Shown here: positions 1 through 64,000 of the stretch, in pieces | Layout of the letters: every line of letters starts with the position of its first letter | Position numbering within the stretch: the first letter of the stretch is position 1 | Origin: Squalus acanthias | Lineage: Eukaryota | Assembly: GCA_030390025.1 (NCBI GenBank) | Contig: CM059431.1 | Span: 151,592,001 to 151,656,000 of the forward strand | Direction of reading: 5' to 3' | Length of the DNA: 64,000 nt | Notes under the pieces: generated by a model | The model's input: the letters and a program-made list of their open reading frames with translations, nothing else | Database searches by the model: none | Told to the model about the DNA's origin: nothing | Made by a program: the position numbers and the translations under genes

Positions 1-2972
1 CAGGGGAGGTGCCAGTGGACTGGAGAACAGCTAACGGAGCACCATTATTCAAGAAGGGGAGTAGGGATAATCCAGCGAATTACAGGCCAGTAAGCCTAAC
101 ATCACTGGTAGGGAAATTATTGGAAAATATTCTGAGGACTGAATCAGTCTCCACTTGGAAAGGCAAGAATTAATCAAGGACAGTCAGCATGGCTTCATCA
201 GGGGGAGATCAGGTCTAACCAATTAGATTGATTTTTTCGAGGGGGTGACTAGGTGTGTTGATGAGACTAGTGCATTTGATGTAGTCTACATGGACATCAG
301 TAAGGCTTTTGGCAAAGACCCACATGGGAGTCTGGTCAAGTAATTAAGCGCCAACTGGATCCAAGGCAATTAGTCACATTGGATCCAAAATTGGCTTAGT
401 GGTAGGAGGCAGAGTGTGATGGTCGAAGGTTGGTTTTTGTGACTGGTAGCCTGTGTCCAGTGCTGTACAGCAGGGATCGGTGCTGGGTCCTTTGCTGTTT
501 TCAGTGTACATTAATGCTTTAGATTTGAATGTAGGAGGCATGATCAGTAAGTTCGCAGCTGACACGAAAATTGGTGGAGTGGTAAATAGCAATAAGGGAA
601 GCCTCAGTCTCGAGGACGATATATATTTTTTGGTTAGATGGGCAGAACAGTGGCAAATGAAATTTAACCCTGAAAAGTGTGAGGTGATGCATTTTGGAAG
701 TACTAACAAGGCAATGGAATACACAATAAAATGTAGGACCTCAGGAGGGACAGAGGATCAGAGGGACCTTGGTGTGCATGTACATAGATCCCTGAAGGCA
801 GCAGGACAGGTAGATAACGTGGTTCATAAGGCATATGATATAGATGCCTTCATTAGCTGAGGCTTAGAATATAAGCGCAGGGAGGTCATGATGGAGCTGG
901 AGAAAACGCTAGTTCGGCCACAGCTGGAATACCGTGTGCAGTTCTGGTCGCCACACAATAGGAGGGATGTGATTGCATTGGAGAGGGTGCAGAGGAGATT
1001 CACCTGGATGTTACCTGGGCTGGAGCGGTTCAGCTATGAAGAGAGACTGGACAGGCTGGGGTTGTTTTCCTTCGAGCAGTGAAGGCTTGTACAGAAAATA
1101 GCCATATTCCAAAAGATACACCATCCTATGAACAGATTTCTGATATTTTTAATACATGTCAAACTGGGCTTAAAAGTCTGGAAAGCCTCGGTTACACAGG
1201 CTGCAAACACAATACAGGCTTTTGAGATAAAAACATTTAATAACAAAAGCTTTAAACACCAAACAAGCTTTGAAATGGGTATCGGTTTGTAAATACTAAG
1301 ACAAAGGCCTCATTGTAAAAAAGAGGGTTGTCGGTTCCAAGGAGACTACAGTTTGGAACAACGCAATACCATATCCCAATTTAAAGTGTTAAAATCTAAC
1401 ACGTCAAACAGGTGCACAGAACATTTAAAAAAACAACTGCCTTTGAAAAATGACATCAAGTAAAAGAAATACCTGCCGTAAAATAGTTTTATGTTAATCT
1501 TAGAACAAGGAGACATGATTCTTATTACAATCAATTGAACTGAATGAGAAATGCAAAAAACACCCTAGATGGAAAACTTTTGATTTAGAAATTGTAAAAG
1601 GTATAAACAAAACACGTTGAAGATATAATATCAGTAGAAGACAACAAGCAATCACATTGTGTTTGTATTGAATATTGAATAGTTAGGAGACACGACGTCT
1701 TCTCACAAGCAGTTAAGGTGATATTAAGAATTGAATAGAAAGACTTCCGAAGAATAGCATCAAATTGATAAATCGATAATAACCATAAAAATGATAAGTT
1801 TTTGAAACACCTATACAGCAGAAAGGATTCTAAAAGTTGGCAGCTGAAATGACAGTAAGAATAGAAATTAATTCAATAGAAAATTACGAGAGAAAATTAG
1901 CTTACATCAACAGAAAACGTCAAAGAATAAACCATGAAAAAAGGTATAAAAATAAAGCTTTTCAGATAGAGAGTCAGAAGTCGCTGGGAAGGAGCAGAGC
2001 GATTCTCGCCTTCAGAACCACTCTGTAGGCCTGCAACTCTGAGTCTCGGGTAATCAAGGTATTTGATTTTGGTGCATATTCTGGATTAAGAAACAAGTGG
2101 AAGTGTGGAAATGTAACGAAGTTAAGATCCGAGAATAAGGATCTCCGATAAGAAATGTAAGCTATTTGTATTTTCAACAGTTAAATTTACGATTGCCATT
2201 CCAGTTTTTAACTGATGGTCGGTTATTTAATAAATCTATATATTTTTAAAATTGTCTCACTGAGTAATTTATGTATCAATCTCGCGAACTCAATTTCTGT
2301 ACACTCTTCAGAGAGGAGTTGCAGAATTCTGGGGGGGTTTCCACACCCTCAAAATATACGGAAGGTTACAGTCTAGTTAAACTTGGTAAAATTGCTACCC
2401 GGAGGGCGGTAACATCTTCAGGCCGTTCCTTTCCTTTAGAGAGAGATAGTCTGAACCTGTACATCCAATTAAGCGTCCCTAGGATTCGGCTACCGCTAAC
2501 TTTATTTGAAGGTGAACGTCTGGGGAATACGTCTGATCTGGGGTACCCCGAAAAGGGCTAGAAATAGTAATTCTCCCTTCAGGCTGAGGGGAGACCTGAT
2601 TGAGGTGTACAAAATTATGAGGGGCATGGGTAGCTTAGATGGAAAGAAACTTTTCCCTTTAGTAGAGGGGTCAATAACCAGGGGGCACAGTTTAAATTTA
2701 AGGGGCAGGAGGTTTAGATGGGTTTGAGGAAAATATTTCTTCATCCAGTGGGTGTTTTGAATCTGGAACTCACTGCCTGAAAGATTGGTAGAGGCATGAA
2801 CCCTCACAACATTAATGAAGCATTTAGATGAGTACTTGAAACGCCATAGCATACAAGCTGCGGACCAAGGGCTGGAAAATGGGATTAGAATTGACAGGGC
2901 TTGATGGCCGGGGCGGGCACGATGGGCCGAAGGGCTTCTTTCTGTGCTGTATGATTCTATGCCTCTATGACT
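1..2972 (+). mobile_element. CR1 LINE 3' half (decayed ORF2 RT + 3'UTR), split by a solo LTR at 1088-2581
   Basis: ORF pieces with QGSVLGP, SKFAADTK (FADD), LVRPQLEY..QFWSPH and RLRGDLIEVYKIM; (ATGACTCT)-like tail near 2950-2972; sequence resumes exactly across the LTR. Confidence 0.92.
1088..2581 (+). mobile_element. Solo LTR (~1.5 kb)
   Basis: TG...CA termini (TGTACAG...CCCTTCA); 4-bp TSD GGCT (1084-1087 / 2582-2585); interrupts CR1 RT; TATA-like GGTATAAAA near 1943 and AATAAA near 2229. Confidence 0.85.
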
Positions 2973-5900
2973 CCATGAATTGAGGAGCTGGAGTTCGTGG
3001 TGATGACACTGTGACACATCAGGGAAGGAGAAAGTTACCTGGACCTTTTGCTTCAGGAGGCAGCCACACCCCGTAGATTAAATACTGTAGAATTGACACG
3101 TGGTCAGGAACAGGCGGGTGTGACTGCGAGTGAGGCAAGTACGGTGATCCAGGATTTAGTATTGCAGGAGCCTCAGTAACTGCACTTGTCCAATAGATTC
3201 GAGTTTCTTGCAACCCTTGTGGACAAGTGCGGGGAATGCGGGGAGAAAGTGCAAACTGACCACTGCACCGTGGTACAGGTAGACGTTCAAGTGTGGGGAG
3301 TAAAAAGGAATGTGGTTCTAGTAGGTGCCAGTATTGTTATTTGGATAGACACTGTTCTCAGCAGGCAGGAGCGTGACTCATGAAGGCTATGTTGCCTACC
3401 CGGTGCCAGGGTAAAAGACATGTCCTCCGGGCTGGAGAAGAACTTGGAGTTGGAGGGGGGGGGATCCAGTTGTCGTGGTCCACATAGGTACCAACGACAT
3501 AGGTAGGACAATGCAAGAGGTTCTGCTGAGAGAGTTTCAGCAGCTAGGGACTAAATTAAAAAGCAGAAGCATAAAGGTCATTAGGTCTGAATTATTACTG
3601 GAGCCACGAGCAAATTGGCATAGGATCAACATGATCAGGGAGATGTATGCGTGGCTCAAAGATTGGTGTGGGAGAAATGGGTTTCGATTCGTGGGACACT
3701 GGCACCGGTACTGGGAAAAGAGATGTTCCGTTGGGACGGACTACACCTGAGCCATGCTGGGACCACAGTTCTAGCGAATCGAATCACTAGTGAGGTAGAT
3801 AGGACTTTCAAATAAATAAGTGGTGGGGAGAGGGTCCCGGTGGAGAAAACTCTGGAATCGTAACGAGAAAAGACAAGGAAGCAGTGCAGGAAAGTGATTG
3901 GGGTAAGGGTAATCAGATTGTCTCACGAAGGATCAGAGCGTACAAACAAAGGAGTGCACTAACTAATAGGGTCCGGGTAAGATAACATGTTAAGACAAGT
4001 ATGGCCACAGTACAAAAAAAGTTAAGTCGTTTAAAAAAAAATTAAAAAAACAGTCTAAAGGCACTGTATCTGAATGCACGAAGCATTCGAATTAAAATAG
4101 ACGAATTATCAACGCAAATAGATGTAAACGGATACGATATGATTGCGCTTACAGAGACATGGCTGCAGGGTGACCAAGCCTGGGAGCTGAACATTCAAGG
4201 ATATTCGATATATAGGAAGAACAGGCAAAAAGAAAAAGGAGGTTGGGTGGCGTTGTAAGTAAAGGATGAAATCCGAGCAAGAGCGAGAAAGAATATTGGA
4301 TCAGAAAATCAAAATGTATGATCAGTCTGGGTGGAGCTTAGAATCACCAAGGGGCAGAAAACATTGGTGGGAGTCTTCTATAGGCATTCAAAGAGTAGTG
4401 GTAATGTAGGGGTGGCACCAAACAGGAAAATAGAGATGCATGTAACAAGGGTACTGCAGTAATTATGGGTGACTTTAATCTACCTATAGACTGGCCAAAC
4501 CAAATTAGCAATAATACTGTGGAGGATGAATTCCTGGAGTGTGTACGAGATGTTTTTTTGGAGCAGTACGTTGAGGAGTTAACTAGGGTACAGGCTATCC
4601 TGGATTGGAAATTGTGCAATGAGAAGATGTTAATTAATAATCGTGTTGTGCGGTCTCCTTTAGGGAAGATTGACCATAACATGAAAGCATTCTTCAATAA
4701 GATGGAAAGTGAAAAATTCAATCCGAAACTAGGGTCCTAAATCTAAACAAAGGAAATTACGAAGGTATTTTGAGTGAGTTGTCTATGATAGATTGGGAAG
4801 TTGCATTAAAAGGCATGACGGAGGCTAGGCAATGGCTAACATTTGAGGAAGAATGCATGAATTGCAACAGTTATACATTCCTTTCGGGCGCAAAAACACA
4901 AAAGGAAAAGCAGCCAAACAATGGCTAACAAAATAAATTAAGTAAAGTATTTGATCTAATGAGAAGTTATATAATGTTGCCAAAAAAGTAGCAAGCCTGA
5001 GGATTAGGAGCAGTTTAGATTTCAGCAAAACTGACCAAGTGATGGATTAAGCGGGGGAATATAATGTATGAGAGTAAACTTGCAAGGAACTTAAAAGCAG
5101 AGTGTTAAAGCTTTTACAAGTATGTAAAAAGAAAAAGATTAGTGAAGACAAATGTAAGTCCCTTACACTTAGAAATAGGAACATTTATAAAGGGAACAAG
5201 GACATGGCAGAGCAATTGAACAAATACTTTGCTTCTGACTTCGTGGAAGAGGACACAAATAACTTCCCAGAAATGCTAGGGAACCAAGGGCCTAGTGAGA
5301 AGCAGGATTTAAAGGAAATTAGTATCAGTAAAATAACAGTGCTGGGGAAATTAATTGGTCTGAAATCCGAAAACTCCCCAGGGCCTGATGATTTGAATCC
5401 CAGATTACTGAAAGAGGCAGCCATGGAAATAGTGGCTGCATTGCTTGTCATCTTCAAAAATTGTATAGAATATGGAACTGATCCCGCAGATTGGTGGGTG
5501 GCAAATATAACCCCACTATTTAAAAAAACAATTAGAGAGAAAACAGGGAACAACAGACTGGTTAGCCTAGCAGCAGTAGTAGGGAGAATGCTAGAGTCTA
5601 TTAGAAAAGGATGTGATAACAGGACACTTAGAAAATATCAACGCGATTAGACAAAGTCAACATGGATTTATGAAAGGGAAATCGTGTTTGACAAGCTTAC
5701 TGGAAGTTTTTGAGGATGTAACTGGTAGAATAGGTAAGGGAGAACCAGTGGATGTGGTGTATTTGGATTTTCAGAAGGCCTTTTAAAAAGTCCCAAACAA
5801 GAGTGAAGGGATAATTACTACTAGTCCTAGCCCCTTTAGGGCTACTCCGGATCAGGCATATTTATCAGATGTTCACTTTCAACAAAATGTTGAGGTAGCC

Positions 5901-8092
5901 GAATCCTAAAGACGCTTAATTGGATCTAAAATTCCGGGCTATCTCTCCCTAAAGGAAAGGAACAACCCAAGAATGTTACCGTCCTCCAGATAGCACTTTT
6001 AATAAGTTTAGCTGGGCTGTAACGTTCTGGATATCATGAGGGTCCGGAAAACTCCCCCAGAATTCTGCAAATTCTCACCAAAGAGTGTACAGAGATTGAG
6101 TTCGCGAGTTTTTAATAGAGATGTCTTATATGAGACAATTCTAAAAATATTAAGATTTCTTAAAGAACCGACATGCAATTTACAGTTGGTGAGTCAATCA
6201 ATCGCAACATTAACCATTCTAAAAAGAGAAAACATACGATCATATTAATGGTGAATCTTATTTTCAAATCTTAACTTCCCAACAGTATTACAGTTCTTAA
6301 AGTTCTTTTACAGGATATCCACCAATATGAAATACCTTTGATCGCTCAGGTACAAAGAGTTGGAGACTACAGAGCCGCCTCTGAAGCTGAGAATTGCTTT
6401 GCCCGATTAAAGCGATTCTGTTATCCCATTTGAGAGTTTAATACTTATACCCTTTTCCAGTGGTATTTCCTTTAAGGATTTCTGCTGTTGCAAGCTAACT
6501 ATCACTGGTCATTTTTCTGCTGACCTCTGCAAGTCTTGCTGACACATCCGCTGGCAGCATTACAGAATCTTGTCTCATCTCTAGGTGTTCTAAGTTTACC
6601 ATATAAAAATCGGGTGACAGCAGGTGTTCCATACTTTATGTCATCTTTACGAGTGCAGATGTTCCTTGGATTATGTGCTTCTTTACGAAGTGTAAATTAG
6701 AAGACCTTATCCAGGCTGAAGATTTTTTCGTTGCCAAAAGTTCAGCTTGTCAGAGCCCTTCACTTTCTGTTTCAATAAGGTGATTTATTGCAGGGTCAAC
6801 AACAGTCTTATCTCAATAGCCAGAATGCTTTCATAGCTATTTCATAGTTCGGTTTCTAAATTTCCGAACCCAGTTTGTCATGTTTTAATAAGGCCAGAAT
6901 TCTTTCATATGATAGTTTACTTTTCTGAATAGGTTTAATGGCTTAATCATTCACAAGGGGTTAGTGTGCAAATTTAAAGCACATGGGATTGGGGTAATAT
7001 ACTGGCATCGATTGAAAATTGGTTAACAGACAGGATACAGAGAGTAGGAACAAATGGGTCTTTTTCGGGGAGATTTGCGGTAACTAGTGGGGTAGCAGAG
7101 GGATCAGTGCTTGGGCCCCAGCTATTCACAATATATATCAATGATTTGGATGAGGGAACCTAATGTAATATTTCCAAATTTGCTGACGATACGAAACTAG
7201 CTGGAATTGTGAGTTGTGAGGAGGATGCAAAGTGGCTCAAGGCGACTTATACAAGTTGACTGAGTAGGCAAATACATGGCAGATGCAGTATAATGTGGAT
7301 AAATGTGAAGTTATTCACTTCGCTAGGAAAAAGAAAGGTAGAGCATTTTTTAAATGAAGATTGATTGTGAAATGTTGATATCGAGAGGGATTTGGGTGTC
7401 CTAGTACACCAGTCATTGAAAGCAAAGCAGTTAGGAAGGCACATCGTATGTTGGCCTTCATTGCAAGAGGATTTGAGCAGAGGAGATAGGATGCCTTACG
7501 ACAGTAAAACAGGGCCTTTGTGAGACCACAGCTGAGTACAGTGTGCAGTTTCGGTCTCCTTACCTAAGACAGCATATACTTGCCATAGAGGGAGTGCAGC
7601 GAATGTTCACCAGTTTGATTCCTGGGATGGCAGGACTGACGTATGGTAGAGAGATTGGGTCGACTAGGCGTGTATTCACTAGAGTTTAGAAGAATGAGAG
7701 GGGATCTCATTGAAAAGTATAAAATTCTGAGAAGGCTAGACAGTCAGGATGCAGGGGATATGTTTCCACTGGCTGGGGACTCCAGAACGAGGGGGTCACA
7801 GTCTCAGGATACGGGGTAGGTCTTTTCAGACTGAGATGAGGAGTAATAACTTCACTCAGAGATTGGTGAAGCTGTCGAATTCTCCACCACAGAAGACTGT
7901 GGAAGCCAAGTCATTGAATATATTTACGAAGGGGATAGACAGATTTCTAGACACAGACGGCATCGAGTAGTATGGGGAGAGAGCGGGAATATGGTATTGA
8001 GATAGCTAATCAGCCATGATCACATTGAATGGCGGAGCAGGCTCGAAAGTCCGAATGGCCTACTCCTGCTATTATTTTTCTATGTTTCTATG
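2973..8092 (+). mobile_element. CR1 LINE, decayed: ORF1 esterase region + ORF2 APE endonuclease/RT, split by a solo LTR at 5804-6955
   Basis: VHIGTNDIG (SGNH esterase), YLNARSI, MGDFNLP, SPGPDD, ANITPLFKK fragments; HER1/HE1-like tail ending (TTTCTATG)n. Confidence 0.9.
5804..6955 (-). mobile_element. Solo LTR (~1.15 kb), related to the 1088-2581 LTR, opposite orientation
   Basis: TG...CA termini; TSD AGAG/AGGG (1 mismatch); first ~300 bp align with the reverse complement of the 3' end of the 1088-2581 element; CR1 sequence GTCCCAAACAAGAG|GTTAGTGTGC resumes across it. Confidence 0.82.
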
Positions 8093-8545
8093 ATAGGACA
8101 CGCTTGATAATTGATAATACACGCTGGATAATTGATAATTTCTGCTTCATAATTGATAGGATACGCTTGATAATTTATAGGACACGATTGATAATTGATT
8201 ATACACGATTGGTAATTGATAATACACGCTTGATAATTAATACTTCACGCTTGATAATTGAGTGGACATGCTTGATAATTGATAATACACGATTGATAAT
8301 TGAAAATACCAGCTGGATAATTGTTTGGACATAATTGATAATTCATAATACACGCTTGATTGTTGATAATACACGCTTTGTAATTGTTAATATACGCTTG
8401 ATAATTGATAATACCCGCTTGATAATTGGTAGGACAGGTTTGATAATTGATAAGAGATGAAGTATAATTAATAATACAAGCTTAATAATTGAAAGGACTT
8501 GCATGATAATTGATAATACACGCTTGATAAATAATAGTACATGCA
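8090..8545. repeat. Minisatellite, ~21-bp unit (TTGATAATTGATAATACACGC), about 21 degenerate copies
   Basis: Tandem repeat directly visible; produces 7-aa periodic ORFs on both strands. Confidence 0.93.
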
Positions 8546-8614
8546 TGAGGGAAGAATATAACGAGGAATGTCCAGTTTTTGATGAATTCACACCCTCGGT
8601 CCACAGATACAGCA

Positions 8615-11372
8615 TTTTTTTTATTCGTTTATGTTATGTAGGCGTCGCTGGTAAGGCCAGCACATATTGCACACCCTATTTGCCCTTGAGAAAGTGGTGG
8701 TGTGTCGCCTTCTTGAACCGATGCAGACCGTGTGGTGAAGGTACTCCCACAGTGCTATTAGGGAGGGAGTTCCAGTTATTTGACCCAGCAACGATGAAGC
8801 ATCGACAATATATTTCTAAGTCAGGATGGTGTGTGACTTGGAGGATAACTTGGAGTTGGTGGTGTTCCCATGGGCCTGCTGCCCTTGCCCTTCCAGATGG
8901 AAGAGGTCGCTGGATTGAGAGTTGCTGCAGAAGAAGCTTTGGCGAGTTGCTGCACTGCGTCTTTTAGATGGTACACACTGCAGTCATGGTACGCTGGTGG
9001 TGGATGGAGTGAATGTATAAGATGGTGGATGGGGTGCCAATCAAGCGGGCTGATTTATCCTGCTTTTTGAGCTTCTTGAGTGCTGTTGGAGCTGCACTGA
9101 TCCAAGGCAAGTGGAGAGTATTCTATCACACACTTTACTTGCGCCTTGTAGATAGTGGAAAGGCTTTAGGGAGTCAGGAGGTGAGACACTCGCCGCAGAA
9201 TACCCAGCCTCTGACCTGCTCTTGTTGCCACAGTATTTATGTGGCTGGTCCAGTTAATTTTCTGGACAATGGTGAGCTCCAGGATGTTGATGGTGGTGTG
9301 TTCGGCGGTGGTAATACCGTTGGATGACAAGGGAAGGTGGTTAGACTCTCGTTTGTTGGAGATAGTCATTGCCTGGCACTTCTGTGGCACGAATGTTACC
9401 TGCCACTTATCAGCCCAAGCCTGATCGTCGCCCAGATCTTGTTGCTTTCGGGGATGGACTGCTTCATTATCTGAGGGAAATAAAAGCAAAATACTGCGTA
9501 TGATGGAAATCTAAAATAAAAACAGAAAATGCTGGAAATACTCAGCAGGTAAGACAGCACCTGTGGAGTCCACTCCTCTATGACCCCCAAAACTCCTTCC
9601 ACTTCGCCCGGCACCTTCACTTGTAAGCGCAGGAGATGCAACACACGCCCTTTACCTCCTCCCGTCCCACTGTGCAGGGGCCCAAATGTTCCGTGCAAGG
9701 TAAACAGCGATTTACCTGTTCTTCTTCAATTTATTGAATTGTATTCACTGCTCACGATGCAGTCTCGTCTACATTTGGGAGACGGAACGCAGAATGGGTG
9801 ACTGCTTTGCGGAACACCTCCATTCAGTCAGTAAGAATGGTCCCGAACTTCCGGTCGCCTGTCTCTTTAATTCTCCGCTCCACTCCCACTATGACCTCTC
9901 CGTCTACGGCCTCTTACACTGTTCCAATGAAGCGCAACGTAAGCTCGAGGAACAGCACCTAATCTTTCGATTAAGCACTTTAAAGCCTTCTGGACTCAAC
10001 ATCGAGTTCAACAATTTCAGTCCATAATCTCTGCCCCGATGTTTTTTCCCATTTTTTCTCTCTCTTTATTGGCAGCTGTCGAACATTCAGCCATTGTCAT
10101 TTGCAATTCATCTGGACCCATCTTATGTTTATTAACTTGTCCCATCACCATCTCCTTTTGCCTTGCACCAACATCCCTTGTGTCTCTTCATCTCTCCTGA
10201 CTTCCATCCTATCAAAGACCTTCCCTTTTGTTCTTTCCTCCCATCCCCACTTTCCCAGGCCCTATACTTGCTTAAAAGCCTGTTTAGCTCCAGCTTTTTC
10301 CAATTCTGACGAAGGTTCATCGACCTGAAACGTTTATTTTTGTTTCTCCCTCCACATTTGCCCTAAGGAACTGCTGCAGCGATGTCCTGCGGCTGTGATG
10401 ATTGACATTAAAAGTGCCGTTTGATAGCACTTTCGATGACATCTTCCATCACTTTGCTGATAATTCAGAGTGGACTCATGGGGTGGTAAATAGCCGGGTT
10501 GGATTTGTCCTGTTATTGTGGACAGGACATACCTGGGCACTTTTCTACATTGTCGTTTTTTTGCCAGTGCTGCAGCTGTTCTGTAGCAGCTTGGCTGGAG
10601 GCGTGGCTAGTTCTGGAGCACAAGTCTTCAGCACGATAGCCGGGATGGTATCGGGGTCCACAGCCTTTGTTGTATCCTGTGCGCTCAGCCATTTCTTGAT
10701 ATCACGTGGAGTGAATCGAATTGGCAGAAAGACTGGCTTCTGCGATGGTTGGGACCTCAGGAATAGACTGATAGGGATTATCCACGCGGCACTTCTGCCT
10801 GAAGATGTTTGCAAACCCTTCAACCTTGTCTTTTGCACTCAGTTGCTGGGCTCCACCATCATTGAGGATGGGGATATTCATGGAGCTATCTCCTCTCGTT
10901 AGTTGTTTAATGATCCACCACCATTCACGACTGGATGTGGCAGGACTGCAGAACTTTGATATGATCCGTTGATTGTGGGATCTCTTAACCCTGTCTACAG
11001 CCTGCTGCTTTCGAATTTGCGACAGGTAGATTGGTGAGGATGAGATAGATTTTTCCCTCGTGTTGGTTTTCTCATCATCTGTGGCCGGCCCAGACTGGCA
11101 GCTATGTCCTTCAGGACTCGGCCAGCTCGGTCAGCAGTGGTGCTACCGAGCCACTCTTGGTGATGGACATTGAAGTCCCCCACCCAGAGTGCATTCTGTG
11201 CCTTTGCCAATCTCAGTGCTTCTTCCAAGTGATGTTCAATATGAAGAGTATTGATTTATCAGCTGAGGAAGGGCAGTAGGTGGTCATCAGCAGGAGGTTT
11301 CCTTGCTCATGCTTGTCCTGAATCCATGAGACTTCATGGGGTCCGGCGTCAATGTTGTGGTGTCTCAGGGCC
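8615..11372 (-). mobile_element. Non-LTR retrotransposon of a second CR1-clade family (decayed ORF2), interrupted by a Penelope-like element
   Basis: Minus-strand fragments VGDFNVHHQEWLGS (APE), LKTCAPELATP, WADKWQVTF, RLGILRRV; homologous to 41505-43820. Confidence 0.85.
9478..10354 (+). mobile_element. Penelope-like element, 5'-truncated (decayed GIY-YIG endonuclease + terminal repeat)
   Basis: GTFTCKRRRCNT, CSRCSLVYIWET and RKLEEQHLIFRL match the ORF at 32139-33554; inverted terminal-repeat piece at the 5' end; CTGACGA..GAAAC hammerhead-like core near 10306-10333. Confidence 0.88.
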
Positions 11373-11782
11373 ATTATTTTATGCTGATCTTTCCTGCTGT
11401 CTCAACAAAACTTATTAATGTGTTTATTTTCCAATGGCATTGCTTTCAAGTGTAATTTGTCGCTCTATTATTGGATTTATCCGACATTAAACTGTTTTAC
11501 AGCATTCTGATCATTCCTCTGCAACATGCAATCATTCCTTTACTACTTTTAGCTGCAGAAATTAAAATATCATGATAGACATCAAAAACCTTGTTATTAT
11601 TCTGTGATACTGTATAATCTTTCATCATTTATTAGATTCAGAAATTAAAGTTCATTATGTCGCTCATGACATATGTTAATCTATTAAACTTCAAAAACTA
11701 TTCAAGAAATGCCATCCTTAAAATTTTCCACGAATAGTAAATACACAAATCCTCTTCATGGGATCATAGAATCATGAAACCT

Positions 11783-11925
11783 TCGGAGTCAGATGTGCAG
11801 AATTCCAATGTAGGACTTCAATCAGAAATATGGGCTGATACTTCAGTGCAGGACTGAGCGAGTGCAGCATTTTTAGAGACAATGTGCGTTGAATGAAATT
11901 TTTAAAGCGGGACCAATCTGAACGC
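11783..11925 (+). mobile_element. Degenerate DeuSINE-like (SacSINE1-type) fragment
   Basis: GCTGATACTTCAGTGCAGGACTGAGCGAGTGCAGCA resembles the Deu-domain core as remembered; paralog at ~51790-51945. Confidence 0.5.
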
Positions 11926-11989
11926 TGTCAGTGTCTGTGTGGGAGAAATGTAAGCCGTTGAAAGCTGTAGCACAGAATTGAATGCACGA

Positions 11990-12063
11990 ACACACATAGC
12001 TCAGTCGGAAAACTATGAAACTTTTAATCTGATGGATACGCGGTTCAAGTCCTTGTACAGGTG
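11990..12063 (+). pseudogene. Degenerate tRNA-Lys(UUU) copy
   Basis: TAGCTCAGTCGG (A box), ACTTTTAATCTGA anticodon arm, GGTTCAAGTCC (B box), then CTGCTTTT; stems mismatched. Confidence 0.75.
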
Positions 12064-12199
12064 CTGCTTTTGAACAGGACACCTTTCTATTGGGTCAGGA
12101 GACAATATGGGGCGGAGTTGATGGAGGACCAGCGCCTGCAACATTCATGCCATGATTACAGAAGAATTACAGATAACCACCATTATAAAACCGTTCATT

Positions 12200-12770
12200 G
12201 TTTCAACACTAAAGTTATGATGAACATGTGTAAAACACTGGATAGGCCTCAACTGGAGTATTGTGTCCAATTTTGTACTCCGCACTTTAAGAAGGATGTT
12301 AAAGCTTTGCGAGGGTTCAGGAAAGATTGACAAGTATGGTTCCAGTGATGAGCGACTTCAGTTGGGTGGATAGCCTGGAGAAGCTGGGGTTGTTCTCCTT
12401 ACAGCAGAGAAGGTTGAGAGGAGATTTGATAGACGCGTTCAAAATCATGAGGGTTCTAGACAGAGTTGATAGTGAGAAACTGTTCGGATCGGCAGAAGGG
12501 TCCAGAACCAGAGGGCACAGATTTAAGGTGATTGACAGAAGAACCAAAGATGACATGAGGAAAACGTTTTTTTACACAGCTTTTGGTTAGGATCTGGAAT
12601 GCACTGCCTGAGAGAGGGGTGGAGGCAGATTGAATCGTGGCTTTCAAAACGGAATTGAATAAGTACCTGAAGGAACAAAATTATAGGGTTGTGGGTAAAG
12701 GGCGGGGGAGTGGGGCTTGCTGAAGTGCTGTTGCAAGGAGCCGGAACATGCCTCCTTCTGTGCTGTAATG
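12200..12770 (+). mobile_element. CR1 LINE 3' fragment
   Basis: RPQLEYCVQF, LGLFSLQQRRLRGDLI, RTRGHRFKV. Confidence 0.85.
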
Positions 12771-12779
12771 AGTCTGCGA

Positions 12780-13480
12780 ACATGTATCCGCAGCATAACA
12801 AAGACCGCCTATTTCCACCTCCTTAACATTGCTCGTCTCCGCTCTTGCCTCAGCTCATCTGCTGCTAAACACTCATCCATGCCTTTATAACATTTAGACT
12901 TTATTATTCCAACGCAATCCTGGCTGGCCTCCCACATTCTGAACAACATAAAACTGAGGTCATTCAATACTCTGCTGCCCGTGTGCTAACTCGCACCAAG
13001 TCCCGTTCCCCCATCACTCCTGTGCTCACTGACCGACACTGGCACCCGGTTAAGCAATGCCTCATTTACAAAATTCTCATAATTGTTTTCAAATCTCTCC
13101 TTGGCCTAGCCCCTTCCAAACTCTGTAACCTCGTTCAGCCCCACAACACCCGCCCCACAGATATCTGCTCTCCACTAATTCTGCCCTCTTGAGCATCCCT
13201 GATTATAATCGCTCAACAATTGGTGGCCGTGCCTTCTGTTGCCTTGGCCGTAAACTCTGAAATTCCCTCTCTAAACCTCTCTGCCTCGCAGAGCTCCTTC
13301 ATCCTTTAAGATGCTCCTTAAAACATACATCTTTGACAAAGCTTTAGGTCACCTGCCCTAATTGCTCCTCATGTGGCTGGGTATCAAATTCGTTGTCTTA
13401 TAATACTCCTGTGCAGCGCCTCAGGGCGACGTATTACGTTAAAGGCGCTATATAAATACAAGTTGTTGTTGTTGTTGTTG
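12780..13480 (+). mobile_element. L2 LINE 3' fragment
   Basis: SPITPVLTDRHWHPVKQ (L2 ITPVL..LHWLP motif); ends GGCGCTATATAAATACAAG(TTG)n. Confidence 0.85.
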
Positions 13481-13589
13481 TAGCCATTCCATGATTCTAT
13501 GTTAAAGGAAACTTTATCGGTTATTTAAGCTGGGGCGTCTAATTCCAGTACCTGCAATGTAAGGCAGTTAACGCTGATGTCCACATGTT

Positions 13590-15506
13590 CTAATTTGACC
13601 AGTATGTTCTTGGCCCAACTAGGATGGAGGCATTGCTGGATCTGGTGCTGCGGGTTGAGGTGGGTCAGATCGACCAAGTGTCTGTTGGAGAACACTTCGA
13701 TATGACTGATCATTGTATCATAAGATTTAGATTAGCAATGGAGAAGAGCCAGGAACAATCTAGTGTGGAACACCTAAAGTGGAACAGGTCTAATTTAAAT
13801 GGGATGCGAAAGTATCTACCAAGGTTAAAATGGTGAAGAAGGTGAAAAAAAAATGCGTGTATGATTCATGTCAGGTGAATACATCAAGGGAAAATCAGAC
13901 CAAATACAACAAGTGTAGATGGGAAGTGAAGATGAAATTAAGATCGGCAAAGAGAGAATATGAGAGCAGAATGGCGGTTAACATAAAAGGTATCCGAAAA
14001 ATCTTCTACCGGCAGGTAAACAGTAAGCGTGTAGTAAGTGGCGGGGTGGGGCTTATTAGGGACAAAGAAGGTGATAGTTGCTTAAAGGCGCAGGGCAAGG
14101 GAAGAATAGTCAATGAATACTTTGTATCGGTGTTTACTAAGGAGGTGGATGCTGAAAAATATTGGCAGTTTTGGAAAAGGTAGAAGCAATGGAAGGTGTG
14201 AAAATTGATAGACAGGGGGTATTAGAAAGGTTGGGTATGCTTAGAGTGGATAACTCGCCTGGTCCAGATGGATTGCCTTCCAGCTTGCTAAGGGAATTGG
14301 GGGAGGAGACAGTGGAAGAGCTTGCAATATTTTTCCATTCTCCCGTAGGTGCGGGGGTGGTACCTGATTTTTGGAAAGTGACAAATATGACAACATTTTT
14401 CAAGAAAGGGTGGAAGCTTAATCCTATTGACTACAGGCTGGTCAGTTTAACATCAGTGCTGGGTAAAGTTTTAGAAACAATAATCAAGCAAAAATGTAAC
14501 GGGCACTTGGAAGGGTTTAAGCTAAATAAGTATTGCGGACACGGATCTTTAAAAGGCCGATCGTGTTTGACTCATCTCATTGAATTTTTTGATGAAGTAA
14601 CAGGGAGGATTGATGAAGGGAATGCAATGCATGTTGTCTACATGGATGTTCGGATGGCGTTTGACAAAGTACTGACCCCAGCACTAACCCTTGGCAACTC
14701 CACTGTCTACTATCCTCCATTCTGAAAAATAGCCATTTACCACAACTCGCTGTTTTCCACCCTTAAGCCAATTCTTTATCCAAGCTGCCACTGACCCAGC
14801 TTTTCCATGAGGCTGTGTAACAAAATTGATCTTCATGGAAAAGGTGGGTCAGTGGCAGCTTGGATGAAGAATTGGCTTAAGTGTAGAAAACAGCGAGTTG
14901 TGGTAAATGGCTATTTTTCAGACTGGAAGATAGTAGACAGTGGAGTTCCCCAAGGTTTAGTGCTTGGGTCAGTACTTCTTTGATATATAACTGACTTGGA
15001 TATTGAAATACAGCGTACAATTTCAAAATTTGCCGTTGACTCCAAACTTTGGGGCGTGGCAAACAGTGAGGAATATACCAATCGACTGCAACAGGATATA
15101 GTTTTGATTGCAGAATGGGCAGACACGTGGCAGATGGAATTTAATACAGAGAAGTGTGAGGTGATGCATTTTGGCAGCAGGATCAGGGAGAAGCAATACA
15201 TACTTAATTACACAGTTTTAAAGAGTGTGCAGGGAGAGAGGGACCTTGGAGTTGATGTGCCTATGTCCCTGAAGGTGGCAGGATATATTGAGAGAGTGGT
15301 TAGCAAATCATATGGGATCTTGGGCTTCATAAATAGAGGTATTGAGTACCAAAGTAGCGAATTAATGCTGAATCTTTATAAAGCGCTGGTGAGGCCACAA
15401 TTGGAGTATTGCGTCCAGTTCTTGCCACCACACTTTAGAAAGGATATGCAGTCACTTGTGAGGGTGCAGAGGAGATTTTTCGGAATGGTTCCGGGGATGG
15501 GGGGAT
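13590..15506 (+). mobile_element. CR1 LINE ORF2 fragment that hosts the provirus; resumes at 28250-28290
   Basis: SPGPDG, GRSCLTHLIEFFDEVT, SKFAVDSK, LVRPQLEYCVQF; continues after the provirus as GATCTTAGCTACAAGGGCAGGCTGGAGAAG. Confidence 0.88.
14667..14977. repeat. Inverted repeat, ~144-bp arms (14667-14810 / 14833-14977), 22-bp spacer
   Basis: Left arm is the reverse complement of the downstream CR1 sequence with scattered mismatches. Confidence 0.92.
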
Positions 15507-17147
15507 TGCAGAATTCGCAAAATTATCACGATTTTATAAAATAAGAAGGAGACATATAGTTTCGTACAAACAAGCTTTATTTCAGCAGAATGCTGTCAGG
15601 TTTTCAAAGTGGACACAAACAGCCTTTAAAATGGCCGCCACGCCTCGTGGCAGAACGTTCTAGACTTTTCAATGAGCAAACAAGATGGCGTTCCAATAAA
15701 CATTTGTGCGAGATCGGACAAGACTCAGCACATTTGAGATAATTCACAAGACATAATGGGTTGCATTTTACACATAAATACTAGAATCGGTCTCCCAGGT
15801 GCGAATAAGGGCTATTGTACCGAGCGATCAAGAACCCATCCAAAGACATTAATATGCAAAATCCCCACGACTCTACGATGAGAGAGCCGTTTGCGGGTAG
15901 TTACAGAAAGCATTTGGAAGCCCTAAAACCCCTCCAGGGAGAATACTGGCCGGTTCCACAATGGGAGAAGTATTAACGGGTACTCAGACAGTTACAAGTA
16001 TCACCGAAACCCATTAAAAACGGAGATCACCCTATACAAGAAGTTTGAGCGCCAAAACCCTGACAAAAGAAAGACATTAAGATTGGGCGGGAAAAGAGGA
16101 ATTACAGCACTATAACTGTAAGGTACAACCGTCCATCTGCCTCTTGACTCTTGCCTCTTGCTCTTGCCTCCTGACTCTTTGCCGCTTGCCTCGTGTCTCT
16201 GCCTCTTGCAGTTTGACTTGCTGAAAGACTATTGAACTTTCCGATCCGCCAGGATCAACCTCGTGGCTTGCCGCGAAGATCTGTGAAGAACTGGGCTGTG
16301 AAGCCTTGAAACGGGCACACCATCCCGAGAAGTCGGTAAACGGTGTTGGAACCGAAGGCCCGAGATGAGATGAGATGAGATGAGAAGAGAAGAAGATGAC
16401 AATACGTATCGCCACGGTCAGTAAGCCACGACCGCGCCTTTAATCGAATAAACACTTTTCCTTGCACAGGAAGACCATTCTTCGAATTTTATTGCTTCGT
16501 TGTAAGGGCACAGGAAGACTCTTTTTTGAGTAGTGTCGGAACTCCGAGGACAACACAGATCTTCATGACAGCAGACGGTCCAGCCTGCGAGCCGGAGCAG
16601 AAACGAGTAAACAAGTGGGGTACAGAGACCCCTGATCAACACGTGGATAGTCAGGTGCTGCGGTAAAAACATCCGAGCAGAGTTTCGGAATTCTCCGAGT
16701 TATCACGAGTGGTGAGCATGAGTCTCGATCCTACAAATCTAGTTTAGGACAGGTATTGATAGTGGAGGGTTTAAGTTTTAAGGATAATTGTAATGTGTGC
16801 CCCCTTTTACGATGTGTCGTGCGCTCCTCGTTTCCCTAAAATTAGTTACATAACTGCGTGTAAGATTGTACTGTCATTAATCTGTGCTTATGACATGTAT
16901 TTCGTAATCTTGAATAATATGCAATAAAGATTTTCCATTTTGAACTATTCAACCGGGTCTACCTGAGTTTTCTCTGCATTATTGCTCTCGCACCTAAGTC
17001 CAGTTTCAGAACCGTAAGGGCGAGTGGGTCGAACCACTCACAGGTGTCTTGTGTTACCAGGCTGGCTGGAGACCAGAACAGGCAACAAGGACTAACCTCG
17101 CACTAGCACCCAGGCTAAGCACAGAGCCACAGGTCTCACCCCTTACA
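15507..17147 (+). repeat. 5' LTR (1641 bp)
   Basis: TGCAGAATTC...CCCCTTACA; direct repeat of 26586-28249; contains (CTCTTG)n and (GAGAT)n microsatellites, TATAA near 16110, AATAAA near 16447 and 16923. Confidence 0.96.
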
Positions 17148-17152
17148 GAAAA

Positions 17153-17170
17153 TGGCGACCGCGGCAGGAC
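17153..17170 (+). promoter_or_regulatory. Primer binding site complementary to the tRNA-Arg(UCG) 3' end
   Basis: TGGCGACCGCGGCAGGAC is the reverse complement of GTCCTGCCGCGGTCGCCA, the remembered 3' 18 nt of vertebrate tRNA-Arg(TCG); lies 5 nt after the LTR. Confidence 0.88.
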
Positions 17171-17223
17171 ACTGGAAGCGAGAAAATAATGTGTTAGACC
17201 CTGGTATGAATGGGCGAAATGTC

Positions 17224-18957
17224 ATGGAAGAGAGAATAGCAGAATATGTGTTTGGAAAAGTGAATTTGACCAAGAAATGGATAAGTGACCTGCTGGTGGA
17301 TAAGCGTCCACTAGAGGCAGCCGAGAGGTGGACAGATAGCAAGGAACATAAAAAAACAGTGGAGAAAGCGGTCTGGCTGATGTGCTATAAACGACAAGTC
17401 CAAATTTCGGACCAGGTCATCTTAGCGCAGGCAGCTCAGATCAAGAGTTTAGAGGTGAAAATGGATGAGAAGGTCGCGGGGGGGGCAGCAGCTCATCGCG
17501 ACTTTAAATGCGTTGCATCAAGAACGCCAGTTCGTCGCCAACCACCATGAGGCAAAAATAGATTACCTCGAGTGCCAGGTCACTGAGGCAAAGGTAAATG
17601 AGGGCAGATTAAAGGAACGATGTGCCCGCCTAGCTGCCCAAATAAAAGCCCAGGAAGAGAGCTTAACGGGATTAGGGCGGCATATAAGATGGCCCTCGAG
17701 GATAAATTTCAGGGGGCCGATCACAGTGTCTGCCAAAAGGAGATATGGAACCTTAAAAAGGCCTTGAACAAAGCGCACGGCATGGTGTGCCTTATCAGCC
17801 CATCAGCACACCAGCCGCTAATGGATGAGGGATTTCAGAAATCCCCACCGAACAAAGCAGAGGAGGTATTAGCCACTGTGCCCTCCGCGCCACCCAGCTA
17901 TTCGGCAACCTGGGTGAGGGAGGAAGTGGTAGAAGTAGAGAAAGAGCCCACTGAGGTAGAAGTGAAGCCGGGACCGTTGTGTCCGGTCACGGGTATCAAG
18001 AGGGGCCCGAACGGAGCAGGTGGGGAAGAGGGGGATCTCCTCAACCAGCTTGTGTTGCCTCACAGCTCACACCAGCTGAGGGTTATGATCAGTCACGTAC
18101 GGAAGCTGGCCGAGTCAGACGACCCTTCCGTACATTTCAGGGAAGTAGAGCAAACTGCAGCCATTAACGGCTGCGATGATGGGGAAAAAGCAAAAATGCT
18201 GTTATTCTCATTAGACAGCTCGATCCTTCAGTGTCTCTCAGACGAAAGCAAGAGGGGAACTAATACCTATGGGGAGCTAAGAGATGAGGTCCTAGAAGTG
18301 TTGGGAATGGACGATGAAGGTGCGTTCGTTAGATTGGGACGAACAGTGCAGATGGATGGAGAACCCCCAAAGGTTTTTGCCGACAGGCTGTGGCCAGTAT
18401 ACCAGCGTAGCTGCACAGGCGCGCCAGCGCCTCACCGCATAGACGGTGTCGTTTTAACTCATTGGCTCAGGTGTATAGTAGCCAACAGTTTGCCAGCCGT
18501 CAGGGAGCAGGCCAAAGCGTGGTTTGATCCCACTAACCCCGCCACTACAGAGGAGTCGGTCCTAAATCGACTCACAGTAGGGTACCGTAATACCAGGAGT
18601 ACGGGAGCACGTCCCCTTAAGGGAAAGGTGCATGAGGCACGACCCGCAGCCCCGGCTCAAAAGGAGTGGCATCAGGAGGGTAACCACGCCCCGCAGGCCA
18701 GTAATGCTTGTTACGGGTGTGGGAAGACAGGGCATTGGCGCAAGAACTGCAGGAACCCTTGGAAGGAGTCCAGGGATAAAAATCACGCAGTCCGAGCCCA
18801 GGCGCCTGTCTCTGATAGGGGAGCTAGTGCACCTATCCATCCAGATGCGATCGAATCAGTGTTGGGAGCCATGCGCACCCTCATGAGTTCACATGGAAGG
18901 GTGGCGGTTGCTACCGGCCCCGCAGATGCCGCAGCCCCGTCCAATAGTACCCAATGA
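17224..18957 (+). pseudogene. gag: Gag: N-terminal coiled-coil region, capsid-like region, one CCHC zinc knuckle; two compensating frameshifts
   Basis: CYGCGKTGHWRKNC at 18709-18750; ORFs 17152-17550, 17465-17767 and 17620-18957 stitch via shifts at the G8 run (17478-17485) and near 17670; start codon uncertain (17206 or 17224). Confidence 0.85.
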
Positions 18958-21900
18958 CTAGAGCCCGCACAGCCCGTCTACCTGTGTCCGCTCAGCTATG
19001 ATGCGTGGAAGCGACCCCTGGTGGAGATGGAGGTAGAAGAACAGAAGGGTAGTTATTTGTTGGACACGCGAGCTTCATGCACCGTGATTCATACGGATAG
19101 CCATTTTGACTCACCGCTATCTACCAAGGTCCCATTCACATTAGCGGGGTTCACGGGAAAAGAGCAGGCTGGCGCGTTCTCCCTTCCGCTATCCATTCAT
19201 TTAGGAGCACTCCACACCACGTGGAAGTGCATACTGATGAAATGGCAAGAGGGGGGTGGGAGAGGCATCCTCGGATCAGACCTCCTATCGGGGCACGGGA
19301 TCCTCGTGGACCTCAGGAATCACTGTCTCTGGGGGGCTAAGGGTGAAGAAGGCGAGGTAGTGGTAATTCCGGGGGAGGAAGGAACAGGGGCCCTCTGTAA
19401 CATGAAGCCATCCGGAGGCTACGACCTCGGGCTTATGGTCGCGGATGTCCCGACGGACATGCAAACGTACGTGTCAGATAATATGCACGCGTTTGCAACA
19501 CACAAGCACGATTGTGGGAGGGTTACCGGGTTTGAGGTCAGCGTAGATGGGGACCCCATGACCCGGCCCCAAAAGCAGTATAACTTCCCCAAAGAAGCAG
19601 AACCCGATATGGAGACAGCAATGTCCTCCTTGGTGCAGCAGGGCGTGTTGAGGCCGATAGCCACACACGTGAACTCCCCATTATGGCCGGTTAGGAAGCC
19701 GGATAATTCGTGGAGGGCCACGGTGGACTACAGAGTCCTTAACAGTAACATTCCCGCCTGCGCGCCCACGGTAGCAGCAGTAGCTGACCTAATAGGGAGT
19801 ATGACAGCATCCGCGACCACGTTCACGGTGCTGGATATCTCGAACGGTTTTTGGTCCATCCCGCTGCGACGAGAGGACCAGTACAAGTTTGCCTTTACTT
19901 TCAAAGGACAACAGTACACATGGAAGTGTCTGCCACAGGGTTTCCACAACAGCCCCAGTATTTTCCATCAGTGTATGGCAGGAAGTTTAAAGGAGTTTAG
20001 TTAGCACAATCAGATAGTGCAGTACGTGGATGATTTGCTCCTATTTACGGATTCAAGGGAGGAGCATGGACCACTGCTGGCCGAGTTATTGGAGCTGCTA
20101 GCGAGAAAGGGTTTTAAAGTGAACCCTAAGAAAGCACGTATCCGTCAGCAGGAAGTAAAATTCCTGGGGCTGACCATTCGCGCTGGGGAAAGAGCCATAG
20201 ATAAGGCTAGGAGGGAGTCGGTGCAAGAGTTACCGATTCCCAACACCATAAGGGGTGTGAGGTCCTTTTTGGGACTGACCGGTTACTGCAGGGATTTTAT
20301 CGAAGACTATGCGGCCACAGCGGCGCCGCTGCTCCGACTCCTCCATAAGGGAGTGGAGTGGTATTGGGACGAGGGCTGCCAGGCAGCCTTCGAGAAGTTA
20401 AAAAGGGATTTGCAGACCGCGCCAGCTTTAGGGGCCATAGATGGGGGGAAGGAGTTTTTCCTGGAGGTAGCTGCCAACGGGGACAGCTTGAGCGCTGTGC
20501 TGCTCCAAGAGCGTCACGGCAAGCTGAGGCCGGTTGTCTATTTGCCCAGGGTGTTAACGGATGTGGAGAGGAGTTTCTCCAATTGCGAAAGGCACCTTTT
20601 AGCCACGCATTGGGCTGTGAAAAGATCAGCGATCTTCACAGGGCTCTCTCCCATCACTCTCCTCACCCATCACACACCAACTAAGATGCTTCTAGATGGG
20701 AGGATTAAAGATGGGACCGTAAGCAGCGTACGTATTGCGCGCTGGACCCTTCTCCTTTCCCAGATGGATCTTAGAATTAAAGGTCTTTGCGAGCCCAGGC
20801 TTGCGGCCAACTTGGTATACCCCGCTACAGCCCACCAGTGTTCGGTGGAAGGGGTGTGGGAAGTCAACATAGGTTTGCGGGCCGGGATACATCCCACTGG
20901 GCGCGAGATTTATGTTGATGGTTCCAGCACAGTGTCCGCTGGCAAACGATCACAGGGTGTGGAGTTTATGACCCTGCGGCAAACCTTGCCCTGGCGATCA
21001 AGCTCCCTAGCACCATGAGCGCGCAGCAAACCGAGCTGTCTGCCGTGGTGTACGTCGTTACCCACCCAGAAACTTTCCCAACCCCATACACGATTTGCTC
21101 GGACAGTATGTTCACATGCAATTCGTGTACGGAATACCTGGCCATTTGGTCCCGCCGTGGATACACCTCCGCGGACGGACGACCTTTAACGGTGAAGCCC
21201 TTGCTGGAAAAGATCCTAGCAGCAGTAAGGGAGGAAGGGGAGATTTTCATCCATAAGGTGAAGGCTCACTCCTCCACAGAGCCCCGTGGGGAGGGCAACC
21301 AGCAGGCGGATGCGCTAGCCAGGGAGGGTGCCCGCAACGGCATTTTCTGGGACCACTATGGGCCCAGACCCGTGGCAGCGATCCAAGGCAGGGACGGGAA
21401 TCCCGGGAACACCAGGGTAGCATTGCCCCTAGACCTTAAGACCGTCCAGAACCAGGATCCCGCCCTAAAAGCAGTCCTCAGAACCCTTGCTGAGGGGAAA
21501 CAGGTAGAGGGCCCGTACAGTACGGCAACCCTCTCCGTTAAGGAAGGCATGCTGTTCCGCGAGGAGCAGTGGGTTGTGCCGCAGCAGCACAGGATGGAAT
21601 TTCTCCAGTTGGCCCATGAGGGACTGGGGGCAGGGCACCCCGGGCCCGAGGTTACCTGGCAACGGGTAGAGCAAGCGGGATGGTGGCCGAGGCTCAGGGA
21701 GCAGGTCCGCGAGTTCTGTGCAAGCTGTCTCGTGTGCGCTGCAAACAACCCAGACCCCCAGAAAAGGAAAGTGCCCATGGGGCACATCAGGAGGGTAGAG
21801 GGACCGCGGCAGTCGATACAGATCGACTATATAGGGCCGCTGCCCAAAACCCAGGGAGGCTATAAATACTGCCTCGTCTTGGTCGATGTGTTTTCCAAAT

Positions 21901-23504
21901 GGGTGGAAGCTTTCCCCTGTAGAACAGCTACGGCACTGGGTAATGCAAACATCTTGGTCCGGGAAGTGTTCTCGCGGTGGGGACTTCCCCGTTTTGTGGA
22001 GTCAGGCCAAGGAAGTCATTTCACCGTCCAGGTGATGCAGAACACCCTCATGCTTTTGGGCATTGAAGGGAAATGGCATGTAGCGCACAATCCCCAGTCA
22101 TCCGGGATTGTTGAACGCATGAACCGGACCCTGAAGGAGAAATTGAGGAAAGAGACTATGAACTCGCCCCAAAAATGGGCGGAGATTCTGCCTTTAGTCC
22201 TCATGGGGGTCCGGGCCAGTCAGTCGAAAAGTACGGGGTATTCCCCGCACGAGGTGATGACTGGGAGGATCATGCGAACCCCCACCCATGTGCTGGCGCC
22301 GGTGCTCACTGAGGGTCAGCTCCAAGAGATAAGCAGGGAGAAGTTCGTCCAGACCCTCTTGGAGTGCCTGAAGCAGGTTTACGAGCAGGCGGCTGGGAAC
22401 ATGGGAAGGCAGCATCAGGGCAATCGCCTGTTGCTGGAACCCCGCAAAAAGTGAGAGTGGGAAGTAGGAGACCAGGTCATGGTCAGAAACTACGCCAGAG
22501 TAGGGATTCTGGAACCACTGTATATGGGACCCTACAGCATTGTAGATAAGGCGAGCCCCATGGTATACGCCGTAAAGGTACCTCGGCGCACTAAGTGGTT
22601 CCACGTAAATCAGTGCAAACTGTATAAGCCGGGTGCACAAGGGCCTACCACAGGGGCAAAACCTGCGAGTGGGGACTCGCAGCCCCAGGTAGGGCCACAG
22701 GGCACACAGGCAGGCAAAGCAGCTTGCATCAGGGGAGAGGACATCCTAGAAAAATGTGAGATATTTTATTGGGGTTGGGAGACAGATGAGGAAGAGCTCG
22801 AGGAGCTCGACGAAGATAGTGACACAAGCGAGGAGGAGCTGGAATCGGAGGTCGAAAGGGTCGCCCCCGATTCAAGTATAGGGGGGACAGGGGCAGCAGA
22901 TAGAGATCCACAAAGGGTAGAGGCCGAAGCTGCAGGTCCCGAACACAGGGGGGCGGAGCTAGGGGAGGCGGAGCCAGCCGCTGTGGTGGGACCACAGGGC
23001 GTGGCGATGGAAGCCTCAGAGCCCGAGCCGCCCGCCTTGAACGTCTTGCCCTCGAGGGAGGTAGGGACTGTGAGTGAAGGGCCGCCTACTGGGCCAAGTA
23101 GGGCGGTGCCACAAGCTGCAGATCCCGAGTTCAGGGAGGCGTAGTCAGGGAAGGCGGAGCCAGCGACTGTGGTGGGACCACAGGTCGCCACGGTGGAAGT
23201 CTCGGAACCCGGTCCGTCGGTCCTGAAGTTCCTGCCCCCGGTAGCTCTCCGTAGGTCAAGTCGGACACCCCAGCCCAGGAAGATATGGTCAAGTCCCCAG
23301 AGTGTCCCAAGGCGTAGGTTCAAGGCTAAGGCAGCCCAGGGAGAGCCCAGTCACAGCGCAGCAGCAACAGGCTGCGGCAGATCAAAGGAGGGGTCAACGC
23401 CCTCCCACCGTTGGGAGAAGCCTGCGCAGCAACCGCAGAATTTGAGTAGGCCGCCCTGGGAACGGGCGGCGCTGAACAGTGATAAGTTTAGGATGAGTTT
23501 ATAA
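18958..23504 (+). pseudogene. pol: Pol: protease - RT - degenerate RNase H (tether) - RNase H - integrase - acidic C-terminal extension
   Basis: LLDTRAS (DTG mutated); NSPLWPVRKP, LPQGFHNSP, QYVDD; IYVDGSS..SAQQTEL..CSDS..KVKAH..GNQQADALA; HHCC zinc finger; QIDYIGP..ESGQG..GIVERMN. Stops at 20002, 22452 and 23142; frameshift near 20950. Confidence 0.93.
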
Positions 23505-23590
23505 GTTTATAGTTTTAAATCAGGTTAAGCATAAGTTTATAGTTTTAAATCAGGTTATAAGGTTATAGTTTTAAATCGGTTTAAGTCGGT
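23501..23590. repeat. Three tandem ~26-30 bp AT-rich repeats between pol and env
   Basis: ATAAGTTTATAGTTTTAAATCAGGTT x3 with small variations. Confidence 0.85.
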
Positions 23591-23781
23591 AGTATAATTT
23601 TGTTTAACAGAAAGAGGTAAAATAATGGGAGTTTTTAGAGATAGGAATAGTTAAAGTGTATCCAGCGCACATGTCTTCTTACTTGAGGCGAGGTCAGGGG
23701 ACCCGCTCACCCTTCACAAAAGCCAGAGACTCTTGGGAGGCTGGCTACCTAATTCTATCTGATCACAGGAACCAAGGAAGG

Positions 23782-26133
23782 ATGGAACGAATTCTAGTAT
23801 TGCTCGCGGCAATCGGATGTGGATTGGCCTATCGAGGCCACACCAAGGATGTCGTGGTGTTTGGATATTCCGGGGACACGGCCCCCATCGTGGTGGATGG
23901 GACCGGAAGGCGAGAGGATGAGGAGACCACCACCTATTTCCACAAGGGAAGGTGGCCAGGATGGCTGGGAACGAATTCAACTGAGTATTCCAGTACATCG
24001 GGTTTTGCCTACAAAGAGACTTCTTTAATGTGCCCCAAAGTTAGGATCATCGCACCCAGAGTCAGCGTCACCGTCGGCAAACGGATTTGTTTGACTTGTA
24101 ATGGGAATGTCCCATTGAGCCGATGGTGGTGGCTACGAAAGCTGAGCAAAAACATGAGGAACTCTTCGGTCGAGTGGGAGCGACTGGGTAATAATACGCA
24201 TCGGACAATTACGGGTACAAACGGACAAGTGAGAGTCTGTTGGGACAAATGGTGGGAACCGGATGAGGGAATTTATGTATGTATGTGGGGGTCAAAGCAC
24301 GTTTGCCCCAAAGGCATCTCCATATTTTTCATCAATCAATGGCAGGATAACGGACAGGGGATGAGGTGGGATGCGAGCACCAGGGGGTGCGGAGCCCCAT
24401 ACTCCCCGATACCGGTAAATGCCACTGAACTCATTACGCGCCCACGCAAAGCCCCGCCCACGATTCCGGTGGTTCTAGCTAAGGAAGAAGGGTGCCCTAA
24501 AACCAGTAAGGGACCCGGGAATGGTTTGGTACTGGTCCCCACAGACCAGATACTATTTCAGGGGGTACATTACGCGGTGACCTCGGTGATTTTAAATCTC
24601 ACCGAGGTGCGGTTACCAGAGTGGTGCCCCAAAAAGACGGTACAGTTATATCAGGTCCTGTTGACCAAGATGTTTAGACAATTTTATGAGTTCGATTTCG
24701 CGGAAATTGATAAAACAAGTTTGTACACCGCACCACATGAAGTTTTGGATCAGGTGGGGAGGCAAAGAAGGGGTGTTGTGAACGACGTGTTCACTGCTTT
24801 CAATACAGGTACATCTGTGGTCAACGCTCTAGGCAGCGTGGAGCTGCAGACCCAGATTAATGGCTTAAAAACGCAATTAAAAAGCATTCTCACAGATGAA
24901 AATAAGGTGGTTGGGTCTGAATTACACGAGGAGCAGGCCATGACTCTCCATTTAAAAGAAATAATAGCTGAACTAGAGAAACATGCGCGTACGGTAAATG
25001 CCCTGATTAGGGAAGATCGGAATGCGTCCGATCACGCTGCGCAGAATGAGGTGTGCGTGCTTTACGGGGCGTGGTTACTGGGCGAGGGCCGCAGTAATTT
25101 GGAGGATTTAAAACAAGGTTTGTTCCCGTCCTGGATAAGTAACAAACACCTGCAGGCGCTCCACCCTTTTTAGAACGCATTAAACCCGTGCCAGCTCAGA
25201 CTAGCTTCAGAAGCATACCCAGTCCCCGTGGACTGCGGACGATCAAACCATACTATCATGGATATAGTATTACGTATGCCGGTTTTGGGCGACACAACAA
25301 AGCCCGCCCCGGTGTATCGGGTAGAGAACATTGGTGTCATTCAGGGGGGAGCCCACATTCGCTGTGCAGCGGTTCCACCTTATGTCACCCGCTGGGAGCA
25401 AACAATGACATGTACAGATCTCTCTGGTTGTCGTGGCCGGGGAGCACACATAATACTGTGTCCCCAGCACTTGAATGCCTTTTTAACACCAGAGTGCGGG
25501 TTCAGAACGGCTGGCGCCAAGCCCATGAATTGCACCATGGAGGCAATGGCACAAGATCATGTGCCTCCGCAGGTAGCATACATCGGGGGTGGAACATATT
25601 GTGTTACCACTGCAGCGCAACACTACCGACATGGAAACCGTAGCCGGTGTCCGGTGAGTGACAGCAGTTTCTGTTTCAAACCCAGGGCGGAAGTTCAAGT
25701 AGCACAACAGTGAATTGTCCCAAACCCTGAACCATCCACAGTGCATCTTACCGTAAAAGAGAACTTCACCGACCTGCAGCGATTCGTCGCGCATTTTGGA
25801 TACCTCATTCCCCCTCTCCCTGAACACCTCACCAAGCTTTTGAAAGCCGTCGCGGTATCGCAAAAACATTTTTACACCCTAGAACAAAAGACTGTCGAGA
25901 TAGGGACAGAAATTCTGGACATATTAATTCCACCGTGTTGGAATCTGTTCACCAACATTGAAGTGCCTTCCTGGATTAGAATAGCCTCCCACATTTTAGT
26001 TGTATGCCAAGTGTTTATTGTGGTATACTTATTGGTCGTGCATTGTAAGAGAGGCAAAAGCCTCACCAAGAACGAAAACACGGGAGAGTGGCGAGAACGT
26101 TACGTGCGCGTGCACGATGAAAGCACTGTGTAA
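23782..26133 (+). pseudogene. env: Envelope glycoprotein (~783 codons): signal peptide, Ig-like domain, furin site, fusion peptide, heptad repeat, Cys-rich domain, TM; two in-frame stops
   Basis: MERILVLLAAIGCGLAY; RQRR/GVVNDVFTAFNTGTSVVNALG with the furin site at 24760-24771; TM at ~25972-26040; ORFs at 23656, 25228 and 25741 share one frame, separated by TAG 25171 and TGA 25711. Confidence 0.88.
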
Positions 26134-26573
26134 ACAGACAAAATAGCGTCACTCCCGTTTTACACGTGCGCCTCGGAAGTGTTGTAATCGATCGTGATTT
26201 TTCTCAGAAACTGTAATTAAGTTTGGAACTCTACATGTTTAAGAGTTGGTTTTGATTATTTTTGTTTGGTGTTGTTGAATATGATTGTTTGGTTTTTTTT
26301 TTGTTGTTTTCTTTTTCCTTGAATTAAAAAATATGCATATACAGGTGGTGCGAGAGGCATCGGCCTGGTTACACCTGGAAGGAAAATACAAGTGGTGTAA
26401 GTTAAAGGCAAATGCTGCCTGCGGTGTTATAAGAATGTAGTTTTTTCTTGGGAAATAAGGACGATACGGAGACCCTAGATAGTTTTAAGTTATGGGAATT
26501 TTTGGATGTGGAGAATCGAGATAATATTGCTCACCACAATATTTTTGATACGATAAGCGGAGTTATTCGCATC

Positions 26574-26585
26574 AACAGGAGGGAC
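26574..26585 (+). promoter_or_regulatory. Polypurine tract (short)
   Basis: AACAGGAGGGAC immediately upstream of the 3' LTR. Confidence 0.65.
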
Positions 26586-28249
26586 TGTAGAATTCGCAAA
26601 ATTATCACGATTTTATAAAATAAGAAGGAGACATATAGTTTCGTACAAACAAGCTTTATTTCAGCAGAATGCTGTCAGGTTTTCAAAGTGGACACAAACA
26701 GCCAGTAAAATGGCCGCCACGCCTCGTGGCAGAACGTTCTAGACTTTTCAATGAGCAAACAAGATGGCGTTCCAATAAACATTTGTGCGAGATCGGACAA
26801 GACTCAGCACATTTGAGATAATTCACAAGACATAATGGGTTGCATTTTACACATAAATACTAGAATCGGTCTCCCAGGTGCGAATAAGGGCTATTGTACC
26901 GAGCGATCAAAACCCATCCAAAGACATTAATATGCAAAATCCCCACGACTCTACGATGAGAGAGCCGTTTGCGGGTAGTTACAGAAAGCATTTGGAAGCC
27001 CCAAAACCCCTCCAGGGAGAATACTGACCGGTTCCACAATGGGAGAAGTATTAACGGGTACTCAGACAGTTACAAGTATCACCGAAACCCATTAAAACGG
27101 AGATCACCCTATACAAGAAGTTTGAGCGCCAAAACCATGACTAAAGAAATACATTAAGATTGGGCGGGAAAAGAGGAATTACAGCACTATAACTGTAAGG
27201 TACAACCGTCCATCTGTCTCTTGACTCTGCCTCTTGACTCTGCCTCTTGACTCTTGCCTCTTGCTCTTGCCGCCTGACTCTTTGCCGCTTGCTCGTGTCT
27301 CTGCCTCTTGCAGCTCTTGCTGTTTGACTTGCTGAAAGACTATTGAACTTTCCGATCCGCCAGGATCAACCTCGTGGCTTGCCGCGAAGATCTGGGCTGT
27401 GAAGCCTTGAAACGGGCACACCATCCCGAGAAGTCGGTAAACGGTGTTGGAACCGAAGGCCCGAGATGAGATGAGATGAGATGAGAAGAGAAGAAGACGA
27501 CAATACGTATCGCCACGGTCAGTAAGCCCCGACCGCGCCTGTAAGTCGAATAAACACTTTTCCTTGCCCAGGAAGACCATTCTTCGAATTTTATCGCATC
27601 GGTGTAAGGGCACAGGAAGACTCTTTTTTGAGTAGTGTCGGAACTCCGAGGACAACACAGATCTTCATGACAGCAGACGGTCCAGCCTGCGAGCCGGAGC
27701 AGAAACGAGTAAACAAGTGGGGTACAGAGACCCCTGATCAACACGTGGATAGTCAGGTGCTGCGGTAAAAACATCCGAGCAGAGTTTCGGAATTCTCCGA
27801 GTTATCACGAGTGGTGAGCATGAGTCTCGATCCTACAAATCTAGTTTAGGACAGGTATTGATAGTGGAGGGTTTAAGTTTTAAGGATAATTGTAATGTGT
27901 GCCCCCTTTTACGATGTGTCGTGCGCTCCTCGTTTCCCTAAAATTAGTTACATAACTGCGTGTAAGATTGTACTGTCATTAATCTGTGCTTATGACATGT
28001 ATTTCGTAATCTTGAATAATATGCAATAAAGATTTTCCATTTTGCACTATTCAACCGGGTCTACCTGAGTTTTCTCTGCATTATTGCTCTCGCACCTAAG
28101 TCCAGTTTCAGAACCGTAAGGGCGAGTGGGTCGAACCACTCACAGGTGTCTAGTGTTACTAGGCTGGCTGGAGACCAGAACAGGCAACAAGGCCTAACCT
28201 CGCACTAGCACCCAGGCTAAGCACAGAGCCACAGGTCTCACCCCTTACA
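26586..28249 (+). repeat. 3' LTR (1664 bp)
   Basis: TGTAGAATTC...CCCCTTACA followed by TSD GGAT. Confidence 0.96.
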
Positions 28250-31200
28250 GGATCTTAGCTACAAGGGCAGGCTGGAGAAGCTGGATGTGTTTTATCGAGT
28301 TATAGACTTTTACAGCACTGAAAGAGGCTCTTCGGCTCATCGTGTCCAGGCCGGCCATCAAGCCCTGACTATTCTAATCCCATTTTCCAGCACTTGGTCC
28401 GTAGCCTTGTATGCTATTGCGTTTCATGTGCTTATCTAAATGCTTCTTTAATATTGTGAGGGTTCCTCCCTCTGCCACCCTTTCAGGCAGATAGTTCCAG
28501 ATTCCAATCACCCTCTGGGTGAAAAAGTTTTTCTTCAAATCCCCTCTAAACCTCCTGCCCCTTACCTTGACACTAATCCCCCTGGTTATTGAACCCTCAA
28601 CTAAGGGGAAATGTTCCTTTCTATCTACCCTGTCTATGCCCCTCATCATTTTGTACACCTCAATCTGGTCCCCCCTCAGCCTTCTCTGGTCTAAGGGAAA
28701 CAACCTCTGCCTGTCCAGTCTCTCTTCATAGCTGAAGCGCTGCAGCCCAGGTAACATCCTGGTGAATCTGCTCTGCAACCTCTTCAATGCAATCATATCC
28801 TTCCTATAGTGTGGCGACCAGAACTGCACACAGTATTCCAGCCGTGGCCTAACTAGCGTTTTGTACAGCTCCAACATAACATTCCTGCTCTTTTATTCTA
28901 TGCCTCGGCTTATGAAGGCAAGTATCCCATGTTCCTTTTTAATGAACTTATCTACCTGCCCTAATGCCTTCAGGGATCGATGCACATGCACACCAAGTGC
29001 CCACTGATCCACTGTCCTTCCTAGTGTACTACCATTCTTTGTGTATTCCCTTGCCTTGTTAGTCCTCCAAAAATGCATCACCTCACACTTTTCAGTGTTA
29101 AAATCAATTTGCCACTGCTCTACCCATCTGGCCAACCCGTCTATATCGTCTTGTAGCCTAAGGCATCCCTCCTCGCTATTTACCACTCCACCATTTTTCG
29201 TGTCATCGGCGAACTTACAGATCATACCTCCTACATTCATATCTAAATCATTAATGTACACTGCAAACAGCAAAGGACCCAGCACCGATCCCTGCGGTAC
29301 ACTACTGGACACAGGCTTCCAGTCACAAAAACAAACTTCGACCATCATGCTCTGCCTCCTGCCACTAAGCCAATTTTAGATCCAATGTGCCAAAATACTC
29401 TGGATCCCATGGGCTCTTACCTTTTTGACCAGTCTCCCATGCGGGACATTGGCAGAAGCCTTACTGAAGTCGATGTATACCACAGCAACTGCACTACCCT
29501 CATCCACACACCTAGTCACCCCCTCGAAAAATTCAATCAAATTGGTTAGACATGGTCTCCCCCTGACAAAGACATGCTCACTATCCTTGATTAATCCTTG
29601 CCTCTCCAAGTGCAGATAATTTCTGTCCCGCAGAATGTTTTACAATAATTTACCTACCACTGATGTTAGGCTCACTGGCCTGTAATTCCCTAGTTTAACC
29701 CTACTCCCCTGCTTGAATAACTGTACTACATTGGTGCCCTCCAGTCCTCTGGCACATCCCCTTTGGCCAGAGAGGTTCTGAAAATTTGCGTCAGATCACC
29801 TGCAATCTCCTCCCTTGCCTTACACAGCAGCCTGTGATACATCTCGTCTGTGCCTGGGGATTTATCCACTTTTAAGCCCGCTAAACCGCTAGTAACTCCT
29901 CCATCTCAATACTAATTTCTTCAAGTATATCAAAATCCCCCTGCCTGATTTCTATGCCTACATCGTCCTTCTCCACAGTGAACATAGATGCAATATATTA
30001 ATTGAAATCCTCACTCACATCTTCTGGCTCTACACACAGATTGCCTCTTTGGTCCCTAATGGGCCCTACTCTTTCCCTGGTTATCCTCTTGCCATTAATA
30101 TACTTCAAAAACACCTTGGGATTTTCCTTTATTTTGCCCGCCAGTGTTTTTGCATGCCCCCTCTTCGTTCTCCTAATTATTTTTTGAAGTAAACTCTGCA
30201 CTTTCTGTACTCCTCTAGGGTTTCCACTGTTTTTAGTCCTTTGGATCTGCAAACGCTTCCCTTTTTTTCCGAATCCATCTGGGCTTGTTGGTCCCACCCT
30301 TGACCTTTACGGCAACATGTTGGGGTTGTACTCTCTCTATTTCATTTCTGAAAGACTCCCACTGCTCCGATGTCGATTTTCCTACAAGTAGCTGATACCA
30401 GTCCACTTTGGCCAGATCTAGCCTTATCATATTAAAGTCGGCCTTCCCCCAATTTGGAACCTTTATTTCCGGTCCATCTTTGTCCTTTTCCATGACTACC
30501 TTAAATCTCAACGAATTATGGTCAGTAACAACAAAATGCTCCCTACTTACACTTCTGCCACTTGTCCGGATACATCCCCTTGAATTAGGTCCAGTAGCGC
30601 CCCCTCTCTTCTAGGACTTTCTACAAGCTGGCTCAAAAAGCTCTCCTGGATGCACTTTAAGAATTCCGCACCCTCTAAGCCTTTCACACTCTGACTATCC
30701 AAGTTAATATTACCCTATTATTTCTACATTTCTCTGAGATTTGCCTACATATCTGTTCCTCTTCCTCTCCCTGACTGTTTGGGGGCCGATAGTACACTCC
30801 CAGCAATGCGCTTGCCACCTTTTAGTTTTTAAGTTCTACCCATATGGCCTTATTAGAGAAACCTGCGAAGATATCAGCCCTCCTTACAGCATTCATTGAC
30901 TCCTTGATTAATATTGCGACACCCCGTCGTCTTTTACGCCACTCTCTGTCTCGCCTGAAGATTCTATACCTTGGAATATTGAGCTGCCAGCCCTGTCGTT
31001 CCCTCAACATTGTCTCTGTGATAGCAACAATATCATACTCCCATGTGTTCATCAACACCTTCAATTCATCTGCCTTACTCGTTAGACTCCTTGCATTAAA
31101 ATAAATGCTATCCTGCCTTGCCATAATCCCTTTTGTCGTTACATGTTTGCTCTGCCTTCCAGGCTGACTTATTTTTTCCTCTATATTTGGCTGTGCATCA

Positions 31201-31823
31201 CCCCCTACTCTAGCTCCACTCCGTATCCCATCCCCCTGCCAAGTTTGTTTAAACCCCCCCGCCCCCAACAGTATTCGCAAACCTCCCCGCAAGCATGTTG
31301 GTCCCATTCCAGTTCAGGTGCAACCCGTCCGAATGTACAGTCCCACATTCACCAGAAGCAGACCCAGTAATCCAGGAAACTAAACCACTCCCTCCTGCAC
31401 CAACTCTTTAGCCACGCATTCATCTGCTCTATCCTCCTATTCCTATACTCGCTAGCAGGTGGCACCGGGAGTAATCCAGAGATTACAGCCTTTGAGGTCC
31501 TGCTTTTTAATCTGCTACCTAGCTCACTACCAATGTGAACCACGACCTCTGAATGTTCGCCCTCCCCCTTCAGAATGCCCTGCAGCCGTTCATCGACATC
31601 CTTGACCCAGGGCACCAGGGAGGCAACATACTATCCTTGAGTCATGTCTGCTGCCACAGAAATGGCTATCTGTTCCCCTTACGATAGAATCCCCTATCAC
31701 TATTGCTCTCCCACTCGTTTTCCTCCCCTCCTGTGCAGCTGAGCCACTCGTAGTATCACGGAATAACAACAGAAAACGCTGGAAAAACTCAGCAGGCCAG
31801 GCAGCATCCGTGGAGAGAGAAAG

Positions 31824-31864
31824 AGATTTGACGTTTCAGGTCGATGACCTTTCATCAGAACTGG
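31824..31864 (-). ncRNA. Minimal hammerhead ribozyme-like motif in the Penelope terminal repeat
   Basis: Minus strand reads CAGTT-CTGATGA-A-AGGTC-ATC-GACCT-GAA-ACGT-C: conserved core, 5-bp stem II, palindromic ACGT in place of stem III. Confidence 0.7.
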
Positions 31865-32138
31865 GAAGAGCTGGAAATCAAATAGATTTAAGGCCAGGGT
31901 AAAGCTGGGAAAAGGGGGAGGGGATAAAGGAACAAAGGAGGAGATGAAGAGACATTAAGAGACATTAAGAGATATGCAAGGCTAGAGGTGGTGTTAATGT
32001 GACAGATTAAGGCTGAATGAAGTGTGAAATCTACTGGCAGAATGAAGGACAGCTGCCAGCTTCTAGGAGGAAAAAAAAGGTGGGGGGGACAAATAAAAGG
32101 GTGGATAAAATAAAATATAAATGTGATTGGAGCTGAGG

Positions 32139-33554
32139 TTATGATCTAAAATTGTTGAACTCGATATTGAGTCCAGAGGGCTGTAGCGTGCCTAAACGAA
32201 AGATGAGGTGCTGTTCCTCGAGCTTACGCTGAGCTTCCGTGGAACAGTGTATTAGGCCGAGGACGGTGAGGTCAGAGTGGGAGTGAAGCGGTGAATTAAA
32301 GTGACAGGCCACCGGGAGCTCGGGGTCCCCCTTACGGACTGAACGGAGGTGTTCCGCAAAGCGGTCACCCAATCTGCGTTTGGTCTCCCCAATGTAGAGG
32401 AGTCCACATCGTGAGCAGCGAATACAGTATACTAAATTGCAGGAAGTACAAGTAAATCGCTGTTTCACCTGGAAGGGGTGTTTGGGGCCCTGGACAGTGG
32501 GAAGAGGGGAGGTGTAAGGGCATGTGTTGCATCTCCTGCGCGTGCACGGGAAGGTGCCGGGCGAAGGGGAAGGGGTGCTGGGGGTGGTAGAGGAGTGGAC
32601 TAGGGTGTCGCGGAGGGAGCGGTCCCTGCGGAATGCTGAAAGGGGAGGTGAGGGGAAGATGTGTTTGGTGGTGGGATCACGCTGGAGGTGGCGGAAATGG
32701 CGGAGGATGATCCGTTGAATGTGGAGGCTGGTGGGGTGAAAGGTGAGGACAAGGGGAACCCTATCGTGGTTCCGGGAGGGAGGGGCAGGGGTGAGGGCAG
32801 ATGTGCGGGAGATAGAACGGACACGGTCGAGGGCCGTGTCGACCACGGTAGAGGGGAATCCTCGGTTGAGGAAAAAGGAAGACATGTCGGAAGCACTGGT
32901 ATGGAAGGTGGCATCATCAGAGCAGATGCGGCGGAGACGGAGAAACTGGGAGAATGGAATAGAGTCCTTACAGGAGGCGGGGTGGGAGGAAGTGTAGTCC
33001 AGGTAGCTGTGGGAGTCGGTGGGCTTGTAGTGAATGTTAGTCAATAACCTATCCCCAGAGATGGAGATGGAGAAGTCGAGGAAGGGAAGAGAAGAGTCGG
33101 AGATGGACCATGTGAAGGTGAGGGAAGGGTGGAAATTGGAAGCATAGTGAATGAAATGTTCTAGTTCAGGGCGAGAGCAGGAGACGGCACCGATACAGTC
33201 ATCAATGTACCGGAAAAAGAGGTGAGGGAGGGGACCCGAGTAGGACTGGAACAAAGAGTGTTCCACATATCCCACGAAAAGGCAGGCATAGCTAGGACCC
33301 ATGCGGGTACCCATAGCAACACCTTTAATTTGGAGGAAATGGGTAGAGTCAAAGGAGAAGTTGTTCAATGTGAGAACAAGTTCAGCCAGGCGGAGGAGGG
33401 TGGTGGTGGATGGGGACTGGTTGGGCCTCTGTTCAAGGAAGAAGCGGAGCGCCCTCAGGCCATCCTGGTGGGGAATGGAGGTGTAGAGGGATTGTACGTC
33501 CATAGTGAAGAGGAGACGGTTGGGTTTTCTGTTGTTATTTCGGATTTCCAGCAT
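32139..33554 (-). CDS. Penelope-type reverse transcriptase (N-truncated) + Cys-rich linker + GIY-YIG endonuclease, 471 aa
   Basis: TMDVQSLYTSIP, GVAMGTRMGPSYACL, RYIDD, CTRRRCNTC, VYCIRCSRCGLLYIGET..RFAEH; no stops; first ~10 codons derive from the inverted terminal piece. Confidence 0.88.
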   Translation of the reverse strand: MLEIRNNNRKPNRLLFTMDVQSLYTSIPHQDGLRALRFFLEQRPNQSPSTTTLLRLAELVLTLNNFSFDSTHFLQIKGVAMGTRMGPSYACLFVGYVEHSLFQSYSGPLPHLFFRYIDDCIGAVSCSRPELEHFIHYASNFHPSLTFTWSISDSSLPFLDFSISISGDRLLTNIHYKPTDSHSYLDYTSSHPASCKDSIPFSQFLRLRRICSDDATFHTSASDMSSFFLNRGFPSTVVDTALDRVRSISRTSALTPAPPSRNHDRVPLVLTFHPTSLHIQRIILRHFRHLQRDPTTKHIFPSPPLSAFRRDRSLRDTLVHSSTTPSTPSPSPGTFPCTRRRCNTCPYTSPLPTVQGPKHPFQVKQRFTCTSCNLVYCIRCSRCGLLYIGETKRRLGDRFAEHLRSVRKGDPELPVACHFNSPLHSHSDLTVLGLIHCSTEAQRKLEEQHLIFRLGTLQPSGLNIEFNNFRS

Positions 33555-34321
33555 CTGCTGTATTTTGCTATCGTAGTATCACGGACTTGGCTCTTGCTGC
33601 ATTCCTCTGAGAAACCATCTCCCCCAACAGTATCCAAAACGGAAAATCTGTTGGATCGCGAGTTGGACCCAGTGGAATCCTGCACTACCTTCTTAGTTCT
33701 TTTACTCTGTCTGGCGGTCATCCATTCCTTGTCTGCCTGTGCACTTTTTACCTGCGGTGTGACCACCTCTTTAAACGTGCTATCCACGAAGATCTCAGCT
33801 TTGCGGGTGCACCACAGTGACTCCCGCTGCAGCTCCAGCTCCGAAACGCGGATTTCGAGTAGCTGCGGCTGGATACACTTCCTGCACATGTGTTCGCCCT
33901 GGACACCGAAAATGTCTCTGACTTTCCACATAGCACAGGAGGAGCACTCCACGCTGACTGGCTGCCCTGCCATTTCCTACCCTTAATTTACTCCGTTTAC
34001 TTCCTTTACAATAAAGAATATTAAATACTCTAGGGACCTTATTTCCGTTTAAACACTACTTACTCTGAACTGGAGACCTTATTTTTAATTCAACGACTGG
34101 ACTGTAGAAATACTCACCAGGTCCTACTTACCAATCAGCTCCTCCCCTGCTTGTGACGTCACTTTAGCGGTTTCGCATTTGTTGCTGTTTGACTGCTCCC
34201 GCTCTCGGACTCTCTCCCAACTCGTAGCATCCGGTGTCGGGCCTCCTCTACAGCGTTCCTTTATAGCCGACCGCCTTCTCTTAGGTCCCGCTGCCGCTCC
34301 CACACAGCTGCGCCTCCTCAA

Positions 34322-34553
34322 AATATTTCTCACTCAAGTGTTGTGAATCTTTAGAATCCTTTAACCGTGAGGGCTGTGGATATTCAGTCGTTTATTAATT
34401 TGAAGGCTGAGATCGATACATTTTTGGAGTCTAACGGAATAAAGGGATATGGGGATCGGGCGGGAAAGTGGCGTGCGAAGATCAGCCATGATCTAATTGA
34501 ATGGCTTAGCAGGCTCGAGGGCTGTATGGTCTACTCCTGCTCCTATGCTTTTT
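34322..34553 (+). mobile_element. CR1/HER1-type LINE 3' end
   Basis: KAEIDTFL..GIKGYG followed by the HE1-like tail GAATGGC..CTACTCCTGCTCCTAT. Confidence 0.8.
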
Positions 34554-34911
34554 AATGCCGTTTCCCATTTTCGCACAGGTTTGCTTTTGCAGTTTTTCTT
34601 GCATCTTTACCGCCGTCCGTGTACTGTCTTGCTCACCCAGTGCACGCACTTAGATTTCCTAATGGGACCGCTACTTACATGTTGTGCACATCTTGGCATT
34701 TACGTCAACGTTGCAGTCAGCTCAAGATTATTAAATGTTACTCTCACTCAGGGCATCTTTTTGAAGTGAAGTCTGTGGGAGGAAGTGAGGGTGGGTGGGT
34801 GAGAGAAAAGCGCAGTACAGACTGGATTACTGCATAATGAAATGCAGAATGTGAATGGTGTAATGTTTAATGTCAGCCAATTAATGTCGCTTTATTATGT
34901 TAATGGCGTGA

Positions 34912-34972
34912 GCCCGGATAGCTCAGTCAGTAGAGCATTAGAGGATCCAAGGTTTAAGTCCCTGTTAGGGTG
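34912..34972 (+). pseudogene. tRNA-Lys(UUU)-derived copy with the anticodon loop deleted
   Basis: GCCCGGATAGCTCAGTCAGTAGAGCATTAGA-GGATCCAAGGTTTAAGTCCCTGTTAGGGTG then CTGCTTTT. Confidence 0.8.
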
Positions 34973-35198
34973 CTGCTTTTACATTAAACTTCTCAATTTC
35001 ATCTTTCTCGCATTCCCATGAAACACGAACACTTCACGCTAATCTCATCAATATAGTTTAAAGACTTTTCACTATGGCGGTGCTTTAAGATACAGAGAGC
35101 CTTATTTTCGAGATGATCAATTCTGACTTTCATGCAGCCCCATGAAACACGAGTATTTCAAGCTGATCGTTCCAGTTTTCTCAATAAAACTTATTAAT

Positions 35199-38100
35199 GG
35201 GCCAAAAATTCATCCCGCTGCGCGAACTGCGTACTCTCGCGTATTCTCTCTCCAATTGCCGGTTTTCTGCATGCCCTGCGCATGCGCTGAAAACCGGCAC
35301 TTGGTCTTTTGAAAAGGGGGCGGTTCCTCGGTGCATCGCGTGCGCGCTACAGGCTGCGCTCACGCTGTGCACTTCGTGCTTTGGACGCGCAGGGAAGGAC
35401 GGAAGATTTTAGAAATGGAAAAAGGAGTAAGACCAACTTTTAACAAGGTAAGTAGTGAATTAAGTATTTTTTTGAATTTTTTTTAACAGGTATATCTTTT
35501 TTAGAGACTTTAAAGACAGGTAAGTTTATTTTTATAACTTTTTAAAAGATTTTAAATTTTTTCAAAAATTTAATTTTTTATTTAAAATGGTTAATTTATT
35601 TAACTATAATTATATTATTAATGTGATGGTTTTTTTTTAATTTAAATGAGGTTTAGCTGTTATTTTGGGGGGGTGTAAGATTCATAGCTTTCAGAGCACG
35701 TATGTGAAACTTATGAATGGAAGATAGTGGGCTGCCATTGGCTCTAACTGAGTCACATGATCCCACAGCTCGCACGAATTCACTACGCCGGTGGGATACA
35801 TAGAAACATAGATACATAGAAGATAGGAGCAGGAGTAGGCCATCCGGCCCTTCGAGCCTGCTCCGCCATTTAATGAGATCATGGCTGATCCTCCAATTCA
35901 GTATCCCGTCCCCGCCTTCTCTCCGTAACCCTTAACCCCTTTTGCCTGTTGAAATATATCTAATTCCCTCTTAAATATATTTAATGAGCTGGCGTACACT
36001 GCCCTCTGTGGCAATGAATTCCACAGGTTCACCACCCTCTGAGTGAAGAAATTCCCCCTCATTTCTGTCCTAAATGGTTTAGCCCTTATCCTTAAATTAT
36101 GTCCTCTAGTTCTGTTCTCACCCGCCAAGGGAAACATTCCTTCTGCATCTAGTCTGTCTAGACCTGTCAGAATTTTATACACTTCTATGAGGTCCCCTCT
36201 CAATCTTCTAAACTCCAGTGTGTACATCCCTAAACTACATAGTCTCTCCTCATAGGTCAATCCCGCCATTCCTGGTATCAGCCTGGTGACTCGCCGCTGC
36301 ACCCCCTCCATGGCAAGAACATCTTTCCTCAGATGAGCCGACCAAAACTGTACACAGTACTCGAGGTGTGGTCTCACCAGTGCCCTGTACAGCTGCAGCA
36401 AGGTATCCCTGTTCCTGTATTCCAACCCTTTTGCTATGAAGGCCAGCATACCGTTTGCCGACTTGAGCGCCTGTTGCACCTGCATGCTCGCCTTCAGTGA
36501 CTGGTGTACAAGAACACCCAGGTCTCTCTGTACTTCCCCCTCTCCCAATTTATTGCCATTTAAATAATAATTTTCCCTCCCATTCCTGCACCCAAGGTGG
36601 ATAACTTCGCACTTGTCCACATTATAGTGCATCTGCCATTTATCCGCCCAATCACCCAGTCTGTCCAAATCGCTCTGGAGCTTCCTGGTCTCCTCCTCTG
36701 AGCCCACCGCCCCCCCTCCTAGTTTAGTGTTGTCTGCAAATTTGGAAATGCTGCATCCGACTCCCTGATCCAGGTCATTAATGTAAATTGTGAACAGCTG
36801 GGGACCCAGGACAGATCCCTGTGGTACCCCACTTGTTACTGCCTGCCATTCAGAAAATGAGCCGTTTATTCCAAATCTCTGTTTTCTATCTGACAGCCAG
36901 TTCTCTATCCACGTCAATACTTTCCCCTTTATCCCATGAGCTTCAATTTTCCATGCTAATCTTTTATGTGGGACCTTATCGAAGGCCTTTTGGAAGTCCA
37001 GGTACACCACATATACTGGCTCTCCCCATCTATTTTACCAGTTACTCCCTCAAAAAATTCCAATAGATTAGTCAAGCACGATTTACCCTTTGTAAATCCA
37101 TGTTGACTCTGTCCTATCCTGTCCCCATTTGCTAAGTGCTCCGCTATTTCATCCTTAATGATGGACTCCAGCATTTTGCCCACAACTGATGTAAGGCTTA
37201 AAGGTCTGTAATTACCTGCTTTTTCCCTACTCCCCTTTTTGAATAGTGGGGTAACGTTAGCTACACTCCAATCCATGGGCACTGTTCCCGAGTCTAATGA
37301 ATTCTGAAAAATCATACTTAGTGCATCCGCTATCTCTAGGGCCACCTCCTTCAGTACCCTAGGATGCATGTTATCAGGCCCTGGGGATTTGTACGCCTTC
37401 AATCCCTTTAGCTTCCTTAACACCATATCCTTAGAGATATTGATTTGTGTCAGTTCCTCCTTTGCCAATGTCCCTATTTTTCCCGATATCCCAGGGAGGT
37501 TTTTTGTGTCTTCCTTCGTAAAGACTGACCCAAAGTATGCATTTAGTTGGTCTGCCATTTCCTTATTTCCCGTTATATATTCCCCCGTATCTGACTGCAA
37601 TGGGCCAACTTTGGTTTTCACCAGTCTTTTCCTCTTCATATACTTATAAAAGCTTTTGGAGTTAGTTTTTATATTTTCCGCCAGCTTGCTTTCGTAAGCT
37701 ATTTTGCCCCTCTTGATTAAGCCCTTTGTCCTCCTTTGCTCTATCTTAAACTGTTCCCAATCTTCCGCTCTGGCGCTTTTATTGGCTATTTTATACGCCC
37801 TATCTTTGGATTTTATGCTGTCTCTAATTTCCCCTGTTATCCACGGTTGAGTCACCTTTTTAGATTTCCTTTTATGCCAGATTGGTATAAACAATTTTTG
37901 CAATTTTGTCATTCTATCTTTAAATGCTTGCCATTGTTTATCTACCTCCAGTCCTCCCAGGAACGTTGTCCAATCAGAACTACTCAGTTCCCGTCTAATA
38001 GCATCATAATTCCCCTTGTTTAATTTCAGGACCTTAGTCTCTGAGTCAATTTCTTCGCTCTCCATTTCGAGTGAGAAATCGATCATGTTATGATCGCTCT

Positions 38101-39590
38101 GACCCAAGGGTCCCCGTACAACAAGATTACTAATTAGTCCCTTCTCATTGCACAGTACCCAGTCCAATATAGCCTGTTCCCGAGTTGGTTCCTCGACATA
38201 TTGATCCAGGTAACCATCCCTTAAACACTCAAGGAATTCCTCCTCCTCATTATTTTTACTGATTAGGCTAGTCCAATCTTGCTGTAAGTTAAAGTCACCT
38301 ATGATGACAGCTGTGCTCTTATTGCACGCTTCTCTAATTTCCCTCGTGATGCCCTCCCCGACCTCTATTTTACTATTTGGAGGCCTATATACCAGTCCTA
38401 TTAATGTTTTTCGCCCCTCGCTATTTCTTAGCTCCACCCATATAGATTCTGTATTAACTGAGTTAATATCCTTCCTTTCAATTGCATTTATCCCCTCGTT
38501 TACCAGCAATGCTACCCCTCCTCCCTTTCTTTTTTGTCGATCCTTCCTAAATACTGAATACCCCTGTATGTTAAGCTCCCAGCCCTGCTCACCCTGCAAC
38601 CATGTTTTCGTAATCCCAATTAGATTATAATTATTAACCTCTATTTCCACAGCTAATTCATCTACCTTGTTCCTGATGCTTCTCGCATTAAGGTATAAAA
38701 CCCTCAGGCTTTTTTTATGCTCACATTTTTTATGAATTAGTTTGGCCCTTTGTTTTTTGTTCCTCACCCTTTTACCATTTATTTCTGTCTGCCTTTCACT
38801 TTCCTCTATTTCACTACATAGGTTTCTAGCCCCCTGCCATACCAGTTTAAATGCTCCCGAACTGCTTTATCAAAAATTACCCCGAGAACATCAGTTCCAT
38901 CTTTGCACAGGTGTAGACCGTCCCTTTTGTATAGGTCACACCTACCACAAAACTGGTTCCAATGCCTCAAAAATGTAAAACCCTCCCTCTTACACCACTG
39001 CTCAAGCCACGTATTTAGCCTAACTATCCTGTTCTCTTTACTCTTACTAGCACGTGGCACTGGTAGTAATCCAGAGATTACTACCTTCGAGGTCCTACTT
39101 TTTAGCTTGGCTCCTAACTCCCTAAATTCTACTTTTAGGACCTCTTCCCTTTTTTTAGCTACGTCGTTGGTACCAACATGTATCACGACAACTGGCTGTT
39201 TCCCCTCCCCCTCCAGAATGTTCTGCACCCGCGCCGAGACATCCTTGACCCTTGCACCAGGGAGGCAACATACCATCCTGGAGTCTCTGTCGCGACCACA
39301 GAAACCCCTATCTATTCCCCTTACAATGGAATCCTCTATTACTATAGCCCTGCCACTCTTTTTCCCTCCCTTCTTTGCAACAGAGCCAGTCATGGTGCCA
39401 TGAGCCTGGCTGCTGGTGCCTTCCCCCGATGAGTCATCCCCCCCGACAACAGCACCTACGCAAGCACTGCCCAGCTGATGTCTGGAACATCAAGTTCGTG
39501 CGAGCTGGATCTGAAAAAGCCAACGCGGAGTGAGAGATCGCGCCTGCTCCTTACCCCCGCGGGAACAGAGCGAGATCAATTTCTTGGCCA
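35199..39590 (+). mobile_element. MITE-like non-autonomous DNA element, split by a CR1 at 35797-39445
   Basis: Imperfect TIRs (GGGCCAAAAATTCATC / GATCAATTTCTTGGCC); flanks rejoin to the empty site seen at ~45270-45300; related inverted copy at ~44038-44753. Confidence 0.6.
35797..39445 (-). mobile_element. Young CR1 (HER1-like) LINE, 5'-truncated in ORF1: esterase ORF1 part + nearly intact ORF2
   Basis: ORF 38806-39393 (IEDSIVR, HVGTND, DGLHL); ORF2 as 603-aa and 370-aa pieces separated by one frameshift near 37030; (CATAGAAA)n tail at ~35799-35825. Confidence 0.95.
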
Positions 39591-39759
39591 ATATGTGTTA
39601 AACGTTCGCCACGACACCTGACTTTTCGAATATAATTTATTTCCTAATATTTTCTGAAAATATTTTAAAACTTTGCAAGGAAACCTATTTTGATAGGGTA
39701 TTTTCTAATGACACCGCATTCAATTGTAAATTGCGTGTTGTCTTCAACAATAAAAGCAG

Positions 39760-39832
39760 CGCCCGAAAAGGGATTTGGACCCTTGACCCTCATATTAAAT
39801 GTGTGTTTTACTTTTATTGAACTTATTCAACA
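39760..39832 (-). pseudogene. Degenerate tRNA-Lys(UUU) copy
   Basis: CGCCCGAAAAGGGATTTGGACCCTTGACCCTCATATTAAA matches the reverse complement of the tRNA-Lys(TTT) 3' half; preceded by AAAAGCAG (terminator on the minus strand). Confidence 0.72.
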
Positions 39833-39869
39833 CTAAACTGGTTTACAACATGGTAAGCGTGCCTTTGTA

Positions 39870-41100
39870 TGACAACAACAACAGCTTGTATTTATATAGC
39901 GCTTTTCATCCGTTAAAATGTCCCCAGGTGCTTCACAGGAGCGTTGTAAAACAACATTTGAGAGCGAGCCACATACGGAGACATGAGGACAGCTGACAAA
40001 AAGCTTGGTCAAAGAGGTAGGTTTTCAGGAGCGTCTTAAAGGAGAAAAGAGAGGTGGAGAGGCGGAGAGGTTTAGGCAGGGAATTTCGGAATTTCGGGCC
40101 TTGGCAGCTGAAGGCACGGCCACCAATGGTGGAGCGATTAAAATCAGGGATGCTCAAGTGGCGATAATTAGAGGAACAAAGATATCTGGGAGGTTGTGGG
40201 GCTGGAGGAGATTACAGGGATAGGGAGGGGCAAGGCCTTGGAGGGATTTGAAAAGAAGGATGAGAATTTGAAAATCGAGGCTTTGCTTAAACGGAAGCCA
40301 ATGTAGGTCAGTGAGCGCAGAGGTGATGGGTGAAGGGATCTTGGTGCGAATTAAGCACGGACAGCAGAGTTTTGAATGACCTCAAGTCTAAGGAGGGTTC
40401 GACGATGGTGGCTGGCCAGGAATGCATTGGAATAGTCAAGACTAGAGGTAACCAAGGCACGGATGATGGGTTCAGCAGCGTATGAGCTGAGGCGGGGCAG
40501 AGTTGGGCGATGTTGCAGAGGTGGAAATAGGCTGTCTTACTGATGGCGCAGATATGTGGTTGGAAGCTGATCTCGCGTTCAAATATGACAACAAGTTCAG
40601 CCACATACATTTGCCAGGGAGAGTAATGGTTCCATGATTAGGGAACGGAGTTTTCGATGGGGAGCGAAAACAATGGGTTCGGTCTTCCCAATATATAGTT
40701 GGTGGAAATTTCTGCTCATTCAGTACTGGAGGCCGGTCAAACAGTCTGACAATTTAGATACAGAATCGAAAGAGGAGGTGGTGAGCCAGAGCTGGATGTC
40801 ATCAGCGTACATGTGGAACTGATGCTGCGTTTTCGGATCATGTCGCCGAGGGGATACATGTAGATGGGAAATAAGAGGGGGCGATAATTGGGGGACACGA
40901 GAGGCAACGTTGGATGAGCGGGAAGAGATGCCGTTGAAGGCGATTCTCTGTCTACGTTGAGATAGATAAGAATGGAACCAGGCGAGTACAATCCCACCCA
41001 GCTGAACGATGGTAGAGTGGCGTTGGAGGAGGATGATGTAGTCAACCCTTTCAAAGGCTGCAGACAGGCCGAGAAGGACGAGGAGGGATAGTTTACTTTC
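39870..41100 (-). mobile_element. L2 LINE 3' fragment
   Basis: (ACA)n..TATTTATATAGCGC tail; STIGGRAFS, FKTLLKTYLF, KTAYFHLCNIA. Confidence 0.85.
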
Positions 41101-41289
41101 GTCAGAGTTACATTTGTGACTTTGATAAGATTGTACCCTCGATCATTCCTTCAGTAGTTTTCAGCTACGGAAATTAAAGTCATCATGAAAGGCGTTAACA
41201 ACACTGTTATTATTCTGTTATACGGTACATCCTTTCGTTTGCTATTGATTACCTTCACAAAGTAAAGTTCAGTAACTTAGCGGCTTAGT

Positions 41290-41505
41290 TTCATAGTAAG
41301 GGTGCGTCCATTTAGGACTCAGATGGGGAGAAATTTCATCACTCAGTGAGTTGTGAATCTTTGGAATTCTCTAACCCAGAGGGCTGTGGATGCGCAGCCG
41401 TTGAGTATATTCAATGCTGAAATTGATAGATTTTTTACCCTTGGTGAATCAAGGGACATGAGGATCGGGCCGGAAAGTGGAGTTGAGGTCGGAGATCAGC
41501 CATTA
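41290..41505 (+). mobile_element. CR1/HER1-type 3' fragment; its tail resumes at ~43835-43895
   Basis: NLWNSLTQRAV..FNAEIDRF; HE1-like tail split by the LINE at 41505-43820. Confidence 0.78.
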
Positions 41506-43820
41506 TCTTTTTTTTCATTCGTTTATGGGATGTGGGTGTCGCTGCCAAGTCCAGCATTTCTTGCCAAACCTAATTGCCCTTGAGAAGGTGCTGAGGAGCC
41601 GCCTTCTTGAACCGCTGTAGTCCGTGTGGTGAAGGTACTCCCACAGTGCTGTTAGGAATGGAGTTCCAGGACTTTGACCCAGCGATGATGAAGGAGAGGC
41701 GATATCATTCCAAGTCAGGATGGTGTGTGACTTGGAAGGGAACTTGGAGGTGGTGGTGTTCCCATGCCCCTGTAGCCCTTGTCCTTGTAGGAGATAGAGG
41801 TCGTGGGTTTGGGAGGTGCTGCCAAAGAAGCCTTGGCGAGTTGCTGCATTTCATCTTGTAGATGGTACACACTGCAGCCACGGTATGCAGATGGTGGAGG
41901 GAGTGAATGTTTAGTGTGGTGGATGGGGTGCAAATCAAGTGGGCTGCTTTGTCCTGGATGGTGTAGAGCTTCTTGAGTGTTGTTGGAGCTGCACTCATCC
42001 AGGCAAGTGGACAGTATTCCATCACACTCCTCACTTGTGCCTTGTAGATGGTGGGAAGGCTTTGGGGAGTCAGGAGGTGAGACACTCGCCGCAGAATACC
42101 TCGCGTCTAACCTGCTCTTGTTGCCACGGTATTTATGTGGCTGGTCCAGTTATTTTTCTGTTCAATGGTGACCACCAGGATGTTGATGGTGGAGGATTGG
42201 ACGATGGTCAAAGGGTGTTGGTTAGACTCTCGCTTGGTGGAGATAGCCATTACCTGGTACTTCTGTGGCGTGAATGTTACCTGCCACTTATCAGCCCAAA
42301 CTTGAACGTCGCCCAGGTCTTGTTGCATGCGGGCATGGACTGCTTCATTATCTGAGGAGTTGTCAATGGCACTGAACACTGTGCAGTCATCAGCAAACAT
42401 CCCCATTTCTGAGCTTATGTTGGAGGGAAGGTCATTGATGAAGCAGCTGAAGCTGGCTTGGCCTAGGACACATCCCTGAGGAACTCCTGCAGCGAAGTCC
42501 TGGGGCTGTGATGATTGACCTTCAAACACCACAACCATCTTCCTTTGTGCTAGGTATGACTCCAGCCAGTGGAGAGTTTTCCCCCCGATTCCAATTGACT
42601 TCAGTTTTTCTGTGGCTCCTTGATGCCAGACTTGGTCAAATACTGCCTTGATGTCAAGGGCAGTCACTCTCACCTCACCTTTGCAATTCAGCTGCTTTGC
42701 CATGTTTGTACCAATGCTGTAATGAGGTCGGGAGCTGAGTGGTCTTGGCCGAACCCAAACTGAGCATCAGTGAGCAGGTTATTGGTGAGAAAGTGCAGCT
42801 TGAAAGCACTGTCGATGACACCTTCCATCACTTTGCTGATGATTTAGAGTAGACTCATTGGGCGGTAATTGGCCGGATTGGATTTGTCCTGCTTTTTTGT
42901 GGACAGGACATACCTGGGCAGTTTTCCAAATTGTCGGATAGATGCCAGTGTTGTAGCTGTACTGGAATAGTTTGGCTCGATGCGCGGCTAGTTCTGCAGC
43001 ACAAGTTTTCAGCACGACAGCCGGGATGCTGCCGGGGCCCATAGCCTTTGCTGTACCAGAGCGCTCAGCCGTTTACTGATATCACGTGGAGTGAATCGAA
43101 TTGGCTGAAGATTGTCTTTTGTGATGGTGGGGAATGAGGAGGAGGCCGAGATGAAGCATCCACTCGGCACTTCTGGCTGAAGATAGTGGAAACGATTCAG
43201 CCTTGTCTTTTGCACTCACGTGCTGGGCTCCACCATCATTGAGGATGGGGATATTCATGGTCTATCATCATTCAGAACTGGATGTGGCAGGAGAGTAGAG
43301 CTTTGATATGATTCGTTGATTGTGGGATCTCTTAGCCCTATCTATAGCATGCTGCTTTCGCATCTGTGACAGTTAGATTGGTGAGGATGAGGTCAAGTAG
43401 ATATTTCCCTCGTGTTGGTTTTCTCACCACCTGTCGCAGGCCCAGACTGGCAGCTATGTCCTTCAGGACCCGGCCAGCTCGGTCAGTAGGGGGGCTACCA
43501 AGCTACACTTGGTGAAGGACATTGAAGTCCCCCAACCAGAGTTCATTCTGTGGCTTTACTACTCTCAGTGCTTCTCGAAGTGTTGTTTAACTTGGAGGAG
43601 TGCTGATTTATCAGCTGTGGAAGGGCGGTAGGTGGTAATTAGCAGGAGGTTTCCTTGCCAATGCTTGTCCTGAATCCATGAGACTTCATGGTCTCCGGAG
43701 TCAATATTGAGGACTCCCAAGTCCACTCCTTCCCGACTGTATATCACTGTTTCGGCACCCCTGGTGGGTCTATCCTGCCGGTGGGGTAGGACATACCCAG
43801 GATGGTGCTGGAGGAATTTG
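41505..43820 (-). mobile_element. Second-family CR1-clade LINE (decayed ORF2)
   Basis: ALDIKAVFDQVWH, GVPQGCVLG, MFADDCT, YKAQVRSVMEY, TTYRP; homologous to 8615-11372. Confidence 0.87.
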
Positions 43821-44037
43821 AGACATTGGTTGAAATTTGAATGGCACAGCAGGTTCGAGTGGCCGTATGGCCTACTCCTGCTCCTATGTCTGAGGTTTTT
43901 ATGCTCTTTTCCCATTTTCACACAGGATTGCTTTGGAAGCTTTGCTTGCATTATTCTCCTGTGATGTTAAGTCTTGCTCACCCAGTTCCCAGTGCATGTA
44001 TTTGGAAGAACGTCCGAATAGGTCCTCACTTATATGT

Positions 44038-44753
44038 TGGCCTAGACATTCGCGTGGCCGGCTTGCCGCGGGGTAAAGGATCGCGCGCGCACTTACCCAC
44101 CGCGCCTGCCGTTGTGTTTTGTGCGCACAGGAACTTCGGGTCCCGGGCCTCTCCGAAGAGCCGGCGCGCAGTGCTTGCGTGTTCCAAGGGGGCAGTTAGT
44201 GCGATACGACCCCTGGGATCACGTGGGCAATGGAGAGCCAATGGCAGCAGACCGTCGGCCCCAAAAGAACAGCTAAACTTAAAATAAATTAAAAAAACGC
44301 ATCACATTTATAAAATAACTATAGTTAAATAAATTAACCACTCTAAACAAAAATTTACATTTTTGAAAAAAATTAAATACTTTTTAAAAGTTATAAAAAT
44401 AAACTTACCTTTCTAAAAAAGATAAAACTGTTGAAAAAAAATTAAAATTATACTTAATTAACCACTTACCTTGTTCAAAATTGGTCTTCCGCCTCTTTTT
44501 TATTAGCGTAGAATCTTCAATACTTACCCTGGCACAGAAACCTGAAAAAACTTCTTAGTGTGCTGCGTGCGCGCAGCCTCTAGCGCGCAGCCTCTAGCGC
44601 GCACGCCGTTCACCTAGGAACCGCCTACTTCACCATACCGGAATTTCCGGTTACCCGCGCATCCGCAGTGAATGCAGGGAACCGGCACTTCGGGAATGAA
44701 TACGGGTGAGTACACATTGTGTATTCACGTTGGAAGGGCCGAATTTTGGGGCC
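44038..44753 (-). mobile_element. MITE-like element related to 35199-39590
   Basis: TTTTAAAAGTTATAAAAATAAACTTACC is the reverse complement of sequence at ~35519-35546; ends GAATTTTGGGGCCC; GC-rich ends with an AT-rich core. Confidence 0.6.
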
Positions 44754-45060
44754 CATATGTTAACCCTCAGGACATTCTGATCATTCCTTCACTCTTGCCT
44801 TCAAGTTGCAGTTATCTCAGTATAACCAATGTTTACTTTTACTCAGGCAGCCCCATAAAACAGAAATATTTATGGATCGTGTAGTTGGTGCGGCATTCGG
44901 GAAGCGACTTTGTGAAGTGATCCCTGGAGGAGGCAGTGAGTGTGGTGTGTGAGAGGAATGCTCTGCACAGACGGGATTACTGCAGAAGTAAAGGCTAAAT
45001 GTGAATGATGTAATGTTCCATGTTAGCCAGGGTATGTCGCTGTTGCTATCAAACATGTGA

Positions 45061-45113
45061 GCCCGGATTGCTCAGTCGCACTGAGAGGGCAGGGTTCAAG
45101 TTTCTGCTCGGGC
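45061..45113 (+). pseudogene. tRNA-Lys(UUU)-derived copy with an internal deletion
   Basis: GCCCGGATTGCTCAGTCG...CAGGGTTCAAGTTTCTGCTCGGGCG; upstream and downstream flanks homologous to those of the 34912 copy. Confidence 0.78.
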
Positions 45114-45829
45114 GTTGGGTTTCAATCTGAATTCGCAATACCCTCTCGTGCAACCCCATGTCGGTGCTTTAAGGCCCATTGAGTGGTATTTTCGAGATGA
45201 TCAACTCTTACTTTCGTGCAGTCCCGTGAAGCACGAGTATATCAAGCTGATCTTTCCTGATGTCTCAACAAAACTTTTTAATAAGTGTTAAACGTTCTCC
45301 ACAAGATATGATTTTTCAAATATAATATATTTTTTATTATTTTCTTAATGTATTTCCAAAATTTGCAAACAAACCGACTTCTTTGATAGTTTAATTTATA
45401 ATGGCACTGCTTTGAAATGCAAATTGACGCTCGATTATTGGGTTTATTCAACATTAAACTGTTTTACAGCATTCTGATCATTCGTCTCCACCACCCAATT
45501 ATTCCTTTACTAATTTTAGCTGCAGAAATTAAAGTTGTCATGAAAGAAATTACAACATTGCTCTTATTCTGTGATACTGTATAATCTTTCACCATTAGTT
45601 AGCTTCAGAAATTAAAGTTCATTATGTCGCACATGGCATATGTTAATGTATTAAACTTCAAAAGCTATTCAAGAAAGGCCATCCTTAAACTGTTCCACGA
45701 ATAATAAATCCACAAATACTCTTCATAGGATCATAGTATCATAGAAACCTACAGCACAGAAGGAGGCCAATCAGCCCATCGTGCTTGTGTTGGTTCTTTG
45801 AAAGAGAAGTCGTGCTTAGTCCCATAAAA

Positions 45830-46500
45830 AAACATAATAGTTTAAGGAATAGGAGCAGGAGTAGGACATTCGGCCCCTCGAGCCTGCTCCACCATTCAAT
45901 AAGATCATGGCTGATCTTCTAACTCTTCTCCACTTTCCTGCACTATCCCCATATCGCGTGATTCACTTAATATTCAAAAATCTTTCGATCTCTTTCTTGA
46001 ATATACTCAAAGAACGAGCCTCCACAGGCCTCTGAGGTAGAGAATTCCAAACATTCACCACCCTCTGACTGAGAAATATCTCCTCATCTCAGTGCTAAAT
46101 GGCCGACCCCTTATTCTGTGACTGTGACCCCTGGTTCTAGACTCCCCAGCCAGGGGAAATTTCCTCCCTGAATGTACCCTGTCAAACGCTGTAAGAATGT
46201 TGTTTGTTTCAATGAGATCACCTCTCATTCTTCTAAACTCTAGAGAATATAGGCCTAGTCCACTCAATCTCTCCTCATATGACAAACCCCCATTCCAGGA
46301 ATCAGTCTGGTGAACTTTTGCAGCACTCCCTCTATGACAAGTATATCCTTCCTTAGGTTAGGTGTCCATAACTATTGTATTTACCAAGTTCTTGCCCACT
46401 CACTTAGCCTGTCTATATTCCCTTCAAGAATCGTTGCAACCTCCTCACAACTTACATTCCCACCCAGCTTTGTATCATCAGCAAATATGGATATATTATA
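45830..46500 (-). mobile_element. CR1/HER1-type 3' fragment; upstream part continues at ~50700-51045
   Basis: YEERLSGLGLYSLEFRRMRGDLIE; KGKSCLTSLLECFE at 50808-51071. Confidence 0.83.
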
Positions 46501-46509
46501 TTGCAGATA

Positions 46510-49500
46510 TAGAGTGCAGATCGGAACAGATTGTTAAACTGAGAGTATGCTTCAAGGAGAGCAGGAGCTAAAAAGCTGCACAAAAGGGGACAGAGAACCA
46601 GCGTTGAGTATTTCAACAGTATTTCGACATTCCAATCATTAAAGTAAAAGTAAAGTCTCTAGTTTGGAGTAAGTAGTGTTTAAAGGGAAGTAAGGTCCCT
46701 ATTGTATTTAATATTCTTTAATTTAAAGGTATTAAATTAAGGGAAGGGCATGGCAGGGCAGCTCGGCAGCGAGGAGTGCTCCACCTGGGCTTTCTTGTAA
46801 GTCAGGGACAATTTGGGTGTCTAGGGCGAACAATTGTGCAGGAAGTGTCTCCAGCTGCAGCTACTCGAAATCTGCGTTTCGGAGCTGAAGCTGCGGCTGG
46901 AGTCACTGTGGAGCATCCGCGAAGCTGAGATCTTCGTGGATAGCACGTTTAACGAGCTGGTCACACCGCAGGTAACGAGTGCACAGGCAGACAGGGAATG
47001 GGTGACCATCAGACAGAGTAAAAGAACGAGGAAGGTAGTGCAGGAGTCACCTGGGTACATCTCCCTCTCTGACAGATTTTCCGTTTTGGATACAGATGGG
47101 GGAGAGGGTTTCACAGGGGAATGCAGCAAGAGCCAAGTCCGTGGCACTGCGATGGCTCAGCTGCACAGGAGGGGAGGAAAAAGAGTGGGGGATCAATCGT
47201 GATAGGGGATTCTATTGTAAGGGGAACAGATAGACGTCTCTGTGGCCGCATACGTGACTCCAGCATGGTATGTTGCCTCCCTGGTGCCAGTGTCAAGGAT
47301 GTCACTGAACGGCTGGAGGGAATTCTGAAGGGGGAGGGCGAACAGTAAGAGGTCCTGGTACACATTGATACCAACGACATGGTTAGAAAGCGGGATGAGT
47401 TCCTGCAACAAGAATTTAGGGAGCTAGGTAGCAGATTAAAAAGCAGGACCTCAAAGGTTGTAATCTCTGGATTACTCCCGGTGCCACGTGCTACTGAGTA
47501 TAGGAATAGGAGGATAGAGCAGATGAATGCTTCGCTAAAGAGTTGGTGCAGGAGGGAGGTCTTTAGTTTCCTGGATAACTGAGTCTGCTTCTGGTGAAGG
47601 TGGAACCTGTACAAGTCGGACGGGTTGCACCTGAACCGGAACGGGATCAAAATCCTTGCGGGGAGGTTTGCTAGTACTGTTGGGGGGCTGGGGGGGGGGG
47701 GCGCGGGGGGGGTGTTAAACTAACTTGGCAGGGAGATGGGATACGGAGTGGAGCTATAGTAAGGGGTGATACACAGCCAAATATAGAGGAAAAAACAATC
47801 AGCCTGGAAGGCAGAGCAAATATGTAACGGCACCAAGGAGTATGGCAAGGCTGGTTGGCATTTAGTTTAATGCAAGGAATCTTGCGAGTAAGGCAGATGA
47901 ATTAAAGGTGTTGCTGAACATATGGGAGTATGATATTGTTGCTATCACAGAGACATGTTTGAGGGAGGGACAGGACTGGCAGCTCAATATTCCGGGGTAT
48001 AGAATCTTCAGGCGAGACAGAGGGTGGAGTAAAAGAGGAGGGGGGTGTCGCAATATTAATCAAGGAGTCAATTACTGCTGTAAGGAGGGGTGATATCTTA
48101 GCAGGTTCCTCTAATGATGCCATATGGATAGAACTTAAAAACAAAAAGTGGGCAAGCACTTTGCTGGGAATTTACTATAGGCCCCCAAACATTCAGGGGG
48201 AGATAGAGGAAGACGTATGTAGGCAAATGTCAGAGAAGAGTAGAAATAATAGGGTAATAATAGTAGGGGATTTCAAATTCCCCAATATTAGCTGGGATAG
48301 TCAGAGTGTGACAGGCTTAGAGGGCGCGGAATTCTTAAAGTGCATCCAGGAGAGCTGTTTAAGCCACCATGTGGAAAGTCCTACAAGAGAGGGGGCGGTA
48401 CTGGAACTAATTCTAGGGAATGTAGCTGGGCAAGTTGTCGAAGTGTTAGTAGGAGAGCATTTTGGTGACAGTGACCATAATTCGGCGAGAGTTAACGTAG
48501 TCATGGAAAAGGACAAAGATGGACCGGAGATAAAGGTTCTAAATTGGGGGAAGGCCGATTTTAATATGATAAGGCAGGATCTGGCCAAAGTGGACTGGGA
48601 TCAGCTATGTGTAGGAAAATCCACATCGGAGCAGTGGCAGTCTTTCAGAAAGGATATAGAGAGAGTACAAAGGCAACATGTTCCCGTCAAGTTCAAGGGT
48701 GGGACCAACAAGCCCAGGGAACCCTGGATGTCAAGGGATTTACGAGAATGGATTAGGAAAAAAAGAGAGGCAATTGGCAGATACAAAGCACTAAAACAGT
48801 GGAAGCCCTAGAGGAGTACAGAAAGTGCAGGTGGTCAACTATAAAAGATTTTAGGAGAGCGAAGTGGGGGCATGAAATAACATTGGTGGGCAAAATAAAG
48901 GAAACTTAAAAGGTGCTTTATAAGTATATTAAGGGCAAGAGGATAGCCAGGGAAAGAGTAGGGCTCATTAGGGACCAAAGTGCCAATCTGTGTGGATAGC
49001 CAAAAGATACGGGTGGGGTTTTAATGAATATTTTGCATCTGTGTTCAAAATAGAGAAGGACGATGTAGGCATAGAAATCAGGCAGGGGGATTGTGATATA
49101 CTTGAACAAATTAGGATTGAGAGGGAGGAGCTACTAGCGGTTTTAGCAGGCTTCAATGTGGATAAATCCCCAGGCCCAGACGAGATGCATCCCAGGCTGC
49201 TGTGTAAGGCAAGTGAGGAGATTGCAGGGGCTCTGACATAAATTTTCATAACCTCTCTGGCCACAGGGAAGGTGCCAGAGGACTTGAGAACAGCTAACGT
49301 GGTACCATTATTCAACAAGGGTAAAAGGGATAAACCAGGGAAGTACAGGCCAGTGAGCCTAACATCCGTGGTGGGGAAATTATTGGAAAAAATTCTGAGG
49401 GACAGAAATAGTCTCCACTTGGAGAGGCAAGGATTAAGCAAGGATAGTCAGCATGGCTTTGTCAGGAGGAGATCATGTCTGACCAATTTGCTTGAATTTT

Positions 49501-50690
49501 TTTAAGGGGATGACTATGTGTATGGATGATGGTACTGCAGTTGATGTGGTCTACATGGATTTCAGTAAGGCTTTGCACAAAGACCCGCATGGGAGACTGG
49601 TCAAGAATGTAACAGCCCATGGGATCCAGGGCAACTCGGCACGTTGGATCCAAAATTGGCATGGAGGCAGGAGGCAGCGTGTGATGGTCGAAGATTGCTT
49701 TTTTGACTGGAAGCCTGTGTCCAGTGGTGTACCGCAGTGATCGGTGCTGGGTTCTTTGCTGTTTGTAGTGTACATTAATGATTTAGATATGAATGTAGGA
49801 GGTATGATCAGTAAGTTCGCAGATGACATGAAAATTGGTATTGTGGTAAATAGAGGGGAGGGAAGCCTCAGGCTACAGGACGATATAGAGAGTTTGGTCA
49901 GATGAGCAGAACAGGGACAAATGGAATTTAACCCTGAAAAGTGTGAGGTAATGCATTTTGGGAGGACTAACTAGGCAAGGGAATACACAATGAATGGTAG
50001 GACCATATAATGTACAGAGGATCAGAGGGACCTTGGCGTGCATGTACATAGATCCCTGAAGGCAGCAGGACAGGTAGATAAGGTGTTTAAAAAGGCATAT
50101 GGGATACTTGCCTTCATTAGCCGAGGCATAGAATATAAGAGCAGGGAGGATATCATGGAACTGTACAAAACGCTAGTGAGGCCACAGCTGGAATACTGTG
50201 TGCAGTTCTGGTCGCCACACTATAGGAAGGATGTGATTGCATTGTAGACGGTGCAGAGGAGATTCACCAGGATGTTACCTGGGCTGCAGCGCTTCAGCTA
50301 TGAAGAGAGACTGGACAGGCTGGGGGTGGACCTGATTGAGGTGCACAAAATTATGAGGGGCATGGATAGGGTAGATAGAAAGGAACTATTTCCCTTAGTA
50401 GAGGAGTCAATAAACAGGGGGCGTAGTTTCCAGTTAATGGGCAGGAGGTTTAGAGGAGATTTGAGGAAAAACTTTTTCACCCAGAGGGTGTTTGGAATCT
50501 GGAACTTGCTGCCTGAAAGAGTTGATGGAGAGAAGCATTTAGATGAACACTTGAAACGCCATAGCATACAAGGCTACGGACCAAGTGCCGGAAAAGGGAT
50601 TAAAATAGACTGGGCTTGATGGCCGGCGATGACACGATGGGCCGAAGGGCCTCTTTCTGTGCTGTATAACTCAATGACTCTATGACTCTA
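46510..50690 (+). mobile_element. Near full-length CR1 LINE, decayed
   Basis: ORF1 MCRKCLQLQLL, IGDSIVR, SKVVISGLLPVP; ORF2 YYRPPN, VGDFKFP, SPGPDEMHP, LVRPQLEYCVQF; (ATGACTCT)n tail. Confidence 0.92.
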
Positions 50691-51090
50691 TTTGGTCCCC
50701 TCATCGAAATCATAGATATATAGCTGAGGCCCAATCACAAGTCCTTGCGGTACCCCACTATTTACAGCCTGCCAACCCGAGTATGACCCGTTTATTCCTA
50801 CTCTCTGTTATCTGTCCGTTAACCAATCCTCAATCCTTACTAGTATATTACCGCAAATCCCTCGCGCCCTAATTTTATTTAACATCATCTTGTGTGGCAC
50901 CTTGCCAAATGCCTTCTGAAAATTCAAATATACCACATCCACTGGTGCTCCCTTATCTGTTCTGCTAGTTACAATTTCAAAACATTCTAACAAACTCGTC
51001 AAACACGATTTCCCTTTCATAAATCCGTGTTCCCTAATACTGATGTCGCATATTAATCTATCGAACTTCAAGAACAGATCAGAAATGCCA

Positions 51091-51146
51091 GCCCGATAAG
51101 CTCAGTCGGTAGATCATCAGACTTTTATTCTGAGGATCGAGGGTTC
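51091..51146 (+). pseudogene. tRNA-Lys(UUU) pseudogene, 3'-truncated
   Basis: GCCCGATAAGCTCAGTCGGTAGATCATCAGACTTTTATTCTGAGGATCGAGGGTTC; TTT anticodon retained; 3' T-arm and acceptor strand missing. Confidence 0.85.
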
Positions 51147-51267
51147 TTTCCTGCTGTCTCAAACAAACTCATTATTAGGAGTTAAACGTTTGCAACAACA
51201 CCTGATTTTTTCCAAATATAATGCGGCTGCATGGAAGATGGAATTGAGCATTTTGATTTAAAAGCAG

Positions 51268-51320
51268 CGCCTGTATAGAGACTTGAACTGTGAACCCTGA
51301 GATTAAAACACTTACGCTCC
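51268..51320 (-). pseudogene. Degenerate tRNA-Lys(UUU) 3' part
   Basis: AAAAGCAG-CGCCTGTATAGAGACTTGAACTGTGAACCCTGAGATTAAAA. Confidence 0.7.
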
Positions 51321-51804
51321 TGTCCCTGTTTAATATTGCTCACCCAGTTCCCAATGGAACGACTCGCTTTAACTGCTGACATTGAACATGACTTCGGTGG
51401 CATCCTGCATTTCCTAATGTTTTATACGTTCATGTGCTGCAGGCGGCGCTGGCATGCTGACGCGAACGATTTGCTGATGGGCCTACTGCTTTCATGTTGA
51501 GCACATCTTTGCAGTTTCCTCAGCTTGTCCGTATTGTCTGAACAATAATCATATTACATGATCCCTTCCTAATAATAATATCTGTCTATTAATAAATCGA
51601 ATATCTTACATATATGTGCACTTCCTGTCTGCAAATACTCAATATACCCTTTCAAGTTTCTTTCACTCTTTTGTGTCGAATATTTCGCCCATTATAAAAT
51701 GTCTTGCCCACATTTAGGACTGAAACGGCCCCTGTAAACCGGTCACGCTGTAATTACGCTCGGTCTCCAGTGGTGACGCTGTATAGTCTCCATTTTGCAT
51801 CTTC

Positions 51805-54800
51805 CATCGGAGTCAGAAGTGCTGAACCCCAATGTAGGACTTCATCAGAAATATGTGCTGAGACTTCAGTGTAGGACTGAGAGAGTGCAGCATTGTTAGA
51901 GACAATGTGCGTTAAATGACATTTTAAAAGCGGGACCAATCTGACCGCTGACAGTGTCTGTGTGGGAGAAATGTGAGCCGTTGAAAGCTGTTGCAGAGAA
52001 TTAAATGCATGAACACACATAGCTCAGTCGGAAAATTATGAGACGTTTAATTTGATGGATCCAGATTTTAAGTCCTTGTACAGGTTCTGCTTTTTAACAG
52101 GTCCACGTTCTATTGGTTCGGGAGCCAATGGGGGGCGGAATTGTTAGAGACACCAGCACCTGCCACATTCATGCCAAGATTACAGAAGAATTACAGATAA
52201 CCACCATTATAAAACCCTTCATTGTTTCAACACTATAGTTATGATGAACATGTATAAAACACTGGGTAGGCCTCAACTGTAGTATTGTGTCCAATTCTGG
52301 CCTCCGCACTTTAAGACGAATGTTAAAGCTTTGAGAGGGTTCAGGAAAGATTCACAAGTATGGTTCCAGGGATAAGCGACTTCAGTTACGTGGATAGACT
52401 GGAGAAGCTGGGGTTGTTCTCCTGACAGCAGAGAAGGTTGAGAGGAGATTTGATAGACGTGTTCAACATCATGAGGGTTCTAGACAGAGTTGATAGTGAG
52501 AAACTGTTCGCATTGGCAGAAGGGTCCAGAACCAGAGGATATAGATTTAAGCTGATTGGCAGAAGAATCGAAGACGACATGAGGACAATCCTTTATTAAC
52601 ACTGCGTTTGGTTCTGATCTGGAATGCACTGCCTGAGAGAGTGGTGGAGGCTGATTGAATCGTGGCTTTCCAAACGGAATTGAATAAGTACCTGAAGGAA
52701 AACATATGTAGGGCTATGGGGAAAGGGCGGGGGAGTGGGACCAGCTGAAGTGCTGTTGCAAGTAGCCGGCACGGGCCTCCTTCTGTGCTGTAATGCGCCT
52801 CCGAACACATATCCGCAGCATAACAATGACCACCTATTTCCATCTCCGTAAAATCGCTCGTCTCCGCCCTTGCCTCAGCTCATCTGCTGCTAAACACTCA
52901 TCCATGCCTTTGTTACATCTAGACTTGATAATACCAAAACAGTCCTGGCTGACCTCCCACATTCTACCCAACCTAAACTTGAGGACATCCAAATCTCTGC
53001 TGCCCGTGTCCTTACTCGCACCAAGTCCCGTTCCCACATCACTCCTGTACTCACTGACCTACACTGGCTCCGGGTTAAGCAGCGCCTCATTTTCAAAATT
53101 CTCACACTTGTTTTCAAATGCGAACAGGGCCTCGCCCCTTCCTAGCACTGTAATCTCGTTCAGCCCCTCAACCCGACCAGATATCTGCCCTCCAGTAATT
53201 CTGCCCTCTTTAGCATCGCTGATTATAATCGCTCAATCATTGTTGACCGTGCCTTCTGTTGCCTCGGCCTTAAGCTCTGAAATGCCCTGCCTAAACCTCT
53301 CTGCCTCGCTACCTCACTTTTCTTCTTTAAGACGCTCCTTAAAAACTACCTATTTGACCGAGCTTTTCGTCACCTGCCCTAACTGCTCCTCGTGTGGCTC
53401 GGTGTATTTTTTTTTGTCTCAGAATACTCCTGTGCAGCGCCTTGTGTCATTTAACTACGTTAAAGGCGCTATATAAATAAAAGTTGTTTTTGCTGTTGTA
53501 ACAATTCTCTGATTCTATGATAAAGGTAACGTTATCGGTTATTTAAGCTGGGGCGTCTCATTCCAGTACCTGCAATGTAAGGCATTTAATGTTGACGCCC
53601 ACATGTTCTACTTTGACAAGTATGTTCTTGGCCCAACTAGGACGGAGGCATTGCTGGATCTGGTGCTGGGGGATTAGGTGGGTCAGATCGACCAAGTGTC
53701 TTTTGGAGAACACTTGGACAAGAGTGATCATCGTATCATAAGATTTAGGTCAGCAATGGAGAAGAGCAAGGGACAAAATAGCGTAGAACTCCTAAACTGG
53801 AACAGGGCTCATTTCAATGGGATGCGAAAGGATCTGTCCAGGGTTAAATGGAACGAAAGACTTACAGGAAAAAACTGTATCAGAACAATAGGTGATCTTT
53901 ATTGAGGATATATTCCAAGTACAGGCTACATACATTCCAACAGGAGCAAAGAGTAAGGGAAACAAAGACGAGGGAGATAGAGAAGGTGGTGAAACATAAA
54001 AAGGGGATGTATGATGCATGTCAGCTGAATTCATCAAGGGAGAATCAGACCAAAAGCAATAACTTGAGATGGGAAGTGAAGATGAAAATAAGATTGATAA
54101 AGAGAGAATATAAGAGTAGAATGGCGGTTAACATAACAGGGAATCCAAAAATCTTCTACCGGGATATAAACAGTAAGTGGGTAGTAAGAGGCGTGTTTGT
54201 GTATATTAGGGACAAATAATGTGATATATTCTTAGAAGCGCAGGACAAGGGTATCAGTACTGAATGAATACCTGGTATCAGTGTTTACTAAGGAGGTGGA
54301 TGCTGACAAAATATTGGCAGAAGTGGAAAAGGTAGAAGCAATGGAAGGGGTGAATATTGATATACAGGAGCTACTAAAAAAGCTGGGTACGCTGAGAGTG
54401 GATAACTCGCCTGGCCCAGATGGCTTGCATTCCAGCTTGCTGAGGGAATTGGGGGAGGAGATAGCAGAAGGGCATGCAAAATTGACCAATCTTTCCTAGA
54501 TGTGGGGGAAGTGCCTGAGGATTGGAAGGTGTCAAATATGACACCATTGTTCAAGAAAGGTTGTAAGGAAAATCCTAGTAACTACAGGCTTGGCAGTTTA
54601 ACATTAGTGCTGGGTAAAGTTTTAGAAACAATATTCAAGGGAAAAGGTAACGGGCACTTGCAGAGGTTTAAGCTAATTAAGGAGAGTGAACACGTATTTG
54701 TAAAAGGCAGATCGTGTTTGTCTTATCTAATTGAATTGTTTGATGAAGTAACATGGAGGATTGATGAAGGGAATGCAATGGAAGTTGACTGCATGGATTT

Positions 54801-55490
54801 TCGGAAGGCGTTTGACAAAGTACCACATATGAGTTTGGTGAACAAAATTGAGCCTTCTGGAATAGCTGGGTCAGTCGCAGCTTGGATAAGGAATTGGCTT
54901 AACGGTAGAAAACAGCGAGTTGTGTTAGAAGGCTATTTTCAGATTGGAGGATGGTAGACAGTGGAGTTGCCCAAGGGTCAGTGTTTGGGCCACTGTTTTA
55001 TTTTACATATATAATTAACTTGGATATTGAAATACAGAGTATAATTTCTAATGTGCCAATGACACCAAACTTGCGGGTGTGACAATTTGTGAGCAATATA
55101 CCAATCGACTGCAGCACTACATAGTTTTGCTTGCAGAATGGGCAGGCAAGTGGCAGATGGAATTAAATACAGAGAAGTGTGAGGTGATGCATTTTGGCAG
55201 CATAACAGGGAGAAGCAATATATAATAAATACCACATTTCTGAATAGAGTGCAGGGACAGAGGGACCTGGGAGTTAATGTGCATATTTCCCTGAAGGTGG
55301 CAGGCCATATTGAGAAAGTGGTTAGCAAAGCATATGGAATCTTGGGCTTCATAAATAGAGGTATGGAGTACCAAAGTGGAGAATTTATGCTGAAATATAT
55401 AAAGCGCTGCAAAGTCCACAACTGCAGTATTGTGTCCAGTTCTGCTCACCACAATTTAGGTAGGATGTGAAGTCCCTTGTGAGGGTGCAG
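51805..55490 (+). repeat. Segmental duplicate of 11783-15480 (SINE fragment, tRNA pseudogene, CR1 3' piece, L2 3' piece, CR1 ORF2 piece)
   Basis: Same order of fragments, same junctions and same intervening non-TE sequence; moderately diverged. Confidence 0.92.
52012..52086 (+). pseudogene. Degenerate tRNA-Lys(UUU) copy, paralog of 11990-12063
   Basis: TAGCTCAGTCGG..TTTAATTTGA..AAGTCCTTGTACAGG then CTGCTTTTT. Confidence 0.65.
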
Positions 55491-55739
55491 CGGCGGACCT
55501 GTGAGAGGCACAGAGTCAGCGAGAAGAACTCAGCACAGGAGTGACGTCAGAATTCAGAAGTGAGGTGGTTAGAGGGGAGCTGCTTGGTGAGTAGCTGGTG
55601 GTTATTTTCTGTTAAGTTTTTTATTCAGTTTTAAGTCTATTTCTGCTGAGTAGATCATAGCCCATTACTAGAGCGAGAGCGCTCATTAGTGAGTTGCAGG
55701 TGAGTGTTTTTGTTAAGTTTTTTAGTTTATTTTGCGTGC

Positions 55740-55912
55740 AGTTTTACAGGGGCCAGTGTCGGGAGCGGAGAGAGCAGCAGCACTGTGAGTATTTAAACTC
55801 ACTTTCGCGGGCTTTTTTACGGAGTCCAGTGTCGGGAGCGGAGAGAGCAGTAGCACAGTGAGTAGTTAAACTCACTTTAGTGGACTTTTTACAGAGGCCA
55901 TTGTCGGGAAAG
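55740..55912 (+). repeat. ~70-bp tandem repeat (about 2.4 copies) in the CR1 5'UTR
   Basis: CCAGTGTCGGGAGCGGAGAGAGCAG...AAACTCACTTT repeated. Confidence 0.85.
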
Positions 55913-57610
55913 TGCCCTTGAGTATATCATTTAATTGAAGTGAAATTGGTGGGATTAATTTAATTTAAATGTATTTAATTAATTAAAGGGTGACTCATGT
56001 CAGGAGAGCTCCGCACCGTGATATGCTCCTCCTGCTATATGTGGGAAATCAGGGACGCTTCCTGTGTCCCTGACGACCATATGTGTGGGAAGTGTATCCA
56101 GCTGCAGCTACTGATAGATCGCATTGTGGCGCTGGAGCTGCGGATGGATACATATTGGAGCATTCGCGACGCTGAGAACGTCGTGAATAGCACGTTTAGC
56201 GAGTTGGTCACATCGCAGGCAAAGGATGTACAGGCTGGAAGTGAATTGGTGACCACCAGGCAGAGTAATATGTGCAGGCAGGTAGTGCAAGGGTCCCCTG
56301 CGGCCATCTGCCTCTCAAACAGATATACCACTTTGGATAGTGTTGGGCGGGAATGACTTATCAGGGGAAGGCAGCAGCAGCCAACTTCCTGGCACCATGG
56401 GTGGCTCTGCTGCACAGGCTGGGAGGAAAAAGGTTGGAAGAGCTATAGTGATAGGGGACTCAATTGTAAGGGGAATACATAGGCGTTTCTGCGGCCGCAA
56501 ACGAGACTCCAGGATGGTGTGTTGCCTCCCTGGTGCAAGGGTGAAGGACGTCTCGGAGCGGCTACAGAACATTTTGATGAGGGAGGGCGAACAACCAGTT
56601 GTCGTTGTGCACATAGGCATCCACGATATAGGTAAAAAAAACAGGATGAGGTCGTAAAAGTAGAATATAGGGAATTAGGAGGTAAATTAAAAAATAGGAC
56701 CTCAAAGGTAGTAATCTCAGGATGGCTACCAATGCCACGTGCTAGTCAGAGTAGAAATAGGAGGATATTTCAAATGAATACGTGCCGAGAGGAAGGGTGC
56801 AAGGGGGAAGGATTCAAATTCTTGGACATTGGAACCGGTTCTGGGGGAGGTGGGGCCAGTACAAACGGGACGGTCTCCACCTGGGCAGGAACAGGACCGA
56901 TGTCTTATGGGGGGTGTTTGCTAGTGCTGTTGGGGAGGGTTTAAACTGAAGTGGCAGGGGGCTGGGAACCTGAGCAGGGTGACAGAGGAAAGGGAAACAA
57001 GGATAAAAGCAAAAGGCAGGAAGGAGAAAAACAAAAGTAGAAGGCAAATAACTCAATGGATTAAATCAAACCTGGTCACAGTAAATAAAAATTCATATAG
57101 GTCAGAGAGCGTTAAAAAAAAGCCTGAAGGCTTTGTGTCTGAATGCAAGGAGCATACGAGGTGAATTAATACGATTTAATTGGGATTACAGAAACATGGC
57201 TCCAGGGTGGCCAAGGCTGGGCCCTCAACATCCAGGGGTATTCAATATTTAGGAAAGATAGGCAAAACGGAAAGGGAGGTGGGGTAGCATTGCTGGTTAA
57301 AGTCGGGATTAACACAATTGATAGGAAGGATATTAGCTCTGATGATGCAGAATCTGTATGGGTAATACTGAGAAATAACAAGGAGCAGAAAACGTTATTG
57401 GGAGTGGAATATAGACCACCTAACAGTAATACGGAGTTTGGGGATGGAATTAAAAAGGAAATTAGAGAAGCAAGCAGTAAGGGCACAGCAGTCATCATAG
57501 GTGACTTTAATTTACATATAGATTGTGCTAACCAAATTAGTAAAAATACTGTGGAGGAAAAATTCCTAGAATGTTTACGGGATGGTTTTCTGGAACAATA
57601 TGTCGAGGAA

Positions 57611-60600
57611 AATAAGAACATAAGAAATAGGAGCAGGAGTAGGCCAATCGGCCCCTCGAGCCTGCTCCGCCATTCAATAAGATCATGGCTGATCTGATCC
57701 TAACCGCCAATCTACTATCTATCATAGAATCATCTCCTGCATCTAACAGAATTGCACACACGAAATAGGAGCAGAATCCGGCTACACGGTCCCTGGGCCC
57801 GCTCCACTACCCACAGGGCCATGACCGATCCGAACCTAGACTCATGTCCAAATCCTGCCCGCTCCCCGTAACCCTTAATGCCCTTTACTTCTAGGAAACT
57901 GTCTATTTCTGTTTTAAATTTATTTAATGATGTAGCTTCTACAGCTTTTTGTGGCAGCATATTCCATGGACCTACCACCCTCTGAGTGAAGTAGTTCCTC
58001 CTCATCTCAGTTTTGAAAGAGCAGCCCCTTATTCTAAGACTATGTCCCCTAGTTCTAGTCTCACCCGTCATCGGGAACATCCTCCCCGCATCCACCCGAT
58101 CCAACCCCTTCACAATCTTATATGTTTCAATAAGATCGCCTCTCATTCTTCTGAACTCCAATGAGTAGAGTCCCAATCTACCCAACCTCTCCTCATATGA
58201 CCACCCCTCTCATCCCCGGGATTAACCGAGTGAACCTTTTTTGCACTGCCTCGAGAGCAAGGATGTCTTTCCTTAAGTAAGGACACCAAAACTGTATGCA
58301 GTATTCCAGGTGCGGTCTCACCAATACCTTGTACAACTGAAGCAATACCTCCCTATTTTTATATTCTATCCCCCTAGCAATGAAAGACAACATTCCATTT
58401 GCCTTCTTAATCACTTGCTGCACCTGCATACTAACCTTTTGAGTTTCGTGCACCAGGACCCCCAGATCCCTTTGCACTTCAGTACTCTCCAGTTTCTTGC
58501 CATTAAGATAATAAATTGCTCTAGGATTTTTCCTGCCAAAGTGCATCACCTCACACTTTCCAGTGTTGTATTCCATCTGCCAAATCTCTGCCCACTTACT
58601 TAGCCTGTCTATGTCCCCTTGCAGGTTTTTTATGTCCTCCTCACTCACTACTTTCCCTCCCATCTTTGTATCATCTGCAAATTTTGATATGTTACACTTG
58701 GTCCCTTCCTCCAAATCGTTAATATAGATTGTAAAGAGTTGGGGACCCAGCACTGACCCCTGCGGAACACCACTAGTTACTGATTGCCAGTCTGAGAATG
58801 AACCATTTATCCCAACTCTTTGCTTTCTGTTAGATAGCCAATCTCTATCCATGCCAGAATATTACCCCCAATCCCGTGATTTTTTAGCTTAAGCAATAAT
58901 CTTTTGTGTGGCACCTTGTCAAATGCCTTTTGGAAGTCTAAATACACTACGTCCACTGGTTCCCCTTTATCCACTCTATATGTTACTTCCTCAAAGAACT
59001 CCAGCAAATTTGTCAAACATGACTTCCCCTTCGTAAAACCATGCTGACTTTGTCCTATTAAATTATGATTATCCAAATGTCCTGTTACTGTTTCCTTAAT
59101 AATGGACTCCAAAATTTTACCTACCACAGATGTTAGGCTAACCGGTCTATAGTTACCAGCCTTCTGTCTACTGCCCTTTTTAAATAAGGGTGTTACATTA
59201 GCAGTTTTCCAGTCTGCCGGGACCTTAGCGGAATCCAGGGAGTTTTGAAAAATTATTACCAATGCATCTACAATCCCTACCGCCACTTCCTTCAAGCCTC
59301 TAGGATGTAAGCCATCAGGTCCAGGTGATTTATCCGCCTTGAGTCCCATTATTTTACCGAGTACCACTTCCTTGGTGATTTTGATCGTGTTTAGCTCCTC
59401 TCCCCCTATAGCCCCCTGTTTGTCCAGTGTTGGGATATTCTTAGTGTCCTCTACTGTAAAGACTGATACAAAATATTCATTCAGTGTTTTTGCCATCTCC
59501 ATATTTCCCACCATTAATTTCCCGGTCTCATCCTCTAATGGACCAACATTTACTTTAGCCACCCTTTTTCTTTTTATATAACTATGAAAACTCTTACTAT
59601 CTGTTTTTATATTTTTTGCTAATTTACTTTCATAATCTATCTTCCCTTTCTTAATCAATCTTTTCGTTATTTTTTGCTGCCTTTTAAAGTTTTCCCAATC
59701 CTCTGTCCTCCCACTAGATTTCGCTACCTTATATGCCCTTGTTTTTAGTCGAATACTATCCTTAATTTCTTTACTTAGCCACGGATGACTGTCCTTTCTT
59801 TTACACCCTTTTCTTTTCAGTGGAATATATTTTTTTTGGAAGTTGTAAAATAACTCCTTGAATGTACACCACTGATCATGTGTCGTCTTACCCTTTAATC
59901 TATTTTCGCAATCCACTCTACTCAATTCCGCTCACATACCTTCATAGTCTCCTTTATTCAAGCTTAGCACGCTTGTTTGAGATCCAACCTTCTCACCCTC
60001 TAATTGAATATGGAATTCAACCATGTTATGGTCACTCATTCCAAGGGGATCCTTTACTAGGACATTTTTAATTAATCCTGTCTCATTACACAGGACCAGA
60101 TCTAAGGTTGCTTGCCCCCTGGTCGGTTCAGTTACATACTGCTCAAGAAACCCATCCCTAATACACTCAATGAACTCATCCTCAAGGCAGCCCTGCCCCA
60201 TTTGATTTGTCCAATTAATATGATAGTTAAAATCCCCCATAATTATAGATGTTCCCTTATTACATGCCTCAACTATTTCCTGATTGATACTCCGTCCAAC
60301 AGAGTTGCAACTGTTCGGAGGCCTATAGACTACGCCCACTAGTGTTTTTTTCCCCTTATTATTCCTTATCTCCACCCAAACTGTTTCATTATCATGATTT
60401 TTTGACCCAATATCATTACTCTGTATTACAGTGATTCCTTCCTTTATTAACATAGCCACCCCACCTCCCCTTCCTTCCTGCCTGTCCTTCCTGATCGTTA
60501 AATAACCTGGTATGTTTAATTCCCAGGCATTGTCACCCTGCAGCCATGTTTCTGTAATGGCCACAATATCATAACCATATGTAGTTATTTGTGCCATTAA

Positions 60601-61025
60601 CTCGTCTATTTTGTTACGAATGCTACGTGCATTCAGATAGAGAACTTTCAAATATGCTTTGTGGCACTTAGTTCCTGCTTTTTCACTTTTTACCACTTTA
60701 CCTTTTACTCCACACACTCTGTCCCTTCCTGCCACGCTCTGATTTGTGATTCCCCTACTGCTACCTTTGTCTATGACCCTCTCTGTTGTCATTTTTATTT
60801 TTTGCTCTCTTGAAACCTCCCCCCCACTAATTAGTTTAAAGCCCTCTCCACAGCCCTAGTTATTCGATTCGCCAGGACACTAGTCCCAGCACTGGCCAAG
60901 TGAAGTCCGTCCCAACGGAACAGCTCTCTCCTGCCCCAGTACTGGTGCCAGTGTCCCAAGAAGCAAAACCCATTTTTCCCACACCAGTCTTTGAGCCACG
61001 CATTCAACTCCCTGATTTAATTAAC
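57611..61025 (-). mobile_element. Young CR1 LINE with nearly intact ORF2, 5'-truncated in ORF1; composite 3' end
   Basis: ORFs of 286, 372, 219 and 151 aa tile APE + RT (YLNARSI, KFADDTK) with few lesions; an extra HE1-like tail lies at 57611-57720. Confidence 0.92.
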
Positions 61026-63283
61026 CTAGCCAACCAGAGATCAGGACAGCTTAGACTGGGTATGATGTAACGAGAAAAGATTAATTAGCAATCTTGTTGA
61101 CCGAGGCCCCTTGGATCAGAGTGATCATAATATGATAGAATTCTTCATTAGGATGGAGAGTGAAGTCGTTGAATCAGAGACTAGGGTCCTGAAATTAAAT
61201 AAAGGAGACTACGATGGTATGAGGCGCGAATTGCGTAGGATTGATAGGGAATGTTACTCAAAGGTTTGACGGTGGATAGGCAATGGCAAGCATTCAAAGA
61301 CTGGATGGATGAACTACATAATTTGTTCATCCCGGTGTGGCATAAGAATAAAACAATAAGGGTGACTCAACCGTGGCTAACAAGGGAAATAAGGGATAGC
61401 ATCAGATCCAAGGAGAGGGCAAATAAATTGGCCAGAAAAGCAGTAATCCTGAGGATTGGGAGCAGTTTAGGATTTAATTTAGGAGTACAAAGGAATTAAT
61501 TAAGAAGGGGGAAATTGAATATGAAAGTAACCTTGCAGGGAACATAAAAACTGACTGTAAGAGCTTTTATAGATTTGTGAAGAGAAAAAGATTAGTGAAA
61601 TCAAGTGTAGGTTCCTTGCAGTCAGAAGCGGGGTAAGTTAGAATGGGGAACGAAGAAATGTCAGACCAATTAAATGCATATTTTGGTTCTGCCTTCACAA
61701 GGGAGGACACAAATAACCTCCCAGAGATGTTGGAGAACATAGGGTCTGATGAAAGGGAGGAACTGAAAGAAATCAGTATTTGGAGGGAAATGGTGTTACG
61801 GCAATTGAGGAGATTGAAGGCCGATAAATCCCCAGGGCCTTATAATCTACAGCCTAGGGTACTTAAGGAAGGGGCCCTAGAAATAGTAGATGCATTGCTG
61901 ATCATCTCCAACATTCGATGCAACCTGGAACTGTACCCATGGACTGGAGGGTAGCTAATGTTACCCAACTATTCGAAAAGGGTGGTAGAGAGAAAGAGGG
62001 GAATTACAGTAAGCCTGACATCGGTAGTGGGGAAAATGCTATAGTCCATTTTAAAAGATGTAATAGCTGAGCACTTGAAAAACAGTGACAGGATCGGACA
62101 AAGTCAACATGGATTTACAAAAGGTAAATCGTGCTTGACTAAACTACTGGAATTTTTTGAGGATGTAACTCTGAAAACAGATAAGGGAGAACCAGTAGAT
62201 GTGGTGTATTTGGACTTTCAAAAGGCTTTCGATAAGGTCCCGCATAAGAGATTAGCGTGTAAAGTTAATGCACATGGGATTGGGGGCAAGGTATTCACAG
62301 TATACATTAATGATCTGGATAAGGGAACTAAATGTAATATCTTCAAGTTTGCAGATGACAGAAAGCTGGGTGGGCGTGTGTGCTCCGAGGAGGATACTGA
62401 GCAACTCCAGAATGATTTGGACAGGTAGGGTGTGTGGGCAGAAGCGTGGCAGATGCAATACAACGTGGATAAACGTGGAGATTACCACTTTGGTGTCAAA
62501 AACAGAAAGGCGGACTATTATCTGAATGGCAATAGATTTGGAGAAGGGGAAGTGCAACGAGACCTGGGTTTCCTTGTGCACAAGTCGCTGAAGCTAACAA
62601 TGCAGGTGCAGCAGGCGGTGAAGAAGGCAAATGGTAGTTTGGCCTTCATAGCGAAAGGGTTTGAGTTTAGGAACAGGGATGTCCTGCTGCAGTTGTACAG
62701 GGCCTTGCTGAGACCACACATTGAGTACTGTGTGCAGTTTTGGTCGCATTAAATGAGGATGGATGTTCTTGCCATGGAAGGAGTTCTGCGAAGATTCACC
62801 AGGCTGATTCCTGGGATGGCAGGAATGACATATGAGGAGAGATTGGGTCGATTGGGTTTATACTCGCTGGATTCTAGAAGAATGAGAGGGGATCTCAAAG
62901 AGACATATAACATTCTGACAGGTCTGGACAAACTAGATGCAGGAAGAATGTTCCCGATGATCGGAGAGTCCAGAAACAGGGGTCATAATCTAAGGATAAG
63001 GGGTAAAACATTTAGGACAGAAATGAGGAAGAATTTCTTCACCCAGAGAGTGGTGAACCTGTGGAATTCTCTACCACAGAAGGTAGTTGAGGCCAAATCA
63101 TTAAATATATTCAAGAATGAGTTAGATATATTTCTTAAAGCTAAAGTTATCAAGGGATATGGGGAGAAGGCAGGTACAGGGTACTGAGTTTGGATGATCA
63201 GCCATGATCTCATCGAATGGCGGAGCAGGGTCGAGGGGCCGAATGGCCTACTCCTGCTCCTATCTTCTATGTTTCTATGTTTC

Positions 63284-63755
63284 CAAGTTTTAACGGAATG
63301 GTACCGGGCATGGGCATCTTAGCTACTAGGACAGGCTGGAGAAGCTGGATTTGTGTTCATTAGAGCAAAGGAGTATGAGGTGTGATTTGATAGAGGTTTA
63401 CAAGATGATGAAGGACTTTGATAGGCTAGACGTGGAAAGGCTGTTCCCACTCGTTAATGGTACATGGAATAGGTGACACAGATTTCAGGTTTTGGGCAAG
63501 AGATACAGTGGGGAATGTGAGGAAAATCTTTTTAACACAGCGAGTGGTGATGATCTGGAATTCGCTGACGACGTATCTGGTGGAAGCGGAGACACTCAAT
63601 ATTTTCAAGGGCATGCTGGGTAGGCACATGAGGGAAATAAACTTGCTGTGCTACGGGGATAGAGCGGGTGATTTGGGACTGACTGGTTTGCTCTACAGAG
63701 AGCCGTCACATACTCAATGGGCCGAATGGCCTCCTTCTGTGCCGTTATGACTCGA
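63284..63755 (+). mobile_element. 3' end of the CR1 interrupted at 55490
   Basis: GGAATGGTACCGGGCATGGGCATCTTAGCTAC.. continues the RT C-terminus; FLTQRVVMIWNSL. Confidence 0.8.
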
Positions 63756-64000
63756 GGATTATGACTCCACTGCTCACGCTCAATCATGACTGTTGTCCCA
63801 ACAATAATCTCGTTTACGTTCAAAACTGAAAGAAGGCAATTCTGAAACGGAACACGTTCTGCTGTTAAGCTCTAGTTAGGATAGAAAGCTCGGGTTTGAT
63901 CTTCATATTTTATTAAGCAAGATCCGAATCAATGTCCAGGGTGATTGCAACATCTTTACCAGCTCTTCCCTGAATATGGTTTGAGTCGCTGCATAAATGC

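Follow-up and report, generated by a model that had tools for sequence, protein, structure and literature searches.

A predicted immunoglobulin-like domain in the N-terminal head of an endogenous retroviral envelope protein from Squalus acanthias

The envelope gene (env) of an endogenous retrovirus in the genome of Squalus acanthias encodes, upstream of its fusion machinery, what sequence comparison and structure modelling together identify as a genuine, highly diverged immunoglobulin (Ig)-superfamily domain of the V/I-set type. The domain occupies residues 84–190, with predicted disulfide bonds C103–C167 and C106–C153. We consider it about 60% probable that it forms the core of a ~220-residue N-terminal head on a class I envelope protein, with receptor binding as the most likely function of that head. 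If so, this would be a rare case in which an Ig domain of cellular type forms part of a retroviral Env. F-type class I fusion proteins have been portrayed as a minimal scaffold bearing grafted receptor-binding modules, the foamy virus Env and the coronavirus spike being the known cases in the accessible part of that work (PMC11468914); an N-terminal Ig-superfamily head on a retroviral Env would then represent a third, independent solution. Since surveys of foamy-like endogenous retroviruses in sharks and fish, in the portions of text available, did not report recognisable env domains (PMC10699275, PMC5512871), annotation of this env family would also fill a gap.

The provirus and the layout of its envelope protein

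The window, by which we mean the whole 64,000-nucleotide stretch of DNA that was analysed, contains a defective copy of a young, highly amplified and very abundant endogenous retrovirus (Table 1). Its LTR pair consists of four direct-repeat blocks that are 97–99% identical and lie ~11.1 kb apart. The gag-like open reading frame matches the Pfam family zf-CCHC with an E-value of 0.0012 and 19.3 bits, slightly short of the cut-off of 20.8 bits, and is followed, after a stop codon, by pol in the same frame. In pol, Pfam recognises RVT_1, RT_RNaseH_2, RNase_H, Integrase_H2C2 and rve; the gene is disrupted by an in-frame stop at 20002–20004 and by a frame change within 20919–21018. The solved structures nearest to its product are foamy virus PR-RT (3e-32) and PFV integrase (4.3e-32). 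Spumaviruses are not known to have a CCHC knuckle in gag or a pol that follows gag in frame, whereas the present element has a gag with this knuckle and pol next in frame.

Table 1. Features of the provirus and of its env gene, in positions of the window.
Feature	Position	Strand	Basis or remark
5' LTR	15499..16743	+	Extent is the span of repeat pairs; true ends may differ
gag-like ORF with CCHC zinc knuckle	17602..18954	+	ORF list and Pfam
pol (RT, tether RNase H-like domain, RNase H, integrase)	18958..22454	+	ORFs and Pfam
env	23782..26133	+	~783 codons; translation (frame 1 of 23782–26136)
Predicted signal peptide, aa 1–19	23782..23838	+	Hydrophobic core ILVLLAAIGCGLA, sequence alone
Conserved pre-Ig segment, aa 20–83	23839..24030	+	GRWPGWLG-NST-YSS motif
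Ig-like (V/I-set-type) domain, aa 84–190	24031..24351	+	Motifs, Pfam, profile, look-alikes, structure model
Cys-containing tail and Pro-rich linker, aa 191–240	24352..24501	+	Sequence; RPRKAPPTIP at aa 221–230
Putative F2-like segment, aa 241–330	24502..24771	+	F2-like length and position
F1-like fusion subunit	24772..26133	+	Sequence; hydrophobic peptide GVVNDVFTAFNTGTSVVNAL first
3' LTR	26578..27845	+	Extent is the span of repeat pairs

The translation of env begins MERILVLLAAIGCGLA and is interrupted in this copy by in-frame stops at codon 464 (25171–25173) and codon 644 (25711–25713); in a paralogous copy, the same frame is open over 820 codons. The N-terminal add-on that houses the Ig-like domain comprises ~220 residues. 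A preliminary description of the region had placed an Ig domain straight after the signal peptide, with a span of 24040–24330 (aa 87–183). Apart from the slightly wider boundaries adopted here, this has to be amended in that a conserved segment of 64 residues intervenes. Within this segment, G63, N65, S66, S70, S71 and Y77 are almost invariant in the family alignment; its pN/pS is 0.29 and its predicted pLDDT is below 30. The tail and Pro-rich linker on the other side of the domain have pLDDT values below 40 and are 50–54% identical between lineages.

From residue 241 onward, Env displays the layout of an F-type (class Ib) fusion glycoprotein, in which aa 241–326 are followed by a basic cleavage motif, RQRR, at aa 327–330 (24760–24771), which closes the F2-like segment, by the peptide GVVNDVFTAFNTGTSVVNAL, and by ~450 residues to the membrane anchor at about aa 735–757. 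After its hydrophobic peptide, the F1-like subunit continues with a heptad-rich stretch, a Cys-rich core, a second helical stretch, the anchor and a short tail. The head is N-terminal to this motif and separated from it by only ~90 residues. ESM-Atlas look-alikes of the fusion subunit are Gypsy env, Baculo_F and Fusion_gly F0 proteins (0.94–0.96), which we take as a lead only. A Pfam search with an open 783-aa env paralogue gave no match at E ≤ 10, including to PF00523 and foamy Env, and a six-sequence profile of the fusion core returned four PDB matches at E ≤ 10, none of them an F or Env chain. Of the proposal that a Pro-rich linker precedes an F-like module, the linker is plainly there; the F-likeness of the module has its layout and these leads in its favour and a Pfam or PDB match is wanting. 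The layout suggests an F-like fold for the Env core.

Foamy virus Env is described, in the accessible part of its structural study, as an F-like scaffold into which a receptor-binding domain is inserted, and is termed a 'class Ib' fusion protein (Sci Adv 2024, PMC11468914). The present protein resembles it in being a retroviral Env whose fusion subunit is long, which has a furin-type cleavage site and which, by prediction, carries a separate cell-binding module on the same chain. According to the same source, however, the foamy virus domain differs in fold and follows the F2-equivalent elements, with the furin site coming directly after it, whereas the Ig-like module here precedes the F2-length segment; the modules of the coronavirus spike sit N-terminally (PMC11468914). 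The features given there for spumaretrovirus Env, a foamy-fold receptor-binding domain before the furin site and a long leader peptide, were not found in our Env. Its domain arrangement differs, as had been supposed, from those of paramyxovirus and pneumovirus F; it also differs from that of foamy virus Env as far as the latter is described in PMC11468914. The lokiretrovirus Env, which is reported to resemble paramyxovirus and pneumovirus F, has a signal peptide, basic cleavage site, fusion peptide, coiled coil and membrane anchor in common with the present one, as the accessible text of its description indicates (Wang and Han, Mol Biol Evol 2020, PMC7947760). It is reported there to match PF00523 with an E-value of 2.2e-7, a match absent here. 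In the accessible text of that description, the words immunoglobulin, cartilaginous and shark are absent (PMC7947760).

Sequence and predicted structure of the Ig-like domain

The Ig motifs noticed at the front of Env in the preliminary description are all present, and Pfam, profile and structure comparisons agree with them. They comprise VSVTVGKRICLTC at aa 94–106, the B-strand Cys C103, the Trp-rich C strand RWWW at aa 115–118 and DEGIYVC at aa 161–167. C103 and C167 are separated by 64 residues, within the Ig B–F spacing of ~55–75. There is a second invariant Cys pair, C106 and C153, the E–F region contains the Trp-rich motif CWDKWW, and an N-glycan sequon is conserved at N137 (N60-x-T62 in the domain alignment). 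In alignment numbering, C26, C29, C76, C90, G86, W77 and W81 are invariant in all nine sequences. In the DxGxYxC motif, Gly and Cys are invariant across the family and Asp is sometimes replaced by Glu; the C-strand Trp is a Phe in the most divergent env lineage. Cellular V/I-set Ig domains (CRTAM IgV, IgLON/DIP Ig1, CD147, CD79b) have the B–F Cys pair, DxGxYxC and the strand order in common with this domain, which differs from them by its extra Cys pair and its Trp-rich motifs.

When the N-terminal 233 residues were searched against Pfam, the sole match was Ig_3 (PF13927), with an E-value of 0.037 and 15 bits. An Ig profile match had been foreseen and does exist, with scores in this copy of 11.2–15 bits that lie under the cut-off of 30 bits. 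Ig_3 ranks first in eight of eight family members, the best E-value being 7.1e-4 and all scores being below the cut-off. Because of these scores, we call the domain Ig-like, or of Ig-superfamily type, and not a member of Ig_3. A nine-sequence family profile found the CRTAM IgV domain in the PDB with E-values of 8.2e-4 and 1.6e-3, followed by DIP-eta, neurotrimin, OBCAM, CD8alpha, KIT, IgLON5 and CD79b, and C103 and C167 aligned with the CRTAM Cys pair. Ig-superfamily chains make up 15 of the 16 matches at E ≤ 1, a proportion to be read in light of the abundance of antibodies in the PDB, which raises the chance of an Ig chain appearing as a weak top match. A single-sequence phmmer search of the PDB returned just a Fab light chain and JAM, both with E > 1, and was set aside as too weak on its own. 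Among ESM-Atlas look-alikes of the domain (0.92–0.93), every one with a Pfam family belongs to an Ig family.

AlphaFold predicts a two-sheet Ig sandwich for aa 78–215 in a model of moderate confidence (mean pLDDT 54.4; 59–79 over model residues 10–93). Its strands, at model residues 10–19, 24–30, 38–43, 55–58, 64–69, 72–78, 84–92 and 103–112, form the series A-B-C-C'/D-E-F-G, of which the G strand is of low confidence. In an earlier run on aa 1–260, with a mean pLDDT of 38.9, the Ig stretch was the best part. VIA-align matched the model to CD147, titin, NCAM2, CD79b and antibody V domains at 12–22% identity, superimposing 75–90 residues at 2.5–3.7 Å with a best Z of 7.3, where values of 6–7 may, according to the tool, reflect a common arrangement. 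In Foldseek, Ig domains again came out on top, with a best E-value of 0.02 and none at E ≤ 0.001. The Ig sandwich suspected earlier is thus predicted, with Ig domains as its best structural matches. A Foldseek search of viral predicted structures (BFVD) gave mixed weak phage matches and no retroviral Env, and so told us nothing about the fold.

Could this be a β-rich viral domain with a merely convergent resemblance to Ig and motif matches that arose by chance? We consider this unlikely, since independent methods arrive at one and the same register, in which the B-strand Cys, the C-strand Trp and DxGxYxC coincide with those of CRTAM in the profile alignments, since the Cys pair is invariant in nine of nine sequences, and since the E-value of the profile for CRTAM fell from 0.013 to 8.2e-4 once the most divergent sequence was included. 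Convergence would account for the position of every sequence score below curated thresholds, for the moderate model with Z values of 6–7 that are usual among β sandwiches, and for the lack of any Pfam match in the most divergent lineage.

In retroviral Env of the gamma type, the receptor-binding domain forms the N-terminal head of SU, with an Ig-like β-sandwich core and a Pro-rich join to the rest of Env; the transmembrane subunit of these proteins is short, with a CX6CC motif. The Env studied here is similar in its N-terminal SU head and Pro-rich region, but has a ~450-residue fusion subunit and no CX6CC among the listed Cys positions. No gamma-type Env structure is among the listed Foldseek and VIA-align matches.

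Distribution, selection and origin

Env relatives with an Ig-like head were found in Rhinoraja (skate), Pristiophorus (sawshark) and further assemblies. The genome of S. acanthias itself harbours two more env lineages, with 49–53% identity (11 loci) and 60% identity (1 locus) to the present one. A fourth, low-copy lineage displays 26% identity over 265 residues of SU, with the Ig core aligned. At least four lineages across skate, sawshark and S. acanthias thus carry the domain, which bears on the earlier question of whether related env genes have or lack it: as judged from sequence, this env family regularly has the head in cartilaginous fishes, and it is not the quirk of a single copy. Word-indexed homology searches, including one with the fusion-core profile, returned cartilaginous-fish sequences only.

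The Ig region has a pN/pS of 0.25 among 28 copies, indicating purifying selection. These copies were ranked on env aa 334–463, and 28 of 29 loci were used, the remaining one (L049) lacking an identifiable env start. A sample ranked on aa 1–233 was replaced, because ranking on the same stretch biases pN/pS downwards there. Between lineages, the head is 53–65% identical, compared with 78–82% for the fusion core; the head therefore diverges faster, and its divergence is concentrated in loop-like stretches between conserved strands.

We performed an exhaustive phmmer search of 1.84 billion representative proteins, which yielded 12 proteins at E ≤ 0.001, nine of them ERV env relatives. As ERV-derived proteins of cartilaginous fishes were returned, the library includes the proteomes of these animals. 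The sole cellular Ig protein in the set is a multi-Ig fish protein (P0016), whose E-value of 6.2e-4 is summed over seven repeats. We rejected it as a link to a donor because its hhalign alignment to the family profile covers only 30 columns with a probability of 7%. A bacterial repeat protein of 5014 residues (P0012) matches aa 22–88 sixteen times with an E-value of 3.8e-41; we ascribed this to a short motif rich in Gly, Asp and Ala whose score is multiplied by the repeats, and treated another bacterial repeat protein (P0015) likewise.

These results bear on the suggestion that the domain was captured from the host. Viruses acquire host Ig domains, and both this general precedent and the cellular-type Ig hallmarks of the domain would agree with a recent capture, in which it was lately copied from a host Ig-superfamily gene and a near-identical donor is to be expected. 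The shark Ig-superfamily donor looked for accordingly did not turn up, however, as no cellular protein among the 1.84 billion representatives matched better than P0016. For lack of a close cellular match, we reject a recent capture, which we regard as extremely improbable; the domain is moreover common to the 26%-identical lineage and to the skate and sawshark envelope proteins. Its presence in that distant lineage means that any capture must be old. Capture as such survives in this older form, and the domain is likely to be of ancient cellular origin.

Possible roles of the head

The position of the head, its faster divergence relative to the fusion core and the purifying selection on it together favour a role in attachment. 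The head would bind a molecule on the cell surface, and its displacement might then free the fusion core, in the manner suggested for other class I fusion proteins of modular design; the Pro-rich linker would couple it to the F2-length segment, the RQRR site and the fusion subunit of F1 layout. The same data would be compatible with a head that shields, modulates immunity or clamps the prefusion state.

If the head acted as an immune decoy or modulator, it would mimic a host ligand of the nectin, CRTAM or IgLON kind and blunt recognition instead of serving entry. The nearest solved relatives by profile are indeed Ig proteins of immunity and adhesion (CRTAM, CD8alpha, CD79b, the IgLON family), and the domain is under purifying selection; these matches are weak, however (E-values of ~1e-3 to 0.5), and express kinship at the level of the fold only. 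The domain is also covalently part of the sole envelope protein, where it lies outermost, and upstream of the cleavage site there is no rival receptor-binding region of similar size. We hold a decoy function to be improbable, and it would not exclude a role in entry.

Slightly less improbable, though still rather unlikely, is a structural cap that shields or clamps the prefusion apex and has no specific receptor, attachment being non-specific, for example to glycans. The conserved N-glycan sequon within the domain would suit a cap, as would the foamy virus precedent, in which, as far as the accessible text goes, Env attaches via heparan sulfate and its receptor-binding domains roof the prefusion trimer (PMC11468914). 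Divergence that is faster than in the core and resides in loop-like stretches is, on the other hand, more typical of a surface that faces a partner or antibodies.

Under the attachment reading that we prefer, a more far-reaching scenario can be put forward tentatively, and we think it more doubtful than probable: a basal retroviral lineage of cartilaginous fishes may long have used an Ig head of cellular descent, placed N-terminally on an F-type machine as in the coronavirus spike, to bind a host Ig-family adhesion molecule by mimicking its Ig partner. Given the many copies and the several lineages with natural variation in the head, the question of the receptor is approachable using soluble domains. 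As pure speculation, the invariant C-L-x-C (CXXC) at the B strand could in addition switch by thiol exchange, as the CXXC in SU of gamma-type Env does.

Evidence for an Ig-type domain in the env head

The strings quoted in the preliminary description of an Ig-like domain in env (VSVTVGKRICLTC, RWWW, DEGIYVC and RPRKAPPTIP) are all found in the translation. The domain was placed there after the signal peptide; between the two lies a conserved 64-residue segment. The domain constitutes the conserved core of an N-terminal extension of SU (the head), and the Pro-rich linker tethers it to the fusion module.

Features of the provirus and its env gene, in window coordinates
Feature	Window position	env residues	Strand	Remark
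Direct repeats (provirus bounds)	15499-16743 and 26578-27845			97-99% identical
gag-like ORF with CCHC knuckle	17602-18957			ORF and domain match; stop at end
pol	from 18958			same frame as gag-like ORF; RT, tether RNase H-like domain, RNase H, integrase (Pfam)
Long ORF running on past integrase core	22455-23504			Tf2-1-type SH3 match, E=3.5e-5, under cut-off
env	23782-26133			translation
Codon 29	23866-23868	29		Tyr in window copy
Pre-Ig segment		20-83		conserved
Ig-like domain	24031-24351	84-190		sequence
C-L-x-C (CXXC)	24088-24099	103-106		includes B-strand Cys
Stretch of ~90 residues after linker		241-326		
RQRR		327-330		cleavage site
Non-LTR-type reverse transcriptase ORFs	28374-29639		minus	Pfam RVT_1, E=1e-10 on 28893-29375

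On the N-terminal 233 residues of env, Ig_3 is the sole Pfam match (E=0.037; 15 bits against a cut-off of 30), and a single-sequence phmmer search of the PDB returned a Fab light chain and JAM only, both at E>1. Ig_3 is the top Pfam match in all eight members of alignment A3, which comprises three lineages from the same genome together with skate, sawshark and further relatives (best E 7.1e-4); the A3 profile matched the CRTAM IgV domain in the PDB at E=0.013. With a fourth, far more distant lineage added (A5, nine sequences), the matches to CRTAM IgV improved to 8.2e-4 and 1.6e-3, supporting, together with the sub-threshold Ig_3 matches, the proposed Ig-type assignment. At E<=1, 15 of the 16 PDB matches of A5 are Ig-superfamily chains, the exception being ArfGAP1; they include DIP-eta, neurotrimin, OBCAM, MXRA8 (which we take to be an Ig-superfamily protein), CD8alpha, KIT, IgLON5, CD79b, a nanobody and a Fab. 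In the profile alignment to CRTAM, C103 falls on the B-strand Cys, and D-E-G-I-Y-V-C167 coincides with the DxGxYxC motif. All ESM-Atlas look-alikes of the domain with a Pfam family belong to Ig families (I-set, V-set, ig), at 0.92-0.93.

An AlphaFold model of aa 78-215 (mean pLDDT 54.4; 59-79 over model residues 10-93) has a strand order compatible with A/A', B, C, C'/D, E and F, plus a G strand of low confidence. Foldseek yielded no PDB match to this model at E<=0.001; the rows listed, the best at E 0.02, are antibody, nanobody or shark VNAR variable-domain entries, judged from their titles. The best Z in VIA-align against 48,161 representative chains was 7.3, and 75-90 residues could be aligned at 2.5-3.7 Å; a Z under 8 may reflect a common arrangement. 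Its rows comprise CD147/basigin, titin, NCAM2, CD79b, neuroplastin, obscurin, DIP, TCR, VNAR and antibody fragments, the matched chain being ambiguous from the title for 7epu_A, 8zd5_F, 8d2s_B and 9k0c_L. The head may alternatively hold a non-homologous beta domain. Because the individually weak results concur on both fold and register, we put the probability that env aa 84-190 adopts an Ig-type fold, as predicted from profiles and model, at about 90%.

Distribution, selection and origin

The Ig-like domain is not peculiar to the window copy. In the Squalus acanthias genome the env family is young and occurs in extremely high numbers: over the first 233 residues, at least 150 copies share 96-100% identity (150 scored of 6069 first-look candidates), 143 of these 150 are free of stops in this region, and open frames of >=820 codons hold 50 of the first 100 listed copies by hand count. 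Two further lineages of the same genome comprise 11 loci at 49-53% and one locus at 60% identity to the window N-terminal region; the fourth lineage is low-copy, with 16 genome matches and 31-41% tblastn identity to window env aa 153-514. Its SU shares 26% identity over 265 residues (E=6e-17), and the Ig core aligns in register. Relatives in public protein sets come from Rhinoraja longicauda, Pristiophorus japonicus, Scyliorhinus torazame and others. The domain is present in every public relative covering the region and in all four lineages. In three public gene models (P0005, P0010 and P0017), env pieces are fused to cellular proteins (a C2H2 zinc-finger array, 'Niban 1-like' and 'cadherin-related 5-like'); ERV insertions have most likely led the annotation to create these chimeras.

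The B-F Cys pair, a second Cys pair (C106, C153), G163 and two Trp of CWDKWW are invariant in all nine A5 sequences, as is the CXXC motif to which the B-strand Cys belongs; CXXC motifs of gamma-type SU control the labile SU-TM bond. In the distant lineage, the C-strand Trp is replaced by Phe and the C'-D region is shorter; in its uninterrupted copy L079 the Cys spacing is 54 residues rather than 64. At another locus of this lineage, L078 (G000:C7:97466500-97475500, minus strand), the domain is broken by sequence absent from L079.

Pairwise Nei-Gojobori pN/pS among 28 copies picked on env aa 334-463 (one of 29 loci was skipped) was 0.29 for the pre-Ig segment, 0.25 for the Ig domain, 0.19 for the tail and 0.17 for the F2-like segment. 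A first sample, picked on aa 1-233 and biased in pN/pS for that region, gave 0.22 for aa 334-733, outside the selection criterion. Identity between lineage 1 and lineage 3 is 53-65% in the head and 78-82% in the fusion peptide, heptad and core regions. The head is therefore constrained yet faster-evolving than the fusion machinery; receptor-binding parts usually evolve faster in this way. Near-identical, mostly open copies with largely synonymous differences (pN/pS 0.17-0.29 across SU) suggest that the family multiplied through replication with a functional env rather than through duplication of dead elements.

When the N-terminal 233 residues were searched exhaustively by phmmer against 1.84 billion representatives, 12 proteins matched at E<=0.001; nine of them are ERV env relatives, and no close cellular donor was among them. 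A cellular Ig protein is represented only by a fish protein with multiple Ig domains, whose match (E=6.2e-4) is summed over seven repeats; two bacterial repeat proteins were regarded as spurious. In P0012, a 5014-residue bacterial repeat protein, 16 repeats match env aa 22-88 (34% identity; summed E=3.8e-41); composition or a short motif, amplified by the repeats, is the probable cause. Judged from the alignments, the domain is older than the divergence of env lineages now 26% identical. Of the capture from a host that the preliminary description proposed, a recent event was rejected, given the lack of a close donor and a domain common to these lineages. That the domain was captured long ago from an Ig-superfamily gene of a host is, we think, rather likelier than convergence, since hallmarks of cellular-type Ig sequences have been kept.

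Putative role of the head

With env as the sole envelope protein and nothing else sizeable upstream of the cleavage site, the Ig-type head is probably the attachment or receptor-binding module. It may alternatively serve as an immune decoy, the other role suggested beforehand, or as a glycan-shielded cap. In an attachment role, engagement of the head would release the fusion core, by analogy with the model put forward for modular class I proteins, foamy Env among them (PMC11468914). The same source reports that foamy Env is an F-like scaffold into which a receptor-binding domain has been inserted. The earlier observation of the Ig domain thus stands, and its interpretation holds in part.

A class I fusion scaffold with a grafted binding module is a general design already known. 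We found no earlier description of what appears here to be an Ig-superfamily head N-terminal on a retroviral Env of F-type layout: full-text searches of main texts yielded nothing relevant among the papers listed. One apparent match concerned the Ig domains of CD4. Two surveys of foamy-like ERVs of sharks and fishes (PMC10699275 and PMC5512871) detected no env domains or nothing but pol in cartilaginous fishes, and the word immunoglobulin is absent from a 2026 review of ERV structures (PMC13709493).

The remainder of env and the provirus

Behind RQRR, a hydrophobic peptide precedes a long heptad-rich stretch and a Cys-rich core; a second helical stretch then leads to the membrane anchor and a short tail. 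The post-cleavage subunit comprises ~450 residues. As read from the sequence, this layout is that of paramyxovirus F, unlike gamma-type TM. The F-like module described earlier is borne out in its layout but not by sequence matches: Pfam gave no match on an open 783-residue paralogue, including PF00523 and the foamy Env family, and the family profile found no relevant match in the PDB. ESM-Atlas look-alikes of the core, a lead, fall in Gypsy env, Baculo_F and Fusion_gly F0 clusters at 0.94-0.96.

The solved structures nearest to pol are those of foamy virus enzymes (foamy virus PR-RT 3e-32 versus MLV RT 5e-19; PFV integrase 4.3e-32 versus Ty3 1.7e-24). A CCHC gag with in-frame pol resembles read-through retroviruses, unlike spumaviruses. 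The virus may be foamy-like, lokiretrovirus-like or of another basal lineage; lokiretrovirus Env is reported to match PF00523 (PMC7947760), whereas the paralogue of the window env does not.

The window provirus is a dead copy, because pol contains one in-frame stop and one frame change, and env is interrupted by in-frame stops at two positions, codons 464 and 644. Codon 29 (FGYSG) is Cys (FGCSG or YGCSG) in skate relatives and in the other own-genome copies with the env start read, so a conserved head cysteine has been lost. An in-frame ATG lies 37 codons 5' of MERIL (window 23671-23781; MSSYLRRGQG...), and this extension, open in a paralogue too, is quite different in lineage-3 copies; it could conceivably be a cytoplasmic leader of the foamy Env kind, though this is doubtful. 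Following its SH3 match, the ORF past the integrase core has an acidic Ser/Glu-rich and then a Pro-rich stretch, both without any family match. The non-LTR reverse transcriptase ORFs directly downstream of the 3' LTR belong to an unrelated retrotransposon.
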